Origin: Gekko japonicus
Taxonomy: Eukaryota
Reading direction: 5' to 3'
Length of the DNA stretch: 64,000 bases
Assembly (NCBI RefSeq): GCF_001447785.1
Contig: NW_015171513.1
Location: forward strand, 507,853 to 571,852
Part shown: piece by piece, positions 1 through 64,000 of the stretch
Numbering within the stretch: position 1 is the first letter of the stretch
How the letters are laid out: each line of letters opens with the position of its first letter
Notes under the pieces: generated by a model
Seen by the model: only the letters and a program-made list of their open reading frames with translations
Databases searched by the model: none
What the model was told of the DNA's origin: nothing
Translations under genes and position numbers: made by a program

Positions 1-298
1 GACGCGAAAGAAAGAGGAGGACTGCAGCTACCAAATCTTAGACTATATTATGAAGCGGTCTGTCTAACCTGGATGGAACAATGGGTGAAGCTTGAGAATG
101 ATAAGTTATTGGGGTTGGGGGGTCATGACTGTAGGTTTGGTTGGCATGTGATGCGAAAGAAAGAGGAGGACTGCAGCTACCAAATCTTAGACTATATTAT
201 GAAGCGGTCTGTCTAACCTGGATGGAACAATGGGTGAAGCTTGAGAATGATAAGCTATTGGGGTTGGAGGGACATGACTGTAGGTTTGGTTGGCATGC
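1..298 (+). repeat. 149-bp tandem duplication inside L1 ORF2
   Basis: 1-149 matches 150-298 with about 4 substitutions. Confidence 0.95.
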
Positions 299-1343
299 AT
301 ATTTATGGTATGATAAGATAAAAATGGATAGCTTTTTTAAACTTCACTTGGTAAGAAAAGCATTGTTTGTGGTATGGACAAGATATAAAAAATATTTTAG
401 GGATGTAAGACCATTGTGGATTGTACCAGTAGAAGTATTAACATCGTACTCAAGACAGCGAGACAAGGATTGGTTGCCATACAGAGACTTAATTAAAAAA
501 GAGGGAACAGAATGGGTAATGAAAAAGCAGAATGAAATTCAGTATGAATATGAATGGTTGAAATATATGCAGATTTATGATCTCTTCAGATCGGATAAAA
601 AAAATTATGGTTCTGGAGAAGAAAAAAATGAAATGGAAAATATTTGGGGAAGTGGAGAGGGGGAAAAAATCTCTAAAATGTATAAACTGTTGTTGAAATG
701 GTATACTGAAGATGAAATTGTTAAAGAGCAAATGTTAAAGTGGGCAATAAATATGAATAGGGAAGTGACTATTGAAACTTGGGAATATTTGTGGAAAAAC
801 TCTATTAAGATATCGACTTGTACCAATGTCAGAGAGAACTGTTTTAAAATGATGTACAGGTGGTACATGACTCCGAAGAAAATTGCAAATATGAATCAGA
901 ATATGTCAAACAACTGTTGGAAATGTAAGAGTCATGAGGGCTCATTTTACCATATGTGGTGGACTTGTGAAAAAGCTGCAGACTTTTGGACAAAAGTCCA
1001 CAATGAAATGCAAAAAATATTGAAATGCTCTTTTAAAAAAGCACCCGAAATTCTGCTTTTGGGTCTTAAAATAGAAGAAGTGAACACGACTAAAAAGACT
1101 TTACTTTGGTACTTAATAACAACAGCGAGAATGTTGTATGCACAATTCTGGAAAACAGAGAAAGTACCAGAGATTGAAGATTGGATACAAAAAGTTCTGT
1201 TCATGGCTGAAATGGACAAAATCACAAAAAAGTTGAACGGCAAAGAAGACAACGTATTTTTTGAAGAATGGAATGACTTTAAAATTTATCTGGAAAAGAA
1301 CTGGGATGTGAAACAAAATTTAATATGTTTAGATCAATATTAG
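150..1343 (+). pseudogene. L1 ORF2 C-terminal coding remnant (zf-RVT-like)
   Basis: Open frame of about 397 codons. The TTG start at 141 is created by the duplication junction. Confidence 0.85.
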
Positions 1344-1554
1344 GCTAAATGATGTTATCTTAAAACTGTAACGATAAGAAAAATGATATAATCGATGATA
1401 TATAATAATGTGGAGGGTAAGGGGGAAGCATTGCGGGAAGTCACAGGAGGGAGGGGAGGAAATGGATATAGGTGAATAATGGAAAATTGGAAATGGTTAA
1501 CTGTAAAACGCTTATGGAAAATAATAAAAATTTGTTTACTAAAAAAAAGAAAAA

Positions 1555-1625
1555 TGTGCATGCACATGAAAGATCATACCTTGAATAAACCTTTTTTAGT
1601 CTTAAAGGTGCCACTGGACTCTAAA
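1555..1625 (+). mobile_element. PLE terminal repeat (pLTR) fragment with the 3' half of a hammerhead
   Basis: tgtgcatgcacatgaaag..atacc..aataaa..ggtgccactggactc, the same repeat as at 1980-2070 and 4560-4630. Confidence 0.8.
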
Positions 1626-2029
1626 TACATAGACAGTAACCTAAAAATGCCCTTTGGCTAATATGAGTTGCTGTGATGGACTATATAGTGAAAATTGTCT
1701 CTTTGGTATGTTGTCCATCTAAGCCATTTACAGTTTTATAGTTCAGAACTTTTGTCCTATTTCTAGAAGGTAATCAGAAGAATATTGCTGACAGCGGTGT
1801 ACTGGAAAATGATGGGGAATCCCAGTTTTCCTGGAGTGTACAGGAAATGGTTAGAGATTTCTTTCATACTTTAATAACCCATTTGTCTTCGTAGTTGGAT
1901 TCTAAGGTAGTACTGCCTGAAAATGTCAGTCAAGGAGATTGATTCAGATGGGTAGCCGTGTTGGTTTGAAGCAGTAGATCAAATTTTGAGTCCAGTGGCA
2001 CCTTTAAGACCAACAAAATTTTATTCATG

Positions 2030-2067
2030 GTATGAGCTTTCATGTGCATGCACACTTCCTCAGATAC
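2030..2067 (-). ncRNA. Minimal type-I hammerhead ribozyme motif (PLE)
   Basis: Minus strand reads GTAT-CTGAGGA-A-GTGTGC(AT)GCACAT-GAAA-GC-TC-ATAC. The core is intact; C11.1 has decayed to T. Confidence 0.75.
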
Positions 2068-2336
2068 ATTGAAATGGAAGTTATCAGTCCATACATATTG
2101 GTAGAGGGTGAACAGCAAATTAGCATATGACATAATGAAGACGTTTTAACAGATGCACAAGCCAAACAGGAATTAGCTGCCACATACACCCAGACAACAC
2201 AATCACTGGACCTAACAATATCAACTACACCATCTCGGGCTTATTCACATGCTCATCTTCTGACATTGTATATGCCATTAAATGCCAACAGTGCCCTTCG
2301 GTTCTCCACATAGGGCAAGCAGGTCAAACCCTATAC

Positions 2337-2414
2337 CCGCGGCAGGTCATAATGCGGACTTTCTCGCGAGAGGCCCTGCAGCACTACATCCCGGTCATCC
2401 AGGAGGCGGTGAGC
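2337..2414 (+). pseudogene. CYP26A1: Captured CYP26A1-like intron-end/exon fragment
   Basis: 2346-2414 translates to VIMRTFSREALQHYIPVIQEAVS, matching the vertebrate CYP26A1 segment VIMxAFSRxALxxYVPVIxEEV as I recall it. It is preceded by cag and is GC/CpG-rich, unlike the host element. Confidence 0.8.
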
Positions 2415-2552
2415 ACAAATCTGACATCAAGAATCACAAGACTGAGAGGCCTGTAGAACACTTCAACCTTCTAGGAAATTCAATGGGTGACCTCAAAGTA
2501 GCTGTTTTTATTGCAAAGGAACTTCAGGAACAGACTGGAAAGGGAAACTGCT

Positions 2553-3997
2553 GACCTATTCAAAGTCTTAAAAGATGATGCTATTAAAGTGCTGCACTCA
2601 ATTTGCCAGCAAATTTGGAAAACACAACACTGGCCACAGGATTGGAAAAGGTCAGTATACATTTCAATCCCAAAGAAGGCAATGCCAAAGAATGTTCAAA
2701 CTATTCCACAATTGCACTCATATCACACGCTAGCAAGGTCATGCTCAAGATCCTACAAGCTAGGCTTCAACAGTACGTGGATAGAGAACTGCCAGAAGTA
2801 CAAGCTGGGTTTCGAAGAGGTAGAGGAACTAGAGATCAAATTGCCAACATTCGCTGGATTATGGAGAAAGCAAGAGAGTACCAGAAAAACATCTACTTCT
2901 GCTTCATTGACTATGCTAAAGCCTTTGACTGTGTGGATCACAACAAACTATGGCAGGTCCTTAAAGAGATGGGAGTACCAGACCACCTCACATGTCTCTT
3001 GAGAAACCTGTATAAGGGCCAAGAAGCAACAGTTAGAACCGGATATGGAACAACTGATTGGTTCAGCATAGGAAAAGGAGTACAACAAGGATGTATATTG
3101 TCACCTTGCTTATTTAATATATATGCAGAGTACATCATGCGAAATGCTGGCCTGGATGAATCACAAGCGGGAATTAAGATTGCTGGGGAAAAGATCAACA
3201 ACCTCAGATATGCAGACGATACCACTCTAATGGCAGAAAGTGAAGAGGACCTAAAGAGCCTCTTGCTCAGGGTAAAAGAGGAGAGCGCAAAAGTGGGCTT
3301 GAAGCTCAACATCAAAAAAACTAAGATCATGGCATCCGGCCCCATCACTCCTTGGCAAATAGAAGGGGAAGCTGTGGAAGTAGTGACAGACTTCACGTTC
3401 CTGGGATCCCAGATCACCGCAGACTGTGACTGCAGCCATGAAATTAAAAGACGCCTGCTCCTTGGGAGGAAAGCGATGGCGAACCTAAACAGCATGATAA
3501 AAAGTAGAGACATCACCCTGCCAACAAAAGTCCGCATGGTCAAAGCAATGGTATTCCCAGTAGTCATGTATGGCTGCGAGAGTTGGACTATAAGGAAGGC
3601 CGAGCGCCGAAGAATAGATTCTTTTGAACTATGGTGCTGGAGAAGACTCTTGAGAGTCCCTTGGACTGCAAGAAGAACAAATCAGTCAATCCTCAAAGAA
3701 ATCAACCCTGACTGTTCCCTGGAAGGCCAGATAATGAAACTGAAGCTCAAATACTTTGGCCACCAAATGAGAAGGGAGCACTCACTGGAGAAGACCCTGA
3801 TGCTGGGAAAGATTGAAGGTCAAAGAAGACGGGGACGGCAAAGGATGAGATGGTTGGACAGTGTCATCGATGCAACGAACATGAAACTGAGCAAACTTCA
3901 GAGGACAGCGGAAGACAGGAGGGCCTGGCGGGAGTTGGTCCATGGGGTCGCGAAGAGTCGGACTCGACTGTGCGACTGAACAACAACAACAACAACA
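2553..3997 (+). mobile_element. BovB (RTE-clade) LINE, 5'-truncated, nested in the PLE
   Basis: RT motifs QAGFRRGRGTRDQI, FIDYAKAFD, QGCILSP, LRYADD; typical BovB C-terminus; (CAA)n tail at about 3980-3997. Confidence 0.97.
2603..3979 (+). CDS. BovB reverse transcriptase domain and C-terminus (no endonuclease)
   Basis: Open for about 435 codons after a frameshift near 2675; the upstream BovB frame is the 2511 ORF. Confidence 0.85.
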   Translation: MPANLENTTLATGLEKVSIHFNPKEGNAKECSNYSTIALISHASKVMLKILQARLQQYVDRELPEVQAGFRRGRGTRDQIANIRWIMEKAREYQKNIYFCFIDYAKAFDCVDHNKLWQVLKEMGVPDHLTCLLRNLYKGQEATVRTGYGTTDWFSIGKGVQQGCILSPCLFNIYAEYIMRNAGLDESQAGIKIAGEKINNLRYADDTTLMAESEEDLKSLLLRVKEESAKVGLKLNIKKTKIMASGPITPWQIEGEAVEVVTDFTFLGSQITADCDCSHEIKRRLLLGRKAMANLNSMIKSRDITLPTKVRMVKAMVFPVVMYGCESWTIRKAERRRIDSFELWCWRRLLRVPWTARRTNQSILKEINPDCSLEGQIMKLKLKYFGHQMRREHSLEKTLMLGKIEGQRRRGRQRMRWLDSVIDATNMKLSKLQRTAEDRRAWRELVHGVAKSRTRLCD

Positions 3998-4822
3998 CCC
4001 GAAGCAACCCTCCCAAGATTTAACAGTCATATTGGTTTCTTGTCTTACTACATCCAGTCCTTACATCTGTATTTTCACAGAGAAGGGCTATACATCTTCT
4101 TTATTTTAGTGTTATTTATTGGAATAATGATTGTAATGTAATGCAGTGAATATTAGAATGTAATGTCATTTAGAATGGTAGATAGAAATGTATTTCTCTG
4201 GTCTGGTGACAGAGGAGACATAAAACTGCAGCTCAAAGAATAGGATGTTGTTACCTCCATGTTTGAGAGGAGATGGATGGAGCGTAACAACAGGGTCTCA
4301 ATTGATTAATCTTAGCATCCCACAATTAAGTAGGATACATTTACACATCAGTCTCCAATTTCTGACATATTTATTTGCTTCACTGTTTCCCCCCTCCCCT
4401 TTGGAATTAAATCCTAACAAATGGTGACTATGTAAACTTAGCTTGTTATTCCTATTTGGTTTGCACATCTTTTAAAACATCTTCATTATGTTGTATGCTA
4501 ATTTGCTGTTCACCCTCTACCAATATGTATGGACTGATAACTTTCATTTCAATGTATCTAGTATGCATGCACATGAAAGCTCATAGCTTGAATAAAACTG
4601 TGTTGGTCTTGAAGATGCCACTGGACTCAAATTTAGTCAAGGAGATTGGTTAAGGTAGGGTTACCAGATGTCCTCTTTTTAGAGGACATATCCTCTTTCT
4701 TTGGTGTCCGTGTTTTTTTTTGTGTGGGGGGCCCCTCTTTTTTAAAAAAACCTGATGAAAATGTTGTATTTAGGTTGGAAGATTAGGAATATTCCTGGTT
4801 AGTAACAATTACCAGAGTTTAA

Positions 4823-5103
4823 AGCCAGTTTGGTGTAGTGGTTAAGTGTGCGGACTCTAATCTGGAAGAACCGGGTTTGATTCCCCACTCCTCCACTTGC
4901 ACCTGCTGATGTGACCTTGGGTCAGTCACAAGCTCTGGCACAGCTGTCCTTGAAAAAGTGCAGTTTGTGTCAGAGTTCTCTCGACCCCACCCACCTCACA
5001 GGGGGTCTGTTGTGGGGAGGGGAAGGGAAAGGGGTTTGTAAACCGCTCTGAGACTCCAAGTGAAGGGCGGGGTATAATTCCAATCTCTTCTTCTTCTTCT
5101 TCT
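4823..5103 (+). mobile_element. Squam3-type SINE, full length
   Basis: tRNA-like head with A box (TGGTGTAGTGG) and B box (GGTTTGATTCC), body, and (TTC)n tail. Confidence 0.9.
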
Positions 5104-5117
5104 AAATGTTGCTGGAA

Positions 5118-5300
5118 AGCCAGCATGAGAGTAGTGGTTAAATATGGACTAGGATATGGGAAATGCCAAGACATACTGCCATGAAGCTAACAGGATGAAC
5201 TTGGACCAGTTACTCTGTGTAACCATCTTCAATGCTGTGAAAATAAAATGGAGGAGGGAAGAATGAGGTATACTGTGGGATGAAAATGATGGGATGAAAA
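5118..5300 (+). mobile_element. Old MIR/Ther1-like SINE
   Basis: Degenerate tRNA head and core. Confidence 0.6.
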
Positions 5301-8037
5301 CATTCTGCTGCACAAAGCACCCCCGATTTTGGTATCTACTTATTTCGTAGCAAGACTATTTAGAAATAAAATAAATGAGCCATATAAAATATATGCATTA
5401 ATAGTCAAAACTGTTTACAGTTTATCAGAGTTAGTTAATTGTTACCTTATTGAAATTTTTAAAGATCAAAGTGGAAATAACTGGTGAGCTGTACGAAGTG
5501 TCACCATTAAGACACTATCTGGAAATTCACAATAGATAAAAAATGACAGAATTTTGCCTATCATCTAGTTTAAGCAGGAAAGAAACATCAAAAGGGTGAT
5601 AGTATCTGATAGGTGTTAGAAGCTGGAATTTCCATTCCCTTTGAAGTTCTATTCGTATATATAATAATGAGATGTTGGGTTTTCCTTCTAGCATGGCCAA
5701 GATTTATGAAATCGAATGTAACTTTTCCGTAGCATCATATGTATTATGCATCCTGCTCCTCTGATAAACACTGGAATACATCCTTTAACTTTTTAAAAAA
5801 AATTATCAACCTCATTGCAAATGCAAAACATTATTTGGAGTATATATTACTCATAAATAATCTTGTGCATGCACAATACCTCTGGTAGAACTTTAGAAGC
5901 TACGTTGCTGAAGCTTCAGGGAATGATTATCTATTCTTAATGCCTTCCTGAGAGAATTGTTTGTTTTAGTTTCACTCAGCTGAATTCCATGTAACTAGAT
6001 ACTTGTCAAACTTTTCACATATTATTTTGCAGATGGTAGGGTTGCACAGTTGTGACGGACCTAATTTAGTTTGTAGAACATTTAACTACTGAAGGTGAAT
6101 GCAACTAATTTGCCTATTAGACATCAGACTGATATTATAAACATATTGTGACATATAACATTTTAGTTACTAAAATAGCTAGGGATCTGAGAATTCCCAC
6201 TATAAAGCTACAATAGTCTGTATAATTTAAGTTTCTAAACTCTGAAGCCGGTCAAAACAATCAGTTAATATTCTGTGGATTGCTTGTAGAGGGAGGATGC
6301 ACAACCCATGCCATTAAGTGGAATTTTGGACACTACAGAACCCACAGAAACATGATTAAAATGTACTTTGTACTCCCAGCTACTGTAGCATTACTATCTA
6401 AAGAGGAACTTGACTTTCAAATATAGCTTGGGAATTTGGACAGCTTTCCTGCGCATTGCAAGCATCAACACAACACAACAAGCAATATATGGTACATGGC
6501 TGCAAGTAATGTCTGAAGCTGTTGTAACTCAATGCCGGATATTGATTAAATTACAACAGCTTCAGACATCACTTGCAGCCATGTACCGTATCTATAGATC
6601 AGTGTCTGCCCATCCGTCGTCTGTCTGTCTGTCTGTCTATCTGGTGATAGTGATGGACTCTCGCTCTCTGTTGACACGTATCTTCCATGTTTGTATCAGG
6701 TCACAGAATGATGTGGTGATAAACTGAGATTTCAGTATGGTCGGTTTGAGCATAATGGTCTGTATCCTACCACAGTTTAAAACTTGAGGGCACTTTTTAT
6801 TAAGACGAGAGTCAAGCTTAGTAGGTCACCGTGGAGAGAAGAATTGCCAGAGATCACCCTTCCTTCTTAGAAAAGGGCACTTCACTTTTCTTAACTGCAT
6901 TCAAACCAGTGATCGATTCAGCTCTTGCACTTCTTCATCTTCTTTCTTCTCTTTGTCATGTTGCCCCATGCTTTCATGCTTCTCTCCCCCAGCAAACTAC
7001 TTTTTGCCATTACATCCAATTACATGTTTTTGTTTTTCCCCACCATTACTTTATTATGTAGTAAGCTCTCCTGGCTACCTTTAACATTACTTTGATGACT
7101 CGAAGGTTGATGACTTACAAGGTTTATTTTCAACGTTGGTGAATGAATGGTAGAATAACCTCTCCAACTTTAAGAAGTATTTTTGATAGTAACAATTGAC
7201 TAACAACTACCATAGGATTTTGCAAGTCCCTAACAGCAAAATATATGATAAGCCAAAGTCCTCTTTCTGCCCCACTTCAAGAATGTCATTAGCTAGTGCT
7301 TGTTTTCAGTCCAGGGCCCCTAGACTAGTATCTCCCAACCTGTGAACATAAGCCCAAAAGTAGGTCGTGAAGCCTGTGAGAGTAGAAACCTAGTTTTTGC
7401 AGGTTTATTGAATTGTGTAGGCTCAGGGTTTGTTTTTTTTAAGTGGGTCTGCAAACCAAGAAAATTTGGATTTGTGATTCAAGATACCAAAAATGTTGGT
7501 AGTACTTTATGTAGACGTGTCTGTGAATCTCCTGCTTCTGTATTTACTCCAATAACCTACACATACACACACCCGGACATCTTCATAAGGTCCAGAGTGA
7601 TCAATTAATGTGTCTGGTAATGTTTGAGTAGTGTAATGAATTACACTATTGAAAACTGTAAATAGTTCTACATGGTAATAATAAAATAAAATACAGAGGA
7701 AGCAGAAATAGCTTGAAACCACAAGGCCCAATTAGCTTTGGTCTTGCACAGAAGTACATTTGGATCTTAAGATATGTACTGTTTCTTGCCTGATAACAGT
7801 GGTGGCAAGAATAACTCGTTATGTTTGTATAAAGTCAGTGAAACAAATCTCTTCTTAGGCATTTTCAAGACATTAACGTCACTAGTAACATTTATGATAG
7901 CAAGGTTAATCTTCCAAACAATTTATTAGACTTCTAATTTTGTGTGACAGTTCAACTTTTCTGTATGTTGTTTTTGGTGTCCTAATGAAAGATAGTAAAT
8001 TATTGGGTAGTTAATTGTTCTTTATATTACTTTCAGT

Positions 8038-8690
8038 ATGTTTATTGTAGTCAAAGACTATAATACAGCGAATAGAGTTAATGTAACAGCTATCAGAATA
8101 AAATAATATATCTTATGGCAGGGTATGTTATAAAACACTAAAACATTAAAATATTTACAAATTCCAATGCAATTCAGATAAAATCAAATCCAGCCCATTA
8201 ATTATAGTCCCTCCCCTTTCTCCTAATACAATACACTAACCAACCAGATTTAGCCACCATACGAGTTATATTCGGATTTTTATCTGCCAACATAATTGAG
8301 AGAAGTCCCCCTACCACACTCTGGATATGGCTTTATAATGGGATCTATAAATATCTCTCTATTGTGCTGGTATAATCTACAGTCAAAAACACATGTTTCA
8401 GAGTTCCTTCTCCTTTTCCACAAACACATTCTCTTTGTGTGGTTTTATTATATCTGGCTTCTAAAATGGCAGAGGGCAAAGCATTATATCTTAAAATTGC
8501 AAAAATTCTTCTATGTTTGGCGTTCTCTAAAGTTTTGACATATGGTCCCAACACTAGCTTATATTGTCTTTATTTTCTTGAGAAAGGACACTCTTCCTCT
8601 TTTCATACTTACCAGTTAGATCTGAATAATAAAGACTTGACCCACTTCTAAATAGTTAGTGGAGAGCTTCTTGTAATAAAATACCAGAAA
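8038..8690 (-). mobile_element. RTE-X-like LINE 3' fragment
   Basis: Minus ORF RRIFAILRYNALPSAILEARY..RECVCGKGEGTLKHVF; 3' end gtctttgactacaataaac. Confidence 0.7.
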
Positions 8691-8719
8691 CAACCTCAGC
8701 CCACAGGTCAAAGCCCCCC

Positions 8720-8950
8720 CCCCCATCCTGTCCTTGGCACTGTTCATTACCTTTTTCCAGCGCCTTGCTGTCCTGGATATTGCTTGGCACTGGAATTTCT
8801 TGGGGTAATTACTCTATGAGGCGTGGGTTTTGGTTTTATCTGCTATTGCTATTTATTGTTTTCATTGTTTGTTGGTTTTATGTTGTGAGCCTCCCTGAGC
8901 CCATTTTTGGGGTAGGGTGGGGTATAAATGTAATAAATAAAATTAAATTT
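8720..8950 (+). mobile_element. L2-type 3' tail
   Basis: tgtgagcctccctgagccc..gggtggggtataaat..aataaa. Confidence 0.55.
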
Positions 8951-9044
8951 TAAAAACTTGATAGATCTTCAGAAAGTGGTCATGTTCTATTTTTGCAGTT
9001 AAATAATGTGCTGTAAGTTGTAGTGAACCTATGGAAAATATGTA

Positions 9045-10410
9045 CTACAAGGGGGACATCTACAAGGACTTGGGAGGAAATGTTGTTTTCCCTTCCCCCA
9101 CCATTTCCTCTTTCCCTTTGCTCAAAGCCCCTGTAGGCTCTCCCCCTTTCCTTCTTCCTTCTCACCTTCCCAACTCCCAGCCAACATATCTTTATCTCCT
9201 CTCCCATCTTCAGCTTTCTCTCTTCCTCTCTCTTTCCCAGCAGCCTCTCCCTGGGAAAACTCTGTATGGTTTCAGTTGCTGGGCAGGGTAGTCCCAGGTA
9301 TTTGTCACTGGCCAATGGAACAGGCCCAGTTGTATAGTGGGGGACCTGGAAGGACATGTGTGGGGCATCATACTGCCCCCTTCCCACAATATTTCCTCTT
9401 TTCCTGGCAGCTCCCATATCCTCACATCTCCATGATTCCTTCTCTTCTTCCTACTAACCAACTAACCTTTGTTTTATCTGTCCCCATCTCTGGGGGCATA
9501 TATTATTTATTTATTTATGTTTAGTACAATTTTACTCCACCTTTCTCCCCCATGGGAATCCAAAGAGGCTTACATTGTTCTCCTCTCCTCCATTTCGTCC
9601 TCACGACAACCCTGTAAGGTATGTTATGCTGAGAGTTTTTTAACACACCGAAGGTCACCCACCAAATTTCCATGGCAGGGTTGGGATTTGAACCTGGGTT
9701 TCCCAGATCATAGTCTAACACTTTAACCACTATGCCACACATTTTCTCCTTTCTCCACTATGTGGACCCAAAGAAGCGTACATCATTTCCCCATTTTATC
9801 CTCACAACAGCCTTGTGACATAAGTTAGACTGGGACTGCTTGACTGGCCCAGTGAGCTTCTCCAGCAGAGTTGCAAACCTGGGTGTCCCAGCTTTCAGTT
9901 TGAAACTGTAACCACTACACTGTGCTGGCTTTCCCAGAGTGGATGCTTTTCAACAGTAGCAAGCAGCCAGTCCTGGGTGAGTCATGCAGGTTGCGTCATA
10001 GCAAGTAGCCCATTGGTCCTCCATCAAATGCCAAAACAGTCTTGGAAAGGGCATTGCCCCTTTCCCTGTCTTTTTACTTACAGAAATCAAATGTTGAAGA
10101 CTGGCAATACTGTAGTTGACTAACAACAAACAATGAGGGAATTCAGTTCTTAAAGCAAAAGGTGCTGCTTTTATGATTTTGTGTTTTTTTAAAACTCCCT
10201 AATGTGTTTGATTTAAAAGATTTTTGATTTTTCTGCAAGCCTGGATTGTTTTTTAGATTTGTAGAAATACCTATCTTGTTGGTTTATGGCTCCAATCTCC
10301 AGATTGAGGTATCCACAGATTTGGATATATTGTGAATTAGATATATTGGTTTTTTTAAAAAGTCCATAATAGCGGTTAAGATTCTGTTTGCTTTTGGGTT
10401 CATTTTATTT
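9045..10410. repeat. Composite interspersed repeat (internal dimer, MIR-like SINE, unique tail)
   Basis: Colinear similarity to 49310-49920 and 55015-55695. Confidence 0.75.
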
Positions 10411-10552
10411 GCAAAGGATAAAGGTGATGATGATGATGATGATGATGAAATTCTGTTTTTTATAGTGAAAAATATCCTCAAAGCACAGAACTGTATTTGT
10501 TCTTGTTGCAAAAATTCTTCAGTTGCATTTTGAAATTTATTCAGGTGGGTAG

Positions 10553-11050
10553 TCACAATCTGCTGAATGGACCTTGCTTGTTCTCATGGGTATTGACTGT
10601 GTATAGATGCCTTTAATTGCTGTTGCCAACTCGCACTTGTGTATTCCCGCTTGGCTATTTGCTTTAGTGCAGCCCTTAAGCAGCCAGTTCTCCCTGACAT
10701 TCCTGAGGGGTGGGGAGTGTGTGAATGTGTGAAAGGAGTTATAGTTAAGGCACCTCATGTATCATTCCTAAGCAGCCCCATAGAGTTCACAGGCCCCAGC
10801 TGGAGCTGTGGCCTTGGGAGACACACTAAGAGATATCGCTAGCCAGGTCGTATATTCTCTCATGACCTGTAGTTGCCTTAGTGGGTGCTTGTGACGTGTG
10901 CATGAGGGGTGGACCCCATACCCTAAAATCTATCCCAATGCTTTTGCCCGCCAGTTCTGGCAAAGGTGTTCACCTGACCAGAAGCCATACTTTACCAATA
11001 AATCTGTTAAAGGACTATTGTGTACTGAGTGGTTACTACAGAACCTGACA
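10553..11050 (+). mobile_element. Solo LTR (Gypsy-like) inserted in a PLE tail
   Basis: AATAAA near 10997; ends ..gaacctgACA; splits the PLE motif ttcaggtgggtag|gtgttggtctgaagc. Confidence 0.6.
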
Positions 11051-12132
11051 GTGTTGGTCTGAAGCAACAGAATGAAGTTTGAGTCCAGTGGCACCTTTAA
11101 GACTAACAACGTTTAATTCTGAGTATAAGATTTTATGTGCATACACACTTCTTCAGATACATTGGAGCAGACTTCCTCAAGTCTTGCATATACCGGGGGG
11201 GGGGGGGGGTCGAGTGGCCCGGGAAATTAGAGTCAAGATGCATAAGTAACTAAGTGCTAAGTATAGCTAAAATTGGATTAAAGCAGTTAATAACACCTGT
11301 GAATAGCAGCAAATTAGCATACAAATAAAAGAGTTAAAAAACAGATGTGATAACTAAATTTGAGTCCAGTGGCACCTTTAAGACCAACAAAATTTAATTC
11401 TGGGTATAAGTGAGAACTGAGTGACTTAGTATGTGTAGATGCACACTTCTTCTGATAAATTAAAGCATTTCAAACTCCCAGGGCACTCAATGGGGGACTT
11501 CAAAGTAGTTGTTTTATTGCAAAGGAAAAATGGGCTGAAATGGGGGATTGCTGAATTACAAGTTATCACAACACTCAGTCAATGGAAACCCAGGGTTTAA
11601 CAGAGATAACAGGTTCTTACGTCACTACACATTGCCAAGTCACTCAGTTCTCACTTATACCCAGAATTAAATTTTGTTGGTCTTAAAGGTGCCACTGGAC
11701 TCAAACTTAGTTCTCACATCTGTTCTCTTTTATTTGTATGCTAATTTGCTACTATTCACAGGTCTTAGCAACTGCTTCAATCCAAGCTTAGCTATACTTA
11801 TCACTAAATTACTTATGCATCTTGACTCTGACTAGCTTTTCCTGGCAACTAACACCCCTACCACCACTTTTGAGGAAATCTGTTTCAGTGTATCTAAGAA
11901 GTGTGCATCTACACATGTTAATTCAGTTCTTACTTATACCCAGAATTGAACTTTGTTGGTCTTGGAGGTACTACTGAACTCAAACTCAGTTGTCACAGCT
12001 GTTTGTTAAATCTTGTATTTGTATGTTATTTTATCACTAATCCCAGGTTTTATCAACCACTTTAATCCAATCTAGCTATAATTTCCCAGTTACTTAAGTA
12101 TCTTGACTCTATCTAGCCCTTCCTGGGCTACC

Positions 12133-12238
12133 TCTGTTGTGGGGAGGGGAAGAGAAAGGAGTTTGTAAGCTGCTCTGAGACACCTTTGGGTGGTGAAGGG
12201 CTGAGTATAAATCCAATCTCTCCTCTTTTTCTTCTTCT
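12133..12238 (+). mobile_element. Squam3-type SINE 3' half
   Basis: Matches the 3' half of 4823-5103. Confidence 0.8.
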
Positions 12239-14770
12239 AAGCCCCTCAACTATATGCAATGGTTGATGGAGTTTTGTTTCAATGACTCTGTAAGTGTGCA
12301 TGCACACAAAACCTTATGCCGAGAAATAAACTTTGTGAGTCTTAAAGGTTTCTTTGAATGAATGAATATTCATTTGAATGAATTTGAATTAATTCTTTGA
12401 ATGAATATTAATATTAAATTATTAAAATTAATATTAAATATTAAAACCATAATTTATTAAGCACATACAAATAATAATATGCTTATGTGGTTGTGAGAAC
12501 ATGTAATTAAAACATGTTAATTCTATATATATTATGTGGGATCATAATATGATCCTAATTCCTCATATTCTCCTGGTGAATTTCTGCATAGAATTTACGT
12601 ATGCATCAGTTATAGAGTTTATACTGGAAACTGCATATGCAATCCAACTACTCCCACTACCTGTATTCATGTCACATGTGTATGGTGTTTTATAATGCTG
12701 AGTGGCTGTTCTGTGGCAGATCAGTATTTCAGAAGATATATAGTGTATTTTGTGTGGCAAGCTCATATTTAATGAGCCCATGCATGTCTACAGACCTTTG
12801 GTGCACATATTGATATTAATGGGTTTGAGTTGGAATTATTGTAGAAAACAAAGGGAATTTTTCATTATGGTTATTTAGATTACGGCCTACTTGCTAGATG
12901 GTGCTATCTCAGTTGCTTTTATATTATAATGGAATATTCTGGTTTCTCAAAGGGAAGAGGTTCCTTTCAATACCTTACAAAATTTATTATTATTTTGCTA
13001 GGAGAGTTTGATAAAACCCACATTTTTCTTTGTGCCTTTCTGATCTAAATGTAAATCCTTTAGCAATATTGATGTTACAGAGTGGATTTTTGTTGTTGTT
13101 ATTATAGTTCCCATCCAGGTATATTTTCTATATTGATGCACAGCTTAGAAAATAAGTATTCAACATTTTCTCTCTGTTTGAAAACAATTTAGCCTTTTTT
13201 CCCTTCAGAGAATGTTATTCTGGATCCTTGTATTTTCTTAACATATGGAAATTTAATAAACATAGCAGATGCAGTCTTCAGAGAAATTATATTTTAGTGC
13301 TTCAAATAAAGTTTAAAGGGCTATATGAATTTGAAAACACTTTCAAGCTTGCACATGAGGGAAGAAATATACCATACATTTGCTTGCCCTAAGCAAGGAA
13401 GACAGAAGGTAAGTAAGCAATTAATGTCTTTGTGGCAAAACATTTAAACTTAATGCCAACTGTGACAAGTATTGAAATACATATTGGTAAATGTGAGTAT
13501 GGTATAGCCCCTAGTAAAGCCATTATTGTAAATGGTATACTGATCTTTTAACAGCCATGCTGGTAGTTAGTTTTGTAAAATTATGTATGGAAAATAGTAA
13601 CATACCTGAATTAAGGTTTCCTGTCAAATGGGAAGAAACAGTAGTTTTCACTATCTTCTTTATAAAGATTTTGAGAAGCAGCTGCCACTAGTGAAATACT
13701 GAAGTCTCTCATTAAGTCACAATGATCCTGCTACATTCGAGACCTCATAACTAGTTACTTCAGTACAGAAATGAATGCAGATTTTTTTTTCTGATCAGGC
13801 ACACCAACGGCAGGTGCACACATTACATTTCAATAGGTATGCAGATGAGAGACATTCTGATATTTATATATCAAGAAAATCATACATTTCAAACTTGTAA
13901 AACAGAGAGGTTACCTATATACCATTGCAAGCACACACAATACATGTAACCATATAGTACTCAGAATACTCCCCCCCCAGATGTGCAGCTGGTGACTGCA
14001 CCTTCTTCAAAGCGGAATCCTGATCTGAATCCCTTTCACCCAAACCAAAACTATCACTGTTTCTAAACACTCCTCTGAATTCATTGTGATTGCATTGTTC
14101 TCTTGTTGGAATTATCAATGGCTGTATTGTGCTGCTGTCTCTTTTTTCTTGCTATTTTCAGTGGGGGGGGAGAGAGAGGGGGGGTTAAGGATGGTAATTG
14201 TATAGGCTGAGAAGCCAACACTATCTGTTCAGGAAGCTCAAGTGATGCTCCTGATATCCTAAATACTCAGAGAATCCTCCTCTGTTTTGCATCTTTTTAT
14301 GATGACTGGAACACAGAATAAAAGTAATACTCCTAGCAGGAGTAGCAGAGGTAGGTGAAAGGGAGATCCTTTCCAGTTATGCACACACAATTTTTTAAAA
14401 GTCATCCAGAAGTCTAAGTGATGAAAAGAAACTTTTAAAGGATGAGAAACAAAGCCAAGTTTTATTAATTTAACATGTGTTGCATTTTTAAGTGATCAGA
14501 GAAGTTGCCTGTTTGCTAGATAAAATAATTAAGTCAGAATGGTTCTTTAAATCAAAGAACAATGCTAACCAGCACTTTGTAAAAGCCAATATATTTTTAC
14601 AACTGAATTTCTTTGAAAACGAAGAATTTTAAATAGGATGTTCTGTTTACATTTGCAATGTAGAATACAGGGTGGATTTGATTTAAATCAAATTGGTTTA
14701 TATTGTGATTTGAATCACAATTTAAATTACTCATCAGTAAAACTCCATTTAAATCATGGTTTTCTACATA

Positions 14771-15238
14771 AAGGCAGAAACAAAAAGGGAAAAAAACTGA
14801 ACCTTACAAGAAACTCCAGAACCAAACAAAGGTTAGTGAAAAGGAGGGCCAATATTAAAACCTTTCCATAAAAAATAAAAAGAGGTACATGTATTTATTA
14901 ATAATCACAAATTTTAAAACATATATAGAGGCCCATTTACAACCAATATATATAAAATATACAAAATATACAAATATTAAGGGCTGACAAAGTTGACCTT
15001 ACGCGTTTCGGCTAAATAGGCCTTCCTCAGAGGTCATACATATGTAGCAAGATGGTTAATAATTATATTCATATAAACACAATCAGACATATATACGAAG
15101 TGTAGATTCAATCAGGACCATTAAGTAAATTGTTCAAAAGTAAAATCACCAGGCACAGGATAAATATGCACATAAGACCTTTAAAGTGCAATCACTAGCC
15201 CAGTGATTATAAAATAAACTTGTGGTTCAAAAATTTCC
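14771..15238 (-). mobile_element. AT-rich PLE-like terminal repeat insertion
   Basis: Contains a hammerhead followed by AATAAA on the minus strand; possible TSD ttctacata/ttctatata. Confidence 0.55.
14994..15036 (-). ncRNA. Intact minimal type-I hammerhead ribozyme
   Basis: Minus strand reads TGACCT-CTGAGGA-A-GGC(CTATTTA)GCC-GAAA-CGCG-TA-AGGTCA: 6-bp stem I, palindromic stem III ACGCGT, GUA cleavage triplet. Confidence 0.85.
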
Positions 15239-16139
15239 TTCTATATATTATTTTAAGTTTAAGTTTATTTTAATTGTACATATTAATTAGAATCCTTAGC
15301 TACAGCATAGTGGGTTATCCCATTAAGCTACTAATAAATCAGTCAGAGAGTCAGGTGAATACTAGCTCTCAAAGCCCAGTGCCTCCCCAGATCCCAACAT
15401 GGTGAAACAAGGTGCCAAATAAAAGAGTCAGAAGCAGCTGATAAAGTTTAGCAGTAGCAGTCCTCCCCACAGTCTTCTGGCCAATAATGCTTATGGCCCT
15501 AAGGCTTGCAAGCACACTGTCGGTGTAAACTACCACTACACCAGCAAAATGGAGCATGGACCAAACGGCCTGCCAGCACTCATACGGCAAACTTCTGCTA
15601 TCTGCCAGTGACGTGCTCTGCTCTACCTGCACTACAAAGTTCCTGAGATGCTTGTCGCTCAGATGACGTTATACTCCAGTCAGACCCAACTCCACTGGCA
15701 CACACCCAAGCTAGATTGGCTGAACCCTATGGGCAAATCTATTTACTATTTTCTTTACAGTGAACAAACCTGTGTCCAGGTTTGTGTGTGGGGTGACATT
15801 ATGTACTACTAAACTACTCTTCAAACTCCTATACTGTGCAAATGCTGAATGCACCAACCACAGCACACTCAAACACAGTATTTTAAGGCAATGCCATTTA
15901 AAGCACATTACAATAGTTTAACCCAGATGTTTTCAGACCATGGGTCACTGTAGCTAGATCATGTTTTTCAAGGAACAGAAATAGCTATCAGTTGGAGATT
16001 ATAAAAGACTTTAGATGTCAACAAGCCTTAAAAGTGAAGTTTTTATATGCAATAATATAAAAAGGGAATATGAATACTTAGTAACGGACCTGAAGACACA
16101 AGTTTTGAATAAACCACCCTGCGAGCATATCTGATACCA

Positions 16140-16440
16140 TGTATTTAGTAGGATATTAGGTGCTTAATGTGCACTGAGACTTGATAGCTGAAACAGATTG
16201 CTGTGTGTATGGATAGATGGATAGATATGTTATGCATTGGACTGTTTGAGCCACCTTGGGGGGCATATACCTCAGGGGACAGAGCTATGAGTCTCTCCCA
16301 TGTGCAGGAAAGCTGGGTTAGTCAGTTAGTCCCAGTTAGTTAAGAGTTGGTTCCAGATGTTGTCTCCGATACTGGTGACTATTCAATAAATGGTTGTTTG
16401 TTGAACTATTGCAGCTGCCTGTCAGTCTCAATACTTAATA
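16140..16440 (+). mobile_element. Possible solo LTR
   Basis: Starts tgtatt, has an internal AATAAA near 16385, ends aatacttaata. Confidence 0.35.
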
Positions 16441-16482
16441 GATAGATATAGATATCTAGATATAAAATTAACAGAGAAAGGG

Positions 16483-16749
16483 GAAGAAGAAGAGATTGGA
16501 TTTACACCCCACCCTTCACTCGGAGTCTCAGAGCAGCTTACCAACTCCTTCCCCTCCCCACAACAGATACCCTGTGAGGTAGGTGGGACTGAGAAAGCTC
16601 TTTCCAGAACTGTCGTTGAGAGAACAGCTCTGACAGAATTATGGCTTGCCCAAGATCATCCAGCAGCTGCACGTGGAGGAGTGAGGAATCAAATTTGGTT
16701 CTCCCAGATTAGAGTCCGTGCACTTAAGCACTACACCAAACTGGCTCTC
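16483..16749 (-). mobile_element. Squam3-type SINE
   Basis: Reverse complement of the 4823-5103 family. Confidence 0.9.
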
Positions 16750-19204
16750 ACACTGGAAGTGTGAGACAATGAACAAGTCATAATTTAAGTAGAAGAATTT
16801 GACAAAAATTATAAGAATGTTTTTGCAAATTGTTTGCTGTCAGTTTTTCTGTAGCATGGATCGTTATAGATCATTGCTTAATGGTATTTGGTTGACAGTT
16901 TTGATAGAATTAAATATCAGGAAGTAATTGGTGTATAGTTTCAACTGAAAAAAAATCTTAAAATTACACAGACTGAACATTTTGGGGATTTCCTGTTCAT
17001 CAACTGACTAAGTTCCCTTAGCTTTCTTCAAGACTCATTCAGAACTTCAGTGTGTTTACATTTTTCAACTAAGTGAACATAGATGATTGTCCATTCACAT
17101 TCTGCATACTTCCACACAATAAATTGCTGGATTTTGAAGGTCTTTAAACTAACATAGTACCCAGTTTCTTTCAGTTGTCATTTACTACTTACAGCTGTGC
17201 TGTAATATAGAAACTATCAGGTAACATTTTATAATTTCTGCATGTTGAGTTTGTTCTGTTTTTTACAAACATATAACATTTAGACCCGTTAAGAGAGCAG
17301 GTTTTAAATCCATTTTAAATTTCGAGGAAAGGAAGCCATAAAATACTTTATAAAAGAATTACAAAATATACAGTGATCAAGATGTATTTATAGTATAGTT
17401 GCAATAGAAATTAATGATAGATCAGTTTGTTTGTTATAGTAAAAAGCTGTGGTTATGTTTATTCATACGGTAATGAAAAGGTTTTTGGTCATGAGTGACC
17501 AATAATGACCTCATTTGTCAGGGTTCTCATGTGTACTCACTAGCCTTGATACTGGATTAAATTAAAATAACTAAAATAAAATGAAAAGGTTATCTATGTG
17601 ACGGTTTTTGAACTCTTTCTACTTACTGCTGTCCCCAAAAATCCATTTAAAATTCACAGCAGCAAAAATGACAGACCAGGAGTAAAGAAAGGGATGCCAC
17701 CCTTTCTATCATAGTGGCATGCTTACATAAATAATTTGGATTCTTTTTGTTTATCAACTGTTTTGCTTCTTGTGTATTTTACAACTCTTGATTTAGTTTG
17801 CTTAGTGGACAGGCCTGCATATATTGTGCCTATTACTAAATTTAAAGCTCTTTTTAAATAAGGAAAAGACAGCAGTTAATACCAGGATATTAATTGTGCC
17901 TGTGCAATCTTAATTGAATTTAGATTGCCAGTTGTATACATTTATGGGTAATGAAATAATGTTTATGTAGATCACCTTTTCAGCCTTACCTACACCACAT
18001 TAAAACACTTAATCTTAAGCATAAATGTTCCATAGGTTTGTATGAGATTCTTGGATAACGTTGAGATTGGTTACAGATTGATAGAAAAACATTAAAATGT
18101 TGAAGGCCTGCTAAAAGTGGGATTTAATTTGCTAGGTCCTTACGCCAAAATAAAATACTTTAGTGAGTTGTAGCAAGACTTTTAATGTCATTACTGTGCG
18201 GACTAAGCTGTACGTTTTTTGTGTTGTTCTTAATACCAAACATTAGGGAATTAATTATAGCCATAATAATAGATGTCTTGTTCAAGTCTCTTTGGCTGAT
18301 CTAGCATGGGTTTTTTTGAACTTATTCATGCTTTACATAAAGTATATTTGCTATTTTCGTAACCTTACTTTTAAAATCTTTGTTTGATATCACTTTCTGT
18401 TCACATACTAAAGTTCTCAAACAGTATGAGAATCTGGGAAAGATGTAGGTCATAGTTATATTTCTGCATGGCATGTTTGGAAGTACTGCCATACTACTTA
18501 AGTTGTAATTATATGGGAAAAATCTGGACATTGTTATCATAAAACTCTTTTCACTATATTCTATTTATCTGGCATCACTGGATTGGAAACTTTAACCCTT
18601 TTCTAACTGCACGGTTTTTACAGACTCTAACATGTTTTGAATATGTTCGTGTTGTACTATTTTTATGCACAGTTAAGACTAATGGATTTAGAACAAACAG
18701 CAGTGTGACTTATAGCACATTTAGTTCACAACTAGTAAATGCTATTATGCTTTGCCCTACTATAGTGATCATTGAATTTTTTCTGAAATGACTCTGAGTT
18801 TCCCTGCAAGGAGAAGGAAGTTGTTACTGTTAGATTAGTGGGTACTGGTTCGTTACCTGGAGCCCGTGACAAACGGAGTGACCAACAAAGTCAAACTTTG
18901 TTCTTATGCTTCAGACCAACACAACCCATCTGAGTGATGAATGTATTCATCAACCTGCACCCCTTTGTCATTGGAATAGGCTATCAAAACATGAGTATAT
19001 ATGTTCAGGCTATATGATTTTTAATTAGGAGAGTAACATGAACATCAGTAGGGTATTAAATTAACGAAAGCTGATTTCCAATGTGACAGAATTCAAATGT
19101 AACCCTCAGCTATACTACTGATTATTTTAAACCTCTGACCTATTGATAACAAGTAATAATGTTACATATTTTTATTGCAGTAGATTTCCCTGTAAAACAG
19201 AGTT

Positions 19205-19385
19205 TGGTTGCCAGGACCCCCCTGGCAAACGGTGGTTGGTGGGAAGGGTTGCCAGCTCCAGGTTGGGAAACTCCTGGAGATTTGGTGGTGGAGCCTGGGG
19301 AAAATAGGGACCGCAGTGGGATACAATGCCATAGAGTCCACCCTCCTAAGCATCCATTTTCTCCGGATCTCTGCCATCTGGAGAT
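19205..19385 (+). mobile_element. Non-autonomous DNA-transposon-like repeat (agggttgccag family)
   Basis: The same sequence recurs at about 23978-24250, 31445-31475, 32765-32935, 48575-48740 and 61845-62345. Confidence 0.7.
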
Positions 19386-21669
19386 AAGGTCCGTGTCTGT
19401 TTTAGACCATATGGCCGGACCCACATGGCCGTGGCCATCTCTGCTCAATACATTACAGTGTGAATAATGTATTCACCTCACATGGAACTGTGTGTTGGTA
19501 CATCTGAAATTGTGTATGCAGTTGTTGTTGTTTTTTTTGTCTGGAAAAATAACTATACACACTCACACAATGATACCCGATTAATATTCTGAGCTCTTGG
19601 TAAGTCAAAAATTTAAAAAAAGGTTTTTAAAATTAATCTTTTAAATGACTTCAGAATTCTTGTTCTTAAATGGGTATATATATGTGTGTGTGTATATATA
19701 TGCTTGCTTGTTTTATATTTGTTCAGCCTGTTTTAGAAACTCAGTTGGATAGTTCAGTATATAGCATGTAGGTATCTGCATATTATCAGGACAATAATTA
19801 AATTATCTTATAATGCTGAAGTCAAGCTTGGTTAATAATACCTTACTTTTAGCATACTAGATCAGAAAGATCACCCCTATTCTCCAGCTAAACCTTTTCC
19901 TGTTTTTGGGGTGGTGGTGGTTCTGGTAATGGAAAAGCTCTCCGTGGTCTATTGACATCATGTGCATAATACCTTAAAAGGGGGGGGGGGATTTTAAATA
20001 GATAGGCACTGTTTGCTTTTTTAAAAACTACCTTCCTGTGGTTTTCCAAAAGCATTCCGAAGAGGTTACTTATACTGCTTTGAAATGGTGAGTTATGGGA
20101 AGGCCATAGCTTGAGACTAGCAGCTGGGACAGCAACAGAGATGAAAGTTATTTAGTTCTGTGATTCAAGGGGAAACACAGCTGCTACAGCTGGCCTTCTC
20201 AGATCTCAACACTTACGACAATGATCGAGAAAGCGATAATGTGTTCTGTCTCAGTTTGAAAAATGTATTCATAAAAATAGTCTCTAAAAAGGACAAAAAA
20301 TCCCAACAACTATGATTCACACTCCATACTGGGATGTTAGCTACTGAAGCCTGGGATAGGTTTACCAAAAGGAGGATCTGATATGTTCTGTGTTATCTGT
20401 GCTGAAACATGTGCTTAAAAAACAAGTTTACAAGTTATGCTTTTAAGACTTTGCAAATAAAGTGTTTTTAAAAAAGTTGTTTATAGGATATCTTTTTAAA
20501 ACTTTACAAATAATGACTTCTCTTATAAATCAGTTGAATCAATCCATTTTTTCCAGGGAAATGAGCAGGTATCAACAGCAGGTATTTTCTGGAGACAGTG
20601 TACTTTGGGGCATCGGAGATCAAAACTGATGCTCATGGGAGTAGCTAGTTTCACTGGATCATTCTCATACCTCCTACTTTGCTTTGATGCAAGCAACAGG
20701 CAATGTTCTTTCTAATGCGCCTCCCCTGAGTAGAACAGTTCACATCCTGAGCAGAATATAACTGCAAGATCCTGTGTGACTCCAGATTGCTGCTGAGCAG
20801 GGTTTCCTGTGTTAATGAGCAGCCTCTCATACACACAGTGTACAGGGAACACTGGCAACAGGTTAAATATTCCTGGATTAGCCACATGCTTTGATTTACC
20901 CATTGCTAAATTTGGTGTCCAAAAATAAAAACAATTAAAACACACATTAAAAATGAATAAAACAAAATTAATCACAACAAAATGAATCACGTTTAAGCAT
21001 GCTTAGAATGCTCTTAAAGTACCCAGTTACATCAGTAAACTTTGGATAAGGCTTGTATAGACATTAAATCTGAATACTTCTGTCAACTGCCTCCAGACCT
21101 GTGCAGCTGAAGGGCTGATACCTAGGTCTGTTAGGTGCCAAACTATAAATGCCCAGCTACCAATCTTCAAGCAAACCCTACATTTTAATGTGGTAACACT
21201 ATCTTAGAGTTAGCAGCAACCAGACCAAAGCAAAGGCACTGCAAATGTTTTTCGGACAGGGTCCCAGAATAAACTACAGTGAATTATGGTAGACGATCAA
21301 TCACCTTCTGCTGTCAGACACTTCTACAGCAAAGATCTCTCTTGGAAGTTGCAGGCTGGTGATACAGGGTCACAGAGCAATACCCAAAGCTCCCTATCTG
21401 CTTGTCTCAGATCTAGTCTCAGTTAAATCTAGTCTTAATTTGGCTCCTCTCTTTCCTTCAGCACACATTCAGCAGATTCAGTTGAAGCTGGGAAGACACA
21501 TCTCTGACCCAGAGAATGAGTTCCAGGGAACAAACCCGTCTTCTTGCTTCTTTATTATGCTTTTAGTACCCAAAACTAGCAATATAATAATTCCTTCCCC
21601 TTTGCTTTCTACCAAAAGTGTAACTCAGAGACTAAGAAGTGAAGCAATTCTGAATCAAAATAGACCTTA

Positions 21670-22426
21670 CAAGTGGAGACCCACAACAAAATGTTGCCTA
21701 CTGTGTTCTAGTTGGGTCTCCACTTGTTCTCTCCCCCCCGGCTCCGAGCCCCACAGCCCGGAGAGGGAGCCCGCCCCGCTCCTCAAGAGCGCCGTCCAGC
21801 CGGCCCTCCTCGTGGGAGGGGAGGCAGAGGAAGCAGCAGGAGGAGGTAAGTATCCCCCATCCCGCTGGTTCCCCTGTGTCCTCCACCTCCCCTTGCCTCC
21901 CCCCGGCTCCTCGCTGTTCCCCCCCCGGCCCGAAGTGACGGCCGAGCGGCGTGCCGCTGGGCCGTCGCTGCTGTTCCCCCCTGGCCCGAAGCTGCTGTTC
22001 CCCCCGTCTCTCTCTCTCTCTCTCTCTCTCTTCCGCTCTCTCTCTCTCCCTCTCTCCGCCCCCCACTGGCTCTGAGGCGAGGCCCGCGCGGCGTGGAGGC
22101 ACCGGGCCTCACGACTCTCTCTCTTCCCACCCCCCATGCCCCGGCTCCAAACCGAGGCCCCCCCTCCGGGCTCGCCGCTTCCCTTTCAAGCGGCGGCGGA
22201 GGCAGCCTCGGTCGCAGAGCGTTCCGTGCACATGCGCACGGAATGCTCTGGCACTTTTGGGGGGATTTAAACATCCCCCCGAAATTTTTGTCACCATTTA
22301 GGATATTTGTGCACACGTGGGGACTGCCCCACGTGTGCACAAACCTCTCCCTCCCCCCCAAGTGCTCCCGATGTCCAGATTTAAGGATCCGCACAGAGGG
22401 GGCCAGTTCACTATTAGATATATAGA
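21670..22426 (-). mobile_element. Young non-autonomous Helitron-like element (CpG-rich)
   Basis: Minus strand runs A|TCTATATATCT... to hairpin GCAACA-TTT-TGTTGT then GGGTCTCCACTTG|T, with no TSD. The same termini occur at 45870-46229 and the same 5' end at 51700-51882. Confidence 0.75.
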
Positions 22427-23977
22427 TTGAAGCTTCCTTCTACTCCCCCGTCACTTGATAAAATCCAGTTAGGTAATTATTAACCTGATTACCCCCCTCC
22501 CTTACCTGGAGTTGCCACTGACACTTTTTCACCTCAGCCATTACATTCTTTGGCTGTCTCTCACTGATGGATACCCTAAATATTAAGGATCAAAATCATT
22601 AACCAAGTACAAGATGATTAAATGAATGACAAGTTCATTATTTATTTGAGGAATCACATTATTATTGCCTGTATTATTAATGAAAGTTGTATTTTCCCAT
22701 GGCCACATATGGCAAGAAAGAGAGTTGAGGCATTCATGGAACTCTGCCGATCATACCAGATAAATGGGAATTCTGATCACACACATAGAACTCAGAACTG
22801 AATCCAAACACACTGAGAATCTACACACAAACTGGAGTATCAAGGTAAAATGAACAACCATGTTACGCATCAAGATATTAATTTATTTTCCATTTCAAGT
22901 TACATCATATATTTAAGATCTTTGTATTTAAATGAACTTCAGTATTGGTCTTCAATTCTCAATGTCTTGGTCAAAAATGAATAGTAGTTTTAGTTCTTTG
23001 ATTATATACATTTTGTACAGTCTGCCAAATGTATAAACAAAGGCAACTCTGTACAAGTAACTTCATCCGTATTTTCACCACAAAGTGTTCTACTTCAAAC
23101 AACACCTACACTTAAAAGAAGGGGGACCATAAAGGTTGAAGCCCATTTACACCCAAAATGCATAGTTCTTATTTTTATTTAAATTTCTTAAAAATGATAA
23201 ACCATGACAACTTAAGTAACAACTGTCAAGTGTCTGCAGTTCACCATGCCTTACATTCAGGTACACCCTGAATTCACGCTTTGTCCACTAACTAAGCTGG
23301 ATTTATTGGCACATGGTTTGTTTTATGAAGAAAATGGCTGGAAACAAATGATTACTAATAAACCAGTTGATGTACATTTGTTTTAACAAGAGTGTGCTGG
23401 CTGATAAACTGTTAAAGCAGTTGTCAACCTAGTAACTGTGCTGTAAGAAATTTTAATGCACTGTAGAAAAGTGATTTCCTTTATTTCACTGGTCATTCAT
23501 TATTTGTAGCCTGAAGTAAATTACAGTAGCAAACTATATCTTCATTGTTCCAGGCTTGTCTTAAAAAGAACTGTTTACCCATTTCAAAAGACAGCTGATT
23601 GTAAAAACACAAAAAACTTTATGGTTTGAATTGACATTGAGAAAATTCTTTTCAACAAATGTTTTTTAAAAAAATCTCTCTTCAACCATTAACATCATTC
23701 CATAACTATGTTCTGTGGTTAAGCTTTTGCATTGTATTCTCCCCCCCTTTAATGAAACAGAATATTTAAATTGTATGTCATTATGTTCTATCACGGAAAT
23801 CAATGTCAAGACCTTTCCAACAATATTTAACTATTTTTGGCATAAAATCGTATCTTTTAAGTTGAGGATCCCTTACTACATAAAACAAGCTTTTAGACTG
23901 CCTTTTGCCTACACACCTAAGACAAATAAAAGGTAGATACATGAAATAATGTGTTTTACTTTCAAGACTTTTCAAGC

Positions 23978-24250
23978 AGGAGTTACCAACCTCAAAGTAG
24001 AGCTTGGAGATTTCCTCAAATTACAACTTATCCCCAGTAATCAGTATACCTTAGGGGTGTCAACCTCCAGGTGGGGCCTGGAGATCCCCCGGAATTACAA
24101 CTGATCCCCAGATGAAAGAGATCAGTCTCCCTGGAGAATACAGCTGCTTTAGAGGGTGGGCTCTGTGGCATAACACCCTGCTGAGCTCCTGCCTCTTCTC
24201 AAACCCTGCCCTCTTCAAGCTCCACCCCCAAATCTTTAGGAATTTCTTCA
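23978..24250 (-). mobile_element. agggttgccag-family repeat
   Basis: Similar to 19205-19385 in reverse. Confidence 0.65.
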
Positions 24251-24799
24251 TGACCTAAACAGTCTGGGACCAGCATACCTTGGGGACCATCTCTCCTGGT
24301 ACATCCCCCAAAGACTCCTACACTCTGGTGATAACAATCTACTGGTGATCCCTGGCCCAAAGAGTGTTTGGCTGTTCTCAACCAGAACCAGGACTTTTTC
24401 AGCCCTGGCTCCGACCTGGTGGAACATTCTACCGAATGAGATTCAGGCCCTGTGGGATCTGATGCAGGTTTGCTGGGCCTGCAAGACAGAGTTATTCCAC
24501 CAGGCATATGGTTGAGGACAGCAGCAGTTCTTCCATCTTAAGATTGGCCTCCTTTCCTCACTCCTCTTTACATTTCCCATCCCCTTTCTTTCATATCAGG
24601 CAGATTTTAGGATATTTATCTCTCTCCCAGGATAAGGAGCACTAGGTGTGCCCCTTTTATATCCAATCTACTAGTGTTATTGGTTGTTGTTTATTGTATT
24701 GTAGATACATATACAAAGAGACTGCTGAATTGCAATTGATAATGAAGCTTGAAACAATGTCTCTACCTAGATTGAATCGAGACCTAGGTTTCCTGTCTC

Positions 24800-25488
24800 T
24801 GTCACGGTAGAGCCAGGGAGTCAGGCTGGGAGGGTGGGTCACAAGACAAGTCCGAGGGTCAGCCGGGAGAGCAGTCAGCAGAGCGTTAAACAAGTCCCAA
24901 AACACCAGACACAGCCGTAGTCAAACGTTACCAGAGGTTAGAGTCCAGATAGCAAAGCCGAGAGCGTCATCAGATTCAAAGCTGGGAGTCAGGAGCCAGA
25001 GCAGAAGTCCCAAAACACAAGCCGAGTTCAAAAAGCCACAGAGTAAAACAGGAATCAAGGTGCAGAGCTTCTGGTTCTACGAACAAGGTTGCCAGCACAA
25101 ATTGCTCATGGCCAGAGGCCCTACTAAATAGTGCTCTGGCTCATTAACCCATTAGCACCTTTGTGCGAGGTCCTGGCTGCTGTTAAAACTCAGGGCTCAA
25201 GGATCTCCGCCCTCTTGAACGTGCTTCTTTTCATCGGCTAGCCAGATCCTGACGTCTCCTATCCCTAAGCCGGCTTACAGGTGGGGGAGATGCAGGTGGT
25301 GAGCTGCTTACGGCCGATCAATCCCACGTGCAAACCGTCCTGTAGTTGGCTCAGATTGCTGTGTATCCTCCTCCGTACTTACAGTAGGTGCAGATCCTGA
25401 TGCTTCTTCAGCTCATAAAGGCATGGAATCCTCCCCTCTTAGGCTGTCAGGAGCTGGATCTGGGGCTGAGTCAAGGGCAGGCATGACA
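24800..25488. mobile_element. Solo LTR with a 5-bp TSD
   Basis: TGTCA...TGACA termini; GTCTC at 24795-24799 and 25489-25493. Confidence 0.9.
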
Positions 25489-25723
25489 GTCTCATTACCA
25501 ATGCTGATTTCTCCACACCTCTGCATATCTCACCTATTACCCCTCTGCATATCTCACCTAAATCCAAACATGCATGCTATTGTTATTCACCTGCTATTGT
25601 CATTTGCTTGCTGATCCAACATTGGCTTCTCTTACCTTCTTATGTTTGTATGTTTAATGTCATTCAGCATCTGAAATCACTCCACTTTCCAATAAATAGA
25701 ATAGACCGACACCCATTCTAGCT

Positions 25724-25763
25724 GTATCTGAAAAAGTGATTAGTGACTCACGAAAGCTTATAC
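25724..25763 (+). ncRNA. Decayed hammerhead motif (G8A)
   Basis: GTAT-CTGAAAA-A-GTGA(TTAGTGAC)TCAC-GAAA-GC-TT-ATAC. Confidence 0.65.
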
Positions 25764-26234
25764 TATGCCACATATTTTGTTAGTCTTTAAGGTGCTACCA
25801 ACATTTGCTCTTTTCTACTGCTACAGACTAACACAGATACCCATCTTGATATAGATACATATATAACATACACAAATATTGTTTTAATATTTTGACCGTA
25901 TGGAATGTTTGATGAATGCTGCTACCCATTCTGAGCCCTGGTATACAGGGGAGGGAGGGCTATAAATTGAATGAATAAATAAATAAATTTAAAAGAGATG
26001 CTGCTAACAGCAGTTCCTGTGATTGTAGTTGTATAAATAAACTAAGAATAATGTAGATTACAAACCAGGTTTATTATAAATCTTAAACAGGCATAGCAAC
26101 TATAGCATATTTCAGTGAATCAGCCTAATCCCAGACCAGAACTCCACTATTCCACTTCCTATTTCCTGTCCTTCAATACTACATCTATCAATATCCTCTG
26201 GTGTTTATAACCTACATCTAAGAAAACAACGACA

Positions 26235-26365
26235 ACCTTGATACAGAGAGTACTCTCTTTCTGTGTTATACCTCTGAGGATGCCAGTCACAGCTACTGGC
26301 GAAACGTCAGGTCCTACAATGCCAAGACCACAGCCAGACAACCCGGAAAATCTACAACAGCTAGT
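26235..26365 (+). mobile_element. Poseidon-type PLE terminal fragment
   Basis: Hammerhead followed by caagaccacagccagacaacccggaaaa, which resembles lizard Penelope ends. Confidence 0.75.
26270..26312 (+). ncRNA. Intact minimal type-I hammerhead ribozyme
   Basis: ACCT-CTGAGGA-T-GCCAGT(CACAGCT)ACTGGC-GAAA-CG-TC-AGGT, with a GUC triplet. Confidence 0.85.
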
Positions 26366-29300
26366 CCCATATTATTCAGTTACAGAGATTGCAGACTGTT
26401 GGGTCTTCTTTTTCTCACTTTGTTTTGTAGTTTACCATAACCATACAAATGTATACCTAGGACTGCAAATGAGAAACAATTGTAGTATTAGTACTAGTGC
26501 ATAAAGTCATCTTCAATTTTATTTAAGTATTCTGTTATCTACTGCATTCCTCATTCTTGATTTGCATTTCTCTCTAGAGTCACTATGTTAGATAGGTTAT
26601 TATTTGAAAGTAGACAGTATGAAGGAATTGAAAGAGAAACTTCCATTACCATTTTCTGAACCTTTTAAATGTTTGACCTTTGTACATAAACCTATCACTG
26701 TGACTAACTCAATGCTAGTATCAATTTACTCATCTCCAAATCTGTCATTTCTAATCTCAAACCTTTTAACCTTTTATCTGTTTCAAAAAATGGTTAGGTT
26801 TCCCAACTTCCAGTATCTAACAGGACTCTGGTACATGAAAGGCTAGTGTATTAATTTTGTGTACTTATCAGTTACTTATACAATTTAGAGAAAAGATTAA
26901 ATGAAAACGCAAGTAAGTAAATGTCACTAAAACATCTAGTAATTCCTATTTCTATGGGGGAGTAGAAGATAGAGATATACATTTAAATTACTCAAATAAT
27001 TTAGTTAGGCTATGATAATATCTTAACAGACTTCTCTCAGTCCTTAGCATACAATCTTGCCCTGCCCCCCCAGTGAAGACATGAGACGCCAAGCAGGGGA
27101 TCAGCTAGTTTATTTAACTGTTTTCAATTTATGTAAATGGATGATCTATGTCATCTATGTGGATGATTTTGAGGGTGGGCTGCGCTAGGCATCTACATGG
27201 GCTGCCTTTTGGACAGATCCACCCTGGCCCCAAATTTGGCGGCTGTTTCTGTTGGCCTTGCTTATCACCACCTTCCATCCCTATGTGCCAACAGATGCTC
27301 AGCTTCATTCCTCTTCCTTAATGTGCCGCAAGGCACTACCAGGTTCAAAAGATACCACTTAGCACCCAGGGCGCTCCTTCACAGCACATCCAGCTGTAAA
27401 CCATGTGATGACCATGTGATGACCTGTTCCAGACACACCTTCCATCATGCATATGTCTCAGGGTGCTTGCTGATTAATCCTACCTATCCAAAGCAATCTG
27501 CCCTATTCCTGCCACAAGGAGGTTAGCTTGACTTAATACTCCTTGCTCCCCCTGCTGACTATAATGTCATGTAGGCCTTGACAAAGATCAAGCAGGTAAA
27601 CGTCACAAGAGTTCACAGTCATAGCTTTGCATCACTGGCTGACAGCCCCAGGTCTGACTCCTGCAACCTCGTTTGGGACACATCCCAGTGAGATTGAGCT
27701 AAGAGCTCAAAGTGAGGGCAGCAGTGCACAATGGCCAGCTGCCCTCATCTGATTGGCTGCTCTGTTTTCTCCACAGTCAATGGAACTTCACACCTCATTT
27801 GAAGGAAGTTAGGTGCTGAAGTGAATCATCTCACAGCATAATTTGCTGTGAATATTGTTTACTGAAAATAATAGAACAATTTTTTGTATAATAGCAAGTT
27901 CAGAATAAATCCCTGAAAGTGTGTTAATGGATCATGGACCAGCAGGTTCCTGTATGTTAAAATGAAAACGTAAATTTTTGAACTTAGAAATCAACATTTA
28001 ATCATGGTGCTCAGCATTAAGTTTATGAACATAGCTATTTAATGTTAAGTACAAAAAGAACCATTTTCATTATAGTAATATGTAAGGCTGAAACTAGGTA
28101 GAGAGGAAAGAGGAAATTCATACATGTTTAGTTATTTATATCTAAAGTTAATTAAATAAGGGAATTTGGATATATAAAGTTATTATTTCTGCAAGGATAC
28201 TCTCAAGAGAGTTGAGCCCAGTAATTCAGATTCTCCCAAAATTGTGTGTTAGTGGACCAATTATCTCACCTCTAAAGAAGGAAAGTTTTAAAATTCCTGC
28301 CAAGATTTTGTGCTGTTCTGATAATTGTATTTGTATTGATGAGCTCTGACCAGTTAATACTTAATTAAGAATTACGTGTTGTGAGAGAAATGTGTAAATG
28401 ATTCCAACTGGATGTAGACTATGTGCTTGATTGAAAAGGTAGTGGATTTGATACCTGTGCTATATTTGTTCTGTTAAAATGCTTTTCTTGAAGAGAGGAC
28501 TAGTTTTTTAGTGGTGACATTGTCCAGGGATGTATGTAGTACAATTTTGTAAATGCATTTTTAAATACTTGCTTTCCCCGTAATGTAATCATTACCTTAT
28601 TTCAGATCAATATGTAATTTGCTTAAAAAATTAGTCTAGGCTCATTTTCCCAAGAATGACAGTATGAGTCAGCAGAATTTCACATCCCAGGTAGGCTATC
28701 AGCTTTCTGTATTTGGTTAAGGTTTTAGACTGTTCTAATATACTAGGGTCCCTAGTTGTGGTTGCCCTAGAGAAAACATATGCCAGTGCCAAGACAGAGG
28801 TCTTAATAACAGGAGTAGATTTGCCATCTGCCACCTTGGAGGACAAATAATCATGGATTAAAGGTTTAATGCCTGAGAGGGATTTTTAAAATTAATTTCT
28901 GTCTTGGATTTTGCCTGTCAGACAAAGTGCCATTAAACCCCACTGAAAGATTTATTGGCTGTGTTCGTCCATCCCAGGCAAGAATTTTTTTCTTCATGTT
29001 ATTTACCTTTTACCAGAAATTTCCTGGCAGAAAAGGTAATTCAGAATTAGTCTGAGAGTTTTGGAACTTTTGTATTTTTGGCAAGGCTTATGATTCCTGG
29101 GTTTATGGGAGTTATTTTATTATTATATGATCATTCTTATAGGTCTTCCTTGAGAACAGGATGCTGTCAAGTCTGCCTCATAATACAACAAAAAAAAACC
29201 TCAAAATGTCCTAAAAATGAAAGCAAACAAAAAGACAAATTGTGAAATTGCACTACATTTACACATATCAATCATATAATTAATCAGTACAAAAATACTG

Positions 29301-30002
29301 GATGAGCAGTCTTGATGGCCTACAGATACCAGTTGTTTGGTCTGTTTGTGAAATGTGATACACAGGTTTTAAATTCCTTGTGTGCAATACAGTGCTCAAG
29401 ATCTTTAAGATGGAGCCAGAGTTATATGTATAAAAGTATACAAAAATTGGTTTCATATAGAATATTTTTGGTTTGGGGAGAGCAAATTAAGATATATTTT
29501 GGAAAATGTAAACTATCAACTTACAGAATCTATGAACCTGTATTTTATTTCAGAAACCATATCTATTTACTTGAAGGAATTATTGGTATATTATATTCAT
29601 ACATAGTAGAAATAGAAGCACCCAGACATAATGTTTTGCTGTTAGTGCAAAAGTGGTGGTGGTGGGTGGTAACAGTAGTTTCCATCAGTAAAGTGGCTAT
29701 TTCCATGGGCCATTTTTAAAGGCAGATAGCCTTTGCTAACTTCACCTAGAGATACTATCTGTGAACACATTCTTAAAATCCTGCACGTACTGTCATATGC
29801 AAGAGAACGTTTGGGAAGATGAGTGAGCATAATGGTAATTTCTAGATGATAAAAATTTCAAGGTATTCCCGTTTCAACTGAAAACATAATAATATTAAAT
29901 CAAAAGTCTTCAAACAATTCACTGTGTTTAAAAGAGAGGCTGATGTTTACCCAGCAGTACCAATATGTAGTATAAAACCCCATAACATATTTCAGTGCAA
30001 TT

Positions 30003-30137
30003 GAAGTCCAGTAGCACCTTAACCACCAACAAAATTTTCTAGGATATAAGCTTTTGTGAATCAAAGCTCACTTCATCAGAAAGTGAACCCAAATTTTGTT
30101 TTACTACTGCAGACGAACATAGCTATCCACCTGAAAC
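30003..30137. mobile_element. Short PLE pLTR remnants (inverted pair) with a decayed hammerhead
   Basis: Minus strand CTGATGA-AGTGAG..TTCAC-AAAAGCTT, then a plus-strand tail. Confidence 0.65.
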
Positions 30138-31201
30138 TATAATATTTACTGCAGTATAGCTGCTTACTCAGTAGTGAGAAAATGGACCTTTACTCTTAGT
30201 GAGAAAAGTGGGCTATAAATAAATAAATAAATAAATATGCCTTTTGTATGGAGATGTAAGGTATCTGTAAGCAGAACATCTCACTCAGAGCTACCAGAAT
30301 TTTGTAGGAAGTTGAAAATGGTACGGGGGTATATTTACAATTTTATAGTTTTCCTCCGCACCCCACTCCTTCCTGCGAGCCCTTCAGTGATAGGAGAAGC
30401 CCTTTCTGAATTTCTGCACTCCCAAACTTCCTTCTCTTCTTTTAGGGCTGCCTGCCCGCCCGCCTGCCTTCACCGCATTCCTCGGCTACTGGCCTTCCAC
30501 TTCTGGGACGGGTTTCTTCCTGCACTGCCCTGTTCCCCCTCAGGTGGCCAGCCTTTTCATGCTGTGTGCACTTCCATTTTCGCCTGCCTGTCTGCATCCA
30601 ATCCCATGGCAGGCAGAGAGCCGAAGGCAAAGTTTTGCACCATCCCCCCCCCCCCCAAGGGTGGCTACATTTTCTGAACTTCAAGAACCCCAACCCCATA
30701 GGAAAGTTGTGAAAATGAGGCTAGCACACAGAAGGCTGGCGGGAGATTGCGGCCGGAGGCTTGGGTGGTGGTTGATAGGAATCAAAGAAACAGAAACAAA
30801 GGGGGGCACATGCACACATACTGCTATTGCATATTCCTGTTCTCTCTGCACATACCCTGCCCCCAATTTTACACTGCCCCCCATTAGAAGTTGGTGGCGG
30901 CGCAGGTTCTGAACTGGTGTTTATGCATAGGTAACATAACAGGAAAGTACAAGTGCCCGGTGCCTCCAGTCTCTCAACAGATTTTGTGTGTGTCCCATAT
31001 GTGGGAAAGGGAAGGCTTGCCATCATTGAGCTGGTAGAGTTTTTCCTGGTATTAAGAATGAGAAAGTGGAAAGGAGCTAAATGTATGTGTGAAGGAGCCA
31101 CAGCAGTTAGTTCTTAATTCACAGAGTTACAGTTGTAACTGAGTTAGAGCTAAAAGAGTATTGGCAGCATGATCCTAACTGTGTTTACTTAGAAGTAAAT
31201 T

Positions 31202-31322
31202 CGAAATGGGTAGACGTGTTAGTTAGTAGCAGTAAATTAAATCTGGGGTTACCATATTTTGAAAAGCAAAAATTAGTATAAAAGTTTTCATAAATCAGAG
31301 CTAATTTCATCAGATGGAAGAT
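31202..31322 (-). mobile_element. Short PLE pLTR insertion with a ~18-bp TSD
   Basis: tttact(t/c)agaagtaaatt at 31184-31201 and 31323-31340. Confidence 0.6.
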
Positions 31323-31475
31323 TTTACTCAGAAGTAAATTTCACTAGCTTCTGTGGGATACTTCCTAGTACAGTCACATTCTGGTGGTACTTACCAAGGA
31401 GTAAATCATATTTTACTCCATGGCATATTTCTGAGTAAATAGGTTTGATTGGGAAATACCTGGAGATTTGGGGGG

Positions 31476-31870
31476 NNNNNNNNNNNNNNNNNNNNNNNNN
31501 NNNNNNNNNNNNNNNNNNNNNNNNNNNNNNNNNNNNNNNNNNNNNNNNNNNNNNNNNNNNNNNNNNNNNNNNNNNNNNNNNNNNNNNNNNNNNNNNNNNN
31601 NNNNNNNNNNNNNNNNNNNNNNNNNNNNNNNNNNNNNNNNNNNNNNNNNNNNNNNNNNNNNNNNNNNNNNNNNNNNNNNNNNNNNNNNNNNNNNNNNNNN
31701 NNNNNNNNNNNNNNNNNNNNNNNNNNNNNNNNNNNNNNNNNNNNNNNNNNNNNNNNNNNNNNNNNNNNNNNNNNNNNNNNNNNNNNNNNNNNNNNNNNNN
31801 NNNNNNNNNNNNNNNNNNNNNNNNNNNNNNNNNNNNNNNNNNNNNNNNNNNNNNNNNNNNNNNNNNNNNN
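31476..31870. other. Assembly gap
   Basis: Run of N. Confidence 1.
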
Positions 31871-31939
31871 TAAATAAGATCGTGTTTTTAGTTTTCATTT
31901 CTTTTCCTTCTCTTTCCTTCTCTTTCTTTCCCCCTCTCT

Positions 31940-31982
31940 CCTTCCTTCCTTCCTTCCTTCCTTCCTTCCTTCCTTCCTTCCT
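31940..31982 (+). repeat. (CTTC)n microsatellite
   Basis: Seen directly. Confidence 0.95.
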
Positions 31983-32195
31983 GCGGAGCTCTGCATGCCC
32001 CCCCCATAGCTAGCAATCCAAAACAGTCCAGTGGCACCTTTAAGACCAAGGCTTATTCAAGTACAAGTTCTCCCTCCTCTGTGAGGGCAGATCTGCGCGG
32101 TCAAGGATGTTCTAATATGCTAATTAGTTTCTGCTGTTGGGTGTGGCCTATTATGCTAATGAGTTTCTGCTGGGCTTTTCCTACAAAAATAGCCT

Positions 32196-32761
32196 TGTCA
32201 TGACCCCAGGGGGTCACCAGCTTCCGCCACCACCACTCTGAACTTCGGGTCCCTTGAGAAGACCCAGAGTACCCTTCCAAGCCCATCCAATTTGCCCCTT
32301 TTTAAGCCTAGAACATAGGCGTGATGACCAGGCAGAGAACAATAAAACAAAATGGCTTATTAACGCAGTACTGGGGCAAGGAAAACAAGACAAAGTGATT
32401 TAAATCTATAACAATGTTTAAAGAAAAAATAAATGAATCTAACATGACTATCTAGTTCACTTAACTGGATATTACTTCAAGGCCCACAGCCCTCTTATAC
32501 CAGGACTCCTGCCGGGATATTTCTCCTCAGACCAGACTGTCCCCTCAGTGAGACAAGACTGCAGAAGAGCAAAAGAACACTGTTTTTCACAGTTAACAGC
32601 TTAAGTCAGAATCTCCTCACAGAATCTCTGGAAACTGATTGGCTACAACCGTTGCGAAGCCTTATGGGGACTGTAGGCTGTCTACTTTCCACTTCCACAC
32701 TGGTCTCTCCTGGGACCAGGCCACACTAGGCCTTGCTCCCAGTCTTGCACAGATCATGACA
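32196..32761. mobile_element. Solo LTR
   Basis: Perfect 8-bp inverted termini TGTCATGA...TCATGACA; imperfect flanks agcct/agctc. Confidence 0.7.
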
Positions 32762-35700
32762 AGCTCTGATACTGATCTCCAGATTACAAAGATCAGTTCC
32801 CATGGAGAAAATGGCAGAGGCAGAGGAAGAACTCTGTGTCATCACATCTCTGCAGTGCTCCCTTCCCTTCTGAAGCTCTGCCTACCTAGGTTCCACCCCC
32901 AAATGTTCAGGATCCCAGCCCAGAGTTGTCAACCCTTTTAGGAGTCCTAGAATCCAGTTGTATCTATCAATGCCAAAATGATCTGTTTGTGAAATATAGG
33001 ACATCAGTGGCATCAGTTTTGTAACTGAATCTGAGTTCTCCTCAATAGCCCCTTCCAACAAGACCTCAACAGCTGCCAGGATGGAAATTGGTGGCAAACA
33101 GTGTATCCTTAGAGTAGAAGTAGAGATTTCATAAGAATCAAAAGAGCACACCTTTTTTTTCTTCAGGGCTACGAAACACTATGACATTTTACTACTTGTA
33201 AAGCTACCTGTCAGTTTGTGTATCAGTTAAAGAGATGTAGCAACATAAATGGAATTTTGAAATCGTAAAGAGAAACAAAGAGCTATATATGAGTTGTCAA
33301 TTCTAGGCCTTTCCTAGAAGAGAGCCTGAATGATAATGGCCATGAAAACAATGCATGTATTCTTTTAAGAGAGCAGACTAAACAACACAAACATTTGTAT
33401 GATGTTAATTGCTTTCTTTTGCTAATCCTCTATAACAATGTACAACAGTGCAACTTTTTTCTTTTTAAAATTCCTACAGGGGGTATAAATCTAATTTTTA
33501 TCAATTTCTCTGTCCTATGGCAGCCCCCTCCCCTGCTGCCATATCCTGTGAAATTGTAGAGGGTCCTCTGTGGCTTTTTGGGAAGGACCCATGAATTTAA
33601 TGCAGGACAAGAATGCAGGAAAGCTAAAGCTAGCCTTCAAACCAAAGTATTTTGTTTTGTTTTAAATCAGCAATGCGTGTTTGTATACACACACAAATAT
33701 AAAAAATAATAAGTTATGGAGAAAACCTCAACATGCAGTATAATGAAAGTAATGTCAGCAAAAAAGAATGAAAACAGTCTTTTTACAGGAACATCCTCTC
33801 CATCTATATAAAATTATTACATATATTTTACTTCAACAGACATGGCTTACTTCTATACCATCGGAACTCTATCCTGCTACTGCCTGTTTTTTTGTTTTTT
33901 AGGTGAACTACCTTAGCTGCACGTATCCATTTTGATTATTCTTATATTGTGCTTCAGATCCTTTAAAATTACATTTCCTACAAGATGAAGCATTAGCAGA
34001 TTCCCTAGTTCTAAAACTTATTTTTAAAGGGTTGAACAGTCAGTGCTCTCTGAATATTGTGTTGCTATTGCCTTTGAAATGAGTCTTAAAATTCTGCTTA
34101 AGAAATGGTTAAACTATAAATTAACTGATCAAGTGGATAAGCTCTAGTCTAATGTAATAAAGTGTTAGATGAAACTGAAGAGGTTCATCCTTTGTATTGC
34201 TATCTAATGGGGTGCATCTGAGATTGGATCTGTGACCAAAAGATGCTTGTTTTTAAGGCCTGATTTCTTACTGTGTTTACTAAAATGACACCTTAGCATG
34301 CCAAAACATTATTTTGTAGGATAAGATAGCCATACAATAAACTGCCATGATTTACAGATTTTAATTATAAAGGATGCAGAATTTCTTCTAGCTTAACATT
34401 TATTATGACATGTCCTGTTTTAATTGCACTGAAAGTATTAGCATTTCTCTCTTCTATTTTCATGTCATTTTAATTTTCTTTGTTCTGTGAATCTTCAGAT
34501 GTTTTACTGCTTGCGAATAACGTAAGGCCATTACCATTAAATACACAAAGTGGTTACAGTTTTATAGATTGTGCTAGAAGGTCAGGAAAGTCGTGTGGTT
34601 AAACAACAGTAACTCTCAAGTTAGACAGTTTAAATGAATTGTGCAATAATACTGGCTCTTCCAGCAACAGAAACCATTGGGAGGGTGTTCTATTTCTACT
34701 GGCAGAAGCCCAGTGTTTTCACATACTGCCGTGATGATATTAGCAATCCTGTGAATACATACTCTTCATTGATATCAAGGGTTTGTTCTGCACAGTCCCA
34801 TGAGACCTGGATGGAATAGCAACAAAAAGCCCCCCCCCCCAAGTAACAAGGAACAGAGTATGTCTGTGTGACTGATGATTCAAAATAATCTATGTCTTGT
34901 GGAGAATAACGGTCTTCTGGTGTAAGAAGCATTACACTAGCATTAACCCTTAACTAGTATTTGCCTTCAAGAATCTTAAGTTCCTTAGTATTTCTTAGGG
35001 AACTTGGGGATTTGGTGGGAGAGGGCTGTTTGCCTGCAGGAGTTTAAACCTTAGATATTACAAGTCATGAGGAGACAATTTTTTGCCTCATTGCAACTAA
35101 GTGGCTTAAATAATGAGGTGTGATCTGGAACAGAATACTTAGCCTGTGCTTAACTGATAGAGATCAAGGTCATGGTGGTCAAGGAGAAACAAATTCCAGA
35201 AGCCTCCCAAACCCATTCAAAGGTAAGACTTTAATGAAATCAAAGTGTGAGTGCTTGTAAGAGCATAGAGATGTACTCCTCTAAGGTATAAAGATAGGGA
35301 GTTAGGCCAGTGTAAATTGGTATTCATCCATAATTTTTAAAGCACCACGGAATTAATATGTATTTCCAGAATTTTCACTTTTACTTGTCCAGTGAAATAG
35401 ATCTATTGAAGACCTACCTACTATAGTGTTACAAGCCTTTGTAAATTGTAAATCAATAAACAAGTTTTACTAGTCTAACAGTATCAAATCTATTTTTTTG
35501 TGGGTTAATAACCACTTTTCAGTCTTCCTTAGTTACAACCAGGGAACCTAATGGTTGGTTCTACAATAACATAAGATTAATATTTTAAAACATTACTTGT
35601 TTCTGCAATTTTACTGTTGTATTGGAAAAAGAAAATGTATTACAGCTGTGAATGTGAATATGTAAATAGGAAACTATTTCATGTTCTTCAGGTACACACA

Positions 35701-35869
35701 CAATATATTTTTTCATGCACATACACAGAGAGAACATCCTGATAACATCAATTTTACATTGTTTGTTCCAAGGAAATAACTGAAAAATCAGTAAGCTGTT
35801 ACGCAGTTATGTGTATATGCACATATTTTACATTATGCATATACCAACTCTGCTTTCATAGAATAATTA

Positions 35870-37013
35870 ATATATCTAATTTTCAACCTGTCCCCATCTG
35901 TGGATAATGAAATCTGGACACTGAAGCCGTGAACAGACAGGACAGATCTTTATACAAACCAGAGAAGATCCTAGGTTTGCTGCACTATTGCCTGCACAGA
36001 AAAACCCTCTTGAATAATTCAGTTTTGCATAGTTTGTGGAAAGCCAAGAGAGTGAGAGCCTTCTTGACTTGCTCAGACAATCCATTCCACAAGGTAGGGG
36101 CCACAATGGAGAAGATACATGTATGGGCAGTTGTTGATTTTGTCCATTTGCAGGTTAGCACCTGCAGAAGACCCTGCTCCAATGAACAAAGTTCTTGTGG
36201 CGGAACATAGAGGGAGGGACAGTCTCACAGATATGAATGTCCAAGCCCATGAAGTATGTGATAGCCAGTACTTTAAACTGAGCCCCGTAACTGATGGGCA
36301 ACCAGTGGAGTGACTGTAGAATGGGATTAACAGGCATGTTCCACCTAGTATCCTGTAATAGCTGAGCTGTGGCATTCTGCATCAACTTGAGTTTCCAATT
36401 TGATTTTGAGGGGAAACCAATATATAGTCAATGTATGTAATAGCTGAGCTGTGGCATTCTGCATCAACTTGAGTTTCCAATTTGATTTTGAGGGGAAACC
36501 AATGTATAGTCTTAATGTGGCTATGGCATGGATCCAGGTGGCCTAATCAGCTGTATCAAATTAAGACACCATTTTTGAGCTAGGCTGAAAGCCTTTTTTG
36601 TAAGTGCATTAACTTGCTTCTCCATCAAAGATGTTGGGTCCAGTACAACCCTGAGGCTCTTAACTGTAGAAGCAAGGGTCAGCTTAACTCCATCGAAAGT
36701 GGGGAGCAAAATGTCCTTCAAGTCCTCTCCCTTCCCAAGTAGCATTATTTTTGTCTTTCCAGGGTTTAGTTTCAATTTGTTCACTCTTAGCCATTTAACC
36801 ATTGCAGCCAGGGACTGGTTTTGGACCTCTATTGCATCACCAGTAAAAAACAATCAATATATATATAGCTGAGTATTGTCAGCATATTTATGCAGCCAAC
36901 CCCAAAACTACAAATGATTCGGCCTAAGGGCTTTACATAAAGACTGAAGAGCATTAAAGATAGGACCCAGTGGGACCTCACAGGATAGGTCCCACACTGA
37001 TGATAACTGTTCT
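35870..37013 (-). mobile_element. L2 LINE ORF2 3' portion
   Basis: WLRVNKLKLNPGKTK, QNATAQLL..LQSLHWLPI, FSIVAPTLWNGL..CKTELF. Confidence 0.9.
36354..36519. repeat. 82-bp tandem duplication in L2
   Basis: 36354-36435 is near-identical to 36436-36519. Confidence 0.9.
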
Positions 37014-37351
37014 CAGGGCTCTTTTTGTAGAAAAAGCCCAGCAGGAACTCATTAGCATAATATGCCACACCCGACAGCAGAAACTCATTAGCATACTAGG
37101 TCACACCGCCAACAGTATGGCTCATCAGCATATTAGGCCACACCCCCATGTTATCAGAAGTATGGTCATTCAGCCACACCCACCTTTTGCATCTTATTCT
37201 GCTTGCTTTGTTGTCAAAATGGTTTTGACAAAATCAATAAAAACATTATTTTTTAAAAAAGTTTCCAATTCCATATGTTTAATTTTAAAAGTTTTCCCAT
37301 AAGTTGTAAATAAATCTTTTTGTAGGCTGCCATTACAATATCAATGAAAAG

Positions 37352-37541
37352 CACAACAGACCCCTGTGAGATAGGTGGGGCTGAGAGAGCTCTTTCGAGA
37401 ACTGCTCATGAGAGAACAGCTCTGAAAGAACTTGTGACTGATCCAAGGTCACACCAGCAGCTGCATGTGGATGAGTGGGAATCAAACCCAGTTTTCCCAG
37501 ATTAAAGTCTGTGCTCCTAACCACTACACCAAACTGGTTCT
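37352..37541 (-). mobile_element. Squam3-type SINE, 3'-truncated
   Basis: Family match. Confidence 0.85.
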
Positions 37542-39405
37542 CTACTGGGTCAAATGTAGAAAGGCAACAAATTCTTCCTTGATATATACTGCAAAGGAAT
37601 CACATCAACAGTAGTTCAAACCCAATAAATTCAAGACATGATTTACAAAGGTCCACAGAAAAGTCTTCTGGATGCAGACAGCAGTGTTGAATGGTTAAAC
37701 AAAAAAAGATTTCAATAAGATGTTCCATCATAAAAGTACATGTGAAGAAATGACTATTCTACCCTCCCTCTTCTGAAAGTGCAGAAAAACTAATACCACA
37801 GATAGTCTGCATGAATAGCTGCAAATGCTAAACAAAAACTCATATGTTCTTACCCATACATGGCAATTATTTGAGCTGTTTCATGTGTACAAGAAAGAAT
37901 CTCAGGGATCTCAGCATAGCAGAGGGAGGAGGATGTGAATCATGCTTTCTCTTTTGACATATTATTTCTTATAACATATGATGCATGTGAAAAAATTCTA
38001 TATACTGGGTAAATCAATGCTTCACTGCAACACTTCTCACATTACTGTTTTCAGGCATGGTCTTGGTCCTCAGTCATGCCCACAATTAAGGCTGCGTCAG
38101 CACCAACAATTCACCCTGCATTTTTTTTTTTTGGTTGGCCCTCTTTGGCTCTGCACATTCCAATACTACCTTTTGCATACTTTCAATTGATCTGTTGTAA
38201 ACAGCAGCACTAGGACTCCTTTGGTTTGGTTTTTACCAGTGTACCGTCATAATGCCTAGAATGCAGCATCTTCCTTGTGCATCATACCTTTGGGATATAG
38301 TGCACCTGCGCTGACCCCGATCGATACTTCTTAGAAAGCGAAAGGGATTTTCGCGCCCACTCCCCAGTCACTTGCCGGCCCCACTGCGCATGACTAGGGG
38401 AGGGGCACGACAATCCCACCAGTTCTCTTCTGACCACCGCGCTGGTAGGATCTTCTCTACTTTGATCGGTAATTTTTCTGGCTTTAGGGCCTTTTCTTCT
38501 TCTCTTCAGAGTTTTTTTTGTTAAGTGAAAGGACAATATTGTTACCTGGTTTTGCTTTTTTTGGACTCTTTCGTTTTGGTCTCCCTTGCTAGACAGACCC
38601 CTATGGACAAGAGGTGGGGTTTCTTTAAACGGTGCCTGAAGTGCAGTGATAAAATCGCCCCCACCCCCTGACAGACACTCACTTTGCCTTCTGTGCCTTG
38701 GGGAATTGCACCAAGTGGACTCCTGTGCCCATTGCACGAAGTTCTCGAAGCAGACGAGAAAGAACACAGCTGCTAGACTTTGCGTTGCACTTTTGGAATT
38801 AGCTCTCTCACCGATGTCGTCATCGCAGGACACTTCAGGACACGCTTCTATGTCTACTCCCACCTCGGGATTGATGGCCACATTGTCTCTGATACTGACT
38901 CACTCCGATGTCGACCGCCTGATGTCAGTCCGAAGCCCATACTCCCACTGAAAAATTCAAGGAGGGCAAGGACGACAAGAAGCATAAGAAACCCCCCCTG
39001 TGCAAACTCCGCTGATCCCTCAGAGGGCCATGGAACCTAATCCTGGTGGGGCTGCTTCACTTGACTCCACGTGCCATGAGCAGCAACAAGGTGTACCCCT
39101 TTCACCTTCACTGCATCCTATCCAGCTCACTGACTCTTAGCATGATATGGACTTAACACAGATCTCCTGGTCTTCCAGTGTTGAAAGCCTACACTCAGAC
39201 CATTGAGCTGGCACCTTTGTGTATCCTTCACTGCTTCGATCCGACGATCGAGACTGGCCATCGGGACCGATCCATCTGCTGCTACCCCCTTGGGATCAAC
39301 GGCAATGGCAATACATGTATGGGGCCTATCCCTTTACAAGCGGCATGCCATGGTTCCTGCCCCAACCGGTGGAATGGGATCGTCAATCCACTTCCTCCTG
39401 ACTTT

Positions 39406-39739
39406 CTTGGTATCGAGACCCTCTCCCGACGCCGAAGTTTGTGAAATCCCAGCTGTTGAGACCGACAGGTAGTATAAATCTACAAAGGGGACCAGCAATT
39501 TAAAGATACAACAATAATGGAAGAAATTGCTGTTAGGTTCACACAATAGCACTGTATAGACAAAAATGAATACTTGGTATCGAGACCCTCTCCCGACGCC
39601 GAAGTTTGTGAAATCCCAGCTGTTGAGACCGACAGGTAGTATAAATCTACAAAGGGGACCAGCAATTTAAAGATACAACAATAATGGAAGAAATTGCTGT
39701 TAGGTTCACACAATAGCACTGTATAGACAAAAATGAATA
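39406..39739. repeat. Identical 167-bp tandem duplication
   Basis: 39406-39572 equals 39573-39739. Confidence 0.95.
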
Positions 39740-39815
39740 AATAAACTTGTTGAGATGACGTTCAATGATGTTTGTAATTTTTATATTTTCAGGACAAAGG
39801 ACGTCTGACACTGAA

Positions 39816-39887
39816 GATAGGTGATACGAACATCTCGAGTGGTAGTTCGTTTCGAGACACAACTATTTTTCAACCACAATTCCTATC
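39816..39887 (-). ncRNA. Extended type-I hammerhead-like motif, U3-A8 core (copy 1)
   Basis: GATAG-GAATT-GTGG-TTGAAAA-A-TAG(TTGTGT)CTC-GAAA-CGAAC(13 nt)GTTCG-TA-TCAC-CTATC. Confidence 0.6.
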
Positions 39888-39897
39888 AAAAGCAGAT

Positions 39898-40501
39898 TGC
39901 ATAGGCTTCCGGTCTGGCTCCCACGAATGGCGGACGCATCCTCGGGTCGCTCCCGAGGGCGTCTCGTCCGCCCGCGGTGGAGGAGGGAATCCGCGCGAGC
40001 AGAGACCCGAACGAGCCCCTCAGGAAGAGAGGAGCTCGGATCCGGGGCGCTTTAGGGCGTACTAGGGGGGAGTCTCTTTTTNNNNNNNNNNNNNNNNNNN
40101 NNNNNNNNNNNNNNNNNNNNNNNNNNNNNNNNNNNNNNNNNNNNNNNNNNNNNNNNNNNNNNNNNNNNNNNNNNNNNNNNNNNNNNNNNNNNNNNNNNNN
40201 NNNNNNNNNNNNNNNNNNNNNNNNNNNNNNNNNNNNNNNNNNNNNNNNNNNNNNNNNNNNNNNNNNNNNNNNNNNNNNNNNNNNNNNNNNNNNNNNNNNN
40301 NNNNNNNNNNNNNNNNNNNNNNNNNNNNNNNNNNNNNNNNNNNNNNNNNNNNNNNNNNNNNNNNNNNNNNNNNNNNNNNNNNNNNNNNNNNNNNNNNNNN
40401 NNNNNNNNNNNNNNNNNNNNNNNNNNNNNNNNNNNNNNNNNNNNNNNNNNGAAATACCTCCCCTTTTTAGGGGAGTTAATAAAGTCTTTATTTAAAAAAA
40501 A
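39898..40501 (+). mobile_element. L1-like insertion: CpG-rich 5'UTR, gap, poly-A end, 10-bp TSD
   Basis: Starts cttccgg..aatggcgg; AATAAA and A-tail follow the gap; AAAAGCAGAT at 39888-39897 and 40502-40511. Confidence 0.7.
40082..40450. other. Assembly gap
   Basis: Run of N. Confidence 1.
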
Positions 40502-40640
40502 AAAAGCAGATGGAATACAATGAGCTCCTGAACAATATACATAGGCTATGATTGAATTAATAAAGAATAAAGTTACATACAGATTCTCTGGTTGTCTTTT
40601 TGTGTACAGAGGTAGTATCAATCTTTTCCTGTATTATACA

Positions 40641-40871
40641 NNNNNNNNNNNNNNNNNNNNNNNNNNNNNNNNNNNNNNNNNNNNNNNNNNNNNNNNNNNN
40701 NNNNNNNNNNNNNNNNNNNNNNNNNNNNNNNNNNNNNNNNNNNNNNNNNNNNNNNNNNNNNNNNNNNNNNNNNNNNNNNNNNNNNNNNNNNNNNNNNNNN
40801 NNNNNNNNNNNNNNNNNNNNNNNNNNNNNNNNNNNNNNNNNNNNNNNNNNNNNNNNNNNNNNNNNNNNNNN
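40641..40871. other. Assembly gap
   Basis: Run of N. Confidence 1.
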
Positions 40872-41271
40872 CTATAGAAGACTACAGACTATAATATAAT
40901 GCTATGTAATATTAGAGAATCCACATTGTATATGTTTTGTAGTTTTGTCCTTAGCCTGATGCATCTATCAATTTGTGCTAAAGTTATATGTACTGGTAAG
41001 TTGGCCATCCTTGCATGCACAAGCAATTTACCTTGTTTGCATTTTGCACCTATTTAAGGAAATGGATGCTTGTACTCAGTAAGACTTGTTGTCCGGACTG
41101 AAAACTAGTAAGCCTGCGTGCTGTATTATAAACTTGTTAGCCTGTGTGCTGTTGGAACTGTTGTTGGTAAGTTTTGTAACATGAATGTACCATTAATAGG
41201 GATTGAGTTATGCAACTTGCTTTTGTTCTCATATCATGTTTTGTATATTACAGGAAAAGATTGATACTTTT

Positions 41272-41339
41272 GATAGGAATTGTGGTTGAAAAAGAGTTCT
41301 CGAAACGAACTACCACTCGAGATGTTCGTATCACCTATC
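41272..41339 (+). ncRNA. Extended type-I hammerhead-like motif, U3-A8 core (copy 2)
   Basis: GATAG-GAATT-GTGG-TTGAAAA-A-GAG(TT)CTC-GAAA-CGAAC(TACCACTCGAGAT)GTTCG-TA-TCAC-CTATC. Confidence 0.65.
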
Positions 41340-43019
41340 TTCAGTGTCAGATGTCCTTTGTCCTGAAAATATAGAAATTACAAACATCATTGAACGTCAT
41401 CTCAACAAGTTATTTATTCATTTTTGTTCTTTCCATTATTGTTGAGACCGACAGGTAGACCAGCTAAACCACTGCCTCTGATAGTCCCCAAGTTTAAAGA
41501 TCCATCGGAACCAATCCCATCGACACCGGTGTTGCCTATTTCTTTTTCTGAACCATCTGAGCATTCCACCTCTTATGACACCTCCTCCCATTCAGGAGAC
41601 GAGAACCCTGATCCTCCGGTGGAACCCTTGCCACCTCAGCAAGTGGGCGACGATCTCCCAATTTCTCAGTCGGGGGATCTAAAATCCTATGGGGATTTCA
41701 TCAAGCGGATGGCCAACATGCCCTCCTTCCCCTCTGCTTTTGGTCCTCTTGGGGTTTTTTGCTCTGAGACTGATGGCAGCAGTCAGAAGGAACTGGCAGG
41801 ATTGTCATGCCCCTTCCCTAGTCACACACAGTGGGGCCGGTGCGTGACTGGGGAGTGGGCACAAAAATTCCTTTTGCTTTCTAAGAAGTACTGATTGGGG
41901 TCGGCGCAGGCGCACTATATCCCAAAGGTGTGTATGCACAGATGACCACTCGGAGATCATCAGTAACAGGTAAGCAACCTGTCTTTCAACCCTCACACAC
42001 ATACACAAGACCTCACTGGATGGGCTTGGGCAAATTCTCTCTCTCTTGCTTGCTATGAAGATAAATGCAGATAAAAACAACTCGCTACTTTTTGTTTAGA
42101 CTGCATTCCTGCTGCTAGAGATTGTCCTCTAGATAATTTGTGTATCGTACCTATGAGTGCCCATTAGCAGAAGTAATCTGAACAGCTGCACCCAGGGCCG
42201 GTGCCAGGGTTTTTTTTGCACACTAGGCGAGACTACCTTCTGGCACCCCTCCCCCCGTGCACCCGCAAATTTTAAAACATAAATGCATTTTAGGAAGGCT
42301 AAAAAACTGCTTGTGCAGCTGCCCTTGTGGAGGCTGCTGTGATGGAAGGATATGGTGGGGGGGATAGGGAAGGAGGAGGAGAAGGAGGCGGGGGAGCAAG
42401 GCTGCGATCCATGTGTGGAACCGAAGAGGAGGTGGAGAAAGGGGCTCTTGTCCGCCTCTCTCTCCGGCTGCCCCAGCTTTAGGACTCACAGCCAGTGGGC
42501 ACTCCTGGCCCGGGGGTGGTGAGGGGGAAGGGAAAAAAAAGACATAAGCCACTGTAGTTGGCGCTAACTGGAGAAGCTGCCCAGGCTCCTTGGGTGGCTG
42601 CTGGCATCGAGCCGGGACTTTCCCCCTCATTGGGCAGGGCCACAGAGGACTCTCAGGGAGCCAAGCTAGCATGGTGTGTGTGTGAGACTCTCCAGCTGTG
42701 CCTACCTTCGTCTCCCGCCCACCAGGTGCCAGTGGCGCGTAAGCATCTCCTGTGTTGCTCTGCTGCTTGGCCTCAGCTTCCTTGCCCTCCTGTGATTCTT
42801 GGCGGGACTATGTTCCTCCTGCTGCTGCTGTGCCTCTGCTGCTCAGGCTGGAGCCTGCTAGCGCCCAACCAGGCACGGCGGGAGTGCTCGGCCGGCCTTG
42901 GGAGAACCAGCAGCGGAGGAGGAGGCAGGAGCCAGCCAGCGGTGGTGGGGAGGGGAGGGGCGGGCTCGGAAGCCAGCTGAAACACCGTTCTGGGGCGTTC
43001 CACCCCCAAAATAACCTTG

Positions 43020-43290
43020 ACTGTTCTCCAGTGGCAATTCTTTGGGTCTAGTCTGTGAGAAATGAGCCCAACACACAACCCCTGACGTCTGCTTCTGCCT
43101 CCAGGCCCATCAACAAGATGTCATGCTCCACTGTGTCAAAGGTAGCAGATAAATCCAATAGGAGTAACCGGGAGTCCTGATATTTGTTTACATTTAGGTG
43201 GAGGTCATCAACTACAGCCAGCAGAGCAATCTCTACCTCATAGCCTGGTCTGAAACCAGACTGAGGGTCTAGGACAGATGAATTATCCCC
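43020..43290 (-). mobile_element. L2 RT fragment (continuation of 35870-37013)
   Basis: QSGFRPGY..IALLAVVDDL..LLLLDLSATFDTVEH. Confidence 0.85.
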
Positions 43291-44818
43291 CTCCTAGTCT
43301 ATTTATTTTATTTATGGTTTATTTAAAATATTTGTTAGCTGCCTTTCTACCTTGCGGGACTCAAGGTGGCTTACAGTGTAAATCAGTGGTACTCAAAGTG
43401 GGAGGTAGTGCCCCCCTGCCTACATGCTAGCAAATGGCACTCCAAATTTCTGCCTCTGCATAACACTGAAACTTGGTGGAAACTATCCGCATTTTTAATA
43501 AATACACCACCAGAGCTCTAGTCAGAAAAGTATACTGCATTTTGAGAAGCATTTTGAGAAGCTATTGTCACTATGTATGTTTTTGTCTCTGTAATTTTGT
43601 TCACATTTTGGCTTGTAAGTTCTTATAATAGTGTGGGGTGTGGTATTTATTTTCTTGGTTACTGAACCTGTTGATTATGAAGAACACTTTTTAGCTATAC
43701 ATGTGTTACTTTTTGTTGCAGCCTGCCCAATATTAATATTTATAGGTTCCTCCTACAAATTGCTCCTCCTTTCTTGAATTTCTTTCTCTAGCATTGGTTT
43801 AAGAATTTGTATTTTGCCAAAGTAACATGTAATTCTTATGTACCTGACCCATAGCTTTACTTGAATCTTCACTAACGTTTAGGCATAATTCAGTCACTTT
43901 TTCTGTTGTCACTTGTGGATGAACAGGAAGCAAATATATCAAATAAATCACAAATTCAAGTCTTCATAATTTCAGAATCTAGATATAAGTTTGAGTGTCA
44001 AGCTATCTTTGGAGAGCTTGGCCTTCTATTTCAAAGACACAAAAAGGGACAAAAGAAGTCATTGTTTATCTACAGATTTTAAAACACTTGATACAGTATA
44101 GATATGCACACAATAAAGAAATAGATTTCCCTTCTGCTCCTTAGCAAAGAGAAGATTCCAAGAGTAAAAGTGGAAGAAATTGACTGTTACTTAATCCTCA
44201 AAGTAGTATGAAGATGAAATGTCAACACTAAAGGAAACCTTAATAAAGTATTCTTCATTCAGTGATTAGAGTCTTTGAACAACTCAGTTCCTTCATTGCT
44301 AATTGTACTAAGGTTTATTTACAAAGTAAATAAAAAAGAAACTGTTGATGTATTCAAAAATTGAATTACTAGAATTCTATATCTACACTTAAATTGGGTG
44401 ATTTCCAAAATATTTAATTTAACTGTCTTGCCATATTAAAATGTAGAAGATTAATGAAACACTTAAAAATATAGTAGGACCATTGACTGCATTTTTCAGT
44501 GAAATCTTCAAGATCTAGTTATTAATGTGTTGAACACTAACTCTTGGGGTATATTATTTCTTGACTGTATTTTTAAGCAAAATAAATTTACTTCAATAAA
44601 GTGTGAAGTATTCCTTGAAGAAGAGTTAGTGGACAAAAAATGAACAGAGTGCAAATGAACATTTTTCAGAGCCATGGCCAAATTTGTTTGCTGTGACAAA
44701 AATGAGACAGTCGTAGCACCTTAAAGACTACTGGATGTATTTTATTTATTTATTTGCAAAATTTATATTCTGCCTTTCTTCTCTCACAAGAGCCACCAAG
44801 GCAGCTAACAAATTATAA

Positions 44819-45090
44819 CAGGGGTCCCCAACGTGTTTCCTGTGGGCACTGTGATGCCCTCTAACACCTTTTCTAGCACCCACCAAGTGTTTTTAGAAAA
44901 CGGGCGGATCCAGGTGAGGCTTTCACCCAGCAAGGCTTCTGATTTGCCATTGGAGATTTGATTGGCTGTGCAGATTTTAAAAAAAACACATTGGTTTGGC
45001 AGCAGCTGCCACCACAGCACAATGATCTAACTGTGTGATTGAATGTAAGCTGCAGCAGCCATTTTATCGCTGACTCTGATTCCTATGGCA
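44819..45090 (+). mobile_element. hAT-like MITE fragment
   Basis: caggggtccccaac terminus. Confidence 0.5.
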
Positions 45091-45094
45091 GGTC

Positions 45095-45290
45095 AACACC
45101 AGTGTCTTGAATTGTGCCTGGAAGCAAACTGGGAGCCAGTTTAGTTGGACCAAGACTGGAGTAATATACAACCCACTCCAGTCAACATTCTGGCTACAGC
45201 ATTCGTTACCAGTTGATAATTCTGAACACTTCTCTCAAGTGTTGCCCCATGTACAGCATATTGTAGTAATAATGGCACAAGCCTTTGTGA
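45095..45290 (-). mobile_element. L2 fragment
   Basis: Degenerate L2 ORF2 C-terminal sequence. Confidence 0.5.
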
Positions 45291-45869
45291 GCTGGAGTGT
45301 ACTCTGATTAAACTCCCTCTGCATTTGGCAATGTGGACTCTGGCTCAGAATGCCACATTGCATTTGTTAGTCTTTAAGATGCCACAAGACCTTTGTTGCA
45401 AACGGACTTTTAAAGCCTTCATATATTTTTGTGTTTTCTCAAACTGAAAAAAATAACATAAATTGCCAAATATATATTATTTAGCAATTTTGTTTTCAGC
45501 AGACACTGATGGAGAGAAAATGCCCAAAGTACCTCCTGTCTTTTAAGTCAATATGAGGTTTTTGTGGAATATTTTGTAGTTTACAGGGCTTAGGGGTGTC
45601 TGAGAGAGATTGTATTTCAAGTTGAACTCATGCCAGAACAATCTGATGAACTCCAGTACTGGGAATGCTTGTTTCTAGAATGAACACTTGCCAACCCTAT
45701 TTTCCAAAATTGAAAATGAAATGCACACTGTAAGGGTAGAAGCCCTGTTCTTCATTGCAGTACGACAATATCATCTGATTTTTTGTTTGGATGTTTTTTG
45801 GTAAATAAGGATCCAAGTCATCCATATCTTTTTACATACAATGGGAAATAACATGATATTATAAGAACA

Positions 45870-46229
45870 CAAGTGGGAACCCACAAGAAACGTGCAGGAG
45901 TGGCTATCCCATTCCCCCCACCTCTACTTCTTCCCCTCTCCCCCTACTTCTCTCACACTCTTTCTCCTTCCTGACACCCCTTTTCTTACTCTCACTCTCT
46001 CCCCTCCATGTTTGTCNNNNNNNNNNNNNCACTCTTTCTGCCCCTGGCACTCTCCCGGCCTCCTACTTACTTCCTCTCCCTCCATAGCAGCAGTGGCAGC
46101 AGCTGCTCTCCAGGAATCACAATGGATTGCCCAAATACAGAAATCAGTTCCTCTTAGGGTTGGCAGCTCCTTATCTGCAGAAATAAGTATCCACATGCAG
46201 AGTGGACTGTTGGGAATTAGATATATAGA
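45870..46229 (-). mobile_element. Older Helitron-like copy of the 21670-22426 family (includes a 13-N gap)
   Basis: caagtgggaacccacaagaaacgtgc ... attagatatataga|t. Confidence 0.65.
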
Positions 46230-46512
46230 TAAGATATAGCTATATATATAGATATATGGATAAGAACCCTGCTGGTCCAGACCAGTGGTCCATCTCGTCC
46301 AGCAGCCGGTCACACAGTAGCCATCCAGTTCCTCTGGTTGTAATTGTAGCATACCCTTTGATGTTTCCCTGCATACCTTGCAACACCTTTTATTTTCAAA
46401 ACAAGGATCACTGCCTGACATTCCTGTTATTACAGATTGCTGAAGTCTCTTTTCTGCTGGCTCTGTAAGTTTTCTTTGATTTAAAACCCTGCACAGTGTT
46501 TCTCTTTTGATT

Positions 46513-46790
46513 AGAAGAAGAGATTTGATTTATACCCCAACCTTCACTACCCGAAGGAGTCTCAGAGCGGTTTACGAACTCCTTTCCCTTCCCCTCCCCA
46601 CAACAGATACCCTGTGAGGTAAGTGGGGCCGAGAGAGCTCTGACAGAAACTGCTCTTTTGCAAGAACAGCTGTGCCAGAACTATGGCTTGTCCAAGGTCA
46701 TCCATCAGGTGCAAGTGGAGGAGTGGGGAATCAAACCCTGTTCTCACAGATTAGAGTCCACGCACTTAACCACTACACCAAACTGGCTCT
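46513..46790 (-). mobile_element. Squam3-type SINE
   Basis: Family match. Confidence 0.9.
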
Positions 46791-47156
46791 TTGTAGAATA
46801 CATTGGAGGGGGGGGATCTAAGATGCCTTATTCCCCATGCTGCAGACAGTTGCTACAGCTGCTGTGGTATATTTTGAATTCTTAATACACAGCAGGTGCA
46901 GTGTCTGAGATGGAGGGTGTGATGAGATAGGTCTCTCCAGCCATTATTTCTGCACCATAGGGAATGAGGAAGTTATTGAGGCTCCTTAGGCCCTGGATCC
47001 CCCAAAAGTTCATCTTCTTTCCCTCCCCATTTTTCTAAGGGTACATCACCACAATCAGCAGGTCAATTCTCAGAGGATCTGCATCTGGACTCCTCTTTCC
47101 TTTAGCCTCTCAAAAACTCTTAGCACTAATTTGGATCTCCCTTTCCAAATTGCTAC

Positions 47157-47565
47157 AGAATCATGGAATCACAGAGTTGGAAGGGGCCATATAGGCCATC
47201 TAGTCCAACCCCCTGCTCAATGCAGGATCATCCTAGATTATCCCTGACAAGAGTTTGTCCAGCCACTGCTTAAAGATGGCCAGTGAGGAGGTGCTCATCA
47301 CCTCCGTAGGCAGCTGATTCCACTGTTGAACAACTCTTAGGGCACAAACGTTTTTCCTAATATCCAGCTGGTACCTCCCCCCCTTAATTTAAACCCATTA
47401 TGGCAAATCCTATCCTCTGCTGCCAACAGGAACAGCTCCCTGTCCTCCTCTAAGTGACAGCCCTTCAAATACTTAAAGAGTGCAATTATGTCCCCCCTCA
47501 ACCTCCTCTTCTCCAGACTAAACATTCCAAAGTCCCTCAATCTTTCCTCATAGGGCTTGGTCTCC
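47157..47565 (-). mobile_element. CR1 LINE 3' end
   Basis: YEERLRDFGMFSLEKRRLRGDIIALFKYLKG; tail of degenerate (ATTCTRTG)-type octamers. Confidence 0.92.
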
Positions 47566-48129
47566 TCATAGGGGACCAAAATCTTTTATATGAGCTATCT
47601 AGGTGAGTAACAGCTCCCTCACCACATTGCTGATAATTGTGGACTGAACAGGATAAACATGATTTTTAGAGATTTGATCCATTGCATTTAAAATGAAAAA
47701 TAAAATCATATGAAAATTAAAAGCACACACTGTATAAGCAAATACATCAACCCAAGCAAGAGTAAAAGAAATTGAAGTAAGCACCCATCCTTTCCCCTTG
47801 GTACTAAGTCAATGTGGCCTAATAACATTTATTGGCCTCCTCCTTTTTATTATTTTAATACCAAAAAAGAAAACTAATTTATATTTTTATTGAAGTTACG
47901 TATATATTTTAAATGTTCTTTTTAAAAATTCTGAGATATTTTAATGTTTGATGTTTACCATTGTGGGGGCCCTATTGGAATCAAAAGTGGCATAGAAATA
48001 TTTTAAATAAACATATAAGAGAAAAGCTACCAGATCTTTAAGTTGTATTAATCCCTTGTTTTCTCAGGGCCATGTGCTCACCGCTGGTCCTTTCCCCCTG
48101 CTATACGTGTGTGTAAAAATGGTTGATGT

Positions 48130-48430
48130 GATTACATGGATTACTGCAACACATTCTAAGTGGGGCTAGCCTTGAAGACAACCTGGAAATTACAACTGGC
48201 CCACAGTGCAGCAGCCTGACTGCTGTCAGGGTCCGGCCACTGTGAACATACATTGTCCAGTCTGTTTCTAAGTCAAGGTGTTGGTTATGACCCTTAAAGT
48301 CTTTTATATCCTAGGACCCACATATTTGAAGAACTGTTTCCTTCCATATGTCCCCATTCACCAACTATGGTCATCAGGCTATCTGTTGGCTGTCCAACCA
48401 CCTAGGATGGCCTGTATTTCATTTATCAGG
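48130..48430 (+). mobile_element. Old L2 fragment
   Basis: WKLQLAHSAAA.LL..LGPTYLKN. Confidence 0.6.
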
Positions 48431-49184
48431 GGTTTTCCTCAGGCCCATAGCCAGACAATTTTTATTGGGGGGAATGAGTACAATTTATTTAGCAATTTTC
48501 TACCGGAGACATAAGGTGGATTACATGGCATAAAACAATGTAATCAAATAGCATGAGAGACCTAATAAGGAATAATCTCCCAGAATTACAAGTGATCACC
48601 AGACTAGAGAGATCACTGCCCCTGGAGAAAATGGCTACTTCAGAGGATAGACTCTTATGGCATTATACCTGATCAATGTCCCTCCCTCACCTTCCCCCAA
48701 ATCTCCAGGAATTTCCCAACACGTAGTTGCCAACCCTAGCAAGCATGTGCAGACATGCTGTTTTACCTTCACAGCTGCAGCCTGCTGGGCAAGCAGGGGG
48801 TGGATGCTTTTTTTTGCCTCATGCAGATGGGAAGGGAAGCTGGGGACGCTCCCCTCTACAGATACAGAGGGTGATTCCTCCCTCGCTGAGCTCAGTTAAA
48901 AGAGAAGGCAAAATTATTGCCAGCACTAATTCATTATCACCATTTTACAGTGATTTTAAAATGCTGTGATGCCTGGATACACTGTGGGTTTGTGGTGCAG
49001 AGCTCCTTCCCCCCATATCCCAAATATTTTCAAGGGCCAAAGCAACTGCATGGTGATGTAAAATGGTCACGAGTCCACTTGTGAAAGGCAGAATATAGAG
49101 GTTGCTGCTGCTGATACCTACCTCTTCTGATTCCAACCACCTTTGAACACTCCCCACCTTGGCTAAAATAGAGTCCCTCCCCAG

Positions 49185-49304
49185 CTTCTGTCAGAACTAT
49201 GGCTTGCTCAAGGTCATCCAGCAGCTGCAGGTGGAGAAGTGGGGAATCAAACCTGGTCCTTCCAGACTAGAGTCTGTGCGCTTAACCACTACACCAAACT
49301 GGCT
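49185..49304 (-). mobile_element. Squam3-type SINE 5' half
   Basis: Family match. Confidence 0.8.
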
Positions 49305-49309
49305 ATTAA

Positions 49310-49920
49310 CAGGCTATTATACCCTGCCTTTTTCCACAATGGGACCCAAAGCAGCTTACATCATTCTCCTAGCCTCCTTTTTTTGTCCTCACAATGTGAC
49401 AAAGGTTAGGCTGAGAATACGTTACTGCTCCAAGGTTACCAGGTGAATTTCCAGGGGGAGACTGGTGATTCAAACCTGGGTCTCCCAGAATCTAGTTTGA
49501 AATGCTAACCTACACCACACTGGCTTTTGTGGTATGGCTGCTGTTGAAAGTTTGCAAGCAACCAGTTCTGGCCGAATCATGGAAATCATGTTGTAGCACG
49601 TTCCTCAATTAATTCTCCCTTACAGACAAAAACAGCCCTGGAAATGGTCCTGCCTCTTCCCCTACCTTTTACTGACAGATACCAAATCATGAAGGCTGAG
49701 ATTACTGTTGTGGTTGCCTAGTAACAGCCACTGAGACATTTGTCTCTTAAAGCTATAGGTGCTGCTTTAATTTGGGGGGGGGGGTTAGATTTCAGAGTTT
49801 TCTGCAAACCTGGGTCATTTTTCAGGTTTGTAGAAAAATCTTTCTTGTCCATGGCTTCAGTCTCTGGTTATAAGTATCCACAGATTTAGTCACATTGAGA
49901 ATTAAGTATAATAATTGTTT
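49310..49920. repeat. Composite repeat copy 2
   Basis: Colinear with 9745-10360. Confidence 0.75.
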
Positions 49921-51699
49921 CATGAAGAAGGTCTCTCCACTTCCCCCAAAGGAAACTGGTGGTTTCAAAGAGATGTGTGGCATTTGGTGGGTGTGGACAG
50001 ATTGAAGGAAAAAATACCCTAAGTTAATAGCCAAAGCCACATCTGCAGCTGCTTTTTTTTTTAATTGGAAAGCTTCATATGAAAACCCAGTTTGCAAGCT
50101 GGTGTTTCGGAATAATTTTCTTTACATTGGACTCTGGCTTTATTGCAAAAAAGCAATTAAGACCATATGTGTAACATTTCTTGATCCAAATTTCCCTGTG
50201 TCCCACATGGACTTAGGAGCCATACATGGTAACTTAAGTGCTGACTTATGAAACTAGTTATATAGAAAGCATATTTTTTTTACAATAGATATTAAGTGCT
50301 AACTTCTACAACAGATGCATTTGCCTGCTTGAGATTTTGTGCTTGAATACACAGATTTTCTTGCATTTCAGTTTTGGTCGGGTTTTGGAAACCCTGGTTG
50401 AACTTGTAGTTTTATAATGGCTGCAAAATGCCTGTTCAGAAACATATATTCTATGTATAAAAAAATAAAGCTACATGCCTCAACCAATTAAATTGCTTAC
50501 TTCAACCAATTAGGTTTCGTAACATGTTATTATATTCACTAATATGCAACAAAGGAAACTGGCTGGTAGCAGCTGCTGCAGGATTGAATTGTTAGGATGA
50601 TGTTGACTCTATGAATGTTGTAATATCTTTAAAGGATTATTAATCAGAGTCTTGTAAAGAACTGCTAGTTTAATTTATGTATAATCAACTAGTAGTGTTT
50701 TCTTGCCAGCCAAACATCCCCCAACCCATGATATTGGTTTTCATCCTCCTGCATGCATTTGAAAGGAAACTGTTGACAACACTGCTGAAATATTTTTCCC
50801 TTCACAGAAACCTCAGAAGGTTCCTTACTAATTTGAACTTCACTAGTCAGTCAGTCTCTGCTTGTGTCTTGTAATTAAGGATTATCCTTTCGGATCTTAG
50901 TAACTTGAAAACTATTCAGCCTTGACTAGAATTAAACATTCACTTTCACTACCTTGCTTGCTTGCTGAGTTTCCACAAATTGTCTGACCAATGGGTGTGG
51001 TTTAGAATGTAGTTTCCAGGTCACTGGCATGGGTGGCTGGGATTTACTGGAACAAATATGAATAAAAACTTGTGTTGATGCATATACATTCCCTAGTGAG
51101 AGTGTATGTGTGTGTGTGTGGTCCCTTTTAACTGGTTTGTGACAGTTTTAATTATTGATTCAGATGCTACATTAAACATTTATGGAAACAAAAAGTATTC
51201 AGTTATATTTATATGCAGAAAACTTAGGTAGTCTAAACCAGAAGGGAGGATAGGAGTCATATACTCCTTTTCATTGTGTCTGTATCCAGCTTAACTAAAA
51301 AATTCCTTTCCAGATGGGAATTGTCACTGGCATGATTTTTTGTTGTTATTAAATTTTGACTGGAAATAGGATTTTTAAAATTCCAAAACCTAAAAAAGCT
51401 TTTAATCTACTTTTTTCTTCTTCCATAGCATAATATTTGTAATTACAATTATATAAAAGAAGAAGAGCAAAGAGAAAGAAGATATTTCAAACATATTCCA
51501 ATTATCCATAGACTATATATATGAAAACAGAAAGAGAAATCCATGGTTGTGATAAGTCAAAATTGATTCTTAACCTAGCTTCAAATGATATTACTTAAAT
51601 GGTGATTTTATAACACTTACTTAATATTTATTTATTTATATATTCAATTTATACCCCTCCCTCCCCGCGAACAGGCTCAGGGCGGCACCAACTTGGCAG

Positions 51700-51882
51700 G
51701 GAACATTCTTTTGCTTTTTACTTTTTAAGTAATTTAAATATTTTTTCCAACTTTTCATATTTTTCTGCACACCTGGGGATTGCCCCAAGTGTGCAGGAAA
51801 ATCTCCCTGCCCCCCAGGTGCCCTCGATGTGCGGATTTAGATATCCGCACGCAGGGGGCAACTTGGGAATGAGATATATAGA
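51700..51882 (-). mobile_element. Helitron-like 5' end fragment
   Basis: Matches 22240-22426, including its hairpins. Confidence 0.7.
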
Positions 51883-52674
51883 TATAGTAATTAGTTTCTT
51901 GTGATCAGAATGCATCCAGCAAAGCATTCCAGCTATTTCTTTTGTTCCAGATTTAACTACATGTGCATGGAAGCAATTGAAAAGTGAGGACAATATAAAC
52001 TAATAAGTGCATATTTTTGTGAGAAGTGTTGTAAAACCTCTGAAAGGAAAACTTTTGGCAGTGCCAAAATGTTCACAAAAATGTGATCCTTTTTGGGGGG
52101 GAGGGGGGTCATGCTGTCTTGAATCATTTTACTTGACACTGTTGACGTTGAAGAATATCTAGAGCTAATCTTTCTCATTGACTAGACTTATACCCAAAGG
52201 CAATAAAGAGAAAGGACCATATGATGCCTCTAGTGAAGAAAGATATGATACTGCCTATATTTTGAGCTGCTTTTGTCCTGCCTCTTACACTTTTTCCCCT
52301 ACAGTGCTGTTACAGATGCTAGAAGAATTAATGTTCTAATATGGGACAGGAAAAGAATGAAAGGTATTGCTTGTTTAAGTTTTCAGTCTTGACTGATCTA
52401 GTCATTTAATTAACTTTGTTCCCTTTTATACTTTTGCAATGAGAGTGCTGGATAAGGATGGGCACAGACTGGGAAAAAGTGGTTCATTTTTGTTTGTGGT
52501 TCATGGTGTGCCCGGTTCATCAGCCACAAACCATCACAAGACCTAAATGAACCAGTTCGGTTCATGAGGTTTGTGATGCGGTAGAATGCTCCCCACCCCA
52601 GCATGCTAGAAACACCAAACTCACAGGAGATCTCTGGCTGATTCTCCTCTACCTGCCATCTGAGTTTGGTGAAG

Positions 52675-53205
52675 ATTTATTTATTTATTATTTGATTTGT
52701 ATCCCACCCTCCCCGCAAGTGGGTTCAGGGCGGGTCACAGCACTTAAAATGCAACATAATAATAAAATATAGTTCATACAGAGTTAAAACTTTTACAATC
52801 AACAGACAGCCAAAAACTTGATTTCTGTCATCCACAAATGCCTCCCACAAGTGCAGGGCATATGATGACTAAAACAAGGACCCATTCAATGGATGTCATA
52901 GTGATCTGGAAAAAAGGGCAGTTCACCTAGGCAGGGGAGGCCAAAGTCTTTAGGTGTCCACTGCCTCAACCAAAGGTCTAGCAGAACAGCTCCATTTTAC
53001 AGGCTCTGTGGAATTTCATTGAATCCCACAGGGCCCTGATTTCAATTGGGAGCATGTTTCACCAGGCCAGGGCCAGGGCAGAAAACACCCTGGTCCTGGC
53101 TGAGACTAAGCAGGCATCTTTCAGGCTGGGAACTAGCAGCAGATGTTGCTCAGCAGAGCACAAAGCTCTTAAGGGCACATAGGGGGAATATACGGGGTCC
53201 GAGTT
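52675..53205 (-). mobile_element. L2 3' end
   Basis: LLLVPSLKDACLVSARTRVFSALA and tail. Confidence 0.75.
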
Positions 53206-53669
53206 ATGCTTCCCAAAGAAGGTGTCCCCAGACTTTGTTTCTATTGGGGGGGGGCAGTAAAAAAACCCCAAGGGCAATTGAAGAACAGAATCAAAGTCCC
53301 AGAGAATCTCTGCAGTAGAAACTGAAGGTGGCGGGGAAGCATTTTTGCAAGCTGAGCCAGAACCAGTACTATGTACAGAGTGCCCAGCAGAACCCAGTGC
53401 CACTGGCATTACAAACTTAAAAGGACTGATGTCAAGCACAGAGTCACACATCCAAGGAAGGGGTGTATGTGGAATTTTGCATGCTCTGTGCAAGAAAATA
53501 GGAAGGGAACATAAAGGAACACTGGCAAGGGGGAGAACCCTCTTGAAACTGATGTGACTACTTTGAAACTTTCCATGGTTGGAGAATTCTGCCCCCCTTT
53601 CACTTGGAAATTTGGTAAACATTTTGTTGGAGCAGAGACAGTCTGTCTGGAAATATATCTATTCACAAA

Positions 53670-53946
53670 GGAGGAGGAGGAGGAGGAGATTGGATTTATA
53701 CCCCGCCTTTCACTTGGTGTCTCAGAGTGGCTTACAAACTCCTTTCTCTTCTCCTCCCCACAACAGACACCCTGTGAGGCAGGTGGGGCTGAGAGAGCTC
53801 TGACAGAAACTGCTCTTTCAAGAACAGCCTGACAGAACTATGACTTGCCCAAGGTCATCCAGCAGCTGCAAGTGGAGGAGTGGGGAATCAAACCCAGTTC
53901 TCCCAGATTAGAGTCCCTGCACACTTAACCACTACACCAAACTGGC
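53670..53946 (-). mobile_element. Squam3-type SINE
   Basis: Family match, (CTC)n tail. Confidence 0.9.
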
Positions 53947-55014
53947 ATTAACCTCCACAAATAGCTTGAAAGTTTGTGGAAAGTTTGTGCTGGTTGATTT
54001 GCCACAAACTTCAGTTCACAAACCATGAAATGGCCAAAATTCATCATCAAGAATTTTAGTTTGTGAGCCAGTTTGTGCTCTTTCTGTAGTACTGGAAATG
54101 GCCTTAGTTCCTGCATAGATTTCTTCTAGAGTAAAAATTCTAACTGCTGCTAGTTCGGAGACAGTCATCCCTCACTCTCGCTGGACACCTCTATTTTAGC
54201 TAACTATGGGATTTTGTATAAAAGAAAGTTAGCTATTCTCAAGCATCATATCCTTTTGCTTCATGTCTCACAGAGAACACTCTTGCCATCTCACCAGAGA
54301 CTGGGTGCGTATGGCATCATAATGTTGTTTATGATATAGTGGTTGATAAACCTCTTCAGATCCATTATTTGCTGATTTGATATATGTTATGGTTGGGTTG
54401 TAGGAATCTGGTTTTCCCTTATCCTGATAAAATCTCATTCTCTTTATGCATTCAGCACTCTGACTAGTGTTGCTTCTTTGGCAAGTTCACTAGCCAAGGA
54501 AGCTGTTAAAATTTATGTAGCACAGTCTTTTCCATGTGTAAATGGTCAGGAAAATAAACATCCTTATACAGTGTCTTAGACTTCCTGTCCTATCTTGATA
54601 GAAATAGTACTGCCAAACTAAATAAATAAAATGCAGAATCATATGGTCCTGAGTTTAGAAACTGATCTGTTTCAAGGGGAAATGGTATTTTAGTGAACAG
54701 TCACACAGAGAATTAATTCCTGTGAGATTTGCCCTGATAATTATGACTTATCTTTTAAAAAAATATTTTCTTTTTCCTTTTTTAGCTGCTTGTAAAGAGG
54801 TACTAAATAAAATCCTGGTCAACAAATTATAATAAAAATGTAAATAAAAACAAACTGTGTCCTGCTAATCATATTGTCATATTGATTTATGCTTAGATTC
54901 TATGTGTGCATGAGCATGTGAATGTGTATAAAAACAAACTTGTTGTGCAACAAGTTCCATGTGACGTACTGTCTATGAAATCAAAGATAAATATTCACAT
55001 CCATATGTAGATAA

Positions 55015-55695
55015 GCAGGGTACCTGTAAGGACTTGCAGGGGTACATCATTTTCTCCTCCCTCAGTATTTCCTCTCTTTCCTCCTGAAAGCCCCCATAGC
55101 CTCTCTGCTTTTCCTGCTTCCTTCTCTCCTTCCCAGCCACCAGCCAACCTACCTTTATCTGTCCTCATCTTCAGCTTTCCCTGCTTCCCTCCCCCTATAG
55201 CCTCTATTTAGGAATATTATAGTCCAGTTGTGTGGTGCTGGCCACCAGGCCAGGCCCACTTGGATGGTGATAAACCTGTAAGGACTTGCAGTGGCACCTC
55301 ATTTTTCCCTGTATCCCCTTTCCCACAGTATTTCCTCTCTCCTTTTTCATGGCTACCCCCATATTTACCTGCTTGCTTATCTCCTTCCCACTCTCCCAAA
55401 GACAACCAGTCTTTGATCTGCTACCCATCTTCAGCTGTATTTATTATGTACTTCATTTATACCCCACTTTTCTCTACAGTGAGGAACCAAAACAGCTTAC
55501 ATCATTCTCTTTCCATTCTTTCATCACAGCAACCATATAAGTTATACTAAGAATGTGTTAACCAAAGTTACCAAGTGACGTTCCACATCAGAGTGTAATT
55601 TGAACCTGGATCTCCTAGATCCTAGTTTGAAAATCTAGCCATTACACCACACTGGCCATCATGGGGTGTCTGCTGTTGAAGAGTAGTAAGCAAAT
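55015..55695. repeat. Composite repeat copy 3
   Basis: Colinear with 9050-9965; internal dimer starts at 55022 and 55274. Confidence 0.75.
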
Positions 55696-56493
55696 GAAAA
55701 ACGGAAAAGACAATTTAGCGCTTAATAATATATTCATAAATCATAATATACAATAACAGAAATTGAGTAATATAAATAGTGAATGTAGTAGACGGTGGTC
55801 TCCGGAATGATGTGCCGTTTCGACAATGATCTTCTGAACAAGGAGGTGTACCTTATCAAATACAACAATACAAATCTCATTTAAAAACTATATCTAACAG
55901 TGTATAAATATATAATGTAGATAAGAATAAAAATAGTATGAAACCTTACATAAACTGTCCTTCAACAATTCATTTCTCTTGGTGAGGTATTGACAATATA
56001 CTGTTGATTCTAAAAAGTACAACAACTGTTACAGTACACTTTCATTATTATTCATTAATACTCCACATACATGATTGTTAATATTAAAGTATATAATAAA
56101 GACACTCAACACTTCATCATAAAGCTATGCTTACAGCTATGTTCTTCAATGGGCTATGGTTGCTGAATGCCTTAGCAAGTGGATTCTATGCTTAATTAAT
56201 CATATGAAGTACATATCGTAATTTATTACGCCATTATAAATACAAGGTTTAATTTTAGGTGAAAGCAAAATACAGCTGCTCCTACACCACATTCATCTTA
56301 CCAGTTTAACGTCGTCTTGTGCAGTATAAAAAGGGAGTGGCTGAGACAACATTTTGTAATTTCAACTCTATTATTTCAGGGTAGAACATGACTGGGCATG
56401 TTGAAATAAAACTTACACTATTTTGGGTCTGAGATAAATGTATTGTCTATCAGCATGGAATCATTATTAGTCTGGACTCAAACTTTGTTTTGT

Positions 56494-56732
56494 TAAGAAC
56501 ATAAGAGAAGCCAATGTTGGGTCTGGCCAACGGCCCATCCAGTCCAACACTCTGTCACACAGTGGCCAAAAATACCAGATGATATCAGGAGGTCCAGTAG
56601 TGGGGCCAGGACACTAGGAGAATCACACTATTGACCCCCCCCCCAAGCACCAAAAATACAGAGCATAACTTGCCCCAGACTGAGAGTTCCTATCTTTACC
56701 TTGTGGCTAATAGCCACTGATAGACCTCTGGT
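56494..56732 (-). mobile_element. CR1-type 3' end
   Basis: taagaacataag tail and CR1 3'UTR-like sequence. Confidence 0.7.
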
Positions 56733-56812
56733 CTAGGTGTATGCAAAGGAAACATTTAGGTATTATTCAGATTCAGGATTCTCTGATCTGAATATATTCG
56801 GTATATCCCAAT

Positions 56813-57018
56813 CAGTGTTCCCTCTAAGCTGAGTTAGTTTGAGCCAGCTCACACGTTTTTAGCCTCCAGCTCACACATTTTTGCCTTAGCTCAGGAAGGA
56901 TGGCTCTAGAGTAAACTAATTTATGCAGTAGCCAAATCACTCATTCACAACTTTAATGCCAGTAGCTCACAAAGTAGAATTTTTGCTCACAAGACTCCAC
57001 AGCTTAGAGGGAGCATTG
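56813..57018. mobile_element. hAT MITE, 206 bp, 8-bp TSD
   Basis: TIRs cagtgttccctctaagctg / cagcttagagggagcattg; ATCCCAAT on both sides. Confidence 0.92.
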
Positions 57019-57227
57019 ATCCCAATATTCCTGAATATCAAGATTGGTATGGATACCCTATTTGGGAAATATCTGAGATTCCTGAATCTATTCAGCTCCA
57101 TTATACCCTATGGAGCCATTGTAGTCAATGGCAAATCTCTCCTAGGGTATATTCAGGGGCATGGGGGGAAGGGGTTTGAGGTAGAGGCACCAAATTTGCA
57201 GTGTAGCTACTGGAGCTGTCCCCAAAA

Positions 57228-58140
57228 GAACAGCAATAAAAAACTACTCCCAGCCACTGGGATATCACAACTCTCCACTTATACTCATCAGGACTGGTTC
57301 GAACCTGGTAAAATCATAAACGCCTACTCGGGCTGGAAAATGGCCAACTTGAGCCACCCCTATGATTTAGTCACCAATGGCAAAATGCTAGATAAAATAG
57401 ACTTCGATCACAAAATAAACCAGCAACTTCATTGGCACGACTATCTCCACCTTAGAGCTCTCATTAAACGCTCAACAGGTAAGGAACGTTTTGGAGAGAA
57501 TTTAACAATCTAGAAAAAATATTATATCTTATCCCAAATCCCCAAAAGGTCTACTATCTAAACTCTACAAAGTAGTAGTCATCGCGGACACCTCCACAAA
57601 CATGAGACACCAAATAAAGTGGGAGGAAGAGCTAGACGTGCACTGGCAAGAGATAGACTGGGAAATCATCTGGAACTCTCTAGCGAATAGCTCAACAATA
57701 TACAACATAAAATCCCAGTTTTTCAAAACTGTCTCGAGATGGTACTTAACCCCCCAGAAATACACAAATTTAGCAGAACTAGTAGCCCCATATGCTGGAA
57801 AGGTTGCGGACAACTAGGGACTTACCTGCACTGCTGGTGGACCTGCCCCAAGATCCAACAGTTTTAGACAGATGTAAAACTACAGATGGAGAACATCATA
57901 GCTCAAAATATCCCTCTCACGCCAGAATCCTTCCTGATGAACCACTGGGACGACTCCATCCAGGACCAAAAATGGGATCTTCTCTCAACTCTTCTGGCAG
58001 TAGCTCGCTTATCCATTGCCACTAGCTGGAAATCCCCAACATCACCTTCCATAACAACCTGGCAGGACAAGCTGTGGGAACATCTTGTTATGGCAAAAAT
58101 TTCTAATTCACTCAAGATAAAAAAATAATAAATGAGACAG
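57228..58140 (+). mobile_element. Second L1-clade family, ORF2 C-terminal remnant
   Basis: FFKTVSRWYLTP, CWKGCGQLGTYLHCWWTCP, ARLSIATSWK; frameshifts and stops. Confidence 0.85.
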
Positions 58141-58673
58141 CTGTCCAGCACAGTTACACTGACAGTGACATTGCGAGTACAGATGACCTATATATCACAG
58201 GAGAAATGTGTGGAAATTTGCTTGTTGAGTGGCTAGTCATATGGGAGGAAACAGTTTTAAAAGACACCAAATTTTTATCACTCACAAAATTATACCACAC
58301 TTAGAGTAGTACAAGATAACTGGTCAACAAGGTGGAAGAAAACTTTTCTTTATGTTTTTACTCCTGTTGTGTAATTGCAATATTCTACCAAAATTGGATT
58401 AGCAATAATTATTTTAGTCACATTCTTATATATTCATAAACTTAGTGTTTGATTTGCTTATATGTCCCATTCTCCCACAGTTTACTTGAATTTTCAGCCA
58501 ACTTTGTCAGGTGTGTTTTAAAAAAAATGTACAGAAAAAAGGAACTTGTGTTTTTTCATTGGTATGCTGATTACATGTAGACCTTCACTTTCTTTTCATC
58601 TTACCTGGAGAGTGTTTTTCCTCTGGTTTTCATTACATGCTTTGGAAGAGATAGGGAATTGGCTACAGAGTAT

Positions 58674-59205
58674 GGCCGCGGTCACACGTAACAGAAGCCA
58701 CACAAGGGAGACGGAAAACAGACGGAGTTTCCGGGCGCGATCTCACCAGCACATCTGGGAAGCGTAGCACTCCCGTGGCTCAACCGAGGCTTCCAGCCGA
58801 AACTGCGTGGCAAAAAACTAGTACCTTGGAGGTACTAGTTTCCTGAAACTCCGGGGCAAGGGCGGGCGTCTGATCGCGTTTCCGGTGGCATCCGGCGCCC
58901 GCCCATGTCCCCTTGCAAATAAGGTGTTTTTTTTTTGTCCAAGTCTCTGTGGATGCGCATGCGCACCCACCGAAGCATGCGCATTCGTCATGTACACAAA
59001 AATAAAAAACAGTTTGCCGCGGCGCGCGCTTCTTCGTTGCGCGCCGGCTTGTCCTGTGATCGGCACCTCTCCCTTGCCATGGAACCTCCACGGTACCTCC
59101 ACAGAACCTCCACAGGAGGTCTGATCACGTAACTGCGCAGTAGTTTGCCCCAGGGCAAACAGCCATGCTTCTCCTCTGCAGTTTCCTCCCCGTGTGGCAG
59201 GGGCC
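58674..59205. mobile_element. PIF/Harbinger-like MITE, CpG-rich
   Basis: Imperfect TIRs ggccgcggtcacacg / cgtgtggcaggggcc; 3-bp TSD TAT. Confidence 0.65.
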
Positions 59206-60599
59206 TATGTTGACTTATGTGTAACTGGTAGAAATCTAAAGGAAATAACACCACTATCTTGAAAGTAAGCCTGGCATATGGTACATTTTATTTTATTTAT
59301 TGCCCCATGTTCACATAGCTCAGGCTAGTATACATGGTTTCGTCAATCTTCTTGTATGGTAGAGAAAGATATGGTGATGAATTCACTATGTTGCTTTTTC
59401 TTGTTGACCTGGCCAGTGCTTACCAAAGTTATAAATGATCTTCATTTCTATACAGTCCCCTGTAATAAAAAATATTCTTAAAAAAAGTTGTAAATTAAAC
59501 ATAATTCTCTGTTTTATGAGTGTTACAATTGTAATTTGCTTCTATTAATTCTTGGCAGATTAAACAATTCTCTATGTGTAACTACTCTCAGTCTGGTTTA
59601 TTTTATTTTTAAACTTATTCTAGAAAAATGGGGAAGTGTAACTATTGTATATAACAAATTCTTTCCTTTTGTGAATTTTGTACTTTGCTTTTGCCACACA
59701 TCTGTGTAAAATATTTAACACATAAAATGTAGAAAAACATTTACAGTAGGCTGCTATTAGACAGAATTCTGGAAGTATATTCTGGAATGTGTGAAGGGGG
59801 TTCTTTCCTGGTTTGACAATAGGTTTTTAAAGGGTTTTGTATTTTTTTGGTCATTCACACTGTAACATCTCTTCAGATGACTTTTCAAGGATGTCTTTGT
59901 GCTTCTAATCAGTGCATCAGTACAATTGTCTATTCTAGTAACAGATCTCCAGAGCCTCAGGCAGAGAAAGCACTTTCTGTCAGGAATTTCATTGTTTAGG
60001 AATTTCCTCATATGAATGAATATTTTCTACTCTTATCCCCATTTATTTTGGTCTTCCTTGTGTCACATTTTAGACTGTAAGCTCCTTGAGGAAGGGACTT
60101 ACTTTATTCTGATCTGTAAAGCCCCATGTATATTGATTGTGCTATATAAATTAAATGATGGCAGTCTGGATACTGAAAGCTTTTTGCACTGTATTTAATA
60201 AAAATGATGGTACATGTAATCTCTCTTTGATTTTGCTTCAGGGTACTTGGGACAAATCCAGGCAGCTGGTACTAAGAGGAAGTACTGTATGATTGCTTTG
60301 AGTTTCCAGACATGACTTATTTCCAAGGATAGGTTTTATTACTTAGTTATTTTAACTGCTAGGATTTCCCCCTATTCAGTGAGAGATGTATTGGAACTTC
60401 TATTATAATAAGGGCTTTAAGTGATACATTTTCCATCTAAATTATGTCTCCTCTCTTGTAACCTGTTGTTTTATGTTATATATATATGTTATGTACAAGT
60501 TGAAACTATTTTCTCAGGAGTTTGTTTGGGACTGTATATATAGCAAGGGGAGTTATAGTTAGCCAAAATGTTGAAGAGCTCAGGATCTAGAACCAAAAA

Positions 60600-60872
60600 G
60601 AAGAAGAGATTGGATTTATACCCTGCCCTTCACTACCTGAAGGAGTCTCAGAGTGGCTTACAATCGCCTTTCCCTCCTCACAACAGATACCCTGTGAGGT
60701 AGGTGGGGCTGAGAGAGCTCTTTTGAGAACTGCTTGTAAGAGAACAGCTCTGAATGAACTTGTAACTGACCCAAGGTTGACACCAGCAGCTGCATGTAGA
60801 GGAATGGGGAATCAAACCCGGTTCTCCCAGGTTAGAGTCTGCTCTCTTAACCACTACACCAAACTGGCTCTC
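60600..60872 (-). mobile_element. Squam3-type SINE
   Basis: Family match. Confidence 0.9.
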
Positions 60873-60917
60873 TAGGGTACCTTACTCAAGACAATCCATA
60901 CAGTTGTTCAGCCAACA

Positions 60918-61236
60918 GAAGGAGGAGGAGATTGGATTTATACCCTGCCCTTCACTTGAAGACTCAGAGCAGCTTAAAGTCTCCTTCCTCTCTCCACAAC
61001 AGACACCCTGTGAGGTAGGTGGGGCTGAGAGAGCTCTGACTAAGAACTGCTCTGGAGAGAACAGCTCTGAGAGATCTGTGGCTTACTCAAGGTCACCTGG
61101 CAGCTGTATGTGGAGAAGTGGGGAATCAAACTGGGAGACCCTCCCAGACTAGAGTAACCACTACACCAAACCACTACACCAAACCTAACCACTAAACCTA
61201 ACCACCAAACCTAACCACTACACCAAACTGGCTCTC
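60918..61236 (-). mobile_element. Squam3-type SINE with a reiterated head
   Basis: Family match plus repeats at 61156-61228. Confidence 0.88.
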
Positions 61237-61743
61237 AACTTTGAATCTACCTAACATTTTCTACAAAGCTATGATAACATTTGTCAAATGCTTTGCTGAA
61301 ATCTGGATATGCCGACAGCACACCCACGGTCTACCATTCTTCATTAAAAAATGGAATAAATTTAGTCTAGCAGGATTTATTTGTGATGTTGTGTGTTGGC
61401 TGATAGTAATCAAAGCATTTTTCCCCTAGATGCTAATAGATCACTTACATAGCAAGCCTTCTCTAGAATGTTACCAAGAATTAAAGCTGATCAGTCTGTA
61501 GTTTCCTACCTTTTTCCTCTGTTTTGAAGATCAGGAAAACTTTTGCTGGTCTTCAGTGTTCTAACAACTCGTTCTTCAAGAATTCCCAAAGAATGGTGTC
61601 AGATGCTGCATTCTTTACATATAATACTATTCTACTGCCTTTTCTGTTGGTGTGTTTCTTTTGAACAGTTCCTCTGTTTGTGTCATCCCACCAAGTCTTT
61701 GTGATAGTTACCTTCTGGTATTGGTTTTCCTGTTTATTCTATA

Positions 61744-62605
61744 CTAGGAAAAAGGCCCATTGTGGAAATAAATACGACGACCTCTAGAAAGAGGCTGTGG
61801 GCGGGTGCCCTGGCCTTGGACACTCAGTGTCAATTTGCTGGGGCGACCTCAGCAGGGTATAATGACACTGAGTCCACCATTTTCTCCAGAGGAACTGATC
61901 TCTGCTACCTAAAGAACAGTTGTAATTTTGAGTGAGCTCCAGCCCTCACCTGGAGATTGGCAATGATGGTTTAAAGGTTGGTTTGGAGGGTGGAGTCTAT
62001 GGCTTTGTACCTGTCCGAGGTCCCATGCCTCCTGAAACCTCACCCTCTCCAGGCTCCATCCCTCACATCTCCAGGAATTTCCCACCTGGAATTGGCAACC
62101 CTATCTCCTTCCCAGCCAATCATCAACCTACCTTTATTTTCCCCTCTTCAGCTTTCCACCCCCCACACACCTGCAGCCTCTCCCATGCTCTGAAGCCCTG
62201 ACTGCTGCGTCACATTGGCTGTCATATGGGGGCCACCTCAGCAGCATATAAGGATACAGAGCCCACCTTCTCCAGGGGAACTGATCTATGCCATCTGGAA
62301 AGCAGTTGTAATTCTGAGTGATCTCCAGCACTCACCTGGAGATTGGACCCATTTTACCTCAGAACAGCAAACTGTTTAGAATGTTAGAGGCAAAAGCCAA
62401 TCAAGTTGCATATGCAAACGACCTCTGTGTTCCTGAGACAAAGGCCAATGAGGCTGCATAGCAAATGACCTCTGTGTTCTGACTGGCTATGGGGGGGAGG
62501 GGAACAGCAAACTGTTTAGAATGTTGGAGGGTTGTTTTTCTCATCTGTGACATACATTGCTCGTTGTATGTAACAGTTAAAATACACACTGAATTAGTAT
62601 ATAGG
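61744..62605 (-). mobile_element. Non-autonomous Helitron-like composite element
   Basis: The minus-strand 3' end is a decayed hairpin then tttttcCTAG|T; the 5' end is a|cctatatactaat; internal duplicated modules. Confidence 0.55.
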
Positions 62606-62728
62606 TATTGGAGTCCATTGGAACTGTACACTATCAGTTCTCCCATCACATTTTTTTCTGAAAATTGATGGACATTTCTTCACCACCCTGCTTTGTCTTT
62701 TGTCTTTTGTCACACGTGCTCGTTTTCC

Positions 62729-63004
62729 TAGTTCGGTGTACTGGTTAAGTGCGTGGACTCTAATCTGGGAGAACCGGGTTTGATTCCCCACTCCTCCACT
62801 TGCAGCTGCTGGATGATCTTGGGCAAGCCATAGTTCTGTCAGAGCTGTTCTCTCAAGGCCAGTTCTGTCAAGAGCTCTCTCAGCCCCACATACCTCACAG
62901 GGTATCTGTTGTGGGGAGGGGAAGGGAAAGGAGTTTGTAAGCCGCTCTGAGACACCAAGTGAAAGGCGGGGTATAAATCCAATCTCCTCCTCCTCCTCCT
63001 TCTC
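62729..63004 (+). mobile_element. Squam3-type SINE
   Basis: Family match, (CTC)n tail. Confidence 0.9.
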
Positions 63005-63322
63005 TTACTTCTTTGTTCAGGGCATTTTCCTCCCTCTTCTGCAAGCTTTAGTTTTAAAACTTCCCGATCAAGTCTGAACAGCTCTCCACAGACACATTCT
63101 TTCAATTCTTTGTGAGATGCACCCCATCTCTTGTAAGCTGTTTGTTATTATGGTCTTGTAGGCTATAGTACCAGAAACTAAACCCTTTCATGTAAAACCA
63201 TCTGCATAGCTAGCTGTTTGTCGCTAGTATTCTGCTTTTACTATTCTACTCAGAGCCTTTGGAGATACATTATACATTTCTGATACAATGTCATTCATTC
63301 TGTCATGGGTCAGCAGGAATGG

Positions 63323-63336
63323 NNNNNNNNNNNNNN
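63323..63336. other. Assembly gap
   Basis: Run of N. Confidence 1.
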
Positions 63337-64000
63337 GTGGTCGGTTGGGTCCCTTTTGAAGAGGAAGGGCGAGTATAAATTCTAAAAAACCCCAGCAACT
63401 ACTAGTTCTGGATCTGCCTGTTCCTTTCATACACACAAAAAGTTCTGGTTCTGTCCGCACTGACCTTGCATCCCCCCCCCCCGGAAGTGTATTCTGTGAC
63501 CATAAGGCTAATGAAAATCATTACACTATTTCATCTTACATTCTTAAATTTACTTTTGCTGTGTATTCTGTATCAAACTAGGTTGTCAAAAGAGATCCAA
63601 CGTACAATGGGCTGTACAGTTTGCACCTGAAAAAACATGCAAAAATATGCTAACCATATAGAAGTCATGTTGGAAACCAATTCAGAGATGTTCCTATGCA
63701 TATAATTTAAAATATAGTCATATGGTTGAATGTTCAGAAATCGTCTAATTTTGACTTGTAATCTATATTAATTTAGTTTTGTCTGAGCAACTTATTTCAC
63801 TCAAAGTGGCATACTTTCTACCTGGGAGACTGTATTATCAGGAGGCATGCTTGATGTACAGGGGTAATTTACAAACACAAATGCTAACTATGGAAGAACC
63901 TTATACCCTAACATATATGGAGATTTGGTTCTGTACACAGATCCCCTTCATAGATATGATCTGTACACAAATAATTTAATTCTGTTTCTGCCTATAGATT

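What the first reader, a model, noticed from the sequence alone, without database searches (positions are those of the whole stretch)
2337..2414. CYP26A1-like intron/exon junction captured inside a Penelope endonuclease
Seen: a 78-bp GC-rich patch with about 7 CpGs interrupts the decayed GIY-YIG sequence between ..GQTL and HKSDIK.. and translates to VIMRTFSREALQHYIPVIQEAVS. Known (from memory): this matches retinoic-acid hydroxylase CYP26A1, where the upstream residues are ..RKK and an exon begins at VIM. Here the upstream bases are ccgcggCAG, which looks like a splice acceptor. Inference: a recent templated insertion from genomic DNA or pre-mRNA during double-strand-break repair, replacing about 15-20 bp of the host with no TSD. 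Capture by the PLE reverse transcriptase is the alternative.
Basis: partly seen in the sequence, partly recalled or inferred. Interest (0 to 1): 0.75.

Follow-up and report, generated by a model that had tools for sequence, protein, structure and literature searches.

The report
CYP26A1 scrap patching a dead retroelement
In what is likely a gecko genome, 76 bases of the retinoic-acid-degrading gene CYP26A1 sit in the middle of an old, broken Penelope-like jumping element, likely as a DNA-break repair patch (a known kind of event), and the same join turns up inside the public Gekko japonicus CYP26A1 protein record, which is likely mis-assembled there.

Summary
Bases 2338-2413 are the end of CYP26A1 intron 2 plus the start of exon 3: 21-22 of 23 residues match gecko CYP26A1, and the upstream 8 nt match a bird-like intron end 6/8 but the spliced exon only 2/8. 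They replace about 14 nt of a decayed Penelope-like endonuclease, with no TSD or poly(A) and a 1-nt microhomology.

The element's inverted arms differ by 9%, yet all 7 CpGs of the patch are intact, so the patch likely came later, as a class-2 templated repair insertion (0.55).

Two extras:
1. The RefSeq G. japonicus CYP26A1 model carries the same 18 Penelope-derived residues before exon 3. This is likely a chimeric assembly through the shared 76 nt, or possibly a real donor.
2. Two closer relatives hold the fragment at 8-10 times single-copy depth (about 3-5 or more copies), but no contig spans it into Penelope flanks. An amplified Penelope subfamily is disfavoured, not excluded (0.17).

No reads of the window's own species were available, so misassembly remains possible (0.1). 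New member of a known kind; modest interest.

The parts
1941..2173 (-). Inverted, 5'-truncated copy of the Penelope-like element (left arm)
   Evidence: 1982-2173 matches 4634-4448 on the opposite strand, 170/192, 17 substitutions in 187 aligned bases; pieces of other copies break at 2173/2176 (table 8)
2176..2337 (+). Decayed Penelope-like GIY-YIG endonuclease, part before the patch
   Evidence: Atlas look-alikes include clusters with GIY-YIG in 10% (0.90) and HTH_animal in 18% (0.88) of members; no Pfam hit; tens of thousands of contigs of other copies laid on the stretch
2338..2345 (+). Last 8 nt of CYP26A1 intron 2 with the CAG acceptor
   Evidence: 6/8 identical to the intron end of L001, 2/8 to the spliced exon-2 end; bird read-through proteins end PGQ or LGQ before VIM
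2346..2414 (+). First 69 nt of CYP26A1 exon 3; the C at 2414 is shared with the element (1-nt microhomology)
   Evidence: 21-22/23 residues to gecko CYP26A1; 58/69 nt to L001; empty copies resume at 2414
2414..2554 (+). Penelope-like endonuclease, part after the patch, now out of frame with the first part (net +62 nt)
   Evidence: HKSDIK lies in another frame than GQTL; other copies cover 2415-2545 at high depth (table 2)
2550..3998 (+). 5'-truncated LINE (BovB/RTE-like; family label recalled) inserted into the element, one frameshift, (AAC)n tail; start approximate
   Evidence: RVT_1 E 1.9e-37 in an open 457-aa frame; frames; tail
3999..4634 (+). 3' remainder of the Penelope-like element, including the right arm 4448-4634
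   Evidence: blastn; 2 CpG in 642 nt

Best explanation
Seventy-six bases spanning the CYP26A1 intron 2/exon 3 boundary replace about 14 bases of an old, dead Penelope-like element, likely as a patch copied from the gene or an unspliced transcript during end-joining repair of a germ-line break, likely long after the element had inserted and likely only in this lineage. Shown: donor identity, acceptor-type upstream bases, small deletion, no TSD or poly(A), 1-nt microhomology, frameshift. Inferred: the break and its repair pathway (polymerase-theta-like or reverse-transcribed patch), the timing, and that the patch has no function. The G. japonicus RefSeq model with the same left junction is read as a by-product: an assembler lacking the GC-rich intron 2 likely walked out of exon 3 through the shared bases into this element, crossing over between 2358 and 2407.
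For: Junction anatomy matches class 2 templated insertions as described in PMC5110952. Empty copies join 2332-2337 to 2413-2417 in 7 of the 15 joints shown, and 2337->2414 in 4 of 4 runs. Age gap: arms differ at 17/187; the element has 4 CpG in 397 nt, 0 in 129 and 2 in 642, against 7 in 77 in the patch; six CpGs would all survive 4.5% divergence with P 0.005-0.07 under assumed 5-10x CpG rates. In the two relatives that hold the unique left flank (6-7% diverged), the best contig over 2372 has only 31 aligned letters on one side, so none spans the patch; an old Penelope-borne family gives that in 0-15% of simulations per species. P0130 equals the window at 18/18 element residues, including His from C2307 where 96-99% of the depth of other copies has T; the next best of 160 proteins is 4/18; it has the patch's Thr but the gene's Glu.
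Against: No read or contig of the window's species was laid. The fragment is multi-copy in X2 and X3 (9.9x and 7.7x flank depth; 11 and 6 contigs at 2372), and one or two copies never reached that depth in simulation; a one-off patch does not explain this. The 31-letter argument rests on my reading of one table column, and tables 5, 7 and 8 were cut (287, 2092 and 144,530 rows hidden). A young family (1% per copy) passes that test in 57-68% of simulations. Up to four differences from gene-like sequence (2341 inferred, 2358, 2372, 2407) are not CpG decay, which is many for a recent patch unless donor or polymerase supplied them. Intron evidence is short: 4 of 6 discriminating bases, chance 0.04-0.12.
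Confidence: 0.55

Rival explanations
1. A Penelope-like master copy captured the fragment (template switch of its reverse transcriptase, or a repair patch in the master) and was then amplified in trans as an endonuclease-dead subfamily; the window holds one member and the relatives' extra copies are others.
For: 8-10x depth and 11 and 6 contigs inside the patch in exactly the two runs that share the unique flank, none in X1 or X17; 3-5 copies fit; a second record (P0130) has the same left junction.
Against: No contig has more than 31 aligned letters on both sides of 2372; for copies 3-4.5% diverged this occurs in 0-15% of simulations. CpGs are intact while the element is depleted. No fusion protein in two word-based searches (weak, both also missed CYP26A1 itself).
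Confidence: 0.17
2. The P0130 junction is real: a piece of this element family lies directly before exon 3 in the G. japonicus CYP26A1 gene. A break in the window's element invaded that copy, copied through it and 76 nt on into the gene, and rejoined at 1 nt of microhomology (one-sided invasion).
For: 38 consecutive identical residues across the left junction; it would explain why the patch starts at an element-homologous position and why only Glu->Ala separates patch and model; both Gekko models lack the normal end of exon 2, while 5 of 5 other gecko models have it.
Against: The element piece is decayed, so it should also be in the relatives' genes and give contigs aligned well beyond 2342 on the left, which were not seen. 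Two of three Varanus models are also broken at this spot, so it is generally hard to assemble. The model lacks 16 conserved residues, which points to an assembly gap (inference).
Confidence: 0.12
3. The patch in the window is an assembly or library chimera and is not in the animal.
For: No spanning reads could be tested; the window has 1,022 N and tandem duplications typical of gap closing; the Glu->Ala change lies 7 nt from the right junction and is in 0 of 160 proteins.
Against: It needs two chimeric joints 14 nt apart in the same element copy with only 1 nt of overlap; the left junction is also present in an independent named record; no N lies near the patch.
Confidence: 0.1
4. The template was spliced mRNA, and the bases before the exon are non-templated filler that resemble an acceptor by chance.
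For: The AG before the exon is also the end of the Lys codon of exon 2; only 6 bases discriminate.
Against: 0 of those 6 bases match the spliced exon and 4 of 6 match the intron; the relatives' genomic contigs appear to align from 2342.
Confidence: 0.04

Closest known systems
Class 2 templated sequence insertions / polymorphisms (TSI, TSIP; Onozawa and Aplan, PMC5110952)
   Same: Short copy of a distant, transcribed locus; no TSD, poly(A) or polyadenylation signal; microdeletion and microhomology at the junctions; size at the low end of the 73-414 bp they report for induced events.
   Different: Here in a reptile, inside a dead Penelope-like element, with a coding donor that carries a splice acceptor; polymorphism, an RNA template and an intact donor were not testable; the donor segment is multi-copy in relatives.
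Penelope-like elements with C-terminal GIY-YIG endonuclease (Craig et al., PMC8557442; Frangieh et al., PMC11167929)
   Same: The host is 5'-truncated with an adjacent inverted truncated copy forming inverted repeats, as described there.
   Different: The passages read describe no internal capture of host exons ('template switch' occurs 0 times in both texts); the host lacks RT and has no Rfam ribozyme hit.
Gene-fragment capture by mobile elements (Pack-MULE, Helitron, 3' transduction; recalled, search listing only)
   Same: Host intron/exon sequence embedded in an element.
   Different: The piece is internal, replaces element bases and shifts the frame; carriage by several element copies was not shown.

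Membership tests
CYP26A1-derived fragment | Best match is CYP26A1 rather than another P450 | tested here: met
   21-22/23 to gecko CYP26A1, 12/23 to a CYP26B1-like protein; CYP26C1 not compared directly
Class 2 templated insertion | Donor is a distant locus | tested here: met
   No other CYP26 exon within the 64 kb window (tblastn, blastn); true distance unknown
Class 2 templated insertion | No TSD, no poly(A) | tested here: met
Class 2 templated insertion | Microdeletion or microhomology at the junctions | tested here: met
   About 14 nt lost (one contig plus joints); C2414 shared, since orthologues continue with Ala after Ser
Class 2 templated insertion | Empty orthologous site or polymorphism; donor left intact | tested here: inconclusive
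   Relatives hold the flank and no contig spans the patch, but no contig bridges flank and site; no genome held
Class 2 templated insertion | RNA-derived patch | not testable with these tools
   Genomic DNA and pre-mRNA give the same sequence
Processed retrocopy / class 1 insertion | Spliced junction, TSD, poly(A) | tested here: not met
   2/8 to the spliced exon end; no TSD
Penelope-borne captured fragment (amplified subfamily) | Several copies with the same two element junctions | tested here: inconclusive
   Multi-copy inside the patch in 2 of 4 runs, no spanning contig seen
Penelope-borne captured fragment (amplified subfamily) | Fragment as old as the element copy | tested here: not met
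   CpG o/e 0.90 in the patch against 0-0.24 in the element; arms 9% apart; rests on assumed CpG rates
Penelope-like element (host) | GIY-YIG endonuclease with CCHH motif | tested here: inconclusive
   Atlas lead, CxxC visible in translation, no Pfam hit
Penelope-like element (host) | Inverted 5'-truncated copy forming terminal inverted repeats | tested here: met
   feature from PMC8557442
Penelope-like element (host) | Hammerhead ribozyme in the pLTR | tested here: not met
   0 Rfam matches at E<=1 in 1500-4800; decayed or minimal ribozymes can be missed
Penelope-like element (host) | Telomerase-like RT in the same ORF | not testable with these tools
   Copy is truncated within the endonuclease; the RT at 2588-3958 belongs to the inserted LINE

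The most novel reading that the evidence does not exclude
The G. japonicus record is right: a look-alike stretch of a Penelope endonuclease (6 of 9 residues identical to the end of CYP26A1 exon 2; 16/27 nt to the bird-like gene) has replaced the end of exon 2 in a working retinoic-acid hydroxylase, and the window's element holds the reciprocal product of traffic between element and gene, with extra copies of the exon-3 start spreading in Gekko.
Probability: 0.05. Interest if true: 0.8.

Novelty: new member of a known kind. Interest (0 to 1): 0.32.

Why it matters
If the best reading holds, this is one more germ-line repair patch, a kind known from human genomes, here in a reptile and datable against its host element. 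The practical point is that a 76-nt copy of an exon start can corrupt a public gene model: the only G. japonicus CYP26A1 protein seen here (XP_015262121.1) has 18 element-derived residues and a Thr found in none of the other 159 proteins, which could mislead selection or gene-loss studies. The open question of more interest is why two relatives hold several copies of this exon start.

Tried and rejected
No whole genome is held, so copy number in this species and the donor's DNA were not seen. Pfam and PDB searches with the 23-26-residue peptide gave 0 hits (too short). Two word-based searches for an element-CYP fusion protein gave no candidate; they also missed CYP26A1 and P0130, so they carry little weight. 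Two of the 3 hits are repetitive Hibiscus proteins at 36% identity and were dropped as chance. Run search: no RNA holder listed, and the best share of words was 0.22 of 24 runs listed; 4 of the 24 were laid. X1 and X17 have no cover inside the patch; a human-likeness filter may have removed the gene, so this is no evidence of absence. I first read the absence of rows for 2358 and 2407 as showing that relatives share the patch's substitutions, then dropped that: all 40 rows shown have a best distance of 31 or more letters from a piece's end, so these places could not have been listed. I first read the 8-10x depth as 8-10 Penelope-borne copies; simulation showed that overlapping contigs inflate depth (3-5 copies suffice) and that an old Penelope-flanked family fits poorly. 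In the gene-flank model the start at 2342 was set after seeing the data, so its good fit is not an independent test. CYP26B1/C1 as the source of the extra depth: rejected, too diverged (12/23 residues) and too few. A function for the in-frame 105-codon read-through 2139-2453: no start signal or relative found, not pursued. Paper searches found no report of this insertion or of CYP26A1 duplication in geckos (2 and 1 listings, not about this; 0 papers; general listings). Earlier-finding look-ups by sequence, place and specific words were empty.

Full report
Observation. It has GC 0.64 and 7 CpG; 655 of 63,923 windows of 78 nt reach 7 CpG. The window has no name and no genome is held. Its repeats and the protein matches below point to a gecko, likely genus Gekko (inference).

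Identity of the patch. A feature search put a cytochrome P450 cluster first (0.90). A full HMMER scan gave 3 hits: two repetitive plant proteins, dropped as chance, and P0004 at 81%, a genomic read-through of a bird-like CYP26A1. Searching with its exon gave 229 proteins, 120 listed, mostly named CYP26A1. The 23 residues from 2346 match Sphaerodactylus and Gekko kuhli at 21/23 and G. japonicus at 22/23; a CYP26B1-like protein matches at 12/23. The two differences fall on conserved columns: Ala in 158 of 160 proteins at position 5 (Thr only in P0130) and Glu in 159 of 160 at position 21 (Ala in none) (160 of 169 stored proteins passed a 12/23 cut).

Intron or mRNA. A metagenome scan returned two vertebrate genomic CYP26A1 contigs among 18 loci. 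In L001 a 105-nt intron ends directly before the Val codon; L002 has an intron end at the same place. The exon part is 58/69 identical to L001. The 8 bases 2338-2345 match the intron end at 6/8 and the spliced exon-2 end at 2/8. Only 6 of these bases discriminate (4/6 against 0/6; chance 0.04-0.12), so the evidence against spliced mRNA is moderate. Genomic DNA and pre-mRNA cannot be separated. The exon number 3 is inferred from the alignment.

The host. The element runs from about 1941 to 4634: an inverted truncated arm (1941-2173), the endonuclease remnant from 2176, a later LINE at about 2550-3998 (RVT_1; the BovB label is recalled), and the 3' part. The inverted arrangement is a described Penelope feature (passages of PMC8557442). 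The endonuclease label rests on an Atlas lead and visible motifs; Pfam and Rfam gave nothing. Contigs of four public runs were laid on 1640-2545. Other copies skip the patch: 7 of the 15 joints shown run from 2332-2337 to 2413-2417, and 2337->2414 occurs in 4 of 4 runs. One contig has 21 letters between 2332 and 2416, so about 14 nt were lost. The insert is therefore 2338-2413, with C2414 shared by gene and element, no TSD and a net +62 nt that shifts the frame.

Age. The two arms, assumed identical at insertion, differ at 17 of 187 bases. The element has 4 CpG in 397 nt, 0 in 129 and 2 in 642; the patch has 7 in 77. With assumed CpG rates of 5-10x, six CpGs would all survive 4.5% divergence with P 0.005-0.07, and 1% divergence with P 0.3-0.55. 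The patch is thus likely younger than the element. Against a very young age, up to four positions differ from gene-like sequence without being CpG decay.

Relatives. No run held the window's species (best share 0.22 of the words, 24 runs listed), so spanning reads were not tested. X2 and X3 cover the unique left flank at 6-7% divergence; X1 and X17 do not. Inside the patch (2353-2383) depth is 191.6 in X2 (flank 19.3) and 84.4 in X3 (flank 10.9), with 11 and 6 contigs at 2372, all with A for G; X1 and X17 show none. In k=31 simulations one or two copies never reached 7.7x, while 3-5 copies fit. The best of these contigs has 31 aligned letters on its shorter side in both runs, so none spans the patch into the element. 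For Penelope-flanked copies 3-4.5% diverged that happened in 0-15% of runs, and for 1% diverged copies in 57-68%. It is what gene-like copies whose likeness starts at 2342 would give, but that start was chosen after the fact. So the relatives likely hold several copies of the exon-3 start, likely not as an old Penelope subfamily. Their flanks were not seen: 287 joints, 2,092 loose ends and 144,530 pieces were not shown. This remains unexplained.

A second record of the junction. The RefSeq model of G. japonicus CYP26A1 (P0130, XP_015262121.1) lacks the last 16 residues of exon 2 and has in their place the 18 residues encoded by window 2292-2345, followed by the patch's Thr and then the gene's Glu and the rest of exon 3 (38 consecutive identities). 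The next best of 160 proteins matches 4/18. The piece includes His from C2307, where 96-99% of the depth of other copies has T, so it derives from this copy or a very close one. No donor site in the patch can give that protein by splicing from the window's copy, since the window encodes Ala where the model has Glu. The simplest reading is a chimeric assembly at the gene: the GC-rich intron was missing and the contig was extended through the shared bases into the element, and the annotator kept the piece because it resembles the end of exon 2 (6 of 9 residues). This would also mean that real reads crossed the left junction. The rival is a real element piece at the gene that served as donor. Both Gekko models are abnormal here and 5 of 5 other gecko models are normal, but two of three Varanus models are broken at the same spot.

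Mechanism and verdict. The anatomy fits class 2 templated insertions: no TSD or poly(A), microdeletion, microhomology, distant transcribed donor (PMC5110952, parts 1-3 of 4 read). I give 0.55 to a later repair patch, 0.17 to an amplified Penelope subfamily, 0.12 to a real element-gene donor, 0.10 to an artefact in the window and 0.04 to a spliced template. Papers seen: PMC5110952 (most of the text), PMC8557442 and PMC11167929 (passages), the rest as search listings only; no supplements were opened, and repeat libraries in such files might bear on the element's family. Searches found no report of this case. New member of a known kind; interest 0.32.

Noticed in passing
P0130 (XP_015262121.1), residues 124-141; window 2292-2345: The public G. 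japonicus CYP26A1 model carries 18 residues identical to this window's Penelope-like element in place of the end of exon 2; likely a chimeric assembly, unproven.
   Followed up: partly
window 2353-2383, runs X2 and X3: The exon-3 start is multi-copy (about 3-5 or more) in two relatives, flanks unseen: gene duplicates, a tandem array inside CYP26A1 or another repeat could explain it.
   Followed up: partly
window 2346-2414: The patch runs from a splice acceptor to the end of a donor-like hexamer (2409-2414, also present in L001), enclosing 63 nt in frame; it could act as a mini-exon or be chance.
   Followed up: no
window 2292-2318: The element's endonuclease resembles the end of CYP26A1 exon 2 (6 of 9 residues; 16/27 nt to L001) just upstream of the patch; probably coincidence.
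   Followed up: partly
window 2550-3998: A younger 5'-truncated BovB/RTE-like LINE (457-codon open frame, one frameshift) sits in the same element about 140 nt after the patch, without a clear TSD and apparently with some element bases lost.
   Followed up: partly
P0033, P0132, P0133: Gekko kuhli and two Varanus CYP26A1 models also lack part of the end of exon 2, so this spot is often mis-modelled.
   Followed up: no
window 1-300, 36340-36510, 39405-39740: Near-exact tandem duplications of about 150, 85 and 170 nt, seen by eye; they may be gap-closing artefacts of this assembly, which has 1,022 N.
   Followed up: no
window 38230-41990: A repeat with inverted ends interrupted by N gaps and by an inverted pair (about 39735-39860 and 41290-41460); looks like a DIRS-type retroelement remnant (label recalled).
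   Followed up: no
L001 1-3913; L002 1-3084: Bird-like and fish-like genomic CYP26A1 contigs lie in the metagenome collection, presumably host DNA.
   Followed up: partly
window 1552-1626, 11051-11990, 12277-12349, 25723-25846, 30005-30080: Further short pieces of the same Penelope-like family; none covers the patch site.
   Followed up: partly

What the first reader, a model, noticed from the sequence alone, without database searches (positions are those of the whole stretch)
39816..41339. Hammerhead-like ribozyme with a compensated U3-A8 core, present in both inverted repeats of an unrecognised retroelement
Seen: both repeats (39816-39887 minus, 41272-41339 plus) fold as a type-I hammerhead. 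Stem I is GTGG/TCAC, a 5-nt bulge, then GATAG/CTATC. The core is UUGAAAA instead of CUGANGA. Stem II is GAG/CTC, then GAAA, a full 6-bp stem III (ACGAAC/GTTCGT) and a GUA triplet, predicting a cut after 41330. Known: C3 and G8 form a tertiary Watson-Crick pair and U3:A8 is the compensatory swap; vertebrate PLE hammerheads are usually minimal, with a 1-2 bp palindromic stem III. Inference: both core changes occur in both copies while each copy has its own stem-II damage, so the family consensus probably has U3-A8 and could cleave as a monomer. Searches for CTGANGA would miss it.
Basis: partly seen in the sequence, partly recalled or inferred. Interest (0 to 1): 0.85.

Follow-up and report, generated by a model that had tools for sequence, protein, structure and literature searches.

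The report
Penelope-type hammerhead variant in fold-back retroelement
Two inverted, truncated copies of a very abundant Penelope-like retroelement each carry a hammerhead-ribozyme-like motif with a U3:A8 core; this core swap is already published, and both local copies look like relics.

Summary
The sequence is there. Two inverted arms, about 95% alike, each can be drawn as a type-I hammerhead cutting after 41330 (+) or 39825 (-).

The element has PLE architecture:
- two inverted 5'-truncated copies with their 3' ends facing outward
- one 14-19 bp target duplication
- a 36-nt extension at one end only
- retained GT-AG introns
- the motif about 110 nt from each 3' end

Reads show a high-copy family. 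RNA reads show the motif strand is transcribed and spliced, and one splice acceptor lies inside stem I.

Evidence against activity: the hammerhead fold is about 7 kcal/mol above the predicted optimum, no covariation could be tested, and no RNA ends pile up at the predicted cut. Rfam finds nothing, but it also misses a canonical minimal hammerhead in this window.

Natural U3:A8 covariation was published in 2011, and in PLEs in 2014. The scan has noted U3-A8 hammerheads elsewhere in this genome. Verdict: a probable new member of a known kind, catalysis untested.

The parts
39621..39639 (+). Left copy of the target-site duplication (19 nt; 14 nt if the first 5 belong to the element end). Also present at 39454-39472 inside a 167-nt, 100% identical tandem duplication.
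   Evidence: exact 19-mer at 39621-39639 and 41440-41458. One reading frame of the host repeat runs from the left flank across into the right flank.
39640..39675 (-). 36-nt extension at the outer end of the left arm only. It is either a PLE 'tail' or a rearranged piece of target.
   Evidence: alignment: the left arm runs 36 nt past the point where the right arm ends. PLE tails of 30-40 bp at one end are described in PMC8557442. It shares a 6-mer and a 9-mer with the right flank, so the alternative is not excluded.
39676..39892 (-). Left arm: the 3'-terminal part of the retroelement copy on the minus strand.
39816..39887 (-). Hammerhead-like motif, left copy. U3 is 39873, A8 is 39868, and the predicted cut is after 39825. 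Stem II has U instead of G at 10.1.
39898..40501 (+). Nested poly(A)-ended retro-insert inside the left arm's intron. It contains assembly gap 40082-40450 and is flanked by a 10-nt duplication (39888-39897 / 40502-40511).
   Evidence: DNA contigs of other copies lack it and join the two sides directly (loose end at 41267).
40581..40628 (-). 48-nt exon of the left arm, with a GT donor at 40580-40579. The intron runs to the AG at 39884-39883.
   Evidence: coordinates. RNA reads of related copies join this exon's end to the base equivalent to 41277.
40872..41166 (+). Unique inner part upstream of the right arm. RNA depth is exon-like at about 41096-41166. Other genomic copies join 41206 back to a 40872-like sequence.
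   Evidence: no inverted partner; depth table, record 1, loose end at 41206.
41167..41253 (+). Retained GT-AG intron.
   Evidence: 17 and 16 RNA reads in two runs stop at 41167 and continue with the exon that starts at 41254. DNA contigs run through the intron.
41254..41276 (+). Remnant of the 48-nt exon (41254-41268) followed by the last 8 nt of the next intron. The acceptor AG is 41275-41276. The right arm has lost the rest.
41272..41339 (+). Hammerhead-like motif, right copy. U3 is 41286, A8 is 41291, the extra A is 41293, G10.1 is 41294, GAAA is 41302-41305, stem III is 41305-41310 / 41324-41329, and A17 is 41330.
41340..41439 (+). 3'-terminal region of the right arm. It lacks a 35-nt segment that the left arm and other genomic copies have.
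   Evidence: (loose end at 41427; depth falls from about 19,000 to 381 at 41432).
41440..41458 (+). Right copy of the target-site duplication.
   Evidence: Contigs of the host repeat family start aligning at 41440 (record 2).

Best explanation
This is a fold-back insertion of a Penelope-like retroelement (PLE) into another repeat.

How it arose (inferred): two 5'-truncated copies of one high-copy, probably non-autonomous, pLTR-type unit lie head to head. Their 3' ends face outward and they share one target-site duplication. This is what target-primed reverse transcription on both cut strands by a PLE GIY-YIG/RT enzyme would leave.

What each arm carries (shown): about 110 nt from its 3' end sits the PLE-type type-I hammerhead motif of this family. 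It has a U3:A8 pair instead of C3:G8, the usual PLE extra nucleotide between A9 and G10.1, a 3-bp helix II that starts G:C, and a 6-bp helix III whose loop holds the palindrome CUCGAG. The cut site is GUA.

How it works in source elements: the motif strand is transcribed (shown). A retained intron ends inside the distal 5' strand of helix I, so spliced and unspliced RNAs present different helix I forms (shown). The motif presumably self-cleaves multimeric or read-through transcripts, possibly with help from the element's protein (inferred from other PLEs).

At this locus both copies have private helix II changes and the arms are rearranged, so these are most likely inactive relics (inferred).
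For: PLE architecture:
- Inverted arms about 95% alike.
- A 19-nt flanking duplication with one host reading frame running across it.
- A 36-nt extension at one end only.
- Assembly gaps and a 100% tandem duplicate beside it.
- These match the published PLE description: an inverted 5'-truncated copy, a 30-40 bp tail at one end, variable target duplication, assembly trouble and intron retention (PMC8557442).
- An Anolis PLE cuts and extends both DNA strands, and its genomic copies end about 85-92 nt after its hammerhead cut site (PMC11167929). Here that distance is 110 nt.

Family evidence:
- Word depth is 37,000-63,000 at 41288-41335 and about 19,000 on to 41407. It is 4,000-9,000 upstream and 381 just past the end.
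- Related copies restore the helix II loop (TGTG or TG put in after 41297).
- Related copies vary at N7, loop II length and the first loop III base (41311), with no listed change in the core or in helices II and III.

- The extra nucleotide between A9 and G10.1.
- The G10.1-C11.1 pair.
- A palindrome in loop 3.
- An intron 3' end at the 5' end of helix I.
- Dual motifs on opposite strands.
- The three canonical minimal hammerheads in this window all have the extra nucleotide as well; chance gives 0.068 such motifs per window.

Precedent: U3:A8 covariation is natural, and such ribozymes were already shown active in vitro (PMC3088659).

Transcription: splice junctions with GT-AG on the motif strand are seen in two RNA runs.
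Against: - No RT or GIY-YIG coding sequence is linked to this family here. A protein search with the arm's 71-aa ORF found nothing.
- The hammerhead fold is about 7 kcal/mol less stable than the MFE, and helix III is rarely formed in the ensemble.
- Helix II is only 3 bp, whereas most metazoan PLE hammerheads have 6-8 bp.
- No covariation could be measured, because other copies could not be fetched.
- Some related RNA reads diverge right after the cut site (loose ends at 41330 and 41332), in ways that do not obviously keep helix I.
- No pile-up of RNA ends at 41330/41331 (table 6).
- No Rfam hammerhead model matches even on 88 nt at E<=10. The same is true of a canonical-core minimal hammerhead used as a control.
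- By motif alone, roughly six such hits with stem III >=6 are expected by chance across the 766 windows read in this genome.
Confidence: 0.6

Rival explanations
1. The element is a PLE-type or other retroelement, but the hammerhead likeness is coincidental. The 41288-41335 block is kept for another reason, such as the RT binding or initiation region, the start of an ORF (there is an ATG at 41321), or splicing signals.
For: - The MFE and ensemble do not favour the hammerhead.
- There is no covariation and there are no cleavage ends.
- There is no Rfam hit.
- Two frames stay open through the block.
- In the Anolis PLE the protein-binding region lies next to the hammerhead.
- Multiple testing across windows applies.
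Against: - All eleven invariant core nucleotides other than the isosteric 3:8 pair are present.
- The PLE-specific extra nucleotide and the G10.1-C11.1 pair are present.
- The motif sits where PLEs carry hammerheads.
- Variation among copies falls on N7 and the loops.
- Canonical PLE hammerheads in this window have the same helix II size and the same extra nucleotide.
Confidence: 0.25
2. One of the two local copies, most plausibly the + copy with G10.1-C11.1 and a 2-bp helix II, is itself an active monomeric ribozyme at this locus.
For: - Natural hammerheads with only 2 bp in stem II exist (PMC3088659).
- The core, helix III and cut site are intact in the + copy.
Against: - Most of the family has a longer loop II, so the + copy's 4-nt loss is a private deletion.
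- The hammerhead fold is disfavoured by 7.5 kcal/mol.
- RNA reads 99%+ alike to this locus are almost absent: 2 and 0 reads (table 1).
- No ends are seen at the cut site.
Confidence: 0.07
3. It is a cut-and-paste DNA transposon or MITE with long terminal inverted repeats, not a retroelement.
For: Long inverted arms flank a short unique centre, with a flanking direct repeat. Another first-stage note (s1-828166) reads it this way.
Against: - The 14-19 bp duplication is longer than the short, fixed-length duplications that known DNA transposon superfamilies leave (my own knowledge, not tested here).
- The two ends differ by a 36-nt extension.
- Depth rises towards the outer end of the arm, as with 5'-truncated retrocopies.
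- Spliced transcripts run outward on the motif strand.
Confidence: 0.08

Closest known systems
U3-A8 minimal hammerheads of Cercyon Penelope-like elements in Schistosoma mansoni (Cervera & de la Pena 2014, PMC4209133)
   Same: - A U3:A8 core in place of C3:G8.
- An extra unpaired nucleotide between A9 and G10.1, and a G10.1-C11.1 pair.
- Type I topology.
- Location in PLE terminal repeats, with pairs on opposite strands a few hundred bp apart.
- High copy number, with most copies solitary or truncated.
   Different: - Those motifs have essentially no helix III and a long helix II (7-8 bp), and are thought to act as dimers.
- This one has a 6-bp helix III with a 13-nt loop and a 3-bp helix II.
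- This one is in a vertebrate.
Drosophila virilis Penelope hammerhead (PMC4209133)
   Same: The 3' end of a retained spliceosomal intron maps at the 5' end of helix I. Spliced and unspliced RNAs therefore have different helix I forms.
   Different: - C3:G8 core.
- A 2-bp helix I.
- A bulged 6-bp helix II.
- A short palindromic helix III.
Poseidon PAc of Anolis carolinensis (PMC11167929)
   Same: - A squamate PLE with its hammerhead close to the 3' end of genomic copies, about 85-92 nt there against 110 nt here.
- The endonuclease cuts and extends both strands.
- A tail signature.
- No RNA-seq ends at the cut site.
   Different: - PAc has a C3:G8 minimal hammerhead with no stem III described.
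- The PAc ORF starts at stem II.
- PAc cleavage needs the protein.
- No ORF is linked to this family here.
Type-I hammerheads with large helix III in PLEs of fungi and protists (PMC4209133), and natural U3:A8 covariants (Perreault et al. 2011, PMC3088659)
   Same: - A stable helix III that would allow action as a monomer.
- U3:A8 covariation, with such ribozymes shown active in vitro.
- Very short stem II tolerated.
   Different: Different hosts and elements. The combination of these features in a vertebrate PLE was not described in the papers I read.

Membership tests
Hammerhead ribozyme (type I) | Core box 1 C3-U4-G5-A6-N7-G8-A9 | tested here: inconclusive
   The sequence is U-U-G-A-A-A-A in both copies. 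U4, G5, A6 and A9 are met. C3 and G8 are both replaced, by the isosteric pair U3:A8, which is a published natural covariation. One extra A follows A9.
Hammerhead ribozyme (type I) | Core box 2 G12-A13-A14, the A15.1-U16.1 pair, and a cut site H17 that is not G | tested here: met
   GAAA is 41302-41305, U16.1 is 41329 and A17 is 41330. The same holds in the minus copy.
Hammerhead ribozyme (type I) | Three helices around the core, with helix I open | tested here: inconclusive
   The helices can be drawn as I 4+5 bp, II 2 bp (+ copy) or 2 bp after a U-C mismatch (- copy), and III 6 bp. The drawing is about 7 kcal/mol above the MFE, and helix III has 3-9% probability in the ensemble.
Hammerhead ribozyme (type I) | Covariation supporting the helices across relatives | not testable with these tools
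   Only two near-identical copies are in the window. The reads tool gives summaries only. No copies were found in metagenome contigs or through proteins.
Hammerhead ribozyme (type I) | Match to the Rfam hammerhead covariance models | tested here: not met
   No hammerhead hit at gathering score, on 2 kb at E<=10, or on 88 nt at E<=10. The control, a canonical-core minimal hammerhead at 15000-15030, is also missed, so this failure carries little weight.
Hammerhead ribozyme (type I) | Site-specific self-cleavage | tested here: inconclusive
   There is no pile-up of RNA read ends at 41330/41331, at a depth of about 20-30 reads (table 6). The same blank is reported for the active Anolis PLE hammerhead. 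A bench assay is needed.
Penelope-like-element hammerhead (Cervera & de la Pena 2014) | [quoted passage not shown] | tested here: met
   The extra A is 41293 in both copies. G10.1-C11.1 is present in the + copy and in related reads, and is U10.1 in the - copy. All three canonical minimal hammerheads in the window share the extra nucleotide.
Penelope-like-element hammerhead (Cervera & de la Pena 2014) | Minimal or palindromic helix III (dimer design) in metazoans | tested here: not met
   Helix III is a 6-bp hairpin with a 13-nt loop. Only the loop contains a palindrome, CUCGAG. This is where it departs from metazoan PLE hammerheads and resembles those of fungi and protists.
Penelope-like retroelement | RT plus GIY-YIG endonuclease ORF | tested here: not met
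   There is no such ORF between or beside the arms. The copy is truncated or non-autonomous, and a link to an autonomous PLE is not shown.
Penelope-like retroelement | Insertion architecture: 5' truncation, an inverted or tandem partial copy, a variable target duplication, a 30-40 bp tail at one end, retained introns, and a hammerhead near the 3' end | tested here: met
   Inverted arms; a 14-19 bp duplication; a 36-nt extension at the left end only (with an alternative reading noted); GT-AG introns with spliced reads; the motif 110 nt from the end. Compared with PMC8557442.

The most novel reading that the evidence does not exclude
A vertebrate Penelope-like lineage whose hammerhead has switched to a U3:A8 core and gained a stable helix III, so that it can cut as a monomer rather than as the dimer assumed for animal PLE hammerheads. 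Its helix I would be remodelled by splicing of a retained intron, making self-cleavage depend on splicing state.
Probability: 0.2. Interest if true: 0.6.

Novelty: new member of a known kind. Interest (0 to 1): 0.35.

Why it matters
The function of hammerheads in Penelope-like elements is still open. The only biochemically studied squamate example needs its protein to cut and leaves no RNA-seq trace.

A family of the order of 10^4 copies with a U3:A8 core, a stable helix III and an intron ending in helix I would be a convenient natural system for two questions:
- whether animal PLE hammerheads can act as monomers;
- whether splicing gates cleavage.

It also shows that CUGANGA descriptors and the Rfam models under-count hammerheads in reptile genomes.

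The core swap itself is published, so the finding extends a known picture rather than changing it.

Tried and rejected
Searches that led nowhere:
- Rfam at gathering score and at E<=10 on 2 kb and on 88 nt gave no hammerhead hit. This is uninformative, because the canonical minimal hammerhead control is also missed.
- A protein search with the arm's 71-aa ORF found no candidate. This says nothing about longer or shorter kin.
- Two exact-pattern scans of metagenome contigs for the family's core and helix III found nothing, as expected for an animal repeat.
- Pfam on five flanking ORFs gave no family apart from a sub-threshold RVT_1 hit (E 0.012, 15.7 bits against a 29.6-bit cut-off) upstream at 36524-36853. 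'DIRS gag', as another note calls the host repeat, is therefore not confirmed.
- Window searches for the downstream sequences seen in related RNA reads found nothing.
- Looking up earlier scan notes by sequence gave a blank, which means nothing.

- I did not fold or build a composite or consensus motif that combines the two arms or the read variants.
- I did not fill or look up the two assembly gaps.

Reading rejected: an assembly artefact as the origin of the inverted repeat. The arms differ by substitutions, indels, a 35-nt segment and a nested insert.

Full report
**What is in the sequence.**
The window holds two inverted arms. 39727-39892 on the minus strand matches 41267-41427 on the plus strand at 95% over 166 nt with gaps. 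The repeat resumes further in, at 40614-40640 against 41242-41268. No third copy is in the window.

- stem I: GTGG/TCAC, a GAATT bulge, then GATAG/CTATC;
- core: TTGAAAA;
- stem II: GAG/CTC;
- GAAA, then ACGAAC/GTTCGT;
- GTA, with A17 at 41330 (39825 on the other arm).

Five As, not four, separate G5 from G10.1, so there is an extra nucleotide (41293) between A9 and helix II. Within the motif the arms differ only in helix II. Position 41294 is G in the plus copy and T in the minus copy, and the plus copy lacks 4 nt of the loop.

**Is it more than chance?**
I wrote a relaxed type-I descriptor: either the C3/G8 or the U3/A8 core, an optional extra nucleotide, helix I of at least 4 bp, helix II of at least 2 bp and helix III of at least 3 bp. 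It hits only the plus copy in the window. It finds 0.11 sites per random 63-kb window, and 0.0084 with helix III of 6 bp or more. That is rare per window. Over the 766 windows of this genome read so far, it still predicts about six chance hits. The motif alone does not settle the matter.

Energy does not help either. The hammerhead drawing scores -6.8 and -6.4 kcal/mol against MFEs of -14.3 and -13.7. Helix III has 3-9% probability in the ensemble, and z-scores are unremarkable.

Rfam gives no hammerhead hit at any threshold, even on 88 nt. A canonical-core minimal hammerhead at 15000-15030 in the same window is equally invisible to Rfam. That blank therefore says little.

**The element.**
The two arms sit inside another repeat, and one reading frame of that repeat runs from the left flank across into the right flank. 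A 19-nt direct repeat brackets the whole structure: 39621-39639 and 41440-41458. It shrinks to 14 nt if the ambiguous 5 nt belong to the element.

- Both arms have their 3' ends outward.
- The left arm runs 36 nt further than the right (39640-39675).
- The left arm carries a 35-nt segment that the right has lost. A DNA contig of another copy shows the family has that segment.
- The left arm's intron holds a nested poly(A)-ended insert with its own 10-nt duplication (39888-39897 / 40502-40511).

This is the published picture of Penelope-like-element (PLE) insertions (PMC8557442). That picture includes heavy 5' truncation, an inverted 5'-truncated copy forming inverted repeats, and a 30-40 bp tail often at one end only. 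It also includes a target duplication of variable length, intron retention, and a tendency to break assemblies. Here there are two gaps and a 167-nt, 100% identical tandem duplicate beside the arms.

The Anolis PLE enzyme cuts and extends both DNA strands, and its genomic copies end about 85-92 nt past its hammerhead cut site (PMC11167929). Here the end lies 110 nt past the predicted cut. No RT or GIY-YIG coding sequence is linked to these arms, so membership rests on architecture.

The 36-nt extension shares a 6-mer and a 9-mer with the right flank. It may be rearranged target rather than a true tail.

**What reads add (two DNA runs as contigs, two RNA runs as raw reads, same species label).**
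Summed word depth, which is not a copy number, is as follows in the first DNA run:

| Region | Depth |
|---|---|
| Upstream of the motif | 4,000-9,000 |
| 41288-41335 | 37,000-63,000 |
| 41336-41407 | about 19,000 |
| Just past the element's end | 381 |

This is a very abundant family, biased towards its 3' end. Part of the step at 41288-41298 is an artefact of clipping at this copy's 4-nt deletion.

- Related copies carry TGTG or TG after 41297. That holds for most DNA depth, and for 9+2 of 11 and 3+6 of 15 RNA reads.
- Most copies have A at 41311, the first base of loop 3.
- Clipped-read consensuses from both RNA runs read through the core. They keep T at position 3 and A at position 8, and differ at N7 (A or G).
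- No alternative letter at 41286 or 41291 is among the best-supported differences, although 105 weaker rows were not shown.
- The variation I can see thus falls on N7, loop II length and loop III, plus one helix I base (41282 G/T).

This pattern fits a constrained hammerhead but is weak evidence. No covariation could be measured.

**Transcription and splicing.**
In both RNA runs, 17 and 16 reads stop at 41167 and continue with the exon that starts at 41254. This defines a GT-AG intron at 41167-41253, while DNA contigs run through it.

Other RNA reads join the end of a 48-nt exon to 41277. That exon is intact on the left arm at 40628-40581 and mostly deleted on the right. The acceptor AG is therefore 41275-41276.

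The motif strand is transcribed in related copies. Spliced and unspliced RNAs differ in helix I, exactly as described for Penelope of Drosophila virilis (PMC4209133).

No pile-up of read ends marks 41330/41331. The same blank was reported for the active Anolis element. Almost no RNA reads match this locus at 99% or more, so the expression seen belongs to relatives.

**Comparison with what is known.**
Cervera and de la Pena (PMC4209133) list four features that recurred in PLE hammerheads without being in their descriptor:
- families with compensatory changes;
- the G10.1-C11.1 pair;
- palindromic 15.2-16.2 or loop 3.

The second and third are met here. The fourth is met partly, through CUCGAG in loop 3. 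The three canonical minimal hammerheads I found in this window (26274+, 15030-, 2063-; chance 0.068 per window) all have the extra nucleotide as well, and one has a 3-bp helix II.

The same paper reports a U3-A8 core in about 1,300 Schistosoma PLE hammerheads, and paired motifs on opposite strands 100-700 bp apart. Perreault et al. (PMC3088659) had already reported natural C3:G8 to U3:A8 covariation, cited earlier proof that such ribozymes are active in vitro, and noted natural stem II helices of only two base pairs.

The core swap is therefore known. In the papers I read, what is not described for a vertebrate PLE is the full 6-bp helix III, which would allow a monomer to fold. It resembles the PLE hammerheads of fungi and protists.

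First-stage notes of this scan list several other U3-A8 hammerheads and fold-back PLE inserts elsewhere in this genome. These are unchecked leads, not support.

**Verdict.**
Most likely (0.6) this is a relic fold-back insertion of a high-copy PLE-type unit. Its hammerhead belongs to a U3:A8, long-helix-III variant family, and both local copies carry private helix II changes.

The main rival (0.25) is that the block is conserved for another reason and the hammerhead likeness is coincidental.

Catalysis, covariation and the link to an autonomous PLE remain untested.

Noticed in passing
window 39406-39739: A 167-nt unit is repeated in tandem at 100% identity (39406-39572 and 39573-39739). It spans the host flank, the target duplication, the 36-nt extension and the tip of the left arm. 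It is either a very recent duplication or an assembly artefact at a hard PLE structure.
   Followed up: partly
window 26274-26308 (+), 15030-15000 (-), 2063-2034 (-): Three canonical-core (CUGAGGA) minimal hammerheads, each with an extra nucleotide after A9. Chance gives 0.068 per window. None is reported by Rfam at gathering score over the window, and the 15030 one is not found even at E<=10 on 71 nt.
   Followed up: partly
window 39898-40501: A poly(A)-ended retro-insert with a GC-rich 5' part, an AATAAA signal and a 10-nt target duplication, nested in the left arm's intron. It contains the assembly gap 40082-40450. Its identity was not determined.
   Followed up: no
window 38282-38450 (-) and 41790-41894 (+): The two flanks encode near-identical peptide stretches in inverted orientation (ELVGLSCPSPSHAQWGRQVTGEWARK... 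and ELAGLSCPFPSHTQWGRCVTGEWAQK...). This suggests a larger inverted repeat in the host element.
   Followed up: no
window 40872-41206: A high-depth DNA contig of another copy joins 41206 to a sequence like 40872-40901. The roughly 335-nt inner part may therefore be tandemly arranged or permuted elsewhere in the genome. It has no hammerhead-like motif.
   Followed up: no
window 41321 and downstream: An ATG sits in loop 3 / helix III, 9 nt before the predicted cut. In some related RNA reads a 1-nt length difference puts it in frame with a ...DVLC... stretch that stays open to the end of the read, where those reads have diverged from this locus at 41330. It may be the ORF start of full-length relatives. 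In this copy the frame stops after 14 codons.
   Followed up: partly
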